47,472 nt of DNA from the IMG/VR virus record IMGVR_UViG_2698536559_000020. One strand, given 5' to 3'. The DNA comes from a virus. Taxonomy: Duplodnaviria; Heunggongvirae; Uroviricota; Caudoviricetes. The position numbers and the translations under genes are program-made. Shown here piece by piece: positions 1 through 47,472 of this stretch. Each line of letters begins with the position of its first letter. Position 1 is the first letter of the stretch. The notes beneath the pieces are model-generated. The model was not told the DNA's origin, ran no database searches, and saw nothing but the letters and a program-made list of their open reading frames with translations.

Positions 1-420
1 ATGACGGATTATCAGCCATACAGGAAAGGAACTGTGCTTGCCCCAACTGGGCCATGCAATCATCTTCATGTGATTTGTAATGATCCTGTTTATTACCCCG
101 TTAACGATTGTTATTGTGTTTTAGTTGTTAATATTTCTAGTATCAAGGATGGTGTCCCCCACGATCCGTCTTGCGTCTTGAATTCTGGTGATCATCGCTT
201 TATCAAGCATCCAAGTTATGTTGTTTACGCTGAAGCTATAATTTGGCGAGTGGATAACATGGTTAGAAAGCAGCGATCGGGTGAGATTTCCGTTCATGAT
301 GATATGCCAGAAGCTACATTCAATAGAATTCTGGACGGTTTTGATATATCTGATGAAGTTACGCCAAAGAACCTTAAATTTAAAAATAAATATTGCGTAT
401 CATCTATTGATGATGAGTAA
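1..420 (+). CDS. hypothetical protein (139 aa), AT-rich cargo ORF at the left edge
   Basis: ATG at base 1, uninterrupted ORF, low GC relative to the phage core; no family recognised by eye. Confidence 0.45.
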   Translation: MTDYQPYRKGTVLAPTGPCNHLHVICNDPVYYPVNDCYCVLVVNISSIKDGVPHDPSCVLNSGDHRFIKHPSYVVYAEAIIWRVDNMVRKQRSGEISVHDDMPEATFNRILDGFDISDEVTPKNLKFKNKYCVSSIDDE

Positions 421-459
421 ACAACAGGAATTGTTTCGGTATAGCTTCTGGAGTTTTCT

Positions 460-633
460 ATGGAAGATCAAAAAGCAACCAAGCCACAGGTTAAGTTCGA
501 CACAATGAAAGCATTCGCAGGTATGGGTGCTGCTGTTGAAGTTCTGATGAAGGCTGCTCCTAATGCGTTCACTCACGCTACTGTCTCTGGTAAAGAGCAG
601 CAGGGTGAGCTTCGTCGTCGCAAAGCAGTATGA
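460..633 (+). CDS. small hypothetical protein (57 aa)
   Basis: ATG at 460 with GGAG about 6 nt upstream; ORF ends just before a strong hairpin plus T-run; below the ORF-track length cutoff. Confidence 0.4.
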   Translation: MEDQKATKPQVKFDTMKAFAGMGAAVEVLMKAAPNAFTHATVSGKEQQGELRRRKAV

Positions 634-652
634 TCATAGCTGGTGCTTTTTG

Positions 653-680
653 AAAACCCGCCTTTAGGCGGGTTTTTTCT
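653..680. terminator. rho-independent terminator (CCCGCC-TTTA-GGCGGG then T6), A-tract on the other side so probably bidirectional
   Basis: perfect GC hairpin followed by TTTTTT; sits between the small + ORF and the 3' end of the - strand excisionase-like gene. Confidence 0.6.
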
Positions 681-989
681 TTAGTGATGTTCTTTGCCCT
701 TCTGTTTGCCTGTTCTGACCTGTTCCCACTCGATACGTCCTTCTTCTCGTCTTTTGTCTATGTATTCCGCAAGATCCTGAATATTGATGCAACGTTTTGC
801 TTTTTGTGATGTGCCGATGCGATATGTTGGAACGGGCAACTTACAAGCGTTTGCTTTTGCTTCTGCCGTGGCTGGACTCATGCCAAAGTACTTTTGGCTA
901 ACTGCTGAGAGTTCAATGTTAGGGGTATTGAATTCAGCCATCAGTAAAAACAAGGTGTTCATAATTTTCTCCATCAAAACCGGCTGCAC
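681..989 (-). CDS. excisionase-like / PrtN-family HTH DNA-binding protein (putative recombination directionality factor); true start may be an internal Met
   Basis: motif ...YFGMSPATAEAKANACKLPVPTYRIGTSQKAKRCINIQDLAEYI... resembles excisionase-like proteins of enterobacterial prophages; distal end of the leftward operon. Confidence 0.55.
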   Translation of the reverse strand: MQPVLMEKIMNTLFLLMAEFNTPNIELSAVSQKYFGMSPATAEAKANACKLPVPTYRIGTSQKAKRCINIQDLAEYIDKRREEGRIEWEQVRTGKQKGKEHH

Positions 990-998
990 CCGGGAAAA

Positions 999-1574
999 TC
1001 ATAATTCTGTGCTGGTGGCAGGAATTAGTTTCTGCCAGATAGCGGAAACATATTTTGCCTGATGACGGGCATCAGCCAGGGCGTTGTGCCGTTCGCCATC
1101 GAAAGGCATGTCCATTTTTGGGTCGAATCCGATGGAACGCCCAAGCGTAACGATCGTGCGTACATCGTGGTCATTCCAGTACGCCCACGGGCAGATTTGT
1201 CCTGCTCGTTCATAAGCTCCGCGTAAAATTACGTTGTCGAAGGTGGCCCCGTTACCCCAAACTTTTAAATATTTCGTATTGCCTGCGTGCCGATTAATGA
1301 AATGGCTCAGTTCAGAGAGTGCATCGCTGATCGACAAAGTATCATCAATACAGATTGCAGCTCGTGCTTCAGGGCTTTGTTTCAACCACCACAGGATGGT
1401 ATCGCCGTCAGGTGTGGCCCCTTGCTCCATAGCACTTTCCAGGCTAACAACCGTATAGAATTCTTGTCCGATGTCTCCGGTTTCTGGAGTGAAGAACACC
1501 GCGCCAATGGAAACGATCGGTGCATCCTTATTTTTCCCCATCGTCTCAAGGTCGATCATTAAGTTGTTCATCAC
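999..1574 (-). CDS. phage 3'-5' exonuclease, DEDDh (DnaQ-like) family
   Basis: N-terminal DLETMG motif and C-terminal H...D residues typical of DEDDh exonucleases. Confidence 0.7.
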   Translation of the reverse strand: MMNNLMIDLETMGKNKDAPIVSIGAVFFTPETGDIGQEFYTVVSLESAMEQGATPDGDTILWWLKQSPEARAAICIDDTLSISDALSELSHFINRHAGNTKYLKVWGNGATFDNVILRGAYERAGQICPWAYWNDHDVRTIVTLGRSIGFDPKMDMPFDGERHNALADARHQAKYVSAIWQKLIPATSTEL

Positions 1575-2323
1575 TTCACCTCCTGCGGCGGTTCCGGTAG
1601 CGGCATCCAGTGAGTTGCTTGCTCAATACCATTACCCGGCTTAATCGTTGCATCTCCGCGCCGAAAGGTGCTTCCGGTATAGCGTGCGGAGCATATTAGC
1701 GGTTCAACCAGAGAGCTATCGAAATTTATCGAAATAAGCACGTTCTGGCCCTTTTCAGGCATTCGATCACTACAGCTTATCCAACTATCCGGAGTTCCCG
1801 GAGAGTTGCCATTTACATCGAAGTTTGGCTCTGCGTCCTGAACCAGGAGGATGTAACCATTCTTGGCCGTATCAAGTTCTAACGCCTCGGTGACGGTGCC
1901 GAAATAGCGATTACCTAAATCAGCATCACAAGTGCTAACATCAATGGAAACTTCCATGCCTTCGATTAATTCTGGCAAGTTGTAAGTTTGGTTTACAGGT
2001 TGGCCTCCCTGAAGCATGGCGGCGCGGTGACACCAGATAATCCAGCCAAGCGCCATATCCCATGCCATGTATTCTCTATCACCATTTTTTGCCCTGCGGC
2101 GATCTACAGATTCCCCGAAACGCTTCTCCATAAATAATTCATAGGCTGCCCGTTCATCCGATACTGCTGCCAGCGATGCCAGTGCAATTTTAAATGCGGT
2201 AAGTATGTTGTTAACCACACCTATTTCGAATGCTATTTCACTACATACAAACGATTTATCGTCTATTATCGACTCAATTCCGGTAATCGTGTTCTGTAAC
2301 CATTCTTTGGTAATAGTATTCAT
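1571..2323 (-). CDS. DUF551 domain phage protein
   Basis: C-terminal ...ATHWMPLPEPP motif characteristic of DUF551; start overlaps the downstream gene. Confidence 0.55.
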   Translation of the reverse strand: MNTITKEWLQNTITGIESIIDDKSFVCSEIAFEIGVVNNILTAFKIALASLAAVSDERAAYELFMEKRFGESVDRRRAKNGDREYMAWDMALGWIIWCHRAAMLQGGQPVNQTYNLPELIEGMEVSIDVSTCDADLGNRYFGTVTEALELDTAKNGYILLVQDAEPNFDVNGNSPGTPDSWISCSDRMPEKGQNVLISINFDSSLVEPLICSARYTGSTFRRGDATIKPGNGIEQATHWMPLPEPPQEVK

Positions 2324-2325
2324 AA

Positions 2326-2538
2326 CTATTTCACCTTAATCTCAACATTTCGCAGCTTTAGCTCTACTGGCAGGTCTGACTTTCCGGTTAATGCTAATGC
2401 GAGATTTTCTGGAGTAATGAGAGCAGTTATTGTTTTCCCCCTCGCCAGACGAATAATCATTCGAATCTCGCAATCGTCACATGCTCCCGGTCGAACAATT
2501 GATATTTGTCCATTCATCTCACGCTCCTTTGATGCCAA
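2326..2538 (-). CDS. hypothetical early protein (70 aa)
   Basis: ORF in the leftward operon, tightly packed with neighbours. Confidence 0.4.
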   Translation of the reverse strand: MASKEREMNGQISIVRPGACDDCEIRMIIRLARGKTITALITPENLALALTGKSDLPVELKLRNVEIKVK

Positions 2539-2992
2539 TGTTTACAGCCTGGCAAGCCTCGTTGAGCACCCAGTCAACCGCGTTTTTCCATGCTCCGGTT
2601 TCGACTGGCGGATTCTCACACTTTACCTGTTCATAGAAACGCACTGCTTTAACTAGTCCTTCCGGCACTACCGACGCTGGCGGGGCAGCATAAAGCTCAT
2701 GCATCCCATCAGGCAGCGAGTGACCTACATACTCACTGAACCCGTCAACACACATACCCCCATCTTCAACAATGCATGACGCTACAGGCTTCACATCCAG
2801 CGATGCGTCCAATACATCGAGCAATGCCAGTACAACCGCAGGATTAAATGCAGCGATATAACGAGCGTTGTTCTCTGCATTTTTCTGGCCGTCAAAGCCC
2901 GGCCATTTGATAATGTCGTCACAACGGTACATACCCCGGCGTATGTACCGCATATGTACCAGTGTCCGACGAGATGAATGCACGCCATTCAC
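2519..2992 (-). CDS. hypothetical early protein, possibly Ead/Ea22-like; start uncertain (GTG at 2992 or internal ATG)
   Basis: ORF with conserved-looking ...IAAFNPAVVLALLDVLDASL... segment; start codon choice ambiguous. Confidence 0.4.
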   Translation of the reverse strand: MNGVHSSRRTLVHMRYIRRGMYRCDDIIKWPGFDGQKNAENNARYIAAFNPAVVLALLDVLDASLDVKPVASCIVEDGGMCVDGFSEYVGHSLPDGMHELYAAPPASVVPEGLVKAVRFYEQVKCENPPVETGAWKNAVDWVLNEACQAVNIGIKGA

Positions 2993-3043
2993 CCTGTGTT
3001 GCCTGTTTTGCTATCTCACGCAGTGCCTGATAGTTAACTTCAC

Positions 3044-3283
3044 TCACTGGTTGCCTCCTTTACGGATCTGCGCTGCGATGCACGAAAAAAAAGACTTTCG
3101 CGTATGACTGTTAAGAGCTGGCGCGAACGCCGCGTTAAGAACGGCAGCATCACAGCCGTCATCGATATAGAGCGCAATTTTTTTCTCCAGGCGTGCTTTG
3201 GCTTCCTGCAACTGCATACCCCGGCACGCACGCGGGATATACTCAGCAATTTGAGCGATAGATTTTTCGTTCTGTTTAAACAT
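3044..3283 (-). CDS. hypothetical early protein (79 aa)
   Basis: ORF in operon context. Confidence 0.4.
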   Translation of the reverse strand: MFKQNEKSIAQIAEYIPRACRGMQLQEAKARLEKKIALYIDDGCDAAVLNAAFAPALNSHTRKSFFSCIAAQIRKGGNQ

Positions 3284-3479
3284 GCTTCACCTCGATAGGC
3301 TTGATGGTATCGATCAGCAGTCGGCGGCGAGTATTTTCTGCAAAGTGGCGGCGTCCGGTTTCTTTGTGGTAAAATTCGTTTTTTCCGACGACCCACATCC
3401 GCTTTGTCTGGTGCAGTTTTTTTACCTGCGGACCGTCTCGGGTGATAACAATTCCTGTATGAGTTTTTATCACGCTCAT
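3276..3479 (-). CDS. hypothetical early protein (67 aa)
   Basis: ORF overlapping neighbours by a few nt (translational coupling pattern). Confidence 0.4.
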   Translation of the reverse strand: MSVIKTHTGIVITRDGPQVKKLHQTKRMWVVGKNEFYHKETGRRHFAENTRRRLLIDTIKPIEVKHV

Positions 3480-3838
3480 TTTTTATTCTTCGGTGCTTTC
3501 GGCATTACTGCCCAGTGAGTGATATTGACGTTTTCAAGGTCCCCGACCTGAAATGTCCACTGCCATTCTCCGGTTTCTTTTTGTCCCCAGGTGTACCAGA
3601 GAGAACGCCAGCCAATTAGCCAGCCTTCTCCGTTAGCATCAAATAACAGAACACTTTCATTTGCTGGCGGCAGTTCAGCTGACACTGGTATTATTTTGTT
3701 TTCCAGTGCCGCACATTTAGCTTCAAGCGCATTGAATTTACGTACCAAGTACTCAGCATTTGTTTCATTCACTTTCAGATCTCGTGGTACACATTTCCCG
3801 CGAAGAAACCCTTCCATTTCGAAAACATTCATGCGCAT
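3476..3838 (-). CDS. DUF551-like phage protein (120 aa)
   Basis: C-terminal ...NITHWAVMPKAP resembles the DUF551 signature. Confidence 0.5.
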   Translation of the reverse strand: MRMNVFEMEGFLRGKCVPRDLKVNETNAEYLVRKFNALEAKCAALENKIIPVSAELPPANESVLLFDANGEGWLIGWRSLWYTWGQKETGEWQWTFQVGDLENVNITHWAVMPKAPKNKK

Positions 3839-4377
3839 TTGCGTAACTCCGATAACTCGTTAAAACGTTCCATAAACATCCCATAGGCATGGCCTGGCGA
3901 CAGTGGAATAACTTTGAACATCTCTGTTGCCGGGATACCTTCCAGAACAGGCCAGAAAGAGCCATCATCAAGCCCGAGATCACGGCGTTCGGTTGCCAGC
4001 ATAATGAGATCGGCATATTTCACTGGCGTGCTCATAACAGGAGGTAACCCGTATTTCTCACGGATTACGGCGTCTATTTTTTCTTCCATCCGTTTATAGT
4101 CAGGAAGAAGTCGTTTCAGTGGCGCGGGGATGTCCTGGCAATATGCTTCTGTTGCATCATGCATTAACGCTTCAAAAGCAAATTCCTGCGGCACCAGCTG
4201 GCTGCAAAGCACCGCATGCTGGGCGACACTGTAGAAGTGTGAAAGATGTCCTGCAAAGCGACAGATATTTGAAAGGGAAACTGCGATATCGTTAATCACG
4301 ATGTCGTCTTTATTTATCTTGTCATAATAAAAATGCTTCCCGGAAAAAGTTTTAATAAATGACATTTCGTTCTCCAC
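3829..4377 (-). CDS. HD-domain phosphohydrolase (YfdR-like 5'-deoxynucleotidase family)
   Basis: H..H...D-containing segment (…HLSHFYSVAQHAVL…ALMHDATEAY…) and size match prophage YfdR-type HD hydrolases. Confidence 0.6.
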   Translation of the reverse strand: MENEMSFIKTFSGKHFYYDKINKDDIVINDIAVSLSNICRFAGHLSHFYSVAQHAVLCSQLVPQEFAFEALMHDATEAYCQDIPAPLKRLLPDYKRMEEKIDAVIREKYGLPPVMSTPVKYADLIMLATERRDLGLDDGSFWPVLEGIPATEMFKVIPLSPGHAYGMFMERFNELSELRKCA

Positions 4378-4493
4378 TTTATATGCGCTGCACCGCGCTG
4401 AATTCTGCTAAAAGGAAGCTCTCACCATCCGGTGATTATTGAGTTAATTACGTTTCCATAAATGCCCCCGCAGGGGCATTTGCAGTAATGAAA

Positions 4494-5318
4494 TCAGGCG
4501 GTGAAAGTACCAATAAAGGTTTCTACTTTGCTGTCTTTGAATTTCTCAACAAGCAGATCACGAAATTCGTTAGCCATTTCTTCCTGCATCGCTTCCAGCT
4601 GAATAATGCGCAGAACCAGTACAGGACGATCGCCAGTGATAATGCTGAGGCGTAATTTAAACGGACGTTCTTTCAGGCCTTCAAACGGAACGCATTTAAA
4701 TTCAAATGCCACTGGCATAATGTCTTTGGTTTTCGCTTCGACAGACTCCATCAGAGAGCGTTTGCCGCTGAAGTCATTGTCTTCAAAATCAGCGGTCTGG
4801 TTTGCTTCAATTGTGATTTTACGGACTGCCGCAGCCGCTTTGGTTGCCTGAATGGTGTCACCATTAGCATCAAAGCCCACAAGGTAGTCGGCCCAGTCTT
4901 CAATCCATTCTGCCAGTGACTTCTGGGAGTTACGCTCGCCGTTAACAGACAACAGGGCAGAGAACGGTGCTGTCTTTTTCAGTTTGAGAGTGGCGGTGTT
5001 ATCTGCGTGACCTGGTTCATCAATAGTACCCAGGTTAAGCACACTGACGGCTCGCATATTATCGGCATCGATAAAGCAGCGGGTGCCTTCATCTGCAAGA
5101 TCTTTAGAATAACGGGTAAAGTCATCGATGCTGGCAGTGGAAAGCGCACCACGGAAACGGAAGCGATTTAAATTAAATTTTTCCAGATCATGAATGCGGA
5201 AATTTTCAGGTAATGCCACTGCGTCGGCACCAATCTTACTGATAATTTCATTAACACCCTGAGCAGAAATAAGGGCATGGATTTGATTAATTGCGGTTGC
5301 GTCTAAGTTCTGAGACAT
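4494..5318 (-). CDS. YfdQ-like (DUF2303) prophage protein, 274 aa
   Basis: size and position next to the HD hydrolase match the CPS-53/KplE1 yfdQ-yfdR pair; recognition by recall only. Confidence 0.5.
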
Positions 5319-5383
5319 AATAAGTCCTCACTATATAAAGATATTCAGTGATGAGATAAATAATCAGTTAATTAAGAACGATA

Positions 5384-5746
5384 TTAATGACCTGCTGCGC
5401 GGAGTTTTCCGTCAGGTTCACCGGCAAGAGTCAGTAATTGTCCCTGGTCTTCCTGCAGAATAGTCAGGCGACCACCGCGATTGACATACATCGGCGTTTC
5501 GGTGGTGTCTTCTTCGGAAATTTTCCCGCGGTTAGTCGGGCGAACATATGAGAGTTTGTGTTTGATTTTCACACGGTTCTCATCAAATGGTTCGATTTCC
5601 AGGTTGAGTGAGACCTTCCCTTTGGTTTTCGTGTTCATCACACCGGAAGCGACTTCACTGAGAACTGCGCCGATTTTGGTTTCAAATACGCCGCCGTCCA
5701 GCTCCCCGATAAATGCCTGCACATCAGTACTGCGTTCGCTAGCCAT
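5384..5746 (-). CDS. hypothetical early protein (120 aa)
   Basis: ATG at 5746 preceded by GAGGAG 7 nt upstream; the track ORF extends to 6064 but that extension is GC-rich Arg/Pro/Cys-rich sequence with no RBS. Confidence 0.5.
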   Translation of the reverse strand: MASERSTDVQAFIGELDGGVFETKIGAVLSEVASGVMNTKTKGKVSLNLEIEPFDENRVKIKHKLSYVRPTNRGKISEEDTTETPMYVNRGGRLTILQEDQGQLLTLAGEPDGKLRAAGH

Positions 5747-5759
5747 TTTGCTGCTCCTC

Positions 5760-6157
5760 ATCATATCGACCCTGCAAGGTCGGTTGGTTTCTCCACAAAA
5801 CAGAGAAGAACACCTGCGGTGGCAGCCGCCCGGATGGATTGGGTTATGAGCCCGTCGTCCGGTGATGCTCTTCTCTGTTTTGTAAAAAGAGCGGTACCAG
5901 CCGGAAGCAAGTGTACAAACTGGTACCGCCAGGACTACACACAGCATAAAGTTGTGGTGCCGGGTGCCTCCCGGTGCCTGGCGAAGGTTGCACACCAGGC
6001 GGGTGGGTATCCACAGAAGGTCGACTGTCAGCCTCAACCTTAACCCGCGTGCGCTGAGCCGCATTCACCACAACGCTAAGGATTCTCTCTGGTTGAAAAT
6101 ACTTAGCTGTTATGTGCCTGCTTTTAGCCACATCAGGCGAGGTGGTAGGTACGTGAG
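5760..6157. other. GC-rich structured non-coding block (candidate ncRNA or terminator/attenuator cluster)
   Basis: about 400 bp with no credible ORF (ORFs of similar length in several frames, all Arg/Pro/Gly-rich); 11 bp inverted repeat AACAGAGAAGA/TCTTCTCTGTT with T-run on both strands; 8 bp GGTACCAG/CTGGTACC stem; CGCCAGG/CCTGGCG stem. Confidence 0.3.
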
Positions 6158-6532
6158 CTACTTGGTGGTATTTGCCTTCGATGAGGCAAGATAGGCATCA
6201 AGATCACTTTTTAGGTAAATAACCTTTCTACCGATTTTTAAAAAAGGTATTCGAACTTTTCCTGTGCTAGCCCAATTAGCTAAGGTTTGCGCTTCTACGC
6301 CGATATAGGCTGCGGCGTCTTCTCTATTCATTTTTTCATGTTGTTCTGACAGAATACTCGTTGCTTCAAAATCAAAGCCCAGCCTTTCAAAGGCATAGAT
6401 AATAGAGCCCAAAGCCATTTGTTTAACTGTTCTGTAGTTACTGCTTTCAACTTGGCTTAATGCAGTTTTTGCTGCTTCAATCACCACAAGCCAGGCATCT
6501 CGTTGGTTGTCGATACTGCCATCCATATTCAC
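6158..6532 (-). CDS. HTH DNA-binding protein (AlpA/excisionase-like HTH at C-terminus), first gene of the leftward operon
   Basis: ...YIGVEAQTLANWASTGKVRIPFLKIGRKVIYLKSDLDAYL... matches MerR/AlpA-type excisionase-like HTH. Confidence 0.5.
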   Translation of the reverse strand: MNMDGSIDNQRDAWLVVIEAAKTALSQVESSNYRTVKQMALGSIIYAFERLGFDFEATSILSEQHEKMNREDAAAYIGVEAQTLANWASTGKVRIPFLKIGRKVIYLKSDLDAYLASSKANTTK

Positions 6533-6621
6533 TCTCCTGCCATGTGCGAATCATCCGGTCATTCATACGCCACCGTCGGCTACTTCGTGGGAGTCCTGCC
6601 TGTTCGTTACTGCAACATCTT

Positions 6622-6665
6622 TAAGTTGTAATCTAGTTGTTGTTTTGGTTGTTGTCAACAACTTT
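6622..6665 (-). promoter_or_regulatory. leftward early promoter (pL-like) with overlapping operator half-sites
   Basis: on the minus strand TTGACA (6658-6653), 17 nt spacer, TAGATT (6635-6630); AAGTTGT / ACAACTT operator-like motifs shared with the cI-cro intergenic region. Confidence 0.5.
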
Positions 6666-6720
6666 ATGTGGTTTTGACGGATGTGAAATGGGGGCTAGGG
6701 TTATCAAAAAAGGAGGTTGT

Positions 6721-6825
6721 ATGGACGATGCGCTTTTAATTACACAATGGACACTTTCCTTCCGTGATTGGAAACTCTCAAATCACGGGAGGAAGATTGA
6801 AAAGGCGGGTAATAATGGTAACTAA
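6721..6825 (+). CDS. candidate small protein (34 aa) between OL and the cI 3' end
   Basis: strong SD AAGGAGG with 5 nt spacing to ATG; short; no homology recognised. Confidence 0.3.
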   Translation: MDDALLITQWTLSFRDWKLSNHGRKIEKAGNNGN

Positions 6826-6852
6826 ATTTCTGAAGGAGTGTTTTTTGATGCA

Positions 6853-7539
6853 TTACCAAGTGCGCGATGACCAGAATACTCTACCTATAACGTGAATTCT
6901 GGAACGCCTATCTTCGAAGGTGAGTATTTCATCTGGATACTCATCTTTATTGAAACTTCTTAGAATCAGACCACCGTCAGGTAAATTGATCAATATTTTA
7001 ACTCTAAGTAATACGCCATCACGTATAGCATAAAGATCCCCATCACGAATAGGAACTGTTTGGGAAACATCAACAGCAACAAAATCTCCATTGTTAAGTA
7101 CAGGTAGTAAACTATTACCCCAAATTTTTACGATCTTTGCATTGGAGACACATACACCAGCTTTCCTTAAATCAATCCTTCTTAGCGGGAACCAGTCTAC
7201 AGTTGATTCAACTATTTCAGCCAAACATCCATTACCCGCTGATAACTCGACATCTAGGACAGGAATGTTTGCAAAAATGTCAGGATCTAATGTTGTACTT
7301 TCAGCCTCCTTTACAACAAGGTTTGGGAAAGACGCGTTATCCTCAATGCCCAATTGCAACCACTTTTGAGAAACCCCTAACACTTTAGCAATCTCTTTAA
7401 TTTTCCGAGGCTGTTGAGTTTCTCCATTCTCGATTTTCGCTACGGATTGTTGTGAAAGCCCAATTTTTTCAGCTAGTTGCGCCTGACTCATTCCTGCTTT
7501 TTCTCTTTCGCTTTTTAGTCTTTCTGCCAATGTTTTCAC
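6853..7539 (-). CDS. CI-like prophage repressor (XRE HTH plus S24 LexA-like peptidase domain); GTG start
   Basis: N-terminal HTH (…MSQAQLAEKIGLSQQSVAKIENG…) and C-terminal S24 autocleavage domain; GTG start with GAGGGGG SD; divergent from a cro-like gene. Confidence 0.8.
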   Translation of the reverse strand: MKTLAERLKSEREKAGMSQAQLAEKIGLSQQSVAKIENGETQQPRKIKEIAKVLGVSQKWLQLGIEDNASFPNLVVKEAESTTLDPDIFANIPVLDVELSAGNGCLAEIVESTVDWFPLRRIDLRKAGVCVSNAKIVKIWGNSLLPVLNNGDFVAVDVSQTVPIRDGDLYAIRDGVLLRVKILINLPDGGLILRSFNKDEYPDEILTFEDRRSRIHVIGRVFWSSRTW

Positions 7540-7559
7540 AACATATCCCCCTCGTTTTT

Positions 7560-7676
7560 ATTGAGGTTACAACTTTATGTTTTAGCTTTCCAACATCTAA
7601 AAGTTGTGATAAAAGTTGTTGTAGTTGTATAATCGAAGTTATCAACAACTTTACTACTTACAGATAGGAGAAAGCT
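7560..7676. promoter_or_regulatory. OR region: PR (TTGTGA, 18 nt, TATAAT at 7628-7633), divergent PRM, repeated AAGTTGT/ACAACTT operator motifs
   Basis: consensus -10, multiple copies of the palindromic half-sites also seen at 6620-6670. Confidence 0.5.
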
Positions 7677-7925
7677 ATGACACCTGAGCAATTAGCCTTA
7701 TCAGAGGCAATCGCTCTGGCTGGTGGTCAATCAGAATTGGCTCGGAAGCTCACAGCCAGCAGTGGTCGTTTAGTAAAGCAACAACATGTCTGGAACTGGT
7801 TGAACAGAGAAAAGCGTCCCCCTGCAAAGCTCTCGATATTCATTGAAATGACCACTGGCGTATCAAAAGAAAAATTACGTCCAGATATTTTTCAAAAGAT
7901 TAAAGACTTATCAGATGGAAAGTAA
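7677..7925 (+). CDS. Cro-like / YdaS-family HTH regulator
   Basis: small HTH protein divergent from cI; AGGAGA SD. Confidence 0.65.
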   Translation: MTPEQLALSEAIALAGGQSELARKLTASSGRLVKQQHVWNWLNREKRPPAKLSIFIEMTTGVSKEKLRPDIFQKIKDLSDGK

Positions 7926-8505
7926 CCACAGTTTTAAGGAGATAGCCGTGGGTAAGCATCACTGGAAAGTAGAAAAACAGCCTGAGTGGTACGTGAAAGC
8001 TGTCAGAAAAACTATCGCGGCGTTGCCGGGTGGTTACGCTGAAGCAGCTGAGTGGCTGGATGTAACAGAGAACGCTTTATTCAATCGCCTTCGTGCCGAT
8101 GGCGATCAGATTTTCCCGCTGGGATGGGCAATGATTTTACAACGTGCTGGTGGAACTCACTTCATTGCTGACGCTGTGGCGCAGTCTGCAAATGGCGTCT
8201 TTGTGTCTCTTCCTGACGTCGAGGATGTGGACAACGCCGATATTAACCAGCGTCTGCTGGAAGTCATTGAACAGATCGGCAGTTATTCCAGACAGATTCG
8301 TTCAGCAATCGAAGACGGTGTAGTGGAACCGCATGAGAAGACAGCAATTAACGACGAACTGTATCTCTCAATTTCGAAGCTCCAGGAGCATGCAGCACTG
8401 GTCTACAAAATCTTCTGCGCTCCAGAAAAGAGTAACGCCCGCGAGTGTGCAGCTCCGGGCGTCGTGGCGTCGATTGCTTCTGGTTGTGGAGAAACTAACG
8501 CATGA
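7915..8505 (+). CDS. YdaT-like (CII-like) regulatory protein
   Basis: position directly after cro and overall resemblance to YdaT-family prophage proteins. Confidence 0.55.
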
Positions 8506-8840
8506 ACAGTTTAACAACACACTACCGTCGTTCGCAACTGATTGCGCTTCCTGTACCGGGTGGAAAAGCGAAGGTGGAATATTGCTATGCAGTGAATGTA
8601 CCAGGTGACAGGGAAATTGTAACCCACAGCTTTGCAGAGTGGGCTGTGGGTGATTTCAACCGGCAGAAGGAGACAGTCCTTTGCGACAAGTTAACCGCTG
8701 GTTCAAAGATCACTACGGAGTGCCCGTCAGAGTCATTCGTTGGGAGCCGGAAACACAACGGGTTATCTACCTCCGTGAAGGCTATGAACATGAGTGCTTC
8801 AGCCCGCTCGAACAGTTTCGTCGTAAATTCAGGGAAATAG
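8502..8840 (+). CDS. hypothetical protein; overlaps the next ORF in another frame (see findings)
   Basis: ATG overlaps the upstream stop (ATGA); N-terminal half looks protein-like, C-terminal half is Ser-rich low complexity. Confidence 0.35.
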
Positions 8841-8893
8841 AGGTCGGTCATGAGCCTGTTAATGACATCCCAGCCCATTGTGATAAATCGTGA
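8681..8893 (+). CDS. hypothetical protein (70 aa), TTG start
   Basis: AAGGAG SD 9 nt upstream of TTG; natural-looking sequence (…[25 protein letters not shown]…). Confidence 0.4.
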
Positions 8894-9842
8894 TCTTGCA
8901 TGCCGTATTGGTCTGAATGAGGCAATTGTGTTGCAGCAGCTTCATTACTGGCTGAATGAAACGAATTCCGGCACTGAGCATGGCGGAATTCGCTGGGTTT
9001 ATAACACGACAGAACAGTGGCTGGAGCAGTTTCCGTTCTGGTCAGAGTCCACTCTGAAACGCACATTTGCAAGCCTGAAATCACTTGGGGTTTTGCGTCG
9101 CGAGCAACTCAATAAATCGAAGCGTGACATGACCAACTTCTACACGATCAACTATGAAAGTGAGCTTCTAGAAGAGGTCAAAGTGAACGAATCCATCAGG
9201 TCAAAATGCACTTCTCCATCGGGTCAAAGTGACCTGATGGATGGGCGCAAAATGACACGATCCATTGGTTCAAAACGACACGCTGTCATCGGGTCAAAAT
9301 GGCCCAATGATCTTACAGAGAATACAACAGAGATTACTACAGAGAATAAAACCTCTTCTCGTCCGGACGCTTCGCAACCGGACACGCAGATGGCTGAACA
9401 GGATTTTTTAACTCGCCATCCTGATGCGGTTGTATTCAGCCCTAAAAAGCGCCAGTGGGGAACGCAGGATGATTTGACCTGCGCACAGTGGCTCTGGAAA
9501 AAAATCATCGCTCTGTACGAGCAGGCCGCCGAATGTGACGGCGAAGTGGTACGTCCTAAAGAACCGAACTGGACAGCCTGGGCAAACGAAATTCGCCTGA
9601 TGTGTGTACAGGATGGGCGTACTCACAAACAAATCTGCGAGATGTACAGCCGCGTCAGCCGCGATCCGTTCTGGTGCCGTAACGTGCTCAGCCCGTCGAA
9701 GCTGCGGGAAAAATGGGATGAGCTTTCCCTGCGCTTATCGCCGTCCGTCAGCACGCACACAGAAAAACGCGAAGACCCGTACTTCAAAGCCAGTTACGAC
9801 AACGTGGACTACAGCCAGATCCCGGCAGGATTCAGGGGGTGA
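8850..9842 (+). CDS. replication initiation protein (lambda O-like N-terminal domain)
   Basis: N-terminal …LNEAIVLQQLHYWL…IRWVYNTTEQWLEQFPFWSESTLKRTFASLKSLGVL… typical of phage replication initiators; iterons inside the gene. Confidence 0.7.
   Translation: MSLLMTSQPIVINRDLACRIGLNEAIVLQQLHYWLNETNSGTEHGGIRWVYNTTEQWLEQFPFWSESTLKRTFASLKSLGVLRREQLNKSKRDMTNFYTINYESELLEEVKVNESIRSKCTSPSGQSDLMDGRKMTRSIGSKRHAVIGSKWPNDLTENTTEITTENKTSSRPDASQPDTQMAEQDFLTRHPDAVVFSPKKRQWGTQDDLTCAQWLWKKIIALYEQAAECDGEVVRPKEPNWTAWANEIRLMCVQDGRTHKQICEMYSRVSRDPFWCRNVLSPSKLREKWDELSLRLSPSVSTHTEKREDPYFKASYDNVDYSQIPAGFRG
9190..9350. repeat. candidate origin of replication: four CATCGGGTCAAAATG-like iterons plus an 11 bp inverted repeat and an AT-rich repeat-containing flank
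   Basis: iterons at about 9194, 9218, 9262, 9288; inverted repeat CCATCAGGTCA...TGACCTGATGG; downstream ACAGAGAATA x2 AT-rich tract; located inside the initiator gene as in lambda. Confidence 0.5.
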
Positions 9843-10333
9843 TCATGAGTCTTTTGAATGACGTTCAGAAATTCATTGAAGCCCATCCGGGGTGTACTTC
9901 CGCAGACATTGCGGATGCTTTTGCAGATTACTCACGGCAGCGCGTTCTGCAGTCAGCAAGCAAGTTACGTCAGAGTGGGCGTGTGGCTCACCGTTGTGAA
10001 GGAGATACACGCAGACATTTCCCGCGCCTGACTGAGAGAGCGCAGGAGCTGGAACCACAACCAGTTCGTGAAACCAGACCTGTGCGTAATTTCTGTGTCG
10101 GCACTAACGATCCCCGGGTGATTTTATGCCTGACCCGCCAGGCTGAAGAACTGGAGTCGAGGGGGTTATACCGTCGTGCTGCAACGGTGTGGATGGCGGC
10201 ATTCCGTGAAAGCCACTCCCAGCCAGAACGAAACAATTTTCTGGCGCGTCGTGAGCAGTGCTTACAGAAAAGCAGCAAGCGCGCAGCATCGGGTGAAGAG
10301 TGGTATCTGTCAGGGAATTACGTGGGGGCTTAA
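9839..10333 (+). CDS. PerC-family transcriptional activator-like protein
   Basis: …LESRGLYRRAATVWMAAF… matches the PerC family signature; alternative start at 9845. Confidence 0.55.
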   Translation: MIMSLLNDVQKFIEAHPGCTSADIADAFADYSRQRVLQSASKLRQSGRVAHRCEGDTRRHFPRLTERAQELEPQPVRETRPVRNFCVGTNDPRVILCLTRQAEELESRGLYRRAATVWMAAFRESHSQPERNNFLARREQCLQKSSKRAASGEEWYLSGNYVGA

Positions 10334-10986
10334 TGAGTAATAAATATTGTCAGGCACTGGTGGAACTGCGGAACAAACCAGCCCATGAACTGAAGGAAGT
10401 GGGCGATCAGTGGCGCACGCCGGACAACATTTTCTGGGGAATTAACACTCTGTTTGGCCCGTTTGTTCTGGATCTGTTTACTGACGGTGATAACGCCAAA
10501 TGTGCCGCGTATTACACGGCGGAAGATAACGCGCTGGCGCATGACTGGTCAGAACGTCTTGCGGAGCTTAAAGGTGCTGCCTTTGGTAATCCCCCATACA
10601 GCCGCGCCAGTCAGCATGAGGGGCAATACATCACCGGCATGCGTTACATCATGAAACATGCCAGTGCCATGCGTGATAAGGGCGGGCGCTATGTTTTCCT
10701 GATCAAAGCGGCCACCAGCGAAGTGTGGTGGCCGGAAGATGCAGATCATATTGCTTTTATTCGCGGGCGTATTGGTTTTGAACTGCCTGCCTGGTTTATA
10801 CCGAAGGACGAGAAGCAGGTGCCGACAGGCGCTTTCTTCGCTGGTGCTATTGCTGTTTTCGACAAGACCTGGAAGGGACCGGCAATCAGCTACATCGGGC
10901 GCGATGAACTTGAGGCATGTGGTGAGGCGTTTCTGGCGCAGGTTCGCCAGCAGGCGGAAAAACTGGTCAGGGAGATGGCGGCATGA
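10333..10986 (+). CDS. phage DNA N6-adenine methyltransferase (Dam-type)
   Basis: NPPY catalytic motif (…FGNPPYSR…), size and context typical of phage Dam MTases. Confidence 0.8.
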   Translation: MSNKYCQALVELRNKPAHELKEVGDQWRTPDNIFWGINTLFGPFVLDLFTDGDNAKCAAYYTAEDNALAHDWSERLAELKGAAFGNPPYSRASQHEGQYITGMRYIMKHASAMRDKGGRYVFLIKAATSEVWWPEDADHIAFIRGRIGFELPAWFIPKDEKQVPTGAFFAGAIAVFDKTWKGPAISYIGRDELEACGEAFLAQVRQQAEKLVREMAA

Positions 10987-11309
10987 CGACGTTAACTCAA
11001 TGCCAGCAGCAGGTGCTGGATATGCTGATTTCTTACCAGAAAGAACGTGGCTTCCCGCCAACCAATCAGGAGGTGGCAACCATGCTGGGATACCGTTCAG
11101 TGAATGCAGCGGTGGAACATCTTCGCGCACTGGAGAAAAAAGGCGTCATCACGATAAAGCGTGGCGTGGCTCGGGGGATAACGCTTCATACCGCGGTGAA
11201 GGACGACGACAGCGAGGCGGTCGGGATTATCCGCTCACTGCTTGCCGGTGAGGAAAACGCAAGGCTGCGTGCAACTCACTGGTTACATGAGAGAGGCCTG
11301 AAAGTATGA
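10983..11309 (+). CDS. LexA N-terminal DNA-binding-domain homolog lacking the S24 protease domain
   Basis: about 50% identity by eye to LexA residues 1-70 (LT.RQQ.V.D.I…G.PPT..E.A..LG.RS.NAA.EHL.AL..KGVI.I..G..RGI.L); protein ends at 108 aa. Confidence 0.65.
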   Translation: MTTLTQCQQQVLDMLISYQKERGFPPTNQEVATMLGYRSVNAAVEHLRALEKKGVITIKRGVARGITLHTAVKDDDSEAVGIIRSLLAGEENARLRATHWLHERGLKV

Positions 11310-11695
11310 AGCTGATCCTGCCTTTCCCGCCCAGCGTGAACACGTACTGGCGACACCCCAACAAAGGGGCATTTGCTGGTAAGAGCCTGATAAGCGCGGC
11401 GGGGCGCAAATTCCAGAGCGCGGCGTGTGCAGCAATAGTTGAGCAGTTACGTCGTCTGCCAAAACCAACGTCGGCACCTGCTTCAGTGGAGATCGTGTTG
11501 TTTCCTCCGGATAACCGGATCCGCGATCTGGACAACTATAACAAGGCGCTGTTTGACGCCCTGACCCACGCGGGTGTGTGGGAAGACGACAGTCAGGTGA
11601 AAAGAATGCTGGTGGAGTGGGGACCGGTTATCCCGGAAGGGAAGGTTGAGATCACTATCAGTAAGTACGAGAAACCGGCGGGTGCAGCCGCCTGA
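11306..11695 (+). CDS. rusA: RusA-family Holliday junction resolvase
   Basis: …LPFPPSVNTYWRH…DLDNYNKALFDALTHAGVWEDDSQV… matches RusA. Confidence 0.8.
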   Translation: MKLILPFPPSVNTYWRHPNKGAFAGKSLISAAGRKFQSAACAAIVEQLRRLPKPTSAPASVEIVLFPPDNRIRDLDNYNKALFDALTHAGVWEDDSQVKRMLVEWGPVIPEGKVEITISKYEKPAGAAA

Positions 11696-11714
11696 TTAAG
11701 AGGAGAAACGAAGT

Positions 11715-12524
11715 ATGAATAATCTGATGGTTATTGATGGTATTGAAGTTCGTCGTGATGCTTATGGGCGTTACAGCCTGAACGATCTGCATCGGGCTGC
11801 CGGGGGAGAACAAAAAAACCGCCCGAAATACTGGCTCTCCAATAAGCAAACCTGTGAACTGATTGAACAACTTTTCACCGAGGGTGGAATTCCGCCTCTG
11901 GAAAAGAATCAACCAGTTAGCGTTATTAATGGCGGAAATAACCAGGGGACGTATGTCTGCAAAGAACTGGTGTATGCCTATGCAATGTGGATCAGTCCGT
12001 CATTCCATCTGAAGGTGATCCGTACTTTCGATATGGTAACCAGCGCACCGGAAAAATTATCCGGGCAGGCTGCTGACAAGATGCAGGCTGGTGTGATTCT
12101 GCTGGACTTTATGCGTCGGGAATTAAACCTGTCTAACTCATCTGTGCTTGGGGCTTGTCAGAAACTCCAGGAGGCTGTTGGCTTACCGAATCTGGCTCCG
12201 CGCTATGCAATTGATGCTCCTGCCGATGCACCCGATGGCTCAAGTCGCCCTACGCTGTCACTGAGTGCACTGCTGAAGCAGTATGGTATCCGCCTGACGG
12301 CTAATCAGGCATATCACCAGATGGTGAAGCTGGGGATCGTCGAGCAGCGCGAACGATACAGCCGTACCGCGATTAACAACATCAAAAAATTCTGGTCGCT
12401 GACAGCGAAAGGCTGCATGTTCGGCAAGAACATCACCAGTCCCGCAAATCCGCGCGAGACGCAGCCGCATTTCTTCGAATCCCGATTCCCTGAGCTGTTA
12501 AAGCTGCTCGATACCGTTCATTGA
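11715..12524 (+). CDS. KilA-N domain protein (antirepressor-like)
   Basis: N-terminal …YSLNDLHRAAGG…RPKYWL… KilA-N signature; AGGAGA SD. Confidence 0.65.
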   Translation: MNNLMVIDGIEVRRDAYGRYSLNDLHRAAGGEQKNRPKYWLSNKQTCELIEQLFTEGGIPPLEKNQPVSVINGGNNQGTYVCKELVYAYAMWISPSFHLKVIRTFDMVTSAPEKLSGQAADKMQAGVILLDFMRRELNLSNSSVLGACQKLQEAVGLPNLAPRYAIDAPADAPDGSSRPTLSLSALLKQYGIRLTANQAYHQMVKLGIVEQRERYSRTAINNIKKFWSLTAKGCMFGKNITSPANPRETQPHFFESRFPELLKLLDTVH

Positions 12525-12525
12525 G

Positions 12526-13521
12526 GTGACCGTGAGAGCACTACTGACCCCTGAAATAGCCCCGCGTATGGGGATCGTATTGTTCAGACCAGGTTCAGAG
12601 CTGATGCCCCTGTTTATGCAGGGGCGTGTACTGCTGGAGCCTGAGCCGGAACGTTATTCATCTTTCGCCAGTGGTGCCGTTCCCGCAGCATCACAACCGC
12701 TGGCGGATGATCCTGCTGTTCGGGCCGTGTTCCGCAATGAGGCAGTGATCCGTCGTGCTGGTGGCGTGGAATGTCTTGAAAGCTGGTTACTTCGTGAAAA
12801 GGGCTGTCAGTGGCCTCATTCCAACTGGCACAGCGAGAACATGACCACAATGCGACACGCTCCGGGCGCAATCCGTCTGTGCTGGCACTGCGATAACCAG
12901 CTGCGCGATCAGTTCACGGAACGGCTGGAATCAATGGCAACGGATAACTGTGCCCGCTGGGTGTTGTCTGTTGTGCGTCGGGATCTCGGTTTTGATGATA
13001 GTCACGTTGTGACAATGCCGGAACTGTGCTGGTGGCTGATTCGTAATGATCTGGCGGATGCCTTACCGGAAAGCGCAGCCCGTAAGGCACTGAGATTACC
13101 GAAGCCTGTTGTGCCGTCTGTCACCCGGGAAAGTGACCTTGTGCCTTCGGTTCCTGCCACCAGCATCATCCAGGATAAAGCGAAAAAGGTGCTGGCGCTG
13201 AAAGTGGATCCGGAATCGCCGGAGTCTTTTATGTTACGCCCAAAACGTCGCCGCTGGGTTAACGAAAAGTACACGCGCTGGGTTAAGACGCAGCCGTGTG
13301 CATGTTGTGGAAAGCCTGCTGATGATCCCCACCACCTGATAGGCCACGGTCAGGGTGGAATGGGTACAAAAGCGCATGACCTCTTCGTGCTGCCTTTGTG
13401 CAGAAAGCATCACAACGAGCTGCATGCGGATACCGTGGCATTTGAAGAGAAGTATGGCTCCCAGCTGGAGCTGATATTTCGTTTTATCGATCGCGCGCTG
13501 GCAACTGGCGTGCTGGCGTAA
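12526..13521 (+). CDS. DUF968-like protein with C-terminal HNH-like zinc-finger motif
   Basis: C-terminal …CACCGK…HHLIGHGQGG…CRKHHNELH… Cys/His cluster; typical of the nin-region gene of lambdoid prophages. Confidence 0.5.
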   Translation: MTVRALLTPEIAPRMGIVLFRPGSELMPLFMQGRVLLEPEPERYSSFASGAVPAASQPLADDPAVRAVFRNEAVIRRAGGVECLESWLLREKGCQWPHSNWHSENMTTMRHAPGAIRLCWHCDNQLRDQFTERLESMATDNCARWVLSVVRRDLGFDDSHVVTMPELCWWLIRNDLADALPESAARKALRLPKPVVPSVTRESDLVPSVPATSIIQDKAKKVLALKVDPESPESFMLRPKRRRWVNEKYTRWVKTQPCACCGKPADDPHHLIGHGQGGMGTKAHDLFVLPLCRKHHNELHADTVAFEEKYGSQLELIFRFIDRALATGVLA

Positions 13522-13534
13522 GTGGAGAACGAGC

Positions 13535-14287
13535 ATGAACCTTGAGGCCTTACCAAAATATTACTCCCCAAAATCTCCAAAATTGAGCGATGACGCACTG
13601 GCGACAGGCTCGGGTGGTTTAACGATTACGGATGTGATGGCTGCGCAGGGGATGGTGCAGTCAAAAGCACCGCTTGGGTTTGCTTTATTCCTGGCAAAAG
13701 TTGGTGTTCAGGATCCTCAGTTTGCGATTGAAGGTCTGCTCAATTACGCGATGGCACTGGATAACCCGACATTGAACAAATTGAGTGAAGAAACCCGGTT
13801 ACAGATCATCCCTTACCTTGTGAATTTTGCCTTTGCTGATTATTCCAGGTCTGCGGCAAGTAAGGCTCGCTGTGAGCATTGTGCAGGTACGGGATTTCAT
13901 AATGTATTGCGCGAAGTGGTGAAACACTCCAGAAGCGGGGAGTCTGTTATCAAGGAAGAGTGGGTGAAGGAATTATGTCAGCATTGTCATGGTAAGGGAG
14001 AAGTCAGCACAGCGTGCAGAGGGTGTAAGGGTAAAGGTATTGTCCTGGATGAAAAAAGGACCCGGCTTCATGGCACGCCTGTTTATAAGATTTGTGGGCG
14101 TTGCAATGGAAACCGGTTTAGCCGTTTACCAACCACACTGGCGCGGCATCATGTCCAGAAGCTGATACCAGATCTGACGGATTATCAGTGGTACAAAGGA
14201 TATGCAGATGTCATTGATAAACTGGTTACAAAGTGCTGGCAGGAAGAAGCATATGCTGAGACACAATTGAGAAAAGTGACAAGATAA
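13535..14287 (+). CDS. late-gene antiterminator Q (QuuQ-like)
   Basis: CxxC…CxxC zinc-finger region, size 250 aa, immediately upstream of late promoter, terminator and lysis region. Confidence 0.7.
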   Translation: MNLEALPKYYSPKSPKLSDDALATGSGGLTITDVMAAQGMVQSKAPLGFALFLAKVGVQDPQFAIEGLLNYAMALDNPTLNKLSEETRLQIIPYLVNFAFADYSRSAASKARCEHCAGTGFHNVLREVVKHSRSGESVIKEEWVKELCQHCHGKGEVSTACRGCKGKGIVLDEKRTRLHGTPVYKICGRCNGNRFSRLPTTLARHHVQKLIPDLTDYQWYKGYADVIDKLVTKCWQEEAYAETQLRKVTR

Positions 14288-14318
14288 ATGATTTTCACCG
14301 AAGATGGCGACATGATGC

Positions 14319-14346
14319 TTGCATTTTCAAAAAATATGGATAAAAT
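14319..14346 (+). promoter_or_regulatory. late promoter PR'-like (TTGCAT, 16 nt, TAAAAT)
   Basis: consensus-like hexamers directly downstream of Q and about 45 nt upstream of a strong terminator. Confidence 0.45.
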
Positions 14347-14393
14347 TTACCAAACGATGGGCTTTGTATGTCTACCGTTGATAAGATTTAAGA

Positions 14394-14418
14394 ACCCGCC
14401 ACTGAGCGGGTTTTTTTG
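14394..14418 (+). terminator. tR'-like rho-independent terminator (Q antitermination target)
   Basis: CCCGC-loop-GCGGG followed by T7. Confidence 0.65.
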
Positions 14419-14673
14419 TGCCCGAAAATAAGCGTGGTGCTTTAAGCTTGCTGCAGGCTGTGAGTACAGGTCGTTCTGTTTGCAGTTTTTCGATAAGAAC
14501 AATAAATCAGATGGTAATTGAAATGAAAGCTGGTTGTTAATTTCGCGTTGCGTTTTCTTTGTTTTCTGAATAATGAAACATACTAGGACATTTATGTTCA
14601 TTAATTTTGTTCTTATTGAGTATCTCTGAGTTATTCGTATCATTCTGCCGTGCCATCGCAATGATGCGATGCG

Positions 14674-14749
14674 GGCCCTTTAGCTCAGTGGTCAGAGCGA
14701 GCGACTCATAATCGCCAGGTCGCTGGTTCAAGTCCAGCAAGGGCCACCA
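14674..14749 (+). tRNA. tRNA with CAU anticodon, ileX-like (tRNA-Ile2 lysidine type, or tRNA-Met)
   Basis: cloverleaf deduced by hand; anticodon loop CTCATAA; close to E. coli ileX sequence; CCA encoded. Confidence 0.75.
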
Positions 14750-14750
14750 G

Positions 14751-14827
14751 CCGTCACTAGCTCATCGGGACAGAGCATCAACCTTCTAAGTTGATTGTGC
14801 GGGGTTCAAGTCCCCGGTGACGGTCCA
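14751..14827 (+). tRNA. tRNA-Arg (UCU)
   Basis: perfect 7 bp acceptor stem CCGTCAC/GTGACGG, anticodon loop CTTCTAA, T-loop TTCAAGT, CCA encoded. Confidence 0.7.
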
Positions 14828-14829
14828 GT

Positions 14830-14905
<76 letters not shown>

Positions 14906-14908
14906 TAT

Positions 14909-14983
<75 letters not shown>

Positions 14984-15248
14984 GTGGACATGAGTTATAA
15001 AACTTGGCAGTGCTGATGTTTTCGTGGAGAGCGAAAATTCCCTTATCCATCTCCACTCTGTGACAGACGCAGGTCGCAGACTCAGCACTGTTTTTTTTAC
15101 AGCATTCAGATGGTGCGTTGTCTGTTTTGGTTCGGAGAGACAGGGTACGTAGCGCGCAGGACCTGGACTGATGACGCGCCATCTCAATGTCGTTAATATA
15201 AGAGGTGCCCCATCACCTCAAAAATAATATATGTCGTCTTATGCGTTC

Positions 15249-15275
15249 AACCGCCGTATATGGCGGTTTTTTTTA
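15249..15275 (+). terminator. rho-independent terminator
   Basis: CCGCC-GTATAT-GGCGG followed by T8. Confidence 0.6.
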
Positions 15276-15310
15276 TTCCCTCAATTTTCTGTTTATAGAG
15301 GTTATTCGCA

Positions 15311-15805
15311 ATGCGTAATGTGTCGTTTGACGTTCGCTATTCCTTTCATCTTGAAACGATGATGGCGACCCTGTACCGAAGGCTGGAATATCTGCTTTAT
15401 TTTATTCTGATGCTGGCTGGTGGGCTTGTTCTGGCAGATGTGGGTAATACCGCGTTACAGGGGCTGGTGGTCATCATTGTTGCTTTCACTGCGCTCACAC
15501 TTCGTCCCGCAAGAAATGCGCTGCTGTGTGAATCTCAGGCCGCAAGATACCGTGAGCTCATGCATGATTTTGAGTTTCATCCGGATGAAACAGAGTTTCC
15601 CGATATGGATGAAATTGAGCTGCATGACAACACCGCAATTGGCCTGCTGAGGAATGCTGCATACAAGAGAACGCTGATAGTGCTCGGGTATTCACAGGAG
15701 GCAAATGCCATTCATCTCACAATGATGGAGAAAATCGCAGCATGGTTTGCCGGTGATCTGCCGGAAGAGTGTGTGCCCGCTGGTGCAGTGGATAACGAAA
15801 TCTGA
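15311..15805 (+). CDS. hypothetical two-transmembrane-helix protein (moron between tRNAs and lysis cassette)
   Basis: two hydrophobic helices near the N-terminus followed by an acidic soluble domain; occupies the locus where lambdoid phages carry toxin/moron genes. Confidence 0.5.
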   Translation: MRNVSFDVRYSFHLETMMATLYRRLEYLLYFILMLAGGLVLADVGNTALQGLVVIIVAFTALTLRPARNALLCESQAARYRELMHDFEFHPDETEFPDMDEIELHDNTAIGLLRNAAYKRTLIVLGYSQEANAIHLTMMEKIAAWFAGDLPEECVPAGAVDNEI

Positions 15806-15911
15806 AAATGCCTGTTTTCAGTTGAGAGATACGCTCCGGAAGACCAAACTGATTAACGCAAAGGTAATACATTTATTGTTTTGAAAATCCGATCAGCACG
15901 TTTGCTTTTCT

Positions 15912-15964
15912 GCCAGCTCCCCCAGAGCTGGCTTTTTTTGAGGTCTGCTCCGGCAGGCTTTTTT
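15912..15964 (+). terminator. tandem rho-independent terminators upstream of the Rha cassette
   Basis: GCCAGCTC…GAGCTGGC then T7; then GGTCTGCTCCGGCAGGC then T6. Confidence 0.5.
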
Positions 15965-16104
15965 ATTTCCGCGCCACGCCCGGCGCATATCAAAAACCAC
16001 AGAGCCTTACAGAAATGAGCTTCGGAGAAACACCGTAATAAGCGGCGGCTTCTCTGTGGGCGGTGTTTCTGGGCGACGAGGCTCATTTCTGTAAGGAGAG
16101 CGTG

Positions 16105-16656
16105 ATGAACTATCCAACCGTTGTTAACGGCATTGATTTTCGCGATCTTGTTTTTGTGACAGGCAACGAGCCAGTGACGGATACCCGAAAGGTTGCCGTA
16201 GCATTTGGTAAAGAACATAAAGATGTATTGCGGAAAACAAGGGCCGTCATTCAACAATGCTCAAAAGAATTTGCAGAGCGCAATTTTGCGCTTTGCTATG
16301 AAAACAATGAGTTACAGAACGGTAAACCACAGCCTGTATATCGAATGACAAAAGACGGTTGGACGATGTTGGTATTTGGTTTTACGGGGAAGGCCGCAAT
16401 GACCTTTAAGGAAGCGTACATCCAGGCTTTCAACTGGATGGCGGAGCTTATTCGGCAGGGAGTGGCAAATCTTGAGGCTGAACGCAATGCCGTCATGCTG
16501 GAATACATGAAAGAGAAGGATGTTGCCAGTATGTCGGGGCGTTTGCTTAACCGCTGGGGAAGAGTGAAAAAGCCACAGCTTCAGGCAAGGATCGAACAAC
16601 TTGAGCAGCGAGGGCAGATATCCCTGCCCGGTATCGACAGCGTATTAACACACTGA
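16105..16656 (+). CDS. Rha-family phage regulatory protein (antirepressor-like)
   Basis: …TDTRKVAVAFGKEHKDVLRKTRAV… Rha signature; AAGGAG SD 6 nt upstream. Confidence 0.75.
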   Translation: MNYPTVVNGIDFRDLVFVTGNEPVTDTRKVAVAFGKEHKDVLRKTRAVIQQCSKEFAERNFALCYENNELQNGKPQPVYRMTKDGWTMLVFGFTGKAAMTFKEAYIQAFNWMAELIRQGVANLEAERNAVMLEYMKEKDVASMSGRLLNRWGRVKKPQLQARIEQLEQRGQISLPGIDSVLTH

Positions 16657-16680
16657 GGTCTGCTACGGCAGGCTTTTTTG
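16655..16680 (+). terminator. rho-independent terminator, near-identical copy of the hairpin at 15941-15964
   Basis: GAGGTCTGCTACGGCAGGC then T6 immediately after the Rha stop codon. Confidence 0.55.
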
Positions 16681-16873
16681 TGTCGGCACACAGCAGCGCA
16701 ATAGTCACTGTTAGTTTGTTCCCGGGAGGGATAAATGAAAATTAATTCATGTTTTTTTCATGAAAAAGGTTTTTTTGTGGCGTGCGATCGCCAGGATGAC
16801 TTCTTCCTCAGTTTCGGGCCTGATATTGGCGTGGGGCGTTTCTCATTCATTCGCCCCGCGCGGGAGCATGGCG

Positions 16874-17368
16874 TTACCGCAGGGCTTTTTCAATTAACGG
16901 AAGTGCTGCCGGAATGTTCATTACCCCCTGAGTCAGTAATTGCAGGGTCAAATGTTTTATGGCGTCTGACGGAAGCTCTCGAAGTTTTGAAATCAGTCCC
17001 TTCTTCTGATCTTCAGGAATATTGGCAATCCGGATTATGTCCTCTATAGCAGTCAGGGTGCTGTGATGAAATTTTATGGTCTGAACTTTCAGTATGGCGC
17101 TCAGACCACCATCATTTCGCAGAAAATCAATGCCATTGATTGTGATTGCTGGCATCCAGACATGGCTGTATCCGCATGAGTCAAGTCGTAATCCACTGGT
17201 TATAAGACCATGACCTTCCAGATATAAAAGATTAGCAATCGCTGTTTTGTTGTCAGGGAATACCGATAACAGGCGCTTTAACTGCTCATTGTTTCTTATT
17301 TTGTCGGGGAATATGTCGTTGAGAGACGATAAGAGCTCGAGTTGCGTTTGACGATCGAACTTGTCCAT
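16874..17368 (-). CDS. hypothetical protein (164 aa), reverse-strand moron inside the late region
   Basis: AT-rich, protein-like helical sequence; the overlapping + strand ORF 16735..17049 looks less protein-like. Confidence 0.45.
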   Translation of the reverse strand: MDKFDRQTQLELLSSLNDIFPDKIRNNEQLKRLLSVFPDNKTAIANLLYLEGHGLITSGLRLDSCGYSHVWMPAITINGIDFLRNDGGLSAILKVQTIKFHHSTLTAIEDIIRIANIPEDQKKGLISKLRELPSDAIKHLTLQLLTQGVMNIPAALPLIEKALR

Positions 17369-17506
17369 GATGAGTGCTTGCTTTTGATAGTGTTAATTCA
17401 TGAAGTTTAACTCCGCCAAAGTTATTTATTCAACCGCCCTTCAGGGCGGGCAGAAGCCTTCACATCGACACTGAGGTCGCCATCCGGCGGCCTTTTTTGT
17501 ACCCGA

Positions 17507-18079
17507 ATGAAAACCTTCATCTGTACTGCCAGCGGTCCTTCGCTGTCTGCTGAGGACTGCCGGTTTATTGCGGACTGCGGTCTGCCTGTCATCGCCGTTA
17601 ACAGCACCTGGAAACGGGTTCCTTTTGCCACGCACGTGTTTGCCTGTGACTTCTCCTGGTGGAAGGCCTGCGTCCGTCACATCACCATTCCGGCTCAGCG
17701 CTGGACTGACAGCCGGGCTGCTCACAAGCGCTTCGGCATTAACTTCTTTCCTGAAGAGCGCGGCTCTCCGGTTAACTCCGGCAGACGGGCCATTGAGTTT
17801 GCGCTCTGGCTGGGAGCGGAGCGGGTGATTCTGCTGGGATATGACTGCTCCGTCTCACGCGGAACACACTGGCACGGTGACCATCCGGAGGGGCTTAAGA
17901 ACCCGACGGAGAACAGCACACGTCTGTGGCGGAGCGAATTTGAAAAACACGCGTCCGTACTGAATGCACGGGCGGAAATCATCAACTGTTCGGTGGAAAC
18001 AGCCCTGACCTGCTTTCCCCGGCGACGGCTCAGGGAGGTTCTTGATGCCACTGTCAAAAAGTCGCCCCGTGTATGTTAA
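17507..18079 (+). CDS. DUF115 / GT42-like (Cst sialyltransferase-like) glycosyltransferase-domain protein
   Basis: N-terminal …ASGPSL… then …VIAVN…, …FACDFSWW…, …ILLGYDC… resemble the GxGPSL / RCNQF / LSGIDFY motifs of Cst-II-type enzymes; no SD upstream, start immediately follows a hairpin. Confidence 0.4.
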   Translation: MKTFICTASGPSLSAEDCRFIADCGLPVIAVNSTWKRVPFATHVFACDFSWWKACVRHITIPAQRWTDSRAAHKRFGINFFPEERGSPVNSGRRAIEFALWLGAERVILLGYDCSVSRGTHWHGDHPEGLKNPTENSTRLWRSEFEKHASVLNARAEIINCSVETALTCFPRRRLREVLDATVKKSPRVC

Positions 18080-18977
18080 GGGAATGCACGGGATTGGCGA
18101 CAACATTAACCAGCGCATGTTCATTGATGCGCTTTCGCGTGCCGGATACAGGGTGGAGCTACAGACACCCCTGCCACAGCTTTACGCGGACCTGCCGGGG
18201 GTGACCTTCATTCCCTCGGAGACCACCCTGCGTACCCAGCAGAAAAATGAGCAGCGGGCCTACAGGAGCCTGCCGTACATCGCCCGACCCTCACCGGATG
18301 CACAGCGTATCCGCATCATGCATGACCGGCAGAGCAAGGCGCAGGGGGAAAGCGTCGTTATGACAATGACACGACAGTTCGGGATTGCGCCAGCTCCGGC
18401 GTCTCTTCCGTCGTTCAGGCGTTCATCACTGGTGGTGACCGACAAACCGGTGGCGGTGATTCGTCCGACAACGGTGCGCAATGAGTGGAAGACCACCTCT
18501 CGTGGACCGCTGAATGAGTACATCGACATGGCCTCGCGGATGCTCGCTTCGCGCGGTTATCACTGTGTGAGTGTGGCAGACCTTAACGAGTCTGATGCCT
18601 GTGAAAAGCGTCGCGAATGGATTGACGGCATGGTGCCGTTTGCGCATCAGCGATTTCATCACGGTGAGCTGTCACCGGAAGAACTGCTGTCACTGACTGA
18701 GAGCGCGGCTGTGGTGGTCTGCGGGGACTGTCTGCTGCTGCACGCAGCGATAGCGTACGGTACCCCGCTGCTGGCCATTCTTGGTGGCATGGGCGGTGCC
18801 TGTCGTCCTGAGATTATTGCTGACCCGTCCCACTATGACCTGTCGAAGGTGTGCTTCATTAAGCCGGACAATTTCTGTCTGTGTCATGAGATGACGCACG
18901 ACTGCGACAAGCACATCAGCGGAGCGGAAGGCAAAATCGCGGCGTTTCTGGATGGCCCCGTATTCAGGGGAGGCTGA
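18045..18977 (+). CDS. GT9-like (heptosyltransferase-fold, GT-B) glycosyltransferase
   Basis: N-terminal …GIGDNINQ…, C-terminal …VVVCGDCLLLHAAIAYGTPLLAILGG… resemble GT9 motifs; GGGAGG SD; overlaps upstream gene by 35 nt. Confidence 0.45.
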   Translation: MPLSKSRPVYVKGMHGIGDNINQRMFIDALSRAGYRVELQTPLPQLYADLPGVTFIPSETTLRTQQKNEQRAYRSLPYIARPSPDAQRIRIMHDRQSKAQGESVVMTMTRQFGIAPAPASLPSFRRSSLVVTDKPVAVIRPTTVRNEWKTTSRGPLNEYIDMASRMLASRGYHCVSVADLNESDACEKRREWIDGMVPFAHQRFHHGELSPEELLSLTESAAVVVCGDCLLLHAAIAYGTPLLAILGGMGGACRPEIIADPSHYDLSKVCFIKPDNFCLCHEMTHDCDKHISGAEGKIAAFLDGPVFRGG

Positions 18978-18978
18978 T

Positions 18979-19299
18979 ATGCCTGACAAATCACCGGGAT
19001 TCTGGATGTCCCTGCTGGCCTGGTTTCGGGCGGAGCCGGATGTGTCTGTTGCTGCTGCAACCGGGCTGATGGCCCTGCTGCGTTCCTGTCAGCAGGGAAA
19101 GTCACTGAGGGCGATGTTGCTGGACTCATGCATCTGCGCCTTTCTGGCGTTTTATCTGCGTGATGCGCTGGGGCTGTGCGGTGTGGACCAGGACTGGGCC
19201 ATGATTCTGGGCGTGGTGCTGGGGTATCTGGGGACAGAGTTCATCCGCACCCTGCTGATTCGCTGGGCGGAGCGTCGCGCCGGGATTACCCGACACTGA
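18979..19299 (+). CDS. class I holin (lambda S-like)
   Basis: …CICAFLAFYLRDALGLCG…ILGVVLGYLGTEFIRTLLIRWAERRAG… aligns with lambda S; followed by endolysin. Confidence 0.75.
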   Translation: MPDKSPGFWMSLLAWFRAEPDVSVAAATGLMALLRSCQQGKSLRAMLLDSCICAFLAFYLRDALGLCGVDQDWAMILGVVLGYLGTEFIRTLLIRWAERRAGITRH

Positions 19300-19312
19300 A
19301 GGAGTTCTCATT

Positions 19313-19780
19313 ATGAACAAAAATGTGAAGGCCTTTCTGGATGCGCTGGCGTGGACAGAAGGCACCAGTACCAGCCGTTACACGAAAAATGACGGTTACG
19401 ACATCATCGTTGACGGCATCGACTCGCCGCACACCTTCACGGACTACAGCACACATCCGGCTGTTCTGGTCACGGTTAACCGTCGCGGGCTGAAATCCAC
19501 GGCAGCAGGGCGTTACCAGCTGCTGTCCCGTTACTGGCCGCATTACCGCGACCTGCTGAAACTGCCGGACTTCTCGCCAGCCTCACAGGATGCGGTGGCC
19601 GTGCAGATGATAAAGGAGCAGGGGGCATATGCGGATGTGGTGGCGGGGCGTACTGAGATTGCCGTGCAGAAGTGCCGGAACATCTGGGCCAGCCTGCCGG
19701 GGGCCGGATACGGTCAGCGTGAGGTGACGATGGCGATGTTCGTGGCGCAGTACCGGCGCTGTGGCGGGGTGACGGCATGA
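19313..19780 (+). CDS. endolysin, lambda R-type lytic transglycosylase
   Basis: …KAFLD.LAWSEGT…GAGRYQLLSR.W…FSP.SQDAVA.Q.IKE.GA…IWASLPGAGYGQ… matches lambda R. Confidence 0.85.
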   Translation: MNKNVKAFLDALAWTEGTSTSRYTKNDGYDIIVDGIDSPHTFTDYSTHPAVLVTVNRRGLKSTAAGRYQLLSRYWPHYRDLLKLPDFSPASQDAVAVQMIKEQGAYADVVAGRTEIAVQKCRNIWASLPGAGYGQREVTMAMFVAQYRRCGGVTA

Positions 19781-20013
19781 GTGTGATACCGCAATGGCGT
19801 TACTGGTGGCGTTTCTACTCGACGCATGCCCTGCTTATCGCCTCTGCCGTGCCGCTGGCGATGAATGAGGCGGAATCATATCTCGGGCAGTCGCTGCCGT
19901 TCTGGCTGAAGCTGCTGGTTGCCCTGGTCATTCTGGTCAGTGGTGTGACTGGTCGTCTGATTGTGCAGGTGAAGGAGGGGGAGAATGTGGACACTGCTCA
20001 GCGCACTGATTAG
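19777..20013 (+). CDS. small membrane protein (78 aa) in the lysis cassette
   Basis: two hydrophobic segments; ATG overlaps endolysin stop. Confidence 0.35.
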   Translation: MSVIPQWRYWWRFYSTHALLIASAVPLAMNEAESYLGQSLPFWLKLLVALVILVSGVTGRLIVQVKEGENVDTAQRTD

Positions 20014-20266
20014 TGCCATTGCCGCCTTCTTCGGTGCCAGAAAGGCTGATACCGCACAGAGCGAAAAACAGCTCATCAACCGCACGTCCCGTACCGGGGC
20101 TGACATCACCCGAAAAACACAGAGGAAAACAGAACGTGAAATTCGTGAAGCGACTGATATCAGCGCTGCTGATTCCGGGCGCGTGCGTGCTTCTGGCAGC
20201 GTGTCAGAACGCACCGGAATCATTAACGACGCAATCCGACGGGTTAACGGTGAAGGCCACCGTTAA
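19985..20266 (+). CDS. i-spanin (Rz-like)
   Basis: N-terminal TM helix then charged helical periplasmic domain; contains the start of the o-spanin in another frame. Confidence 0.55.
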   Translation: MWTLLSALISAIAAFFGARKADTAQSEKQLINRTSRTGADITRKTQRKTEREIREATDISAADSGRVRASGSVSERTGIINDAIRRVNGEGHR

Positions 20267-20480
20267 CTGTGGAGAGGACACGCCTTTCCACACGCTGCCG
20301 TCTTATCCGGAGTGCAGTGAATGTGACAAGACTGACGACCCTGCTGTTCTGCGCGATTACATCGCTGCTCAGCAGGCGTGGGCCATCGACGCCGTCGGTG
20401 TCCACACCTGGAACAGCATATTACGTGACAATACCGCCAGCTGTCTCAGACAACTGCGGGACAGCGGCATCATCAACTGA
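20136..20480 (+). CDS. o-spanin (Rz1-like lipoprotein), GTG start, overlapped architecture
   Basis: signal peptide with lipobox LLAAC (…KFVKRLISALLIPGACVLLAAC…), starts inside the i-spanin gene in a different frame. Confidence 0.5.
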   Translation: MKFVKRLISALLIPGACVLLAACQNAPESLTTQSDGLTVKATVNCGEDTPFHTLPSYPECSECDKTDDPAVLRDYIAAQQAWAIDAVGVHTWNSILRDNTASCLRQLRDSGIIN

Positions 20481-20502
20481 ACCTGACGCAGAGGAAAGAA
20501 AC

Positions 20503-20853
20503 ATGAGCGTATCACTCAGCACCCTGTCAACGATTGTCTCCGGCGTGTCAGCGATAGCGTCGGGGGTGGTCAGTGTTTACGAAAACGGCGCGAAGCTGCT
20601 GGACATTATGAAGTCTGCCATCGTGAAGGTGGAAGAGGCTTACGAAGCGCTGAAGGCAACGGGTGCCACCAAGAAGGCGCTGGTGCTTGCCACCCTGAAA
20701 GCGGCGGCAGAGTCGCTGGGGGAGGAATGGGACAACATCTGCGCCTATTTCTCGGCGCTGATTGACTCGGTGGTGGACCTGTACAACACGGCGGTGGCGG
20801 CAATATCCGGTACGACGGATGAAGACGCCGCCGGCGAAGAGGTTACCGCCTGA
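20503..20853 (+). CDS. hypothetical protein (116 aa)
   Basis: GAGGAAAGAAAC upstream of ATG; followed by hairpin plus T-run. Confidence 0.45.
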   Translation: MSVSLSTLSTIVSGVSAIASGVVSVYENGAKLLDIMKSAIVKVEEAYEALKATGATKKALVLATLKAAAESLGEEWDNICAYFSALIDSVVDLYNTAVAAISGTTDEDAAGEEVTA

Positions 20854-20900
20854 TAACGCCCTTTCATCCCGAAGGGGCTTTTTTTTGACGAGGAGAAAAA

Positions 20901-21332
20901 ATGTCAAAAATCACACTAACGGTCGCAGAGACCATCAGCATTGTGCTGAACAACGATGATGTGCTTTCTCTGGTGAAGCAGAAATATCTGGAATCCACGC
21001 CGCCGGAATTTGACCTGAGCGAACTGGAGGCGCTGGTCAGTGACACGTCAGATGATGACGAACCAGAGGCTGACGAATCAGAGACTGATACGGACAGTCT
21101 GGCACTGTCTGAAACGACGGTCAGCGGAAAGGCGGGCGACACACTCACCGTTCAGGCCACCGCCGCAGGCGACAGCGACGTGCAGGTGAATACCTCAGAC
21201 CTGAGCGTTGCGACAGCAGAATATGCAGACGGCGTGCTTACCATCACTCTGGTGGCAGAAGGCACGGCAACCATCACACTGACGAAAGGTGAGTCCTCTG
21301 CGGAGGTGGCAGTCACCGTGACGGCAGACTGA
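20901..21332 (+). CDS. hypothetical acidic protein with Ig-like (BIG2-like) C-terminal segment
   Basis: GAGGAGAAAAA SD; followed by strong terminator CCCCGG…CCGGGG T5. Confidence 0.45.
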   Translation: MSKITLTVAETISIVLNNDDVLSLVKQKYLESTPPEFDLSELEALVSDTSDDDEPEADESETDTDSLALSETTVSGKAGDTLTVQATAAGDSDVQVNTSDLSVATAEYADGVLTITLVAEGTATITLTKGESSAEVAVTVTAD

Positions 21333-21405
21333 TAAAACAAAACCCCGGCTGCGGGAACAGTCCGGGGTTTTTAGTTTTCTGACCTTGGGTAAGGCAAGGG
21401 AGAGC

Positions 21406-21588
21406 ATGAGGAAGTATAAACGAATTCTGTTGAGGTTGACTATGAAAAACGGCCTTGAATTGAAAGCGCCTGTAACTGATGACATCAGCAGAGCGGTGGC
21501 TTTTGCCATTAAGTGGGTGGCGGTTGGCATAGCCGTGTCTCCGATGCTGTATGGGCTGGCAAAATTGATTGTTGCTCTGAAATCGTGA
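21406..21588 (+). CDS. small membrane-anchored hypothetical protein (60 aa)
   Basis: GGGAGAG SD; C-terminal hydrophobic helix. Confidence 0.35.
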   Translation: MRKYKRILLRLTMKNGLELKAPVTDDISRAVAFAIKWVAVGIAVSPMLYGLAKLIVALKS

Positions 21589-22041
21589 GTGGGGATGGGG
21601 GTTATGAGGAGCATGGCAACTGATGATAAAAGCAGAAACGACTCCGCAGGGGGCAGATGATGCCGCAAAAATCATCGTGGTATGCCGGGGCATCAGACAT
21701 ATACTGACGCCAGTTGCATGGATTATTTGTACCGCACTGGTTGCATACACAACAATTTATTTAAACAGATGAGTACTGATTTTATTCGGGCAACGGCCTT
21801 TGCAATTCGCCTTGTGGCGATCGCTGTTCTGATTTGGGCTGTGCGTTGGTGGTGATATGACGCGAAAACACTGGACACACAGAATGCCGCGAACGGCGGC
21901 GAAATGGGCACTGGTAGCGATACTGGTGCCTTTTTTCCTGGTGAGTTGCGTCAGCCCGGACAGGGCGCGACTGCTGTTCCGTTTAAGTTTGAGTTGTCTC
22001 AACTGGTGGAGATGCGCATCAGTGATGAATGGGGGGGGGTT

Positions 22042-22707
22042 ATGGCTGATCTTAAAGATCTCAGCAGGCAGCTTCTGGGAGTGCAGAAGCAGGTGCGCTT
22101 TGCCACTGCGCGCGCCATCACTGCCACGGTGAGAAAAATTGAAGCGGCAGAGAAAGAAAACCTTCGCCGGAAGCTGGAGAATCCGACACCGTTCACAGTG
22201 AACTCGGTGCGCTCAAAAGGGGCGACAAAGGACAATCTGACCGGGCGGGTGTTCATCATGGATACCGCCGTGCCTTACCTTGAACCCTTTGAGGTGGGAG
22301 GGCTGCATTATCTCGGTGAGGGGCAGAAAGCTGTACTGAACCCGAAAAATATCCGGCTGAACAAATACGGCAACCTGCCAAAGGCAAAACTGCAACAGCT
22401 GAAGGCCAGACCGGATGTGTTCATCGGTAAGGTGATGAACAACGATGGTGAGGCCGTTGGTGGCGTCTGGCAGCGTAAGAAAGCGAAAAAAGTGGCAAAA
22501 ACCAGGAAGCGGAGAAAACGCTCTCCCAATGGCACACGCGCTCCCCGCAAAAAAAACCGTCCACCAAAGCTGTTGATACGTTTTGGTGATGCACTGCCGG
22601 TCACGCCGGTACTGGGTTATCAGGAACTGGCCCATGACATGGCATCGCGTCTCATGAAGACGGAGCTGAATGTGGCGCTTGAACAGGCTTTAAAGACGGC
22701 GAAGTGA
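22042..22707 (+). CDS. hypothetical basic protein (221 aa) upstream of terS
   Basis: ATG preceded by a G9 homopolymer acting as SD; Lys/Arg-rich segment (…KKAKKVAKTRKRRKR…). Confidence 0.45.
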   Translation: MADLKDLSRQLLGVQKQVRFATARAITATVRKIEAAEKENLRRKLENPTPFTVNSVRSKGATKDNLTGRVFIMDTAVPYLEPFEVGGLHYLGEGQKAVLNPKNIRLNKYGNLPKAKLQQLKARPDVFIGKVMNNDGEAVGGVWQRKKAKKVAKTRKRRKRSPNGTRAPRKKNRPPKLLIRFGDALPVTPVLGYQELAHDMASRLMKTELNVALEQALKTAK

Positions 22708-22810
22708 TGCAGACAGTACAGCAGGTGGGTAACGGGTCCTTCCTGAGCGGGTTATTGCACGGGCATTGCGCGAGCGCGGTGTTTCGCTAGCTATAAATTT
22801 TTGAAATTTG

Positions 22811-23165
22811 GGTAACAGGTAACAGAGGGTAACAGATGAATCAGGCGGAATTCGCAAAACTTCACGGTGTCAGCCGCAAGACGGTAACAGCGTGGAAGGC
22901 CCGTGGCTGGCTGGTTCTGGACGGTGAGGACATCGATGTTAATGCCTCAAACGAGCGGATCCGGCGTTACCGGAAAACTGTTACCCGAGCAAAAATTGAG
23001 CAAAAAGGTAACGCTTTGGGTAACAGGGTAACACCCGAAGGTAACAAAAAAACTGTTACCCGAACAAAAAACGAGCAAAAAGGTAACAGGGTAACACGCA
23101 AGGGTAACCGTTTGGGTAACAGGGTAGCACCTGAAGGTAACACTCCGGGTAACAACGAAGGTAAC
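22811..23165. repeat. array of about 17 GGTAAC(A) repeats upstream of and inside terS (candidate terminase recognition sites)
   Basis: three tandem GGTAACAG copies immediately before the terS ATG and many more within the gene, a few inverted; they encode the repeated GNRV/GN motifs in the protein. Confidence 0.6.
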
Positions 23166-23549
23166 AGCATTGCTCTGTACGATTACTCCCCTGATGTTTC
23201 GAAAGAAGCACGGGTTGAACAGTTCATTGCCAGCCACGGGGCCATGATGACCCTCGATGAAGCCAGAACCATGAAAGAGAACTATTTCGCGCTGCTGGCA
23301 AAACTCGAGTATGACGAAAAGAAAGGAACGCTGCTCCCGTGGAAGCATATGATTGATCGGGTGAGTAGTGAATATACCCGGATGAGGACGCGCCTTGTTG
23401 CCCTTGCGCCGGAGCATGGTCCTCGTCTGCGGGTGCTGGCGGGGATGACTGACGATCAGGGATTCACAGCAGCGTTGCAGGAACTGATTTACGAGGCGCT
23501 TAGTGAACTTGGAACTGATGACAGGGCATCCGCCGGAGATACAGTTTGA
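22836..23549 (+). CDS. terminase small subunit
   Basis: N-terminal HTH (…MNQAEFAKLHGVSRKTVTAWKARGW…), immediately upstream of and overlapping terL. Confidence 0.7.
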   Translation: MNQAEFAKLHGVSRKTVTAWKARGWLVLDGEDIDVNASNERIRRYRKTVTRAKIEQKGNALGNRVTPEGNKKTVTRTKNEQKGNRVTRKGNRLGNRVAPEGNTPGNNEGNSIALYDYSPDVSKEARVEQFIASHGAMMTLDEARTMKENYFALLAKLEYDEKKGTLLPWKHMIDRVSSEYTRMRTRLVALAPEHGPRLRVLAGMTDDQGFTAALQELIYEALSELGTDDRASAGDTV

Positions 23550-25482
23550 AGAGGCGCTGATCCTGGCGCGAGGATGTGCCGTTCCGGCCCCGCCGATGTC
23601 CTTAAGCCAGTGGGCCAACACCTTCGCTGTACTTTCCCGTGAGACCAGTGCCCAGACGGGGAAATTCCGCTCCTATCCCTATCAGGACGGCATGATGGAT
23701 GCCATCACAGACCCGTCGGTCACGTATGTGTCAGTGATGAAATCAGCCCGTGTGGGATACACGAAAATTCTTGACCATGCGGTGGGCTATTACCTGGCAC
23801 ATGATCCGTCCCCCATCCTGGTGGTTCAGCCGAGGGTGGAGGACGCCGAAGACTACAGTAAAACCGAAATTGCCCCGATGCTGCGCGACACGCCGGTGCT
23901 GGCAGCCATCAGCGGCGACCCGAAGGCAAAAAACAGCAACCAGACCATTCTTCGCAAAACCTTTTCCAACGGCGCAAACCTCACGCTGGTCGGGGCCAAC
24001 TCCCCCGGCGGGTTTCGCCGTATCACATGCCGCATCATCCTTTTTGATGAGGTGGACGGGTATCCGGCAGGGGGCGCAGGATCCGAAGGGGATCAGATTG
24101 CGCTGGGAACAAAACGTTCCGAAACCTTCTGGAACCGCAAGATTGTGCTCGGCTCCACGCCAACCGTGAAAGGCGTGAGCCGTATTGAAAAAGCCTGGCT
24201 GGAAAGCGATCAGCGCCGCTACTTCGTGCCCTGTCCTCAATGCGGGGAATATCAGGTGCTGGAGTGGGGCAGCAAAAGCACCCCTTACGGCATCAAGTGG
24301 GAAAAGGACAGCGAAGGAAACGGGCTGCCGGAGACCGCTTACTATCTGTGCCGCCACCACGGCTGTGTGATTGTGCACAGTGAACTGCCCGGGATGCTGG
24401 CAAAAGGCGAATGGCGTGCCGGTGCACCATTCAGGGGGCATGCCGGTTTTCATATCTGGACGGGATACAGTCCACACTCAAATGCTTCCTGGCCGAATCT
24501 GGTCGCCGAGTGGCTGAGGGTGAAGGACGATCCGCTGATGCGCCAGACATTCATCAACACCACGCTGGGCGAGCCTTACGAGGATGCAGGCGAGTTTGCG
24601 ATGAGTGAGCAGCGGCTGATCGCCCGCGTTGAGGTCTGGGGGGCGGAGGTGCCGCATGGCGTGCTCCTGCTCACCGCCGGGGTGGATACACAGGATGACC
24701 GCTTTGAAATCACCGTTCTCGGCTGGGGCATGAACGAAGAGTGCTGGGTGATTGCGCATGACGTGATTTTTGGTGACCTGGAAACAGAAGAGCCGTGGGA
24801 GCGCCTTGACGCGTATCTGAAACAGGTCTGGCGGCGGGCTGACGGTTTCGGGCTGACGGTTTCGGCAGTCTGTCATGACTCGGGCGGTCATCACACCAAC
24901 AAAGTGTACGAGTTCTCGAAGGCGCGTATCGGGCGTCGTATCTGGGCGACAAAAGGTGAGTCCGCCACTGGCGGCAAACGTAATCCCGTCTGGCCGACGC
25001 GTGTCGTTTCGTCCCGCAACCGGAAATCCTTCCGCCCCGTCATTCTGGGGGTGAACTCCGCGAAGGACGACATCAGGCACCGGCTGCATATTGAGCCGGA
25101 TCCGGCAGGCGCGCCGACCGCAGGCTGTATCCATTTTCCGTCGTTTCTGGATCTGCACTATTTCAGTCAGCTGCTCTCTGAGCGTCTGGTACGTAAGGAG
25201 AGCGGCGGGCAGGTGTACCGTGTCTGGGAGTTGTCTTCCGGGCGGGCGAATGAGGCGCTGGACTGCATGGTGTACGGTTACGCGGCCCTGAAGGGGCTGC
25301 TGCATCACGGCCTGAAACTGAACCGTCTGGCTGAACGGGCGGCGCAGGATCTGTCGTTTATGGCGCCGCCTCCCGCGCAGCCGGAAGAAAAAATCAGTTT
25401 AAGTATGCCGGGCGCAAAAGCACCGGAGACACCCCGTAAGAAAATACCGCTGCATATGAGGCTTGCAGGAGTGAGACGATGA
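23503..25482 (+). CDS. terminase large subunit (lambda gpA family); start may be at 23518
   Basis: …VKSARVGY.K.L…, …IL.DEVD…, …CP.CGE.Q.L.WG…, …FHIWT.YSP…, …NTTLGE.. match lambda A. Confidence 0.85.
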   Translation: MNLELMTGHPPEIQFEEALILARGCAVPAPPMSLSQWANTFAVLSRETSAQTGKFRSYPYQDGMMDAITDPSVTYVSVMKSARVGYTKILDHAVGYYLAHDPSPILVVQPRVEDAEDYSKTEIAPMLRDTPVLAAISGDPKAKNSNQTILRKTFSNGANLTLVGANSPGGFRRITCRIILFDEVDGYPAGGAGSEGDQIALGTKRSETFWNRKIVLGSTPTVKGVSRIEKAWLESDQRRYFVPCPQCGEYQVLEWGSKSTPYGIKWEKDSEGNGLPETAYYLCRHHGCVIVHSELPGMLAKGEWRAGAPFRGHAGFHIWTGYSPHSNASWPNLVAEWLRVKDDPLMRQTFINTTLGEPYEDAGEFAMSEQRLIARVEVWGAEVPHGVLLLTAGVDTQDDRFEITVLGWGMNEECWVIAHDVIFGDLETEEPWERLDAYLKQVWRRADGFGLTVSAVCHDSGGHHTNKVYEFSKARIGRRIWATKGESATGGKRNPVWPTRVVSSRNRKSFRPVILGVNSAKDDIRHRLHIEPDPAGAPTAGCIHFPSFLDLHYFSQLLSERLVRKESGGQVYRVWELSSGRANEALDCMVYGYAALKGLLHHGLKLNRLAERAAQDLSFMAPPPAQPEEKISLSMPGAKAPETPRKKIPLHMRLAGVRR

Positions 25483-25730
25483 TGAATACCCCCGGCGTGT
25501 TTGCCGGAATGTCAAAAGAACAACTGAAGGCGGCACTGAATGAAGCTCAGGCGGCCTATATTGAGCTGCTTTCAGGGCGGCGTGGCGTGAGTTTCTCCTA
25601 TGCACAGGGGGACGGCACGCGCACCGTGACTTATTCACAGGCCAGCAGTGCGGATTTGCTGGCGCTGATCGCGACGCTCCAGCGGGCGCTGGGGATAAGG
25701 ACGAGAAGGTCCCTGAGCGTGCGTTACTGA
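25479..25730 (+). CDS. head-tail joining protein, lambda gpW-like
   Basis: size and position between terL and portal. Confidence 0.55.
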   Translation: MMNTPGVFAGMSKEQLKAALNEAQAAYIELLSGRRGVSFSYAQGDGTRTVTYSQASSADLLALIATLQRALGIRTRRSLSVRY

Positions 25731-25738
25731 GGTGAGCG

Positions 25739-27379
25739 ATGATAGTCGATAAAAATGGCAGACCTTTTCCGCAACAGACGGAAAAAAAACGCGCACTGAA
25801 TGACAGCGGGCGTATCCCCTACGACTCTGCCGGTTTCTCGCACGGTTCGGTGGCGGGCTGGAACCCGGTACTGTGGTCACCGGACAATGAAGTGAATATC
25901 TGGCGCAACCGTATGGTTGCCAGAATGCGCGACCTTGTCCGCAATGACGGCTGGGCGAATGGCAGTATCACCCGCCTGCTGGACAATGCCATGGGGGTGG
26001 TTTTTCGCCCGAGGATGAAGCCTGACTACCGGATGCTGGCAGAGATGACCGGCAACCGGGCATTTGATGCAGACTGGGCGGATGAGTACGGGCGTTGTGT
26101 GGAAGCGCACTGGCGCAACTGGGCCGGTGATGCCGGGTGTTACTGCGACCTTGAGCGCAGACAGACCCTGCCACAGCTTTTCCGGCTGGCATTCCGCCAC
26201 AAGATGGTCGACGGCGATGCGCTGGCGGTCATCCACTGGCGACCGGACAGAATAGCCCCCGGTCGCGGGCGCTACAGTACGGTGGTGCAGGTGATTGACC
26301 CTGACCGGCTGAGTAACCCGAACGATGCGTTTGACCAGCCGCATATCCGTGGCGGTGTGGAAATTGACGCGGACGGGGTGCCGGTGGCCTATCACATCCG
26401 GTCCGCACACATGGGGGACTGGTGGAGCGGCAGTGACACGATGCACTGGGAACGCGTGCCGCGTGAAACGTCGTGGGGAAGGCCGGTGGTGGTGCATGAC
26501 TTTGATCATGACCGTGCGGGCCAGCACCGTGGTGTCGGTATTCTCAATCCCGTGGTTCAGCGTCTGAAAATGCTCATCAAGTACGACCAGGTGGAGCTGG
26601 AAGCCGCCATCATCAATGCCATGTTCGGTTTTTTCATCACGTCGCCCTATGACCCGAAACTGACAGAAGATCTGATGAGTGACGCGGAGGTGATTAATGG
26701 CTACCAGGATGCGCGCATGAAGTATCACGATACTAACCGGATTTCGATGTCGGGCGTGCGTATTCCCATCACGTTCCCCGGCGAAGAGCCAAAAGCCGTG
26801 AGCGCCGCCCGCCCGGTCAGTAACTTCAAGGAGTTCGAGGGCACGGTGCTCAGGAATATTGCCGCCGCGCTGGGGCTGTCCACCCAGCAGGTGACGCAGG
26901 ACTGGTCTGATGTGAATTACAGCTCTGCCCGTGCGGCACTTCTTGAGGCGTGGAAAACACTGACCCGCCGTCGTGATGAGTTTGCGGTTGGCTTTGCCCA
27001 GCCGGTGCTGACGGCGTTTCTGGAAGAGCTGCACGAAGAAGAGGATTTGCCGCTGCCTGCGGGTGCACCGGACTTTCTGGCGGCACGGGCTGCTTACACC
27101 CGCGCCCAGTGGATGGGACCGGGGCGCGGCTGGGTGGATCCGGTCGCGGAGAAAAAAGGGGCGATTCTGGCGATGGAGGCCGGCATGTCCACGCTGGAAA
27201 TCGAAGTGGCCGAGAACGTGGGGGAAGATTTCGAGGATATTCTCGACCAGCGGGCGCGTGAAGAGCGGGCCTTTAAGGAAAGAGGCCTGACACCGCCTTC
27301 CTGGTTTCAGGCAGAGCAGTTTGCCCCCACACCGACGGGGAGCGCCCCGGCAGAGCCGAAGGAGCCTGATGTTTCATGA
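25739..27379 (+). CDS. portal protein (lambda gpB family)
   Basis: …RDLVRNDGWANGSI… and overall similarity to lambda B. Confidence 0.85.
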   Translation: MIVDKNGRPFPQQTEKKRALNDSGRIPYDSAGFSHGSVAGWNPVLWSPDNEVNIWRNRMVARMRDLVRNDGWANGSITRLLDNAMGVVFRPRMKPDYRMLAEMTGNRAFDADWADEYGRCVEAHWRNWAGDAGCYCDLERRQTLPQLFRLAFRHKMVDGDALAVIHWRPDRIAPGRGRYSTVVQVIDPDRLSNPNDAFDQPHIRGGVEIDADGVPVAYHIRSAHMGDWWSGSDTMHWERVPRETSWGRPVVVHDFDHDRAGQHRGVGILNPVVQRLKMLIKYDQVELEAAIINAMFGFFITSPYDPKLTEDLMSDAEVINGYQDARMKYHDTNRISMSGVRIPITFPGEEPKAVSAARPVSNFKEFEGTVLRNIAAALGLSTQQVTQDWSDVNYSSARAALLEAWKTLTRRRDEFAVGFAQPVLTAFLEELHEEEDLPLPAGAPDFLAARAAYTRAQWMGPGRGWVDPVAEKKGAILAMEAGMSTLEIEVAENVGEDFEDILDQRAREERAFKERGLTPPSWFQAEQFAPTPTGSAPAEPKEPDVS

Positions 27380-28236
27380 ATCAACTTGCACTGTTAAGCC
27401 AGCGCCTGCTGAACACGCCGCTGGCCCTTCATCCGCGAAAAGCGGAAATCATTGTTACGGCACTGGCAGAACGACTCGGGATCACCCGGATAAAAACGGG
27501 GGCCTGGTATGACGATGATGAAGACGATTTCTGCCGTCCCGCCCGTGAAAGCGGGTACGACATTCTGGAGGGGATCGCCGTTATTCCCGTGCACGGCACC
27601 CTGGTACAGAAACTGGGGATGCTGCGGCCTTACTCCGGCATGACGGGGTATGACGGCATCCGGCGAAATTTTCTGACGGCGCTTAACGACCCTGATGTGA
27701 AGGGCATCTGTCTTGATATCGATTCCCCCGGCGGAGAAGTGGCCGGGTGTTTTGATCTGGTGGACACGATTTTTGCCTGTCGCGGGCAGAAACCGGTGCA
27801 CGCCATTCTCTCGGAGTCGGCGTACTCGGCGGCCTATGCCCTTGCCAGCGCCGCCGACCGGATCCTGGTCCCCCGCACGGGTGGCGTGGGGTCCGTTGGT
27901 GTCATCTATGTGCACTGTGACATGTCGCGCCAGATGAAGGATGAAGGGCTGAACGTGACCATCATCACCTGTGGCAGCCGGAAGGCGGAGACCAGTCCGC
28001 TGCGTCCGCTGAGTGAGGCGGCACAGGCAGCACTTCAGGCGGACATTGACGCCGCAGGTACGCTTTTTATCGAAACCGTTGCCCGCAACCGTGGCATCAG
28101 CGCGGATGCGGTGCGTGCACTTGAGGCCCGGACGTTACGGGCTGACGAAGGGGTGCAGGCAGGTCTTGCCGACGATGTGATGTCACCGGATGAGGCCTTT
28201 TCTTTTCTGTTAAAGGAGACAGCAAACAATGCGTAA
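27376..28236 (+). CDS. head maturation protease (lambda gpC / S49 family)
   Basis: …LRPYSGMTGYDGI…DIDSPGGEVAG… matches lambda C. Confidence 0.8.
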   Translation: MNQLALLSQRLLNTPLALHPRKAEIIVTALAERLGITRIKTGAWYDDDEDDFCRPARESGYDILEGIAVIPVHGTLVQKLGMLRPYSGMTGYDGIRRNFLTALNDPDVKGICLDIDSPGGEVAGCFDLVDTIFACRGQKPVHAILSESAYSAAYALASAADRILVPRTGGVGSVGVIYVHCDMSRQMKDEGLNVTIITCGSRKAETSPLRPLSEAAQAALQADIDAAGTLFIETVARNRGISADAVRALEARTLRADEGVQAGLADDVMSPDEAFSFLLKETANNA

Positions 28237-28801
28237 ATTTTCTTTCATGCACCTGGTAGGCATGGGCGGTCGTTCGCGAATGGATGACGATCCGGAGGAC
28301 AAACGCGACGACGAGAATGCGGAGGAGGACGAGGACCGCCGCGAAAGTCGTAAGGCACGCTCCCGTGCGGATGACGATAACGACGACGGGCAGGCGGAGG
28401 AGGACGAGGACCGCCGCGAAAGCCGCAAGGCGCGCTCCCGTGCGGATGATGACGATAACGACGACGATGAAAACGCAGAAGACGACAATGACGAAGAAAA
28501 GGCCCGCGCCAGCGAACGTCATCGCTGCGCAGCCATCTTCGCCACGCCGTATGCAGCGAAAAATCCGGCCCTTGCCGCAGAGCTGGCCTTCAACACCCGC
28601 ATGAGTGTGAAACAGGCCAGAGCGGTGATGAAAGCGGCGGTGGCAGGAGGCGCAGGTCAGAAAGGTGGACTGACTGCCCGTATGCAGTATGCACCACAGC
28701 CGGGAACCGGACGTGATGTCCGCCCTGCACCGACGGAGGCGCACGCGATGGCACAGCACGCCATGAAACTGTACAACGAGGCTATGGGGGGTAAAGCATA
28801 A
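28229..28801 (+). CDS. scaffolding protein (Nu3-like) with acidic internal direct repeat
   Basis: C-terminal segment resembles lambda Nu3; two copies of EEDEDRRESRKARSRADDD. Confidence 0.55.
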   Translation: MRKFSFMHLVGMGGRSRMDDDPEDKRDDENAEEDEDRRESRKARSRADDDNDDGQAEEDEDRRESRKARSRADDDDNDDDENAEDDNDEEKARASERHRCAAIFATPYAAKNPALAAELAFNTRMSVKQARAVMKAAVAGGAGQKGGLTARMQYAPQPGTGRDVRPAPTEAHAMAQHAMKLYNEAMGGKA

Positions 28802-29202
28802 TGAGCACATACGGAAACAACCCGTCGGCACCGGGTTACTGGTCGGACGCATACCAGCCGGACCAGCTGCTGTGCGGACCGCTTCAGGTGGTCACAAAAA
28901 CCGTGACCATCACCGGAGGAGAGGTATACCTGCGCGGTACGGTGCTGGGGCGCATCACGGAAAGCGGCGCGTACACCCTCTGCACACAGGGGACGGGGGT
29001 GACGGACGGCAGCGAAACGCCGGTGGCGATTCTGGCTGACCTGGCGGATTCTTCCTCCGGTGATGTGCTGGCTGGCGTCTACCTGATGGGTGAGTTCAAC
29101 GCAAACCGGGTCATTTTTGATGAAAGCTGGGACATTGACGATCTGTGCGTGGCGCTGGAGAAAGAGAAAATCTTTCTGCGCAACCCGGTCACGGTGCCCT
29201 GA
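28801..29202 (+). CDS. head decoration protein (lambda gpD-like)
   Basis: size and position between scaffold and major capsid. Confidence 0.6.
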   Translation: MSTYGNNPSAPGYWSDAYQPDQLLCGPLQVVTKTVTITGGEVYLRGTVLGRITESGAYTLCTQGTGVTDGSETPVAILADLADSSSGDVLAGVYLMGEFNANRVIFDESWDIDDLCVALEKEKIFLRNPVTVP

Positions 29203-29257
29203 TCCCCACTGAGAGCCTGACAGCCGCATGATGCGGCTTTTTTTATGGAATTTTTTC

Positions 29258-30313
29258 ATGAGCGAAAAAGACTTTAATCTGCTGTACGACACCGCGTTTC
29301 TGGCGCAGGTGGTGCCGAACCTGTTTGTGGCCCAGAACTGGCTGCTGGACAGTTTCTTCCCGAATATCGTGCTGAGCGATACGGAGTCCGTGGCCATTGA
29401 CGTGGAAGTGGGCGCACGCCGTATGTCGCCGTTCTGCTCCCCTCTGGTGGAAGGACCAATGGTTGAGGCCCTGCCGTATCAGACCAACATCTTCAAACCG
29501 GCCTACATCAAGGACAAGCGCGTTCCCGATTTGCTTCGTCCGGTGCGCCGTATGATCGGCGAACGCCTGGGCGGGCGTGAGTACACGCCAGCAGAGCGTG
29601 CAATGCTGAACCTCCAGTACGAGATGGCCGACCAGATCAACATGCTGAACCGTCGTCTTGAATGGATGGCGGCACAGGCGCTCCAGTACGCGAAGGTGAC
29701 GATAGCCGGTGAGGGCTACCCGACCACGGAAGTGGATTTTCGTCGTGACAGTGACCTGACGGTGACGCTGAGCGGTGATGATGTCTGGCCTTCTGAGGAA
29801 AGCAGCACGATCCCGACCACCTGCCTGGAGGCGTGGGCGACGCTGATGCTGAAAAAATCCGGTGCGTACCCGACCGAGGTGATTTTCACGCCGTCGGCCT
29901 GGAAGGCGTTCATGAACGACAGCTTCATTCGTGAGAACGCCATCAACATGCCCGCCCTGAACCCGACCAGCAACGTGGTGAACCCGGGGACGCAGATCAA
30001 CACCGGTGCGGTGTACAAGGGCAAATGGGGTAACTTCAACCTCTGGCTGTATAACGACTGGTTCATCGATCCGGATGACGGAACCGAAAAACCGATGCTG
30101 GATGACGGCAACGTCATTCTGACCGGAGCAGCCCTGATGGGAACCCGCGCGTTCGCCTGCATCATGGATCCGGCGTTTAATTACGGCCAGATGGCCTATG
30201 CCCCGAAAATGTGGGATCAGCAGGATCCGGCACAGCGTTTCCTGATGATGCAGTCGGCACCGATTGTCATCCCGTCCCGTGTCAATGCGTGCCTGTGCGC
30301 GTCGGTGGTGTGA
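29258..30313 (+). CDS. major capsid protein (lambda gpE family)
   Basis: C-terminal …GTRAFACIMDPAF…DPAQRFLMMQSAPIV… aligns with lambda E. Confidence 0.8.
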   Translation: MSEKDFNLLYDTAFLAQVVPNLFVAQNWLLDSFFPNIVLSDTESVAIDVEVGARRMSPFCSPLVEGPMVEALPYQTNIFKPAYIKDKRVPDLLRPVRRMIGERLGGREYTPAERAMLNLQYEMADQINMLNRRLEWMAAQALQYAKVTIAGEGYPTTEVDFRRDSDLTVTLSGDDVWPSEESSTIPTTCLEAWATLMLKKSGAYPTEVIFTPSAWKAFMNDSFIRENAINMPALNPTSNVVNPGTQINTGAVYKGKWGNFNLWLYNDWFIDPDDGTEKPMLDDGNVILTGAALMGTRAFACIMDPAFNYGQMAYAPKMWDQQDPAQRFLMMQSAPIVIPSRVNACLCASVV

Positions 30314-30314
30314 G

Positions 30315-30500
30315 ATGGCGTCCGGCAAAAAGGGCGCGCCGGTTGACTATGTTGTGCTGCGTGGTTGTGTGCAGCACAACGGACAACGGGTGGCGCAGGG
30401 CCATGTGATCACCCTGAGCGAAAGTGAGGCGCAGCGTCTTCTGCGCCTGGGGGTGATTGTTTCACTGGCGGAGATGAAGGGTGATGACCGGACCGGTTGA
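30315..30500 (+). CDS. hypothetical head-associated protein (61 aa)
   Basis: ORF directly after capsid gene. Confidence 0.4.
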   Translation: MASGKKGAPVDYVVLRGCVQHNGQRVAQGHVITLSESEAQRLLRLGVIVSLAEMKGDDRTG

Positions 30501-30816
30501 CTGGGACAAAAACCTGCTCTCCCCGTTGTTCGGGGTGTTTGGTGAGGAGTGCGAACACCGCCCGCGTGGCGGTGAGGCGTACCGGCTGACGGGGATTTTT
30601 GACCGGGCGTACACGCAGCAGCTTGTCGGCGAGGACGGGGGCACGGAATCAAACTCCACGCTGCCCGTGCTGGGTGTGCGGGATGCGGAATGCCGCGTGA
30701 AGCCGAAGCAGGGCGATATTTTTCTCATCGTGCGGACGGGGAAGCTGTATATCGTGCGGGATGTGCAGCCGGACAGCCACGGCGGCACGCGTCTTGAACT
30801 GAACAGGGTGAAGTGA
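30481..30816 (+). CDS. head-tail connector / head completion protein (tentative)
   Basis: position and size in morphogenesis operon. Confidence 0.45.
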   Translation: MMTGPVDWDKNLLSPLFGVFGEECEHRPRGGEAYRLTGIFDRAYTQQLVGEDGGTESNSTLPVLGVRDAECRVKPKQGDIFLIVRTGKLYIVRDVQPDSHGGTRLELNRVK

Positions 30817-31376
30817 TGAATACCGCAGAAGTCAGAAAAATTGTCACCAGGGCACTGAGTGACGCCACCGGGGCTGGCTGGAAAGTGTATTCCCCGCGCA
30901 CCCTGCCGGTAATGCCCGATCAGTATCCGCTAGTCATTGTGTCCGTGCAGACCGAACACAAGGTGTCACAGGGGCGGCATGTGCCGCAGTACACGACCAC
31001 GACGACGTTGCGTATCGACGGTCGCGTACTGGCGTATGCCAGCGGTGACGATACGGAGAGCGCAGCCGGTGTTGCGTGGGAAGAGGCGGAGGCGATGAAG
31101 GAGGCGTTAGAGCGTGCCATCATCGGTAATCCGGACGTCCGCATGAAGTTTCAGCAAATCAGCAATATCCGGGCGCATATCGGTGTGGACTCCGAAGGTG
31201 AAGGACACGCCGGCATTGTGGTGCTGGAGCTGGATCTGGAGTACTACCAGGGGCCGGAGGATTTCTTCCCGTCTGAGATCGTGCCACTGCGTGAGGTGAA
31301 CGTTCGCGGCGTGCATCCGCCACTCCACCTTCATTTTGATTTGCCTGCCGGTGATGAAACCGGCAGCGAAACCTGA
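30813..31376 (+). CDS. tail completion / neck protein (tentative)
   Basis: position and size. Confidence 0.45.
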   Translation: MMNTAEVRKIVTRALSDATGAGWKVYSPRTLPVMPDQYPLVIVSVQTEHKVSQGRHVPQYTTTTTLRIDGRVLAYASGDDTESAAGVAWEEAEAMKEALERAIIGNPDVRMKFQQISNIRAHIGVDSEGEGHAGIVVLELDLEYYQGPEDFFPSEIVPLREVNVRGVHPPLHLHFDLPAGDETGSET

Positions 31377-31389
31377 CAGGAGAAATTCC

Positions 31390-31626
31390 ATGTTTGTGAA
31401 ACCTGTACCGGGGCGCAGGGTGCGCTATCCCGGCGACCCGTCACGTCTGCTGCCTGATGAGGGGGCCGAGGTGCCGGATCGTGATTTGTTCTGGCGACGC
31501 CGCCTGAAGCAGGGGGATGTGGTGCTGGCTGACAGGGCCACCACGGCAGCCACCGGCAAAGTGACCGCGTCCACGACAGGAACAGGCAGCACGTCTGCCA
31601 CCACAGCGAAAGGGGGTGATGCATGA
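31390..31626 (+). CDS. DUF2635-like small protein preceding the tail sheath
   Basis: …VRYPGDPSRLLPDEGAEVPDRDLFWRRRLKQGDVV… resembles the small conserved gene upstream of sheath genes in Mu-like tails; GGAGA SD. Confidence 0.5.
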   Translation: MFVKPVPGRRVRYPGDPSRLLPDEGAEVPDRDLFWRRRLKQGDVVLADRATTAATGKVTASTTGTGSTSATTAKGGDA

Positions 31627-33125
31627 CGGTCTCGTTCAGCAATATCCCGACAAATCTCCGTGTGCCACTGTTCTACGTCGAAGTGGACAACTCGATGGCG
31701 AACAGCGCCACGGAGACACAGCGCACACTGCTGATTGGTCAGATGACGGCAGAGGGGACCGCCACGGCAGGGACGGCATACCGCTGTTCGTCGGCCTCCA
31801 CGGCAGCCGGACTGTGTGGTGAAGGCTCAATGCTGCATACCATGCTGACAGCCTACCTTAAAAACGACAGCTACGGAGAGACCTGGCTGCTGCCGCTGGC
31901 AGATGATGACAGCAGCATGACGACGGCCACGGGCAGCATATCTGTTGACAGTGTGCCGACGGCATCCGGCGTCATTTACCTGTACATCGCAGGGACCCGT
32001 GTTCGCCTGACGGTGAAGTCAACGCACACGCAGTCGGAGATAGCCAGTCTGCTGGCGGCAAAAATTAATGCAACCTCTGCGCTGCCGGTGACCGCATCGG
32101 TGGCCAGCGACGGCACGACCATTGAACTCACCGCCAGAAATAGCGGCGAGGTGGGGAACACCATTGACATCCGGCTGAACTATCACGGGTCATCCGGCGG
32201 CGAGTCCACCCCGGACGGCCTGACGCTGACCATCACGGCGATGAGCGGTGGCGAAGGTGCACCGGACCTTGCGGATGCGCTCGCCTCTCTGGGCGACCGC
32301 TCGTTTGATTTCATTGTCCTTGCTTATCCGGACACCACATCGCTCAACGATATGAAGGATTTTCTGTCGGATGACGAAGGGCGCTGGGCGTGGGACAAAC
32401 AAATCTACGGTCATGCCTTCACGGCGGCGAGCGGCAGCTACGGCGAGCTGGCGGACAAGGGAGAAAGCCGCAACGACCGGCACATGACCCTCTGGGGCGT
32501 GTATGACGGTCCGAACACTTCGTATGATTATGCTGCCGCGATGGTGGGAGCGCTGGCGCAGTCGGTCCGCAACGATCCGGCGAGACCCACCCAGACGCTG
32601 TCGGTGTCCGGTGTGCTGGCCCCGCCGCTGGCAAGTCGTTTCACCCTGACGGAGCGGAACGCGCTTCTCTACAGCGGCATCTCAACTTTCACGGTGTCGG
32701 ACGACGATACGGTGACGCTTGAGAACACCATCACCACGTACCAGACCAACGGCTACGGTGCGGCGGACGACAGCTACCTGCAGATCGAGACGATGTACAC
32801 ACTGATGTATGTGATGCGCTCCATGAAGACGCAGGTGACGTCGAAGATGGGGCGGATGAAGCTGGCGGACGATGGCGCGAATATTCCGGCAGGGAGTGCG
32901 ATTGTCACCCCGTCGATCATCCGGGCCGAACTGATTGCTCAGTTCAACACGCTGGCGAACAACGGCTACGTACAGGATGCGGATGCGTTTGCGGAGCAAC
33001 TGGTGGTTGAACGTGACAGTGACAACCCGAACCGCGTGAACGTGGTGTGGCCGGGTCGCCTGATGAACCAGCTGCGCATCTTTGCGGTGCTGAACCAGTT
33101 CAGGCTGAACAGCAGCAGTGATTAA
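31623..33125 (+). CDS. contractile tail sheath protein
   Basis: 500 aa, position before tube and tape measure, Mu-like tail module. Confidence 0.8.
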   Translation: MTVSFSNIPTNLRVPLFYVEVDNSMANSATETQRTLLIGQMTAEGTATAGTAYRCSSASTAAGLCGEGSMLHTMLTAYLKNDSYGETWLLPLADDDSSMTTATGSISVDSVPTASGVIYLYIAGTRVRLTVKSTHTQSEIASLLAAKINATSALPVTASVASDGTTIELTARNSGEVGNTIDIRLNYHGSSGGESTPDGLTLTITAMSGGEGAPDLADALASLGDRSFDFIVLAYPDTTSLNDMKDFLSDDEGRWAWDKQIYGHAFTAASGSYGELADKGESRNDRHMTLWGVYDGPNTSYDYAAAMVGALAQSVRNDPARPTQTLSVSGVLAPPLASRFTLTERNALLYSGISTFTVSDDDTVTLENTITTYQTNGYGAADDSYLQIETMYTLMYVMRSMKTQVTSKMGRMKLADDGANIPAGSAIVTPSIIRAELIAQFNTLANNGYVQDADAFAEQLVVERDSDNPNRVNVVWPGRLMNQLRIFAVLNQFRLNSSSD

Positions 33126-33164
33126 CCATGATGCCGCCTGCGGGCGGCTTGTTTACGGGAGACG

Positions 33165-33530
33165 ATGATGAGTCAGAATGCGTTAGCGGGCACCTGTACT
33201 GTGACGATTGACGGCGTGTCGGTCAATGTGGCCGGGACGTTCAAATATTCCGTGGGTGACATTGAGCGTGAAACGCTCACGGGGATGAGTGGCGTGCACG
33301 GGTTTAAGGAGTCATACAGGGCGCCGTTCATTGAGATGACGGTGCGTGATTCCGGTTCGCTGTCACTGAAGGATTTTGCGGCATATACGGATGTGACGGT
33401 GGCAGCCTATCTGGTGAACGGCAAGACGATTGTCGGCCAGAACATGTGGCTGGTTGGCCGGATTGAGACAGACAACAACGATGCAACCTTTACGGCCCGT
33501 TTTGAAGGGCAAACGGTGTCGGAGAGCTGA
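33165..33530 (+). CDS. tail tube protein
   Basis: about 120 aa directly after sheath. Confidence 0.65.
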   Translation: MMSQNALAGTCTVTIDGVSVNVAGTFKYSVGDIERETLTGMSGVHGFKESYRAPFIEMTVRDSGSLSLKDFAAYTDVTVAAYLVNGKTIVGQNMWLVGRIETDNNDATFTARFEGQTVSES

Positions 33531-33811
33531 TGATGAATGAGAAACAGACAGAAGAACTGGTGGTTACCCTGAAACGTCCGGTGAAGGATCCGGATACCAG
33601 GACGGAGTTCCGTGAGCTGCGCCTGAAAGAGCCGGTGCTGTTCCAGGCGGAGGACTTTCACCGCAATACCGCCTCACTGGGCGCAATGGCGGCCATGCGT
33701 GAGCTGATTGCGGCAGTGGCGGGTGTGCCGTCTGCCCCGCTGAAGTTCATGGCGGTGTCCGATTACAAAAAGTGCGAACGGTTCCTGACGGGTTTTTTCC
33801 TGGAAGCCTGA
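33530..33811 (+). CDS. tail assembly chaperone (short form)
   Basis: small gene between tube and tape measure with slippery site near its 3' end. Confidence 0.6.
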   Translation: MMNEKQTEELVVTLKRPVKDPDTRTEFRELRLKEPVLFQAEDFHRNTASLGAMAAMRELIAAVAGVPSAPLKFMAVSDYKKCERFLTGFFLEA

Positions 33812-33957
33812 GCCAGTGGCAGGCGAGGGCGGCTGAACTGACGTGGTTCTTTCGCTGGTCCCCGCGCGAGGCGTGGGGGCTGACCGCCGGTGAAATCCTG
33901 TGGTGGACGTCACAGGCGGTGCGGATCAACAGACTGAGGAGTGGCGATGGCGGGTAA
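33530..33957 (+). CDS. tail assembly chaperone, -1 frameshift-extended form (slip at T_TTT_TTC, 33793-33799)
   Basis: canonical X_XXY_YYZ heptamer; -1 frame stays open to 33957 and overlaps the tape measure start. Confidence 0.5.
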
Positions 33958-35914
33958 TGCTTTCAATTTTGAGCTGAATGCAAAGGACAACGCGAGTGCG
34001 CTTTTACAGAGAGCCTCAGAGGCTGCCGGTTCGCTGGCGGGTAACGCAGAGCAGGCGGCCGCCTGCGTGTCGTCACTGTGTGACGGTCTTGATGCGGTGA
34101 ATGAAACGCCCCTGAGCGGGGCATCCGGTGCGGCAGATGCGCTGGGCGGGAAGATAACGCAGATCCACGACTCGGTAACGCTACTGATGAATGCGCTGCT
34201 GGCCACAGACAGTGCGGGCAACAGGGCGCTGGGAAAGGAGAGTCAGGAGAATGCGGACAGGATGTCCGGATATTTTGAACGTCTGTCCCGGCTGGGGAAA
34301 GACACATCACAGCACTTCGGGGATATTGTGCCGCCGCTGCGCAATGTCGGGGCACTGTCATCAGAGCTGTTCAGTGCGCTGGGGCGCGGAGGTCTTGCGG
34401 GGCTTGCGGTCGCTGGCGGTGGCATGGCGGTGAAGGCGGTCGTCAGTCATCTTTATGATGCCTCGAAAGCGGCATACAGCCTTGATGTGAACGCAAGAAA
34501 CGCCGGAATGAGTGTGAGTGCGTTCAGCCGGTTTGCCGGGGTGTTCCGCCTGATGGGGCTGTCGGCAGAGCAGGCGCAGGCGGAGACCGGTTCACTGTTC
34601 ACGACACTGAACGATGCGCTGAACACCCGTTCACCGGAGGTGGTGGGCATACTGAATCAGTTTGGCGTGAAGCTGGCGGAGAACAGCAACCACACGGTGA
34701 ATCTTGAGAAAAGCACGCAGAACCTGACTGACGCCTTCGGGCGGATGAACAGCTCATCGCAGAAGGTGGTGGCGGACGCACTGGGGCTGTCAGATGCACA
34801 ACTGGCGCTGCTGCGGGGAACAAAAAACCTGAATGCGGCGCTGGCGGAGTCCGATCGCCTGAAACTGACGATGCCGGACAGCCTGAACGCAAAGCTGGTT
34901 CAGGCGAACAGCAACCTGAACCTTCTGTCTGCTGCGTGGGACGGCTTCACTGACAGAGTGAAGGCGAAAGTGCTGGGCAGTGATGCCGTCACCGCCTCTG
35001 TTGACTGGGCGGTTGACGTCATGAGCGACAGGCGCAGCAGCCAGCAGAAAACGGGTGATCATCTGTCAGAGCTGCGCAGTTATCTGTATGCGCATCCGGA
35101 GAAACTGAAGTCACTGACGTCGCGGCAGAGATACAATCTCGATAACAATATTGCGACATCCGATCTTCTGGAGATGTATACACGGCTGTCCGGTCAGCGG
35201 TCCGACAGGCTGAATGCGCTCACGGCAACGCTGAGTGATGACCTGGCAGCGGCGCTGTCGGCGCCGTCACAGGCGATATCACAACCTCCCTCATCATCAC
35301 CGCAAGGTGGTACAGGTCACAACGACATCACCCCTGAACTGCTGGCACATTTTGCGGCGCTGGAGAAGCAGTACAACCTTCCGGCAAACACGCTGTACGG
35401 TCTGGCCATGACGGAGTCGTCGGGACGGGCGGATGCGGTCGGGCCGCTCACCCGTTACGGTGCGGCAAAGGGGATGTTTCAGTTCATCGACCCGACGGCG
35501 CGGGAGTTCGGGCTTTCCGGCATGGATGTGTTTAACCCTTACCGGGCCTCGGAGGCGGCGGCCAGAAAACTGGCGGGGCTGATGGCGCAGTATGGTGGTG
35601 ACATGCAGCGCGCCTTTCAGGCGTACAACTGGGGCGAAGGCAACATGAGTGCCTGGCTTCGCGGACATAAGGGGATGCCGCAGGAGACGCAGGCCTACGC
35701 GCCGAAGGTACTCAGGCACATGTCACAGATATCCGGCGGCAGCATCATCACGCCGCAGTCCGGCAGTTCAGTGGCAGACGTGCGGGATGAAATCAGTCGC
35801 GGTTTCAGCGAAAACAAAATCCGGCTGGACATTAACGTCACCAACACGACCACGGGGCAGACAACCCGCCGGACGGTGAAGGGAGGCGCGGTGTCCACGG
35901 CGATGGATGTGTGA
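33941..35914 (+). CDS. tail tape measure protein with C-terminal lytic transglycosylase domain
   Basis: 657 aa, helical repeats, C-terminal SLT-like motif (…GMFQFIDPTAREFGL…). Confidence 0.8.
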   Translation: MAMAGNAFNFELNAKDNASALLQRASEAAGSLAGNAEQAAACVSSLCDGLDAVNETPLSGASGAADALGGKITQIHDSVTLLMNALLATDSAGNRALGKESQENADRMSGYFERLSRLGKDTSQHFGDIVPPLRNVGALSSELFSALGRGGLAGLAVAGGGMAVKAVVSHLYDASKAAYSLDVNARNAGMSVSAFSRFAGVFRLMGLSAEQAQAETGSLFTTLNDALNTRSPEVVGILNQFGVKLAENSNHTVNLEKSTQNLTDAFGRMNSSSQKVVADALGLSDAQLALLRGTKNLNAALAESDRLKLTMPDSLNAKLVQANSNLNLLSAAWDGFTDRVKAKVLGSDAVTASVDWAVDVMSDRRSSQQKTGDHLSELRSYLYAHPEKLKSLTSRQRYNLDNNIATSDLLEMYTRLSGQRSDRLNALTATLSDDLAAALSAPSQAISQPPSSSPQGGTGHNDITPELLAHFAALEKQYNLPANTLYGLAMTESSGRADAVGPLTRYGAAKGMFQFIDPTAREFGLSGMDVFNPYRASEAAARKLAGLMAQYGGDMQRAFQAYNWGEGNMSAWLRGHKGMPQETQAYAPKVLRHMSQISGGSIITPQSGSSVADVRDEISRGFSENKIRLDINVTNTTTGQTTRRTVKGGAVSTAMDV

Positions 35915-37337
35915 GGAGCAGAAGGTGGGCATTATCACAGACGCGGTGGCGGACACGCTGGGGCTGTCTTCCACCGGCGGGTGGGACTGGCAGTCGCATA
36001 TTAATCAGGCGTCCTTCCGCGGTGTGCCGTTTGGCGTCATCAGCGGTGAGAGCGTGGTGGGCCGCCGGGTGGCGGTACATGAATATCCGTACCGGGATAC
36101 GGTGTGGGTGGAAGACCTGGGACGCAGCGCCCGGAAGTTCACGCTGCGTGGGTTCCTGATACAGGACAGTCTGGTGTACAGCGCCGGAGATGTGTTCAGC
36201 CAGCGTGACGCGATGATTGCGGCCTGCGAGACATCCGGTGGTGGTCTGCTGGTGCATCCGACGCTGGGTGAGATGACGGTTTACGTGCCGGACGGCGGTC
36301 TGCGCATTGAGGAGGGGGTGGAGTCCGGGCGTGTGTTTTCGTTCATGCTGACCGTCATTGAGTCAGGTGAAAAAGCGTTTTCACTGGTGACGGGGACAAG
36401 CTCCACGTCATCGGAGACGTGGTATCAGACGCTGACCACAACGGCCGCCGTGATGCTGGCGGCGATTACCGGTGAGATGAACAGTGTCACCGGGGCGGTT
36501 AAGACGATAAAGAGCACGGTGAGCGCGTGGGAGACGATATTTTCGCGGGCGGTGACATCGGTGACCAGTATGACCAGCACGGTGTCATCCCTGTATTCGC
36601 CGGACAGCTACGGGCGTTACTGCACAGCCAGTGACAGCGGGACCGCATCAGGCAGCACGGCCTCGTCACTTTCCACGTGGCTTGCCACCACGGAGGCGGA
36701 TGATGACAGCATTCTGGAAACCATTCAGGCCTGCTCCGTGCGGGACCGGTCGGCGGCGGAATCGGCGATAGCGGCGCTGGATGACATCTCGTCCGTATCC
36801 GGTGCTGTGTCCGCGATACAGGCGGTCATCACCACGCTGGCGGAGGCCACGGGCAGTGACACGGAGAAAATCCGCGTCATGGCAGAGATTGCGTCGGCGG
36901 AAGACGGGACGTATTACGAAGGGGAGACGGCCTGCGCCATCAGTGCATCCGTGCAGGCCTTCATCCGCACCCTGGGCGCCGGTGCGATGCTGTGGCGACT
37001 GATGCAGTACACCCCTCAGGGTTACGATGATGCGGTGTCGGTGATGCGGAAGGCCCGCACGGTGACAGAGGCGGTACTGCTTCTGCTTGCTGATGCCGGA
37101 GATGACGACAGTCACGATGCGCTGAATGCGCAGTACACGCAGTTTGTCACGCACTGGCAGACGAATTATCTGTCACAACAGGACGTGATGAAGGTGACCA
37201 GCCGCTCACCGCAGCCGTCGCTGGCGCTGGCAAACCGGCTGTATCAGGACGCCGCGCGTGCGGACGAACTGGTACAGGCGGCCTCTCCCGTCCATCCGGC
37301 GTTCATGCCGCTTTCCTTCACAGCGAGAAACTCATGA
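35907..37337 (+). CDS. DNA circularisation protein (Mu gpN-like)
   Basis: N-terminal …WDWQSHINQASFRGVPFGV…VHEYPYRD… signature. Confidence 0.7.
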   Translation: MCEEQKVGIITDAVADTLGLSSTGGWDWQSHINQASFRGVPFGVISGESVVGRRVAVHEYPYRDTVWVEDLGRSARKFTLRGFLIQDSLVYSAGDVFSQRDAMIAACETSGGGLLVHPTLGEMTVYVPDGGLRIEEGVESGRVFSFMLTVIESGEKAFSLVTGTSSTSSETWYQTLTTTAAVMLAAITGEMNSVTGAVKTIKSTVSAWETIFSRAVTSVTSMTSTVSSLYSPDSYGRYCTASDSGTASGSTASSLSTWLATTEADDDSILETIQACSVRDRSAAESAIAALDDISSVSGAVSAIQAVITTLAEATGSDTEKIRVMAEIASAEDGTYYEGETACAISASVQAFIRTLGAGAMLWRLMQYTPQGYDDAVSVMRKARTVTEAVLLLLADAGDDDSHDALNAQYTQFVTHWQTNYLSQQDVMKVTSRSPQPSLALANRLYQDAARADELVQAASPVHPAFMPLSFTARNS

Positions 37338-38422
37338 GTACAACCACAGACGACACCCTGACACTGAAGGTAAACAACACCGTCATGTCGGGGTGGAATG
37401 ATATCCGGGTGACGCGGGGCGTAGAGCGTCTGCCGTCGGATTTTGAGCTTTCGCTCACGGACTGGTATCCGCAGGAAGGATACCAGCTTGCCCCGCCGGG
37501 GAGCAGCTGCACGATAACCATCGGCGACGACCGGGTGATGACCGGCTATGTCGACCAGTGGGTGAACACCCTGACGCCGCAGTCGCATGACATCCGGGTG
37601 ACGGGCAGGGGGATGTGTCAGGACCTGGTGGACTGCTCCGCCTGGTGGGAGAACAACATGATAAAGGGCGGTGATGCGCTGGCCATCATCAGAAAACTGG
37701 CGTCGGTGTACGGCATCACGGTGACGACAGACGTCGACAGTTTCACCACGGTGCCGGATTTTGTCATCAACTGGGGGGAGTCGTCGCAGCAAATCATCGA
37801 CCGCATCTGCCGGTATGAGGGGCTTCTGTATTACGACCTGCCGGATGGCAGCCTGTTCCTGACGCGTGCGGGAACGGCGTCGGCAGCCAGCGGGGTGACA
37901 CAGGGGGTGAACCTGCAGAAGGCGGAGTACACACGAAGTATGAATGAACGGTTTTCGGAATACACCGGCCTGTCGGTGTCAGTGAACAGTATCAGCGAAC
38001 TGTCGCCGGCATCCTGTTACGACAGCGTGATGCTGGCAACAGCCAGCGACCCGGAAGCGGCCGGTATGCGCACCCGCCGTCACGTCACGATAGTGGAGAG
38101 TACGCTGATGACAACGGGGTGTGCACAGCAGGCGGTGAACTGGGAAATGAACCGGCGCTACGGGCGTTCAATGGCCCTGAATGTGACGGTGGACAGCTGG
38201 CGTGACAGTGCAGGGGGGCTGTGGCAGCCCAACACCTTTGTGCCGGTGAGCATACCGGCACTGGGGGCGGACAGTCTGAACTGGCTGGTTTCTGAGGTGA
38301 CATTCAGTCGTGACGATGAGACGGGGACCACGGCATCGCTGGTTCTGATGCCGCCGGAAGCGTTCAGCGTGCAGCCGTACCGTTTTTATTCCGGCGTGGC
38401 CGGAAGGGATGTGTCGTCATGA
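37334..38422 (+). CDS. baseplate hub / tail protein (Mu gpP-like)
   Basis: size and order. Confidence 0.65.
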   Translation: MSTTTDDTLTLKVNNTVMSGWNDIRVTRGVERLPSDFELSLTDWYPQEGYQLAPPGSSCTITIGDDRVMTGYVDQWVNTLTPQSHDIRVTGRGMCQDLVDCSAWWENNMIKGGDALAIIRKLASVYGITVTTDVDSFTTVPDFVINWGESSQQIIDRICRYEGLLYYDLPDGSLFLTRAGTASAASGVTQGVNLQKAEYTRSMNERFSEYTGLSVSVNSISELSPASCYDSVMLATASDPEAAGMRTRRHVTIVESTLMTTGCAQQAVNWEMNRRYGRSMALNVTVDSWRDSAGGLWQPNTFVPVSIPALGADSLNWLVSEVTFSRDDETGTTASLVLMPPEAFSVQPYRFYSGVAGRDVSS

Positions 38423-39000
38423 ATCCTGTACAGGTGCTTTTCCGCCGTCTGGTATCACTGCTGAGCGTGGGGCGCGTGACGGCGGGGGATGACAGCGGTG
38501 TGGTGCAGACCGTGCAGGTGCAGAGTCCGTCAGAGGTGCGCAGCGACACGCCGGTTCTTCAGCAGTTTGGATTTTCCTCAGTGCTGCCTGCCGGAACGGA
38601 TGTGGTGGTAATGAGCCTTGCCGGAAACCGCAGCAGCGCGGTGGTGGTGGCGTCCGGGCATCAGTCATACCGGATTAACGGTCTGAACAGCGGCGAGGTG
38701 GTGGTGTACAACCAGTGGGGGCAGTACGTCCGGCTGGGTGAGGATGGGATTGTGGTGGAGGCGTCAGGGCAGCCGGTGTTGGTGAACAGTGCCACCACGC
38801 TTGAGGTGACGGCGACGGACGGGGTCACCCTGAAAACGCCGTCGCTGAAGGTGACGGGGGATATCACGGACAACTGCGAAAGCAACAGCACCACGCTGAA
38901 GGCGCTGCGGGAGGCATACAACGACCACACACATCCGGTCAGCGGTGTGGAAAGTGGCGGCAGCACGGTGACAAGTCAGGCAACCACGGAGACGGTGTGA
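38419..39000 (+). CDS. baseplate assembly protein V-like (spike)
   Basis: size and order. Confidence 0.6.
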   Translation: MNPVQVLFRRLVSLLSVGRVTAGDDSGVVQTVQVQSPSEVRSDTPVLQQFGFSSVLPAGTDVVVMSLAGNRSSAVVVASGHQSYRINGLNSGEVVVYNQWGQYVRLGEDGIVVEASGQPVLVNSATTLEVTATDGVTLKTPSLKVTGDITDNCESNSTTLKALREAYNDHTHPVSGVESGGSTVTSQATTETV

Positions 39001-39001
39001 G

Positions 39002-39439
39002 ATGAGCGATATCACGCTTTTTTACGATGAAGAGGCGCTGCATTGCGACTGGTCGGTGGGGACGGGCGATATGGTCTGCGGAAATGACCTGCAGACGGCC
39101 ATTCTCATCAGCCTGTTCACGGACCGGCTGGCGGATGCATCAGATGAGACGGACGACGGCAACCGGCGCGGATGGTGGGGTGACCTTGAGCAGGATTACC
39201 GGGTCGGCTCCCGGTTGTGGCTGCTGCGCAGGCAGAAACTGACCACGCAGGTGGCGCTGAAAGCGGAGGCATACGCCCTTGAAGCGCTGCAGTGGCTGAA
39301 GGACGACGGCGTGGTGGCTTCACTGGATGTGGAGGCGTGGATAGTGCCGCCGGACCGGCTGTACATGACCATTGTTTATCAGCGTCCGGATGCGGACACG
39401 ACGGAATACCAGAAATTTTATCAGGTGTGGGAGGTATGA
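39002..39439 (+). CDS. baseplate protein (Mu gp46 family)
   Basis: size and order. Confidence 0.6.
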   Translation: MSDITLFYDEEALHCDWSVGTGDMVCGNDLQTAILISLFTDRLADASDETDDGNRRGWWGDLEQDYRVGSRLWLLRRQKLTTQVALKAEAYALEALQWLKDDGVVASLDVEAWIVPPDRLYMTIVYQRPDADTTEYQKFYQVWEV

Positions 39440-39440
39440 C

Positions 39441-40595
39441 ATGCCGTTTGAACGCCCCGGATTAAGTGAGCTGCGGGAGAAAAGCCGGTCGTATGTGACC
39501 GGTCAGCTGGATGAGGCGGGGGCTCTGCTGCGGTTTTCCACGCCGGGGATTCTGGCGGATGCCGTGGCGGGCATGACGCATCTGCATTACGGCTACCTTG
39601 ACTGGATAGCGCAGCAGTGCACACCGGCCACGGCCACCGGGGAATATCTGGCGGCGTGGGGTGCGCTGAAGGGTATCATCCGCAAGGCCGCAGAGGCCGC
39701 GGCCTGTGACGAGGTGCAGTTCACGGGAACCGTCGGCAGCACCGTGAGTGCGGGGGCGGTACTGAACCGTGCGGACGGGTATCAGTACACGCTGGATGAG
39801 GATGTGAGCATTGACAGTGACGGCAGCGGTACGGGGAGTATTACCGCCGTGCTGCCGGACCCGACGGATGACAGCAGCGGCGGTGGCGACGACGGTAACG
39901 CGGATGCCGGTACGACACTGACACCGGATGTCACCTGGTCCGGTATTGACTCAACGGTGACGATGGTGACGGCTGCCACCGGCGGCAGTGACACTGAGGA
40001 AGAGGAGACGTACCGTCAGCGTGTGCTGTATGCGTACCAGAACCCGCCTCAGGGCGGTGCGGCGGCGGACTATGTGCAGTGGGCACTGGAGGTTCCCGGC
40101 GTGACCCGGGCGTGGTGCGTGAACCGTGCGCTGGGGTTCGGAACGGTGGGTGTCTACATCATGACGGACGGTGACGACGAGGACAACGCCGGGGGCTTTC
40201 CTGACGGCACGGACGGCGTGGCAACGGATGAGGACTGGACAGACCGGAAAGCCACGGGGGTACAGCTCACGGTGGCGGACTATATCCGCGATTACCAGCC
40301 GGTCACGGCGGTGGTGTATGTGATGTCGCCGGTGGCCAGAAGCATTGATTTTGAAATACAGGGGCTGAGTGATGCCACGGCGGCACTGAGGGCACAGGTG
40401 GAGAGCGCCATCAGCGAGGTGCTGTACAACGTGGATGAACTGGACGGCAGCGGGGTGATTAATCTTTCTGACCTGTATTACGCCATTGCGGACATTGAGG
40501 GGACAGACGGCTTCATTCTGGTGTCTCCTGACAGCAACATCACGCTGTCGCAGGGAGAGCTGCCGGTCACCGGCAGCATCACATGGGCAACATGA
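39441..40595 (+). CDS. baseplate J-like protein (Mu gp47 family)
   Basis: size and order, acidic Gly/Asp-rich central insert. Confidence 0.65.
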   Translation: MPFERPGLSELREKSRSYVTGQLDEAGALLRFSTPGILADAVAGMTHLHYGYLDWIAQQCTPATATGEYLAAWGALKGIIRKAAEAAACDEVQFTGTVGSTVSAGAVLNRADGYQYTLDEDVSIDSDGSGTGSITAVLPDPTDDSSGGGDDGNADAGTTLTPDVTWSGIDSTVTMVTAATGGSDTEEEETYRQRVLYAYQNPPQGGAAADYVQWALEVPGVTRAWCVNRALGFGTVGVYIMTDGDDEDNAGGFPDGTDGVATDEDWTDRKATGVQLTVADYIRDYQPVTAVVYVMSPVARSIDFEIQGLSDATAALRAQVESAISEVLYNVDELDGSGVINLSDLYYAIADIEGTDGFILVSPDSNITLSQGELPVTGSITWAT

Positions 40596-41722
40596 GGAAC
40601 AGGATGAGTCGTTTTTCACATGATGACTACACGTGCGCGCTGCTGAATCTTCTGCCATCGGGGATGGCGTGGAGCCGGTTGCCTGAGAGCGTGCAGTACA
40701 GGCTGATACGCGGGCTGGCGCAGGCGTATCAGCAGAGTGACGCTGATGCGTGTGCACTGATAACAGGGGCCTTCCCGGAAACGGCGGATGCGCTCACTGA
40801 TGAGTGGTATGCCTCGCTGGGGCTGAATGATGAATGCGGAACGCAGGTATCCACCACAGACCTGGCGCAGGCCAGAAAATTCATTCTGGCGAAGCTGCTG
40901 TCGACGGGCGGGCAGAGCGTGGCGTATTTCACGGAGCTGGCGGCGACGATGGGCTACAGCATCCGTATTCGTGAGTACCGCACGCCGCTGTGCGGATTTT
41001 CGTGGTGCGGGCATCTGCTGAGTGACGACAACCGGTTTCACTGGGTCGTGGTGGTGTCACCGCCGGGGGATGACGTGACCACCTCACGGGCGTACCTGGA
41101 GTGCCTGTTTCGTCGTTATGCCCCGGCACAGACGCTGGTGACGTTTGAGTGGCAGTCGTCATACAGCGCCGCCCTGAGCGTGGCGTGGGACAACAGCACG
41201 CGCCTTCTTTCAGGTGCACTGACGGCGGATGAGGGTGTGGTAGTGTCGGGCGTGACTGTGAATGTCGTCATCAAATCCATGTCCGGGCAGAGGTATGTGG
41301 CGACGGTGGCCACAGACAGTGACGGGGGCTGGTCGTTTGAAGCGGATGATGAAACCTTCACAAATGGCAGTTACACGGTTTATGCGCAGGCGGACGTGGA
41401 TATGCCGGATGATGTCACGGTGCCTGTACGAAGCGCGTTACTGAATGTACGGATACAGGCACAGGAAGAGGCGGAAACCGGTGATGATGAGCAGACATCT
41501 GACGACACGACGCAGGAGCCGCTGGTCATTAACCGGGTGATGCTTCAGTCGGGGCGCACGACGCAGGAGCCGCTGATTATCAGCAGGGCACACCTTCAGT
41601 CGGGATACCCGACGCAGGAGCCGCTTGTCATTAACAGTGCGATGCTTCAGTCGGGATATCTGACGCAGGAGCCAGTGGTCATTAACAGGCTCTGGCTGAA
41701 TTTTGCCGTCACTAATGAGTGA
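40583..41722 (+). CDS. tail protein (Mu gp48 / YmfQ-like, DUF2313) with C-terminal 17-aa tandem repeats
   Basis: N-terminal YmfQ-like region; four TQEPLVINRVMLQSG-type repeats at the C-terminus. Confidence 0.6.
   Translation: MGNMRNRMSRFSHDDYTCALLNLLPSGMAWSRLPESVQYRLIRGLAQAYQQSDADACALITGAFPETADALTDEWYASLGLNDECGTQVSTTDLAQARKFILAKLLSTGGQSVAYFTELAATMGYSIRIREYRTPLCGFSWCGHLLSDDNRFHWVVVVSPPGDDVTTSRAYLECLFRRYAPAQTLVTFEWQSSYSAALSVAWDNSTRLLSGALTADEGVVVSGVTVNVVIKSMSGQRYVATVATDSDGGWSFEADDETFTNGSYTVYAQADVDMPDDVTVPVRSALLNVRIQAQEEAETGDDEQTSDDTTQEPLVINRVMLQSGRTTQEPLIISRAHLQSGYPTQEPLVINSAMLQSGYLTQEPVVINRLWLNFAVTNE
41510..41713 (+). repeat. four tandem 51 bp coding repeats
   Basis: repeat units begin at 41510, 41561, 41612, 41663 (ACGCAGGAGCC…). 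Confidence 0.75.
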
Positions 41723-42809
41723 CAACAACGAAAGGAGACTGTTTTTGAACTCAATCATACTTGAAGGATTCCGGCAGATAGCGGCGGATGAGGCGCTGTG
41801 CGACAGCTACACTTCAGACAACATTCTTTCCGCACTGAACAAAAACGGCGTCACACTTATCACCGAAATGTCAGGTTCGGTGAGTTCTGTGTGCCGCACC
41901 ACGCAGACCATCAATACGGTGGCGCGTACCGGGCTGGCATTCACGACATCATCAAACCTCATGCTCAGGTGTCTGCTGCCTGATTTGAGTGAGACGGCGG
42001 TGCAGTTCGGGTTTCGCTTGTCACTGGGGGAGGGAGAGAAGTATTCCCCTTCTCCGTCTCACATCGGGATTGGCAGCGCATCGTTCACCACCCCGTATCC
42101 GGATGAAGCCGCCAGCTACTATTTTGAGATTTTTGCTACCTGGAACGGCAGCAGCACGGTCAGTGCCAGTCTGTACTGTAACCGCGCGCTGGTCGGGAGA
42201 GCGACTCTCGGTGTGTCATCGTCAGGAACAGGGGCGGTGAGTGTCCGGATTGGCGGTGGCAACAATGTATTTGCATCAGGTGTGAGCGGCATTTTCATGC
42301 TGGGTGATATGTACTGCATGACGGTGCCGTATGGTGATAACTATGATGCCTCACCATCACTGCTGGGGAGTATTGAGGTCGGCTACAGTCCGGTAACGGC
42401 ATTCACCGGGGGGAGTGCCACAAACTCGCTGAGTAAAGATATTGTCACCGGGCTGAACGCATCTGATGACGACAGCGGGTATCTGATACTGAACAGTTCA
42501 GGTGAAGCCGCCGGGGTCACGTTTGAGGATATTGATAACACAGAAGGAACCCTGGTTGCGGTGCAGGCGGCGGTAACCCTGAGGGAATCCGCTTCGCCGA
42601 ACAATTTTCTGGCATGGAGTGTGGGGTGCGGAAGCAGCAGGGGCGATGTGATATCAGAAACGGAGGCAGTAAGCGACACAAACAGCTGGACGACGGTGAC
42701 GCAGGGGTTCATGAGCATGCCCGGAGATGGCGGTGCGTTTGAAACAGGTGCACTGACCTTCACGGCGAATCTGTATAACCGGGAGAAAAGTGAACAGGAG
42801 ACGGCCTGA
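41703..42809 (+). CDS. hypothetical tail protein (possible receptor-binding/fibre-associated)
   Basis: position between baseplate genes and tail fibre. Confidence 0.4.
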   Translation: MPSLMSDNNERRLFLNSIILEGFRQIAADEALCDSYTSDNILSALNKNGVTLITEMSGSVSSVCRTTQTINTVARTGLAFTTSSNLMLRCLLPDLSETAVQFGFRLSLGEGEKYSPSPSHIGIGSASFTTPYPDEAASYYFEIFATWNGSSTVSASLYCNRALVGRATLGVSSSGTGAVSVRIGGGNNVFASGVSGIFMLGDMYCMTVPYGDNYDASPSLLGSIEVGYSPVTAFTGGSATNSLSKDIVTGLNASDDDSGYLILNSSGEAAGVTFEDIDNTEGTLVAVQAAVTLRESASPNNFLAWSVGCGSSRGDVISETEAVSDTNSWTTVTQGFMSMPGDGGAFETGALTFTANLYNREKSEQETA

Positions 42810-43600
42810 TGAGAAAAATATCGGACATCACATCATATGTGGATGAGAATGACGAGTTCACGGACGGTGAGCCAGCCACAGGCGTGAAGCCGACGCCGTT
42901 GCTTGCTCTCTGGTTCAACGTCATACAGCGGGAGATGGTGAAGGTGGTGGAGAGTGCGGGGCTGACACTGGACCCGACAGATGACACACAGCTCTGGCAG
43001 GCGTTATCGAAATATTTTGCCTCACAGGAGAATGTGAACACCGCTATTGGTGCTCTGGGTACGATGGCCTCCCAGAACAGTGATGCGGTGGATATCACCG
43101 GAGGCGCGATAACAGGCACCTCTCTGACGGGTGACCTCACCGGTAATGCGGACACGGCCACAAAACTGAAAACGGGGCGGACAATCCGGACAAATCTTGG
43201 CAGCACGAGTGCTGTCAGTTTTGATGGCAGCTCTGATGTTACGCCGGGCGTGACCGGCACACTGCCGGTGAGCAATGGCGGTACAGGGGCCACGACTGCG
43301 TCAGAGGCCAGAACAAATCTGGGGCTGGGAGATGTGGCAACCCAGAGTCTGAGTACGCTCGATGCCCGTTACCTGCTGACGACAGGAGGTGTGTCGGCGG
43401 TAAGGCTGGGGAGTGTCAGTTCATATAGCCCTCCCGGCAACGAGTCGTCGTGGACGCAGAATCTTTCCTCCGGCAATGTGCTCACAGGGATTATCGTTCA
43501 GGATACAGGGTCCAATTCTGCGGATAACATTGGCGGAATTTATTACAGGCAGGTTCAGTACTGCGTGAACGGAACCTGGATAACAGCGGAGTCAGTTTAA
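42809..43600 (+). CDS. tail fibre protein
   Basis: …DITGGAITGTSLTGDLTGNADTATKL… conserved tail-fibre motif. Confidence 0.7.
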   Translation: MRKISDITSYVDENDEFTDGEPATGVKPTPLLALWFNVIQREMVKVVESAGLTLDPTDDTQLWQALSKYFASQENVNTAIGALGTMASQNSDAVDITGGAITGTSLTGDLTGNADTATKLKTGRTIRTNLGSTSAVSFDGSSDVTPGVTGTLPVSNGGTGATTASEARTNLGLGDVATQSLSTLDARYLLTTGGVSAVRLGSVSSYSPPGNESSWTQNLSSGNVLTGIIVQDTGSNSADNIGGIYYRQVQYCVNGTWITAESV

Positions 43601-43601
43601 C

Positions 43602-44141
43602 ATGGTGAACATTAAAAATTTCACGACATACACCCCGGAAAACCCGCCCGTGGCGTGGGGCAGATATCTCATCAGCGAGGACGGTCAGGACTGGTATGAA
43701 TGTCAGACGCAGTTTGCAGAGGATACATACAAAGTTGCGTATGACAGTGACGGTATTGTGCGCAGTATTTCGGGCGATGTGTCGGCACTTTGTCCTGTCA
43801 ACATGAGTGTTGCTGAGGTTGAGTCGCTGCCGGACGGAGCGGATATTGACGGCAACTGGGTGTTTGACGGGGAGAGTGTTGTGGCGCGCACACTGACAGC
43901 AGAGGAGTGGCAGGCAAATGCGGAATCGCAACGAAGCGCGCTGATATCGGATGCGAAGGCGACAATCAGTCTCTGGCAGTCGGAGCTTCTGCTGGGCACC
44001 ATCAGTGATGATGACAAAGAGAGCCTGACAGAATGGATCGCTTACATAAAGGCGCTTCAGGCGCTGGATTTAAGTGATGTGACGGATGAGGAGAGTTACA
44101 ACTCGACAGTCTGGCCGGATGAACCGGGAGCCACAGCATAA
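43602..44141 (+). CDS. tail fibre assembly protein (Tfa)
   Basis: size, position and C-terminal …WIAYIKALQALDLS… motif. Confidence 0.65.
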   Translation: MVNIKNFTTYTPENPPVAWGRYLISEDGQDWYECQTQFAEDTYKVAYDSDGIVRSISGDVSALCPVNMSVAEVESLPDGADIDGNWVFDGESVVARTLTAEEWQANAESQRSALISDAKATISLWQSELLLGTISDDDKESLTEWIAYIKALQALDLSDVTDEESYNSTVWPDEPGATA

Positions 44142-44143
44142 AA

Positions 44144-44166
44144 ACCGCTGAGAAGCGGTTTTTTTG
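44144..44166 (+). terminator. rho-independent terminator ending the late operon
   Basis: ACCGCT-GAGA-AGCGGT followed by T7. Confidence 0.65.
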
Positions 44167-44543
44167 TGCCTGAAAAACGGAAGGCACGGCTACTGCAATA
44201 AAAAAAAGCCCCAGCCATGGTGAGTCGGGGGGGCTGAAAAGTCCTATGCCCAAATGGATGTATATAAAGCATCTAAATTCTAATAAGTCAGGGTGAATAC
44301 TGGAATAGTTTAATGACAGTATTGCTGAAAATCTAAATAATTGTACCGAAAAATGATTTTTTAGCCGTCTCTTACACGATTGGAAATTTCATTGACTTCA
44401 CTGCTCTCACCAGACATGGCGAAATTTCTCACATGCGAATGAATGATTCTCGGATGTGTGTGGAAGATATTTGGTGGGCGTTTTTCAGGGACAACACGCG
44501 CCTGAAAAACCAAAGTTCCGGTGACTGTAACGTTGTATCAATA

Positions 44544-44569
44544 AGAAAAGCCGGCATGGTTGATGCCGG
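44544..44569 (-). terminator. candidate terminator for the reverse-strand hydrolase gene
   Basis: CCGGCAT…ATGCCGG hairpin with U-rich tail on the minus strand. Confidence 0.4.
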
Positions 44570-44654
44570 TTATATCAAGACGTGATATATAAGTGGGATG
44601 AAAGAGTTTCCGGAAGCAGAATCTAACGAAAAAACATATTTGAATCAAATATGT

Positions 44655-45443
44655 TCAGATATGTTGTGATTTGGTTTTGTGTAACCAGTTTTTTATAGCG
44701 ATATTTACCTCATTTGGGTGAGTTATGTTTAATGCATGATGAGCACCAGATATGATTTTAAGTTCAGAATACCCGAGCATTTTGTGCATACTCGTCGCTC
44801 TTTCCGGTGGTATTCCTGTATCGCTGGAACCATGAAGAATCAGAGTGGGTGTTCTGATGGTGTGAACTTTATCTGAAATGTCGTCGCGCTCCAGCATTGC
44901 ATGCATGGCAACCCTGATGTTTTCAGGTTTATGGCGCAACCATGTTTGTTTCCATTTCGCTGCTTCAGAGGCATTATTTCCGAAAAAAACGGGTAATAAT
45001 GACGATATTATCTCTTCCTTTATGACTGGGTCTTGCCATCCATTACACAGCTCCATATAACTGGACGCAATCTCTGGTGGATCCTGCTCTGCCTGGGTTG
45101 CCATAAGGATTAGTCCGAATAAACGTTCTGGATGCGACAGCGCAAATCGTAATGATATATATCCGCCCATCGACATTCCCCCTAAAACGAACTTATCCAT
45201 TTGTAGTGAATCTGCAACGCCTAGAATATCATCAACGATATCATAGAGCGAGAAAGCTTCTGTTTCTTTAGTATTTTTATCAAACCCCCTGACATTAATA
45301 CAAACAACTCTGTGTTTTTCTTTTAGCTCGTCAAGCTGATATTTAAACATTTCATTATTCATGAAAAATCCATGAACGAATATGACGGGGGGATTGTTTT
45401 TATTTGTTTCAGTGTATCCAGAATCAGTAAACGTAAAATTCAT
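44655..45443 (-). CDS. alpha/beta-fold hydrolase (esterase/lipase-like), low-GC cargo gene
   Basis: …VIFVHGF… then nucleophile elbow GGMSMGG (GxSxG), C-terminal His; GGAG SD. Confidence 0.7.
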   Translation of the reverse strand: MNFTFTDSGYTETNKNNPPVIFVHGFFMNNEMFKYQLDELKEKHRVVCINVRGFDKNTKETEAFSLYDIVDDILGVADSLQMDKFVLGGMSMGGYISLRFALSHPERLFGLILMATQAEQDPPEIASSYMELCNGWQDPVIKEEIISSLLPVFFGNNASEAAKWKQTWLRHKPENIRVAMHAMLERDDISDKVHTIRTPTLILHGSSDTGIPPERATSMHKMLGYSELKIISGAHHALNITHPNEVNIAIKNWLHKTKSQHI

Positions 45444-46112
45444 GATTACTCCATTATTTAGACGGTTATGTTGTATATTTCGCTAATGATAGCGGAGAGT
45501 TAAAGTGTGCTGCTGAACAGAAATCTACCTGTCAAAACCCTTCTGACGTTTATCTACCAAGATGGAGATAATATTGTCAAGTATTCGTTAGGATACAAAA
45601 GTATCGGTTTAATAGTAAAATCTAAGAAGTATTCGTGCGACTGTATGCCTCATTGATTTTTCCTTTCTCGCAAGACATAGCTAATTCTCGGCACGTTGAT
45701 GAGCTATTTTCATATATTGTGCAGTAAGCGTTTTTCTCGGAGGTGCTGGCAAGAACAATACATCCTAGTTTTTTCTGATTAGTGCCGCTTATGCATCGAT
45801 GATAAGGGATATTTGTTCTGTGAGCCTGGCGGGAATGGTGTCGCCAGCATCATTGGCTTCTACCCAGTAAAAAGAGGCGAGGAAACATGCACGACAGGTG
45901 CTACACGTCATGCATAGATTGGGATTACTCATAACTAGCCACAGCTATAGGTCGTTAAGAGATTCGCAGCACGCTGTATGCAATAACGTGCTGCGGCTGG
46001 CTGGTGAACTTTCGATAGTGCGAGTATTGAATGATTTCCAGCCGTTACCGATTTTACGTGTTTATTATTGAACAAACCACTCGTCAGCAGACTCCCAGGT
46101 ATCTTTCAGAGT

Positions 46113-46313
46113 CTACTGAACAAATGTTTTTGCAGAATCCTTATCTGCGGTGCGTGTAACAGAAAGCTCATCATTGCTGGTGGCTTTTACGATCACTTCT
46201 ACATCGTCATAACGCTTACTGATGCGCCGAGTTAATTCTTCCTTTAACGCATCCACAGCACTGTTTGGCATTTTAGTCATTTTCTCTTTGGCTATGCAGA
46301 TATCAATACGCAT
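46113..46313 (-). CDS. DinI-family (DinI/MsgA-like) SOS-regulated protein
   Basis: MRIDICIAK…[13 protein letters not shown]… aligns with DinI; GGAGGG SD; LexA boxes upstream. Confidence 0.75.
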
Positions 46314-46328
46314 AAAAATCCCTCCACG

Positions 46329-46372
46329 CTGTGTTTATATACAGTGTTATTTTTAACTGTGTAAATAAACAG
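46329..46372. promoter_or_regulatory. two LexA (SOS) boxes: CTGTGTTTATATACAG (46329-46344) and CTGTGTAAATAAACAG (46357-46372)
   Basis: both fit CTGT-N8-ACAG with AT-rich core; 16-60 nt upstream of dinI-like start, overlapping its putative -35/-10. Confidence 0.65.
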
Positions 46373-46374
46373 TA

Positions 46375-47472
46375 TCAAGAGGTCTTGTTTCTGCTCCTTT
46401 GGAGTTCTTCAAAACGATTATGTAAAGATTTCGGATACAGTTCGGTATATACCTGCCATAGCACGTTTAATGAACGATGCCCTGTAACCTGAGCGACTTC
46501 CTCAATACTAAAACCAGCCTCAAATAAGCGACTTGCCCCTTCCCTACGCAAATCATGGTATCGCAGATCTTTAATACCTAATTTGCTTCTTACCCTCTGA
46601 AATCCTGCGGTAACAGAAGTGCTGTTATATGGAAAAATGAATTCTGATTTTTGGGGTTGTTGCTGGACGATATCCCAGGCTTCCCCAAGCAAGGCAACTT
46701 TCATATGGTTGCCTTCCTTTTTACGTGGATCTTTCCTATCTCTTACTAGTATAGATTTTTGTTCCTGGTCGAGATCTTCCCATCGTAACCGGCATACTTC
46801 TCCAATTCGCATACAGGACCACACAGAAAATTTGAGGATATCAACGAACGGAATTTTTGAGCATTTATGAGTAGATCGTTGTTGAAGGCCTTCAATGAGC
46901 ATGTCCAGTTCATCAGATGCTGGTCTACGATTACGACGGTTTGATTTACCAATCAAACCGAGTTTAAGTAGATATGGACGAGCGCTTTTCGCCGGGTTTG
47001 ATGTGTAATTGATTCCGTATACAGGTTTTGCCGCATCCAGAACACTGCCAAGATAACTAACATCGTGGCTGACTGTTGCTGGGCCTGCACCAGCGTTGTT
47101 TCTTAGTCTGCAATGTTCAATTACGTCATTTTCTGTCAGTTCAGATAGTTTGATCGCGGAGATGTCGCTATCCATAAGTAGTTCCAGCACATATCTTTTA
47201 GTACGGCCTGCTTTACCTCCGGCATTTGGGTCATTTAAATATTTGTGTAGTAAGTCACGGACTGTAAGTCCGTCAACAGCATTTGATGATGGAATGCCAT
47301 ATAGATCTAATTCCATCACTTTCTGTGCGCCCCATGTTTTGGCATGAGCATGTTTAGGGAATGTTTTGCTTTCCCTGTAAGTGATAACACCTTTTTCTTT
47401 GATAATCACATTACAGCGATAGCGTGGTGTGCCATCGGATTTTAGTCGTTTCTCTATGTTATAGTACGCCAT
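46375..47472 (-). CDS. int: tyrosine integrase (phage integrase family)
   Basis: C-terminal catalytic residues (…HDLRREGASRL… HxxR; …GHRSLNVLWQVY… Tyr); start codon is the last three bases of the window. Confidence 0.85.
   Translation of the reverse strand: MAYYNIEKRLKSDGTPRYRCNVIIKEKGVITYRESKTFPKHAHAKTWGAQKVMELDLYGIPSSNAVDGLTVRDLLHKYLNDPNAGGKAGRTKRYVLELLMDSDISAIKLSELTENDVIEHCRLRNNAGAGPATVSHDVSYLGSVLDAAKPVYGINYTSNPAKSARPYLLKLGLIGKSNRRNRRPASDELDMLIEGLQQRSTHKCSKIPFVDILKFSVWSCMRIGEVCRLRWEDLDQEQKSILVRDRKDPRKKEGNHMKVALLGEAWDIVQQQPQKSEFIFPYNSTSVTAGFQRVRSKLGIKDLRYHDLRREGASRLFEAGFSIEEVAQVTGHRSLNVLWQVYTELYPKSLHNRFEELQRSRNKTS

Follow-up and report, generated by a model that had tools for sequence, protein, structure and literature searches.

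The right end of this prophage is probably an ordinary cargo zone of a temperate Escherichia coli phage that lies in the 5' end of dusA. As judged from the sequence, the zone holds an intact and rare esterase gene, a decayed ykgJ, and an SOS-type dinI with a terminator-like element. The window, meaning the whole stretch of 47,472 nucleotides analyzed, is matched at 100% identity by E. coli 377323_2f. Read on the minus strand, the features run from the integrase through the SOS promoter, dinI, an element of about 93 nt, a ykgJ pseudogene and an esterase moron to a 3' scrap of ykgJ. They are listed here with their signals.

46375-47472, minus strand: tyrosine integrase of the dusA-specific kind (PMC4482086); its start codon is the last triplet of the window
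46329-46378, minus strand: predicted SOS promoter from a promoter scan, -35 TTGATA (46378-46373) and -10 AAAAAT (46354-46349)
46065-46313, minus strand: dinI-like gene, 82 codons long, in which TAG (46113-46115) replaces GAG/GAA at codon 67
45965-46057, minus strand: conserved element of about 93 nt after dinI, with a 5' stem GGCUGG/CCAGCC, a nearly invariant loop and then the hairpin 45965-45995
45637-45932, minus strand: full-length, frameshifted ykgJ pseudogene (tblastn against K-12 YkgJ, E 2e-22 and 2e-18)
45551-45580, minus strand: putative promoter-like block of the hydrolase gene, TTGACA (45580-45575), an 18-nt spacer and TAGATA (45556-45551)
44655-45443, minus strand: cargo (moron) gene for an alpha/beta-fold serine hydrolase of 262 aa, assigned from Pfam, a structure model and alignment
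44541-44569, minus strand: intrinsic terminator from a terminator scan, CCGGCAU-loop-AUGCCGG then CUUUUCUUAUU (-11.1 kcal/mol, z -2.6)
44370-44438, minus strand: second ykgJ remnant downstream of the hydrolase, a 3' fragment (YkgJ residues 79-101; tblastn E 6e-6)
44199-44235, minus strand: terminator-like hairpin AGCCCC...GGGGCU with U8 (-12.2 kcal/mol, a weak z of -1.9; U8 read directly)
44140-44168, plus strand: intrinsic terminator of the late/tail-fibre operon, a stem-loop with U7 directly after the tfa stop codon (44141)

The prophage end and its attachment site

The tail genes have a GC content of 0.55-0.62, which drops beyond position 44150 to values of 0.33-0.47. A preliminary description of this DNA had placed a low-GC, reverse-strand island at 44172-46112. 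The GC drop and the minus-strand hydrolase agree with this, but the right boundary does not hold, as a GC of 0.39-0.44 persists past 46112, across dinI and the integrase, up to 47472. Every feature from 44199 to 47472 is encoded on the minus strand and runs counter to the tail genes. The late-operon terminator that had been described ahead of the island was located directly 3' of the tail-fibre-assembly stop, and its fold is strong (-12.9 kcal/mol, z -3.95, equaled by 0 of 200 shuffles). On its outer side, the minus-strand cargo block ends with the hairpin at 44199-44235.

The start of dusA is found 88 bp past the integrase start codon and thus past the window end. An imperfect repeat, ATTGC(T/C)CC(T/G)ATGCTTGA, is present at the dusA 5' end about 175 bp to the right of the window end, and a second copy lies about 880 bp to the left of the window start. 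The repeats match at 15 of 17 positions at the two prophage ends, and the native dusA 5' end remains at the far junction. dusA-specific integrases of this kind adjoin the 5' end of dusA, are associated with imperfect direct repeats in dusA, and belong to elements that provide a new dusA 5' end (PMC4482086). The integrase position, the dusA repeats and the new dusA 5' end are all common to this prophage and to the prophages and islands with such integrases; no difference was found, and this prophage is an ordinary member of that group. The identical integrase occurs on 736 contigs, and integrase, dinI and the conserved element are found together in 523 of 5426 complete genomes. The repeats place the predicted attachment site in the 5' end of dusA, outside the window, and the excision junction should read ATTGCYCCKATGCTTGA.

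The suggestion that the stretch 45444-46112 could hold the attachment site was therefore not borne out, since the repeats fall within dusA and beyond the window, as fits dusA-specific integrases (PMC4482086). In favor of that reading, the GenBank record of HK633 labels the conserved element 'attP ... similar to non-coding region between ykgJ and yagV', and the element is near the integrase in HK97, HK633 and this window, the inspected phages with an integrase nearby. However, the junctions of this prophage are the dusA repeats, which already contradict it here. In HK97 the annotated lambda-type att core lies 187 bp from the element, and the likeness of K-12 to the element is accounted for by a prophage-end relic at the K-12 ykgJ locus. 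An attachment site in 45444-46112 is thus exceedingly improbable. No tRNA or tmRNA relic was found in that stretch.

The esterase gene and its likely activity

An alpha/beta hydrolase with a GxSxG elbow had been described on the opposite strand, and this assignment was confirmed. The 262-aa product matches Pfam PF00561 Abhydrolase_1 (E 1.5e-24, 87.4 bits versus a cut-off of 25.8) and PHROG 789 (esterase/lipase), and its nucleophile elbow reads G89-M-S91-M-G93 (GMSMG). S91, D208, H236, the H24-G25 oxyanion motif and the elbow glycines are invariant or nearly so among 28 homologs, down to 27% identity. The AF2 model has a pLDDT of 93.4, and in Foldseek searches with it the top twelve esterase, lactonase and hydrolase matches had TM scores of 0.79-0.90. 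Among alleles dN/dS is 0.14-0.23 (about 0.18), which suggests that the gene is under purifying selection. These observations argue for a real, intact cargo gene. Pseudogenization in relatives had been named as a result that would speak against this; two records, E24377A (inspected) and DS26-1 (listed so), have the gene divided into two CDS, and it is therefore dispensable, but these are a minority and the region is conserved overall.

Morons, as Hendrix and Juhala used the term, are self-contained cargo genes carried by phage genomes. The hydrolase gene varies in presence, as it is missing from the related dusA prophages PMV-1 and A24 and is carried by 30 of 5426 complete E. coli genomes; in each of 8 inspected contexts it is located at a prophage end, after a tail-fibre gene. 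Its composition is deviant (GC 0.39-0.44 versus 0.55-0.62 in the tail genes). With regard to expression signals of its own, a terminator is found about 85 nt past the stop codon, a GGAG ribosome-binding site is 6 nt upstream of the ATG, and the promoter that had been proposed for the stretch 45444-46112 is represented by a promoter-like block, AATACTTGACAA..ATCTCCATCTTGGTAGATAAAC. This block is kept in all seven alleles, two of which have unrelated DNA farther upstream. It is a predicted promoter with a poor -10, TAGATA, which is without the usual final T, and a consensus promoter scan made no call there. Taken together, these traits suggest that the hydrolase is a self-contained prophage cargo gene. 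A literature search found no report of prophage alpha/beta hydrolase morons.

The Thermogutta terrifontis esterase TtEst (PDB 4UHC/4UHD) is the best match to the hydrolase both in sequence (4uhc, E 8.8e-35, about 31% identity over 245 residues) and in fold (TM 0.87-0.90, with 0.90 to 4uhd; rmsd 2.0 A). The GxSMGG elbow is common to both, as are the locations of Asp and His, and the S91-D208-H236 triad aligns with the TtEst residues. The nearest solved relative of the hydrolase is a short-chain carboxylesterase. TtEst is a chromosomal enzyme of a thermophilic planctomycete, whereas the E. coli hydrolase is prophage cargo, and with an identity of only about 31% the substrate range is not transferable. 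An action on surface substrates, as had been proposed, is unlikely because the protein carries no signal peptide and its fold opens with a beta strand that begins at residue 5; the hydrolase is predicted to be cytoplasmic.

A more specific adaptive role, as an AHL lactonase in quorum quenching or as a macrolide esterase rather than a general short-chain esterase, is unlikely. Structural matches do include Est816, an AHL-degrading alpha/beta hydrolase, and enol-lactonases; there are partial NCBIfam matches to the macrolide esterases EstT/EstX, and one homolog with 46% identity adjoins an SdiA-regulated-domain gene. However, the lactonase and macrolide-esterase matches are all weak and generic for the fold, with the EstT/EstX models reaching 35-64 bits versus cut-offs of 420-600. 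The hydrolase also scores far below the cut-offs of the NCBIfam equivalogs BioH (87.9 versus 206.95), RutD (77.7 versus 238.5) and MenH (72 versus 208.55), and of PcaD (TIGR02427, 101.3 bits versus 255.85); its neighbors are a pseudogene and tail genes, with no pca genes. The contexts of distant homologs are heterogeneous, including a metabolic islet and a virulence-plasmid-like islet, and were uninformative as to function. PADLOC gave no match for the hydrolase, dinI or the integrase.

The predicted SOS promoter, dinI and the conserved element

The dinI product matches the DinI family PF06183 (43 bits versus a cut-off of 24.2) and PHROG 189 (E 2.9e-20). It is 66 aa long, and the last 48 nt of the gene (46065-46112) lie past the in-frame TAG, where three relatives read ...TFVQETLKDTWESADEWFV. 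The stop at codon 67 strips TLKDTWESADEWFVQ, such that the acidic C-terminal helix is absent; in DinI this helix contacts RecA (Voloshin 2001, as cited in PMC3121763). An identical 66-aa product was found on 747 contigs.

Two LexA boxes of the form CTGT-N8-ACAG are found within 44 bp at the dinI promoter, one between the -35 and the -10 (46357-46372) and one just past the -10 (46329-46344). They match the 20-nt consensus at 16 and 15 positions, respectively, and the whole window contains 3 such boxes versus 0.56 expected. The dinI promoter is thus predicted to be of the LexA (SOS) type, and the homologous site in VT1-Sakai is annotated as an SOS box and promoter. The H0001/H0002 module of VT1-Sakai has the same order of LexA-box promoter, dinI, conserved element and ykgJ-like gene, with 83-86% DNA identity over window positions 45820-46378. 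The module analyzed here differs from it by the dinI nonsense codon, a ykgJ frameshift and the added esterase moron, and it is located beside the integrase, whereas in VT1-Sakai-type lambdoid prophages it is at the integrase-distal end.

The promoter layout is also the same as that of Gifsy-2 dinI. In the Gifsy dinI-antirepressor-irsA operon of Salmonella (PMC3121763), dinI is first behind a LexA box and outside the immunity region, as here. That operon also has the antirepressor GftA (GftA/GfoA-like) and IrsA, whereas tblastn of Gifsy-2 STM1020.1n and STM1020 gave no match in the whole window, which therefore does not encode the switch for prophage induction. A Gifsy-type antirepressor or IrsA between dinI and ykgJ was likewise rejected, as no homolog is present there and IrsA is not YkgJ-like.

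Downstream of dinI, the 9-bp stem of the preliminary description was found one base off, at 45965-45973 and 45987-45995 (CGCAGCACG/CGTGCTGCG). The hairpin has a folding energy of -18.6 kcal/mol (z -3.4; 1 of 200 shuffles equal). Several hairpins had been noted in the stretch; this one is conserved in relatives and the others are not. It belongs to the element of about 93 nt, whose core loop is AAAUCAUUCAAUACUCGCACUAUCGAAAGUUCA and which occurs on at least 120 IMG/VR contigs. Among its 73 distinct variants, both partners have changed in 6 of the 10 terminator pairs, while 92% of cells stay paired; this covariation score was reached by 0 of 500 shuffles, and slid controls pair at 21-56%. A T-run follows the stem in most element classes. 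Because the hairpin covaries and a T-run is usually next to it, the element hairpin would be an intrinsic terminator in the direction of dinI in most relatives. The window copy retains the stem but has lost the outer pairs and the U-run (...CUGCGAAUCUCUUAACG). Two small ORFs overlie the element, one of 46 aa on the minus strand (45935-46075) and one of 57 aa on the plus strand that PGAP calls a 'capsid protein'; both were tentatively treated as non-coding because the stem covaries.

The stretch had also been proposed to hold an sRNA. That the element is a small regulatory RNA gene beyond its terminator role, with the nearly invariant loop as seed, is a tentative possibility. [quoted passage not shown] Both DinR of K. 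pneumoniae and the element are conserved stretches from the dinI stop to a Rho-independent terminator under LexA control. In addition, about half of 128 element copies have no preceding dinI and yet share a sharp 5' edge at (G)TAAAATC, and copies of the element survive on their own in the b region of lambda, beside sib in HK97, and upstream of ykgJ in K-12. However, DinR is chromosomal and Klebsiella-specific, and the likeness noted is one of position and LexA control. By analogy with DinR, ftsZ was considered as a target and rejected, as 17% of shuffled targets pair as well as E. coli ftsZ (-80 to +40). No Rfam family matches the element core, and its sequence was not found in a literature search. 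A promoter at the conserved TAAAAT of the 5' edge was also rejected, with no conserved -35 in at least six upstream contexts. The notion that the core is more conserved than dinI was dropped: within the dinI-linked lineage its conservation does not exceed that of the dinI coding sequence and therefore needs no function beyond termination. The window copy is also without the U-tail that an Hfq sRNA needs. A broader proposal, that the element is a very widespread phage-borne Escherichia/Shigella sRNA acting in trans on mRNAs of host or phage via the nearly invariant loop, made from SOS-induced dinI transcripts or alone (lambda b region, HK97), and that the damaged terminator here couples the SOS promoter to the esterase, is rather doubtful.

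The element hairpin also overlaps a weak Rfam match to CssrB (RF02799; cmscan, plus strand 45890-45995, E 0.013), which gives the sRNA proposal partial backing at 26.8 bits versus a gathering score of 76. The 3' hairpin of this Shigella flexneri RNA aligns almost perfectly, the kind of locus is the same, and cssrB is a northern band of about 180 nt, antisense to its flanking genes (PMC3071730). It is nevertheless very unlikely that the hairpin is the 3' end of an antisense CssrB read on the plus strand. Besides the low score, 57 of 101 internal model positions are missing, and the CssrB 3' end is only predicted in PMC3071730. CssrB is on the strand opposite to the element and does not include its conserved core; outside the hairpin it overlies DNA that differs between copies. 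No U-run follows the stem on the plus strand, here or in relatives, all T-runs being on the other strand. A terminator in the dinI direction remains the preferred reading of the hairpin.

The ykgJ remnants and the history of the cargo zone

The 670 bp at 45444-46112 had been described as non-coding. No ORF of at least 60 aa overlaps this stretch, but it is not intergenic: it contains the dinI tail, the conserved element and the ykgJ pseudogene. The pseudogene and its upstream region are 79% identical in DNA to those of K-12 ykgJ. One frame covers residues 1-42 (a 47-aa ORF, 45789-45932) and another residues 43-99, with the frameshift near 45807, near codon 43. Members of the YkgJ family have an intact frame of about 109 aa with Cys clusters; the window copy is frameshifted and has lost cysteines (CCAFF to CRACF, ACC to AYC). 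The same region is 92% identical to the A24 locus, in which ykgJ is intact at 109 aa. In relatives, PGAP names the ykgJ stub 'ferredoxin'.

Within the second remnant, 61 bp match the chromosomal ykgJ of about 1090 genomes at about 84% identity; with A24 ykgJ the identity is 76%. A simple target-site duplication around the esterase was rejected, as the two ykgJ remnants are unlike each other; the esterase insertion would instead have a recombinational history. The K-12 ykgJ locus contains a tfa remnant (Rfam IS009), ykgJ, the conserved element and a dinI 3' fragment, which marks it as the remains of a prophage end of this type.

Comparison with PMV-1 and A24 gives three versions of related dusA prophages: tail gene, dinI and integrase; tail gene, ykgJ, dinI and integrase; and the present version with the esterase. 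The cargo zone was thus probably built stepwise. In the lysogen, the esterase would be expressed from its own weak promoter, and its substrate within the cell would be a small ester or lactone. Upon DNA damage, LexA would leave the dinI promoter, and with a terminator that has lost its T-run and outer pairs, some transcripts could conceivably read through the pseudogene into the esterase.

For annotation, the att site of this prophage family belongs in dusA, and the apparently empty 670 bp should be read as dinI tail, conserved terminator element and ykgJ pseudogene. The esterase is a rare accessory gene, with no link to virulence or defence found. The conserved element, which most E. coli genomes and phage lambda itself carry, is in a situation like that of Klebsiella DinR and offers a testable lead. 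For phage evolution, the three related dusA prophages provide a clean series of stepwise cargo accretion behind the tail genes, and K-12's own ykgJ locus is what is left of another such prophage end.

Prophage location and attachment site

The flagged DNA matches the E. coli 377323_2f chromosome at 100% identity; of 5426 complete E. coli genomes, just 3 contain the whole 44142-46374 segment. In 377323_2f, dusA lies 88 bp from the start of the integrase gene (46375-47472, minus strand) and at the other end of the prophage the adjoining host gene is zur. A 17-bp imperfect repeat, ATTGC(T/C)CC(T/G)ATGCTTGA, occurs twice, ~175 bp beyond the right end of the window and ~880 bp before its left end, and codes for IAPMLD, a conserved stretch in the N-terminus of DusA. 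The far junction keeps the native dusA 5' end, while a new dusA 5' end is supplied by the phage, as has been described for dusA-specific integrases (PMC4482086). The repeats and the arrangement of the dusA 5' ends therefore place the attachment site outside the window and not in 45444-46112, where the preliminary description had suggested it could lie. A Panacea-domain gene (6263-6835 of L005, the DNA that includes the left flank) lies at the very left end of this prophage, between attL and window base 1 and next to attL; domains of this kind are linked to toxin-antitoxin systems.

GC content falls from 0.54-0.62 in the late genes to 0.33-0.47 from 44150 on, as expected of the AT-rich island proposed earlier. 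Its proposed end at 46112 does not hold, because GC content is still 0.39-0.44 across dinI and the integrase gene. The late region (head, tail and baseplate; window 18000-44141) has 54-62% GC, and the ~50% typical of E. coli is well below this value. The early region has 42-53% GC, making the phage a mosaic in composition. The baseplate genes are Mu-like (Gp48 family), and no relatives of the late region at >1% coverage were found in a 50,697-record phage collection. A four-tRNA cluster (Met-CAT, Arg-TCT, Thr-TGT, Gly-TCC) lies inside the prophage at window 14674-14983 (plus strand).

Pseudogenes and a truncated dinI

The terminator that follows the tail-fibre-assembly gene was confirmed, and the stretch 45444-46112 indeed lacks any ORF of at least 60 aa. 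It was nevertheless incompletely described as non-coding, since it holds the end of dinI, a ykgJ pseudogene and a conserved element. The features are as follows.

44370-44438: second ykgJ 3'-end scrap, downstream of the hydrolase gene and unrelated to the first remnant
44551-44569, minus: the hydrolase gene's own terminator
45807-45637, minus: ykgJ pseudogene, residues 43-99, in a different frame from residues 1-42 (alignment to K-12 YkgJ)
45932-45807, minus: ykgJ pseudogene, residues 1-42 (alignment to K-12 YkgJ)
46057-45965, minus: conserved element, read in the dinI direction
46113-46313, minus: dinI homolog, 66-aa ORF (Pfam, 43 bits)
Upstream of dinI, minus: dinI promoter, TTGATA-18-AAAAAT, with two CTGT-N8-ACAG boxes within 44 bp

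The integrase type, dinI and the element occur together in 523 of the 5426 genomes. Related dusA prophages show how the zone was built up.

PMV-1: tail gene, dinI (82 aa), integrase
A24: tail gene, intact ykgJ, dinI, integrase
Window, compared with PMV-1 and A24: esterase added, ykgJ frameshifted, dinI truncated

The K-12 chromosomal ykgJ locus (1612-2376 of NC_000913.3 302000-306000) has the same layout as the window in relic form, in the order lambda tfa 3' remnant (Rfam IS009), ykgJ, element, dinI 3' fragment; it looks like the relic of a prophage right end. The reported sRNA EcsR2 comes from the same yagU-ykgJ intergenic region as the tfa remnant (PMC4350180). The pseudogene DNA is 79% identical to the K-12 gene and its upstream region and 92% identical to the A24 prophage, in which ykgJ is intact. 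The second ykgJ scrap indicates that the cassette came by recombination between ykgJ-bearing prophage ends and not by clean insertion. Homology with other prophages breaks off at two points, window 44685 within the 3' end of the hydrolase gene and 45965 at the hairpin; both look like recombination joints. Other hydrolase alleles diverge over the last ~10 codons and downstream, and what PMV-1-type prophages have in common runs from the hairpin to the integrase gene, with nothing beyond the hairpin.

The dinI stop is a TAG (46113-46115) that replaces E67; the codon is GAG or GAA in three close relatives. Past it the frame reads on as TLKDTWESADEWFVQ up to 46065, so that the final 48 nt of what would normally be an 82-codon dinI fall within the flagged stretch. 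Through the nonsense codon the protein loses its acidic C-terminal helix. The identical 66-aa product is encoded on 747 contigs, E. marmotae among them, and the truncated allele is thus widespread rather than a one-off lesion. CTGT-N8-ACAG boxes number 3 in the whole window against 0.56 expected, and the annotation of VT1-Sakai marks an SOS box and promoter at the homologous site. The third match, at 28207-28222 (plus strand) in the late region, has a middle that is not AT-rich and is probably a chance match. No homologs of the Gifsy-type antirepressor or of IrsA were found in the window, and a Gifsy-type induction switch is not encoded there.

An intact putative esterase under selection

The predicted alpha/beta hydrolase is borne out as an intact 262-aa ORF with the motif GMSMG. 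S91, D208, H236 and H24-G25 are invariant among 28 homologs. The structure model is confident (pLDDT 93.4). A Thermogutta short-chain esterase is the best match in both sequence (E 9e-35) and fold (TM 0.90), followed by a feruloyl esterase, AHL-degrading Est816, RutD, aryl esterases and enol-lactonases. The protein matches PHROG 789 "esterase/lipase"; all function-specific NCBIfam models scored far under cut-off, and PADLOC gave no match. It has no signal peptide, and the fold begins at residue 5. A split copy is present in E24377A (DS26-1 is listed likewise), so pseudogenisation is seen in a minority of relatives, but dN/dS across seven alleles is 0.14-0.23, showing that selection maintains the protein.

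Of 5426 complete genomes, 30 carry the gene. Its close homologs (69-82% identity) are alleles in E. coli prophages; after these come homologs on other mobile islets (52% and 46%), and those beyond are at most 37% identical. The 46% homolog (P0057; contigs L134-L136) is in a virulence-plasmid-like islet beside an SdiA-regulated-domain protein, DsbA, a bundlin-like pilin and EAL-domain proteins. In 8 of 8 contexts inspected the gene is oriented against the tail genes. It directly follows a tail-fibre or tail-fibre-assembly gene or remnant, except in GF60, where insertion sequences occupy the tail-gene position and the hydrolase is only beside the host junction. These junctions, within a few kb, are at zinT, prfC, ybhB/bioA, ompW, the icd region, potB and dusA. 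The ~190 bp of the flagged stretch that lie upstream of the gene contain a block, AATACTTGACAA..ATCTCCATCTTGGTAGATAAAC, kept in all seven alleles examined, two of which have unrelated DNA farther upstream.

The conserved element

The hairpin noted earlier, at 45965-45995, has a better fold than 199 of 200 shuffled sequences. It ends the conserved element, whose 27-nt core pattern was searched against IMG/VR and found on at least 120 contigs. Among species-representative genomes the pattern is restricted to Escherichia and Shigella, apart from mostly short or low-coverage contigs. The exact core is also in assemblies of Streptomyces, Enterococcus, Pseudomonas, Shewanella and others; several of these contigs are ~48.4 kb and most likely represent phage lambda contamination. 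The element directly follows the dinI stop codon in roughly half of 128 copies, with other DNA preceding the rest, and the downstream flanks fall into >20 classes. It stands alone between ea31 and ea47 in lambda, immediately follows the sib site in HK97, is labelled attP by the depositors of HK633, and is also upstream of ykgJ in K-12. PGAP/RefSeq places a 46-aa 'capsid protein' over it (45930-46070, plus strand; 'nucleocapsid protein' in relatives), a name that looks spurious and may be inherited from viral records containing lambda-vector sequence.

Covariation was assessed in an alignment of 73 distinct copies. In the terminal stem, 6 of 10 pairs show both-sided changes and 92% of cells are paired, against 21-56% in slid controls; the covariation score was reached by 0 of 500 shuffles, and RNAalifold recovered the same two stems. 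Most classes have a T-run after the stem on the dinI strand (GGTTTTTCTTTTT, GGCTTTTTAC and similar), and no U-rich tract follows the stem on the opposite strand. In most copies the structure is thus an intrinsic terminator oriented with dinI and the integrase gene. The window copy keeps a 9-11 bp stem, but its outer pairs and T-run are gone.

A small RNA, as something more than a terminator, would suit the sharp 5' edge common to the copies and the persistence of the element without dinI, and Klebsiella offers a precedent in DinR, an Hfq sRNA from the dinI 3' end (PMC10907235). Within the dinI-linked lineage, however, conservation of the core does not exceed that of the dinI coding sequence; no conserved -35 was found upstream of the element, its pairing with ftsZ was not above chance, and a literature search with its sequence gave no match. 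We consider this role unlikely. Rfam returned only a sub-threshold CssrB match on the opposite strand, with the hairpin in common but not the core; in S. flexneri cssrB gave a northern band, its 3' end being predicted and not mapped (PMC3071730).

In the lysogen, the esterase would be made from its own weak promoter and would cleave a small cytoplasmic ester or lactone. DNA damage would derepress the dinI promoter and, as the terminator is damaged in the window copy, some dinI transcripts may read on into the esterase gene. The region is an ordinary prophage-end cargo region and the esterase a known kind of protein; the conserved element is the only feature here that deserves an experiment.

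Follow-up and report, generated by a model that had tools for sequence, protein, structure and literature searches.

The window, i.e. the whole 47,472-nt stretch of Caudoviricetes DNA analysed here (IMG/VR virus record IMGVR_UViG_2698536559_000020), ends in a minus-strand gene for a 365-aa tyrosine integrase (46375–47472; taken from the ORF list, with a match to Pfam Phage_integrase at E 8.8e-21) of a prophage beside dusA; in E. coli 2015C-4136CT1 the identical integrase gene begins 89 nt from dusA. Next to it on the same strand lies a dinI-like open reading frame of 66 aa (46113–46313), delimited by the ORF list, a Pfam match and DNA and protein alignments, and preceded by a Shine-Dalgarno sequence, GGAGGG, which can be read directly at 46320–46325, 6 nt before the ATG. 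The space between the two genes holds two palindromes of the LexA type, CTGT-N8-ACAG, which read CTGTGTTTATATACAG (46329–46344) and CTGTGTAAATAAACAG (46357–46372) on the plus strand. The latter, distal box is CTGTTTATTTACACAG in the minus-strand reading and the proximal box is CTGTATATAAACACAG. With the ATG at 46313, their nearest bases fall at −16 and −44, counted from the first base of the start codon, in agreement with a preliminary description of this DNA, which had placed two LexA boxes 16 and 44 nt upstream of a dinI-like start.

All 20-mers of the window were scored with a heterology-index-style matrix, built from a set of E. coli SOS boxes and not from the published Lewis table; one member of the set, the K-12 dinI box ACCTGTATAAATAACCAGTA, was checked against the genome, where it lies over the −10 element. 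The distal box (20-mer 46355–46374) and the proximal box (20-mer 46327–46346) rank first and second in the window with HI-like scores of 4.3 and 7.1, respectively, and match the consensus TACTG(TA)5CAGTA at 16 and 15 of 20 positions. Both scores fall inside the range spanned by authentic boxes (2.4–12.3), and the next-best site in the window scores 13.0. Of 300 sequences of 47.5 kb simulated with a first-order Markov model, none contained a site scoring ≤7.1, and the mean number of sites at ≤10 was 0.03. The simple pattern CTGTN8ACAG occurs at three places in the window where 0.56 would be expected, the third site, at 28207, having a GC-rich centre. The two dinI boxes are the sole credible LexA sites in 47 kb.

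A putative sigma-70 promoter and start site can be placed around these boxes. The predicted −35 hexamer is TTGATA (46373–46378, minus strand), and it contains the integrase TGA stop codon (46377–46375), so that the overlap noted in the preliminary description holds. The −10 element (46349–46355, minus strand) is a consensus prediction, which can be read as TAAAAA with a 17-nt spacer or as AAAAAT with an 18-nt spacer, and the promoter scan reported TTGATA-18-AAAAAT with 9 of 12 consensus positions. Promoter consensus alone is non-significant, since the 1.3-kb region has three matches where 3.5 would be expected; a promoter is annotated at the homologous place in the GenBank record of phage mEp460. 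In this arrangement the distal box occupies the −35/−10 spacer, the proximal box overlies the predicted transcription start and early 5′UTR, and the predicted −10 sits in the 12-nt gap between them. An alternative promoter, pairing TTTACA in the distal box with TATATA or TATAAA in the proximal box, was rejected by eye, its spacings being 18–20 nt or its −35 matching at 0/6 positions. The outer −35 was preferred because it coincides with the boundary of a mobile cassette and because most relatives have a perfect TTGACA there.

The limits of this cassette were defined by homology. The module runs from the −35 to about 100 nt beyond dinI, including a conserved 3′ flank (45961–46064, minus strand), and cassette homology ends at approximately 45961. 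Near this edge a hairpin was found by folding, GCAGCACG-N13-CGTGCTGC (45966–45994, minus strand), which shows two compensatory pair changes in an alignment with E. coli A24. At the other edge, homology to the Stx2c, 2H10 and PhiR63 phages breaks off at 46378, three distinct upstream contexts are all joined at TTGAYA, and the cassette also stands behind unrelated, non-int sequences in other phages, including Stx phages. The close packing of dinI against the integrase, singled out in the preliminary description, is consequently nothing special, since the cassette begins exactly at the −35 and sits behind unrelated sequences elsewhere. The module is best explained as a mobile, stand-alone gene cassette (a ‘moron’), predicted to be LexA-repressed, of a dusA-integrating E. 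coli prophage. It matched 5243 of the 5426 complete E. coli genomes, distant matches included.

Both boxes, 28 bp apart from centre to centre, were present in every one of the 52 IMG/VR relatives for which upstream DNA exists, which represent the three upstream contexts. Among 16 variants the arms were invariant and variation was confined to central positions, namely four central bases of the distal box and a single position of the proximal box. Among 80 dinI homologues of other Enterobacterales, 75 had, in the 150 nt upstream, a box with HI ≤12.5; predicted LexA control is the norm for the dinI family, and the usual number of boxes is one. The 28-bp tandem layout was found in three of the 80 species-representative loci, all three being the same cassette, and the predicted arrangement, in which the −10 falls between the boxes, is peculiar to the Escherichia/Shigella prophage clade that carries it. 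Taken together, the two boxes have the sequence, position and conservation that LexA operators of a sigma-70 promoter should show, and we infer that LexA binds them.

The ORF itself is DinI-like, as had been proposed, and no unrelated small protein, based on matches to Pfam DinI (PF06183; E 5.8e-11, 43 bits against a cut-off of 24.2) and to phrog_189, ‘RecA filament binding protein DinI’ (E 2.9e-20). The Pfam match, however, covers only positions 1–44 of the 63 in the profile, and falls short of a complete domain of ~75–83 aa with its C-terminal helix. In a DNA alignment with mEp460 and Lys8385Vzw, codon 67 is TAG in the window (46115–46113) and GAG (Glu67) in these relatives, which read on to 82 aa, the length of the mEp460 DinI-like protein. 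This truncation had been missed in the preliminary description. The orphaned 3′ part of the ancestral frame, TLKDTWESADEWFVQ plus TAA (46065–46112, minus strand), is still in frame in alignments to mEp460/Lys8385Vzw and to E. coli DinI (1GHH/7YWA), the read-through frame aligning end to end with the latter structures. The 16 C-terminal residues lost through E67-to-TAG include the RecA-contacting half of the C-terminal helix, according to the contact residues given in PMC9926225. In that study eight DinI residues were shown experimentally to matter for RecA-filament stabilisation, and substitution of any of them impairs activity: L13, L21, W71, W77 and F78, which form the RecA L2-loop pocket, and E24, E69 and D76, which form the acidic patch. 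In the alignment to 1GHH/7YWA the window retains M15, L23 and E26 (equivalent to L13, L21 and E24), while D71, W73, E78, W79 and F80 (E69, W71, D76, W77 and F78) sit past the TAG and are untranslated, so that five of the eight are deleted and the set of RecA-contact residues is incomplete. Because the equivalents of E69, W71, D76, W77 and F78 are lost, the 66-aa product is most likely unable to bind RecA.

Decay extends to the gene downstream. A ykgJ-family (Cys-cluster) gene at 45637–45932 (minus strand) has a 1-nt deletion with frameshift, in-frame stops and lost cysteines; a 47-aa ORF at 45789–45932 is its remnant, the tblastn match is split across two frames, and E. coli A24 carries an intact gene of 109 aa. 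Judged by these lesions, the ykgJ-like gene of the window is a pseudogene. The dinI copy had been put forward as a working layer of RecA and SOS control, which the removal of RecA-contact residues and the decay of ykgJ both argue against. The predicted operators and promoter are intact and the effector is probably dead, and from the alignments we infer a loss of dinI function.

The closest known counterparts are gene 021 (DinI-like) of mEp460 and its homologues in Lys8385Vzw, SKA5, 2H10, cdtI and the Stx1a-, Stx2a- and Stx2c-converting phages, with ~93% DNA identity over dinI, the promoter and the 3′ end of int. As in the window, the mEp460-type copies lie in the same place after the same integrase with both boxes at 28-bp spacing; unlike the window, they encode 82 aa with no TAG at codon 67, and most have TTGACA in place of TTGATA. 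Their GenBank records annotate the promoter but not the LexA boxes. More distant is E. coli chromosomal dinI (b1061; structures 1GHH and, with the RecA filament, 7YWA), which is 44% identical to the window's read-through frame. It is LexA-regulated and likewise lies in a compact intergenic region, 73 nt after pyrC, but encodes a full-length protein of 81 aa and has one box over the −10, whereas in the window two boxes flank the predicted −10.

SOS-controlled dinI homologues of prophages are already documented. In Salmonella, SOS induction of the dinI-gfoA/gftA-irsA operons of Gifsy-1, -2 and -3 does not depend on the phage repressor (Lemire et al. 2011, PMC3121763), and their dinI homologues are LexA-controlled and induced by DNA damage (PMC3121763, PMC8072944), with no significant effect of dinI deletion on induction. 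Gifsy dinI has a single box at 19 nt from its start codon (PMC8072944), against two in the window, and is directly followed by a small antirepressor gene, its phage repressors not being cleaved. In the window such a gene is ruled out by the gap of only 133 nt, with no ORF, between the ancestral dinI stop (46065) and the ykgJ remnant (45932), and by the presence of an S24-type CI repressor. This repressor (6853–7539, minus strand) combines HTH_3 and Peptidase_S24 domains and has an Ala-Gly site (ELSAGNG), a candidate Ser (GNSL) and a candidate Lys (RVK). The possibility that the ykgJ-like gene is the ‘irsA’ partner of the Gifsy operons was also considered; a tblastn search of the phage collection returned only Stx-phage fragments and no Gifsy match, which leaves this idea unsupported. 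Tum of coliphage 186 (discussed in PMC3121763) is a further LexA-controlled, DinI-related sequence in a temperate phage, but carries an N-terminal antirepressor half, whereas the window ORF begins at DinI residue 1 with no extension. Like the window, lexA, recN and Salmonella dinI, the last with boxes at 19 and 42 nt, have more than one box per promoter (PMC8072944). In having box centres 28 bp apart and a predicted −10 between the boxes, the window cassette differs from other multi-operator SOS promoters. Colicin genes also have multi-operator SOS promoters, and several boxes on one promoter should repress it more tightly and delay its induction.

Based on the above, we consider it probable that the locus is a LexA-repressed cassette with an apparently intact switch and a truncated, probably dead DinI. 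A sigma-70 promoter (TTGATA, 17/18 nt, TAAAAAT) would be governed by two LexA operators, one in the spacer and one over the start. In a lysogen, host LexA would occupy both and keep the promoter shut independently of CI, until DNA damage led to RecA-stimulated self-cleavage of LexA and to derepression. The derepressed promoter would then yield an mRNA whose leader is short and whose Shine-Dalgarno sequence is strong. If it behaves like E. coli DinI, the 82-aa homologue of the relatives would lie in the RecA filament groove, at a site shared with LexA, UmuD and lambda CI, and would tune RecA co-protease activity and hence CI cleavage. In the window copy, the amber codon 67 would most likely have abolished RecA binding.

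The foremost alternative, which we regard as unlikely, concerns who binds the boxes. As the preliminary description indicated, the phage encodes, besides its CI, an ORF with only the DNA-binding domain of LexA (10983–11309, plus strand; 108 aa), lacking the S24 cleavage domain. The boxes might also, or mainly, be bound by this uncleavable protein, which would re-silence the dinI promoter together with host SOS genes during lytic growth, once the LexA of the host is gone. If true, this would amount to a phage-encoded SOS shut-off circuit with the dinI promoter as its only phage-borne target, the dinI boxes being the only LexA-type sites of the phage. The ORF is 43% identical to LexA residues 1–86, covers the full LexA_DNA_bind profile (PF01726, E 2.9e-19), matches PDB 1LEA (E 6.9e-16) and phrog_362, and has the recognition helix SVNAAVEHL, compared with SPNAAEEHL in LexA. 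It is, however, without the LexA dimerisation domain, and the equivalent of helix residue E44, which we take to be base-contacting in LexA, is Val. The LexA-like gene and the dinI cassette occur together in 31 of the 50 phage records with the gene, but the association may reflect shared ancestry. An obligatory coupling is ruled out by the 19 records with the gene alone (SfV, SfII, SfIV, Ayreon, Kati and others) and the ~62 with the cassette alone (Stx1a and Stx2a phages). Nothing specific was found in the literature on the function of a phage-borne DinI or of a LexA-domain-only protein.

It is less likely again that the 66-aa DinI is a functional, selected variant, either an altered or weaker RecA modulator or one with a new partner, and that the cassette remains part of SOS and induction control. 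The exact protein, WP_001217107.1, is found on 747 contigs and indexed in 767 collection blocks, and its record carries the label MULTISPECIES, within Escherichia; 100% identity was also seen in three complete genomes. The TAG is not a sequencing error because it recurs at this scale and in these genomes. The allele has outlived at least one swap of downstream cargo (L087), its promoter, both operators and Shine-Dalgarno sequence are undamaged, and the N-terminal equivalents of L13, L21 and E24 are kept. Against this, the variant lacks five of the eight residues at which substitutions impair DinI, and among the 80 homologues elsewhere 79 are 74–83 aa long, the lone shorter one being an obvious 43-aa pseudogene. 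The TAG allele is further restricted to two of 73 IMG/VR relatives and three of 5426 complete E. coli genomes, the adjoining ykgJ-like gene has decayed too, and the order dusA-int-dinI in 25 of 25 contigs read among carriers of the 66-aa protein fits hitch-hiking in one prophage lineage. The spread over 747 contigs and the L087 swap would fit a neutral allele carried along in a clonal prophage lineage, but also a retained or altered function.

We give slightly less credence to the proposal that the real payload of the SOS promoter is an alpha/beta hydrolase gene (44655–45443), reached by read-through of the dead dinI and ykgJ. The gene has the same orientation, and no canonical intrinsic terminator was detected on the minus strand from 46113 to 45443. 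Cassette homology nevertheless stops at ~45961, AraC/IS cargo takes the place of the hydrolase in L087, the conserved hairpin lies directly past dinI, and inspection by eye revealed a promoter-like TTGACA-N17/18-TAGATA of its own ahead of the hydrolase gene.

Doubtful to a marginally greater degree is a role of the palindromes in RNA, whereby a box-box hairpin in int read-through transcripts, with a CCUCU:GGAGG base hiding the dinI Shine-Dalgarno sequence and followed by a U run, would terminate int or insulate dinI translation. Int-sense RNA of 46400–46300 folds at −22.2 kcal/mol (z = −3.2), and the mEp460 version, which shares the base helix, folds at −21.7 kcal/mol (z = −3.7). Two similar tandem palindromes must pair with each other, however, so that this stability is a by-product of the double operator; internally, the window and mEp460 pair in different registers, which gives no covariation support, and the cassette also stands behind non-int sequences that have no CCUCU partner. 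On the minus strand, the terminator scan found no intrinsic terminator either in the space separating int from dinI or beyond dinI. An Rfam scan of 45300–46500 returned CssrB alone, at 26.8 bits and so below its gathering score of 76, a match taken as noise or a distant relic. Lastly, the notion that the boxes are chance palindromes of an AT-rich region with no regulatory role is effectively refuted by the simulations, by the retention of both boxes in all relatives and by the family-wide norm of a LexA box.

The module is common and annotated in E. coli prophages, and our reading of it as a LexA-repressed cassette with a probably dead DinI has little significance beyond annotation. The two LexA operators could be annotated on this widespread cassette, and models of the induction of this prophage should not credit the copy in the window with RecA modulation. 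Repaired and truncated alleles are both natural and would offer a clean comparison for the effect of prophage DinI on CI cleavage and induction frequency. The reading frame past the TAG is intact, and an amber-suppressor host would yield the full-length protein.

The preliminary description of a dinI-like gene behind tandem LexA boxes, jammed against the integrase 3' end, is confirmed as an observation and supported in part as an interpretation. The module belongs to an already known type, the LexA-repressed prophage dinI cassette; its two-operator promoter is clade-specific, its nonsense-truncated effector is probably inactive, and its neighbouring gene has decayed. The dinI-like ORF in the ORF list (66 aa, 46113-46313, minus strand) is preceded by a Shine-Dalgarno GGAGGG read from the sequence (46325-46320, minus), the proximal palindrome CTGTATATAAACACAG (46344-46329), a 12-nt AT-rich gap (TTAAAAATAACA), the distal palindrome CTGTTTATTTACACAG (46372-46357; both in minus-strand reading) and a putative -35, TTGATA (46378-46373, minus). 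The integrase ORF (46375-47472, minus; Pfam Phage_integrase, E 8.8e-21) ends within this hexamer, its stop codon TGA being 46377-46375. Both the overlap and the box distances of 16 and 44 nt from the dinI ATG had been described correctly.

The motif CTGTN8ACAG occurs three times in the 47.5-kb window against 0.56 expected, the third copy (28207) having a GC-rich centre. Sites were scored in the manner of a heterology index (HI; low is better) with a Berg-von Hippel style matrix of 25 SOS boxes from E. coli, among them that of K-12 dinI, which was checked against the genome. The distal (20-mer 46355-46374) and proximal (46327-46346) boxes scored 4.3 and 7.1, inside the range of the training boxes (2.4-12.3). 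The phage has no other LexA-type site, the next best scoring 13.0, and none of 300 simulated windows (first-order Markov) held a site reaching 7.1, the mean count at ≤10 being 0.03. That two such sites should lie 28 bp from each other within an intergenic gap of 61 nt is no coincidence.

Phage mEp460 shares ~93% identity with the region, and its GenBank record gives a 'DinI-like protein' there as well as a promoter in the corresponding position; Lys8385Vzw, SKA5, 2H10, cdtI and many Stx-converting phages are comparably close. Matches were found in 149 phage records in total and, counting low-identity matches, in 5243 of 5426 complete E. coli genomes (median 2 per genome). Both boxes are present at the same spacing in 52 IMG/VR relatives having upstream DNA; the arms CTGT and ACAG are the same in all of 16 distinct in-register variants, which differ only at four bases in the centre of the distal box and at one base of the proximal box. 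In Stx2c, 2H10 and PhiR63 phages homology spans ~45961 to exactly 46378, and three unrelated upstream contexts each join at TTGA(C/T)A, which together define a mobile cassette of ~415 bp starting at its own -35. Behind the integrase of the window, the TGA of this -35 doubles as the int stop, and the 'jamming' is a recombination joint rather than a special design. The K-12 dinI gene is likewise compact, lying 73 nt after pyrC.

A promoter scan matched TTGATA-18-AAAAAT (9/12), the -35 being a perfect TTGACA in most relatives; the mEp460 annotators chose TTGACA-17-TAAAAA. As the consensus match by itself is not significant (3 found, 3.5 expected), the promoter call depends on its conservation together with the position of the cassette boundary. 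The distal box would occupy the -35/-10 spacer of the predicted promoter, and the proximal box would span the predicted start (~46341-46344) and early leader. In int-sense RNA (46300-46400, minus) the two boxes pair in a hairpin of ~-22 kcal/mol (z -3.2), as in mEp460 (2836-2936, minus; z -3.7), with a base helix CCUCU:(G/A)GAGG that takes in the Shine-Dalgarno of dinI, a U run coming next. Since its internal register differs between relatives, this hairpin is probably a by-product of tandem palindromes.

In 75 of 80 dinI homologues taken from species-representative genomes of Enterobacterales, the 150 nt upstream contain a LexA-type site (HI ≤12.5); 69 carry a single one, its 16-mer typically starting at -37. 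The two-box layout (-59/-31) was restricted to three E. coli/Shigella loci, all with the cassette of the window. Published work agrees: the dinI homologues of Gifsy-1, -2 and -3 are DNA-damage-inducible and carry a single box, 19 nt from the ATG, and in the chromosomal dinI of Salmonella boxes lie at 19 and 42 nt (PMC8072944; PMC3121763). LexA control is therefore a family trait, of which the tandem boxes are a clade-specific elaboration.

The dinI-like assignment stands on a Pfam DinI match, but one limited to profile positions 1-44 of 63, the ORF ending in TAG at codon 67 (46115-46113), a single GAG-to-TAG change in alignment with mEp460 and Lys8385Vzw. Past the TAG the frame is still intact (TLKDTWESADEWFVQ) and reaches the ancestral TAA (46067-46065); the product in relatives is 82 aa, and the frame translated through the TAG gives an end-to-end alignment with DinI of E. 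coli (1GHH/7YWA, E 1.3e-11). The TAG is no sequencing error, because three complete genomes are 100% identical across the dinI region and the exact 66-aa protein (WP_001217107.1) was found on 747 contigs. All 25 contigs read had the context dusA-int-dinI, one of them, a sister prophage (L087), with other downstream cargo (AraC/IS). The allele is in the minority (2/73 IMG/VR relatives). In the RecA-DinI cryo-EM structure, RecA F203 enters a DinI pocket of L13, L21, W71, W77 and F78, E24, E69 and D76 make up an acidic patch, and substituting any of these residues impairs filament stabilisation (PMC9926225). The 66-aa product keeps M15, L23 and E26 and lacks the equivalents of E69, W71, D76, W77 and F78; canonical DinI function has most likely been lost.

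Of the 'several layers of SOS control' first suggested, the parts are present (a cleavable CI, a LexA-domain ORF and LexA operators), but the layer formed by DinI most likely does not function in this copy. The S24-type CI repressor was borne out: its ORF (6853-7539) combines HTH and S24 domains with an Ala-Gly site and candidate Ser/Lys residues, and induction would therefore be expected to proceed as in lambda. The window ends (47472) exactly at the int start codon, which lies 89 nt from the dusA start in a chromosome stretch with the same integrase (L003, 7573-7662), identifying a prophage that targets dusA and whose int reads from the junction inwards.

The 'LexA mimic' is a 108-aa ORF (10983-11309, plus; phrog_362) in a nin-like region between Dam methylase and RusA genes. 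It lacks the S24 cleavage/dimerisation domain, shares 43% identity with LexA residues 1-86, and matches the full PF01726 profile (E 2.9e-19) and PDB 1LEA (E 6.9e-16), its recognition helix reading SVNAAVEHL versus SPNAAEEHL in LexA. This protein may also bind the two dinI boxes, though the probability is low. In the phage collection (143 matching places in 112 records), close copies of this ORF occur in 50 records, the dinI cassette in 93 and both in 31; the two are associated, though not obligatorily, and shared ancestry may be the cause. In the early-right operon, genes for a PerC-family activator homologue (9839-10333, plus) and a Dam-type N6-adenine methyltransferase (10300-10986, plus) closely precede the LexA-like ORF.

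Directly downstream of dinI is a ykgJ-family Cys-cluster pseudogene (45637-45932, minus) with a 1-nt frameshifting deletion, in-frame stops and lost cysteines; E. coli A24 holds an intact 109-aa copy (L084, 2204-2533). Many records of Stx1a/Stx2a prophages also have short fragments of this gene at their ends. There is no room here for a Gifsy-type antirepressor. Between dinI and the remnant, a conserved hairpin without a U tail, GCAGCACG-N13-CGTGCTGC (45966-45994), keeps its stem in A24 through two compensatory pair changes and is possibly an mRNA 3' stabiliser, a weak terminator or a recombination joint. Rfam yields a match below threshold to CssrB, an sRNA of the Shigella chromosome (45890-45995, plus; 26.8 bits versus a gathering score of 76, E 0.004), which runs antisense across the start of the remnant. 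The 46-aa 'capsid protein' annotated by RefSeq/PGAP (45931-46071, plus; L003, 6032-6172), on the strand opposite the 3' end of dinI and its flank within the conserved cassette, receives no support from Pfam or PHROG and is probably a spurious call. Beyond cassette homology, a 262-aa alpha/beta-fold hydrolase gene (44655-45443, minus; Abhydrolase_1, E 1.5e-24) is cargo that separates the dinI cassette from the tail-fibre assembly gene, with a promoter-like TTGACA-N17/18-TAGATA upstream; the sister prophage has an AraC-family regulator and IS fragments in its place.
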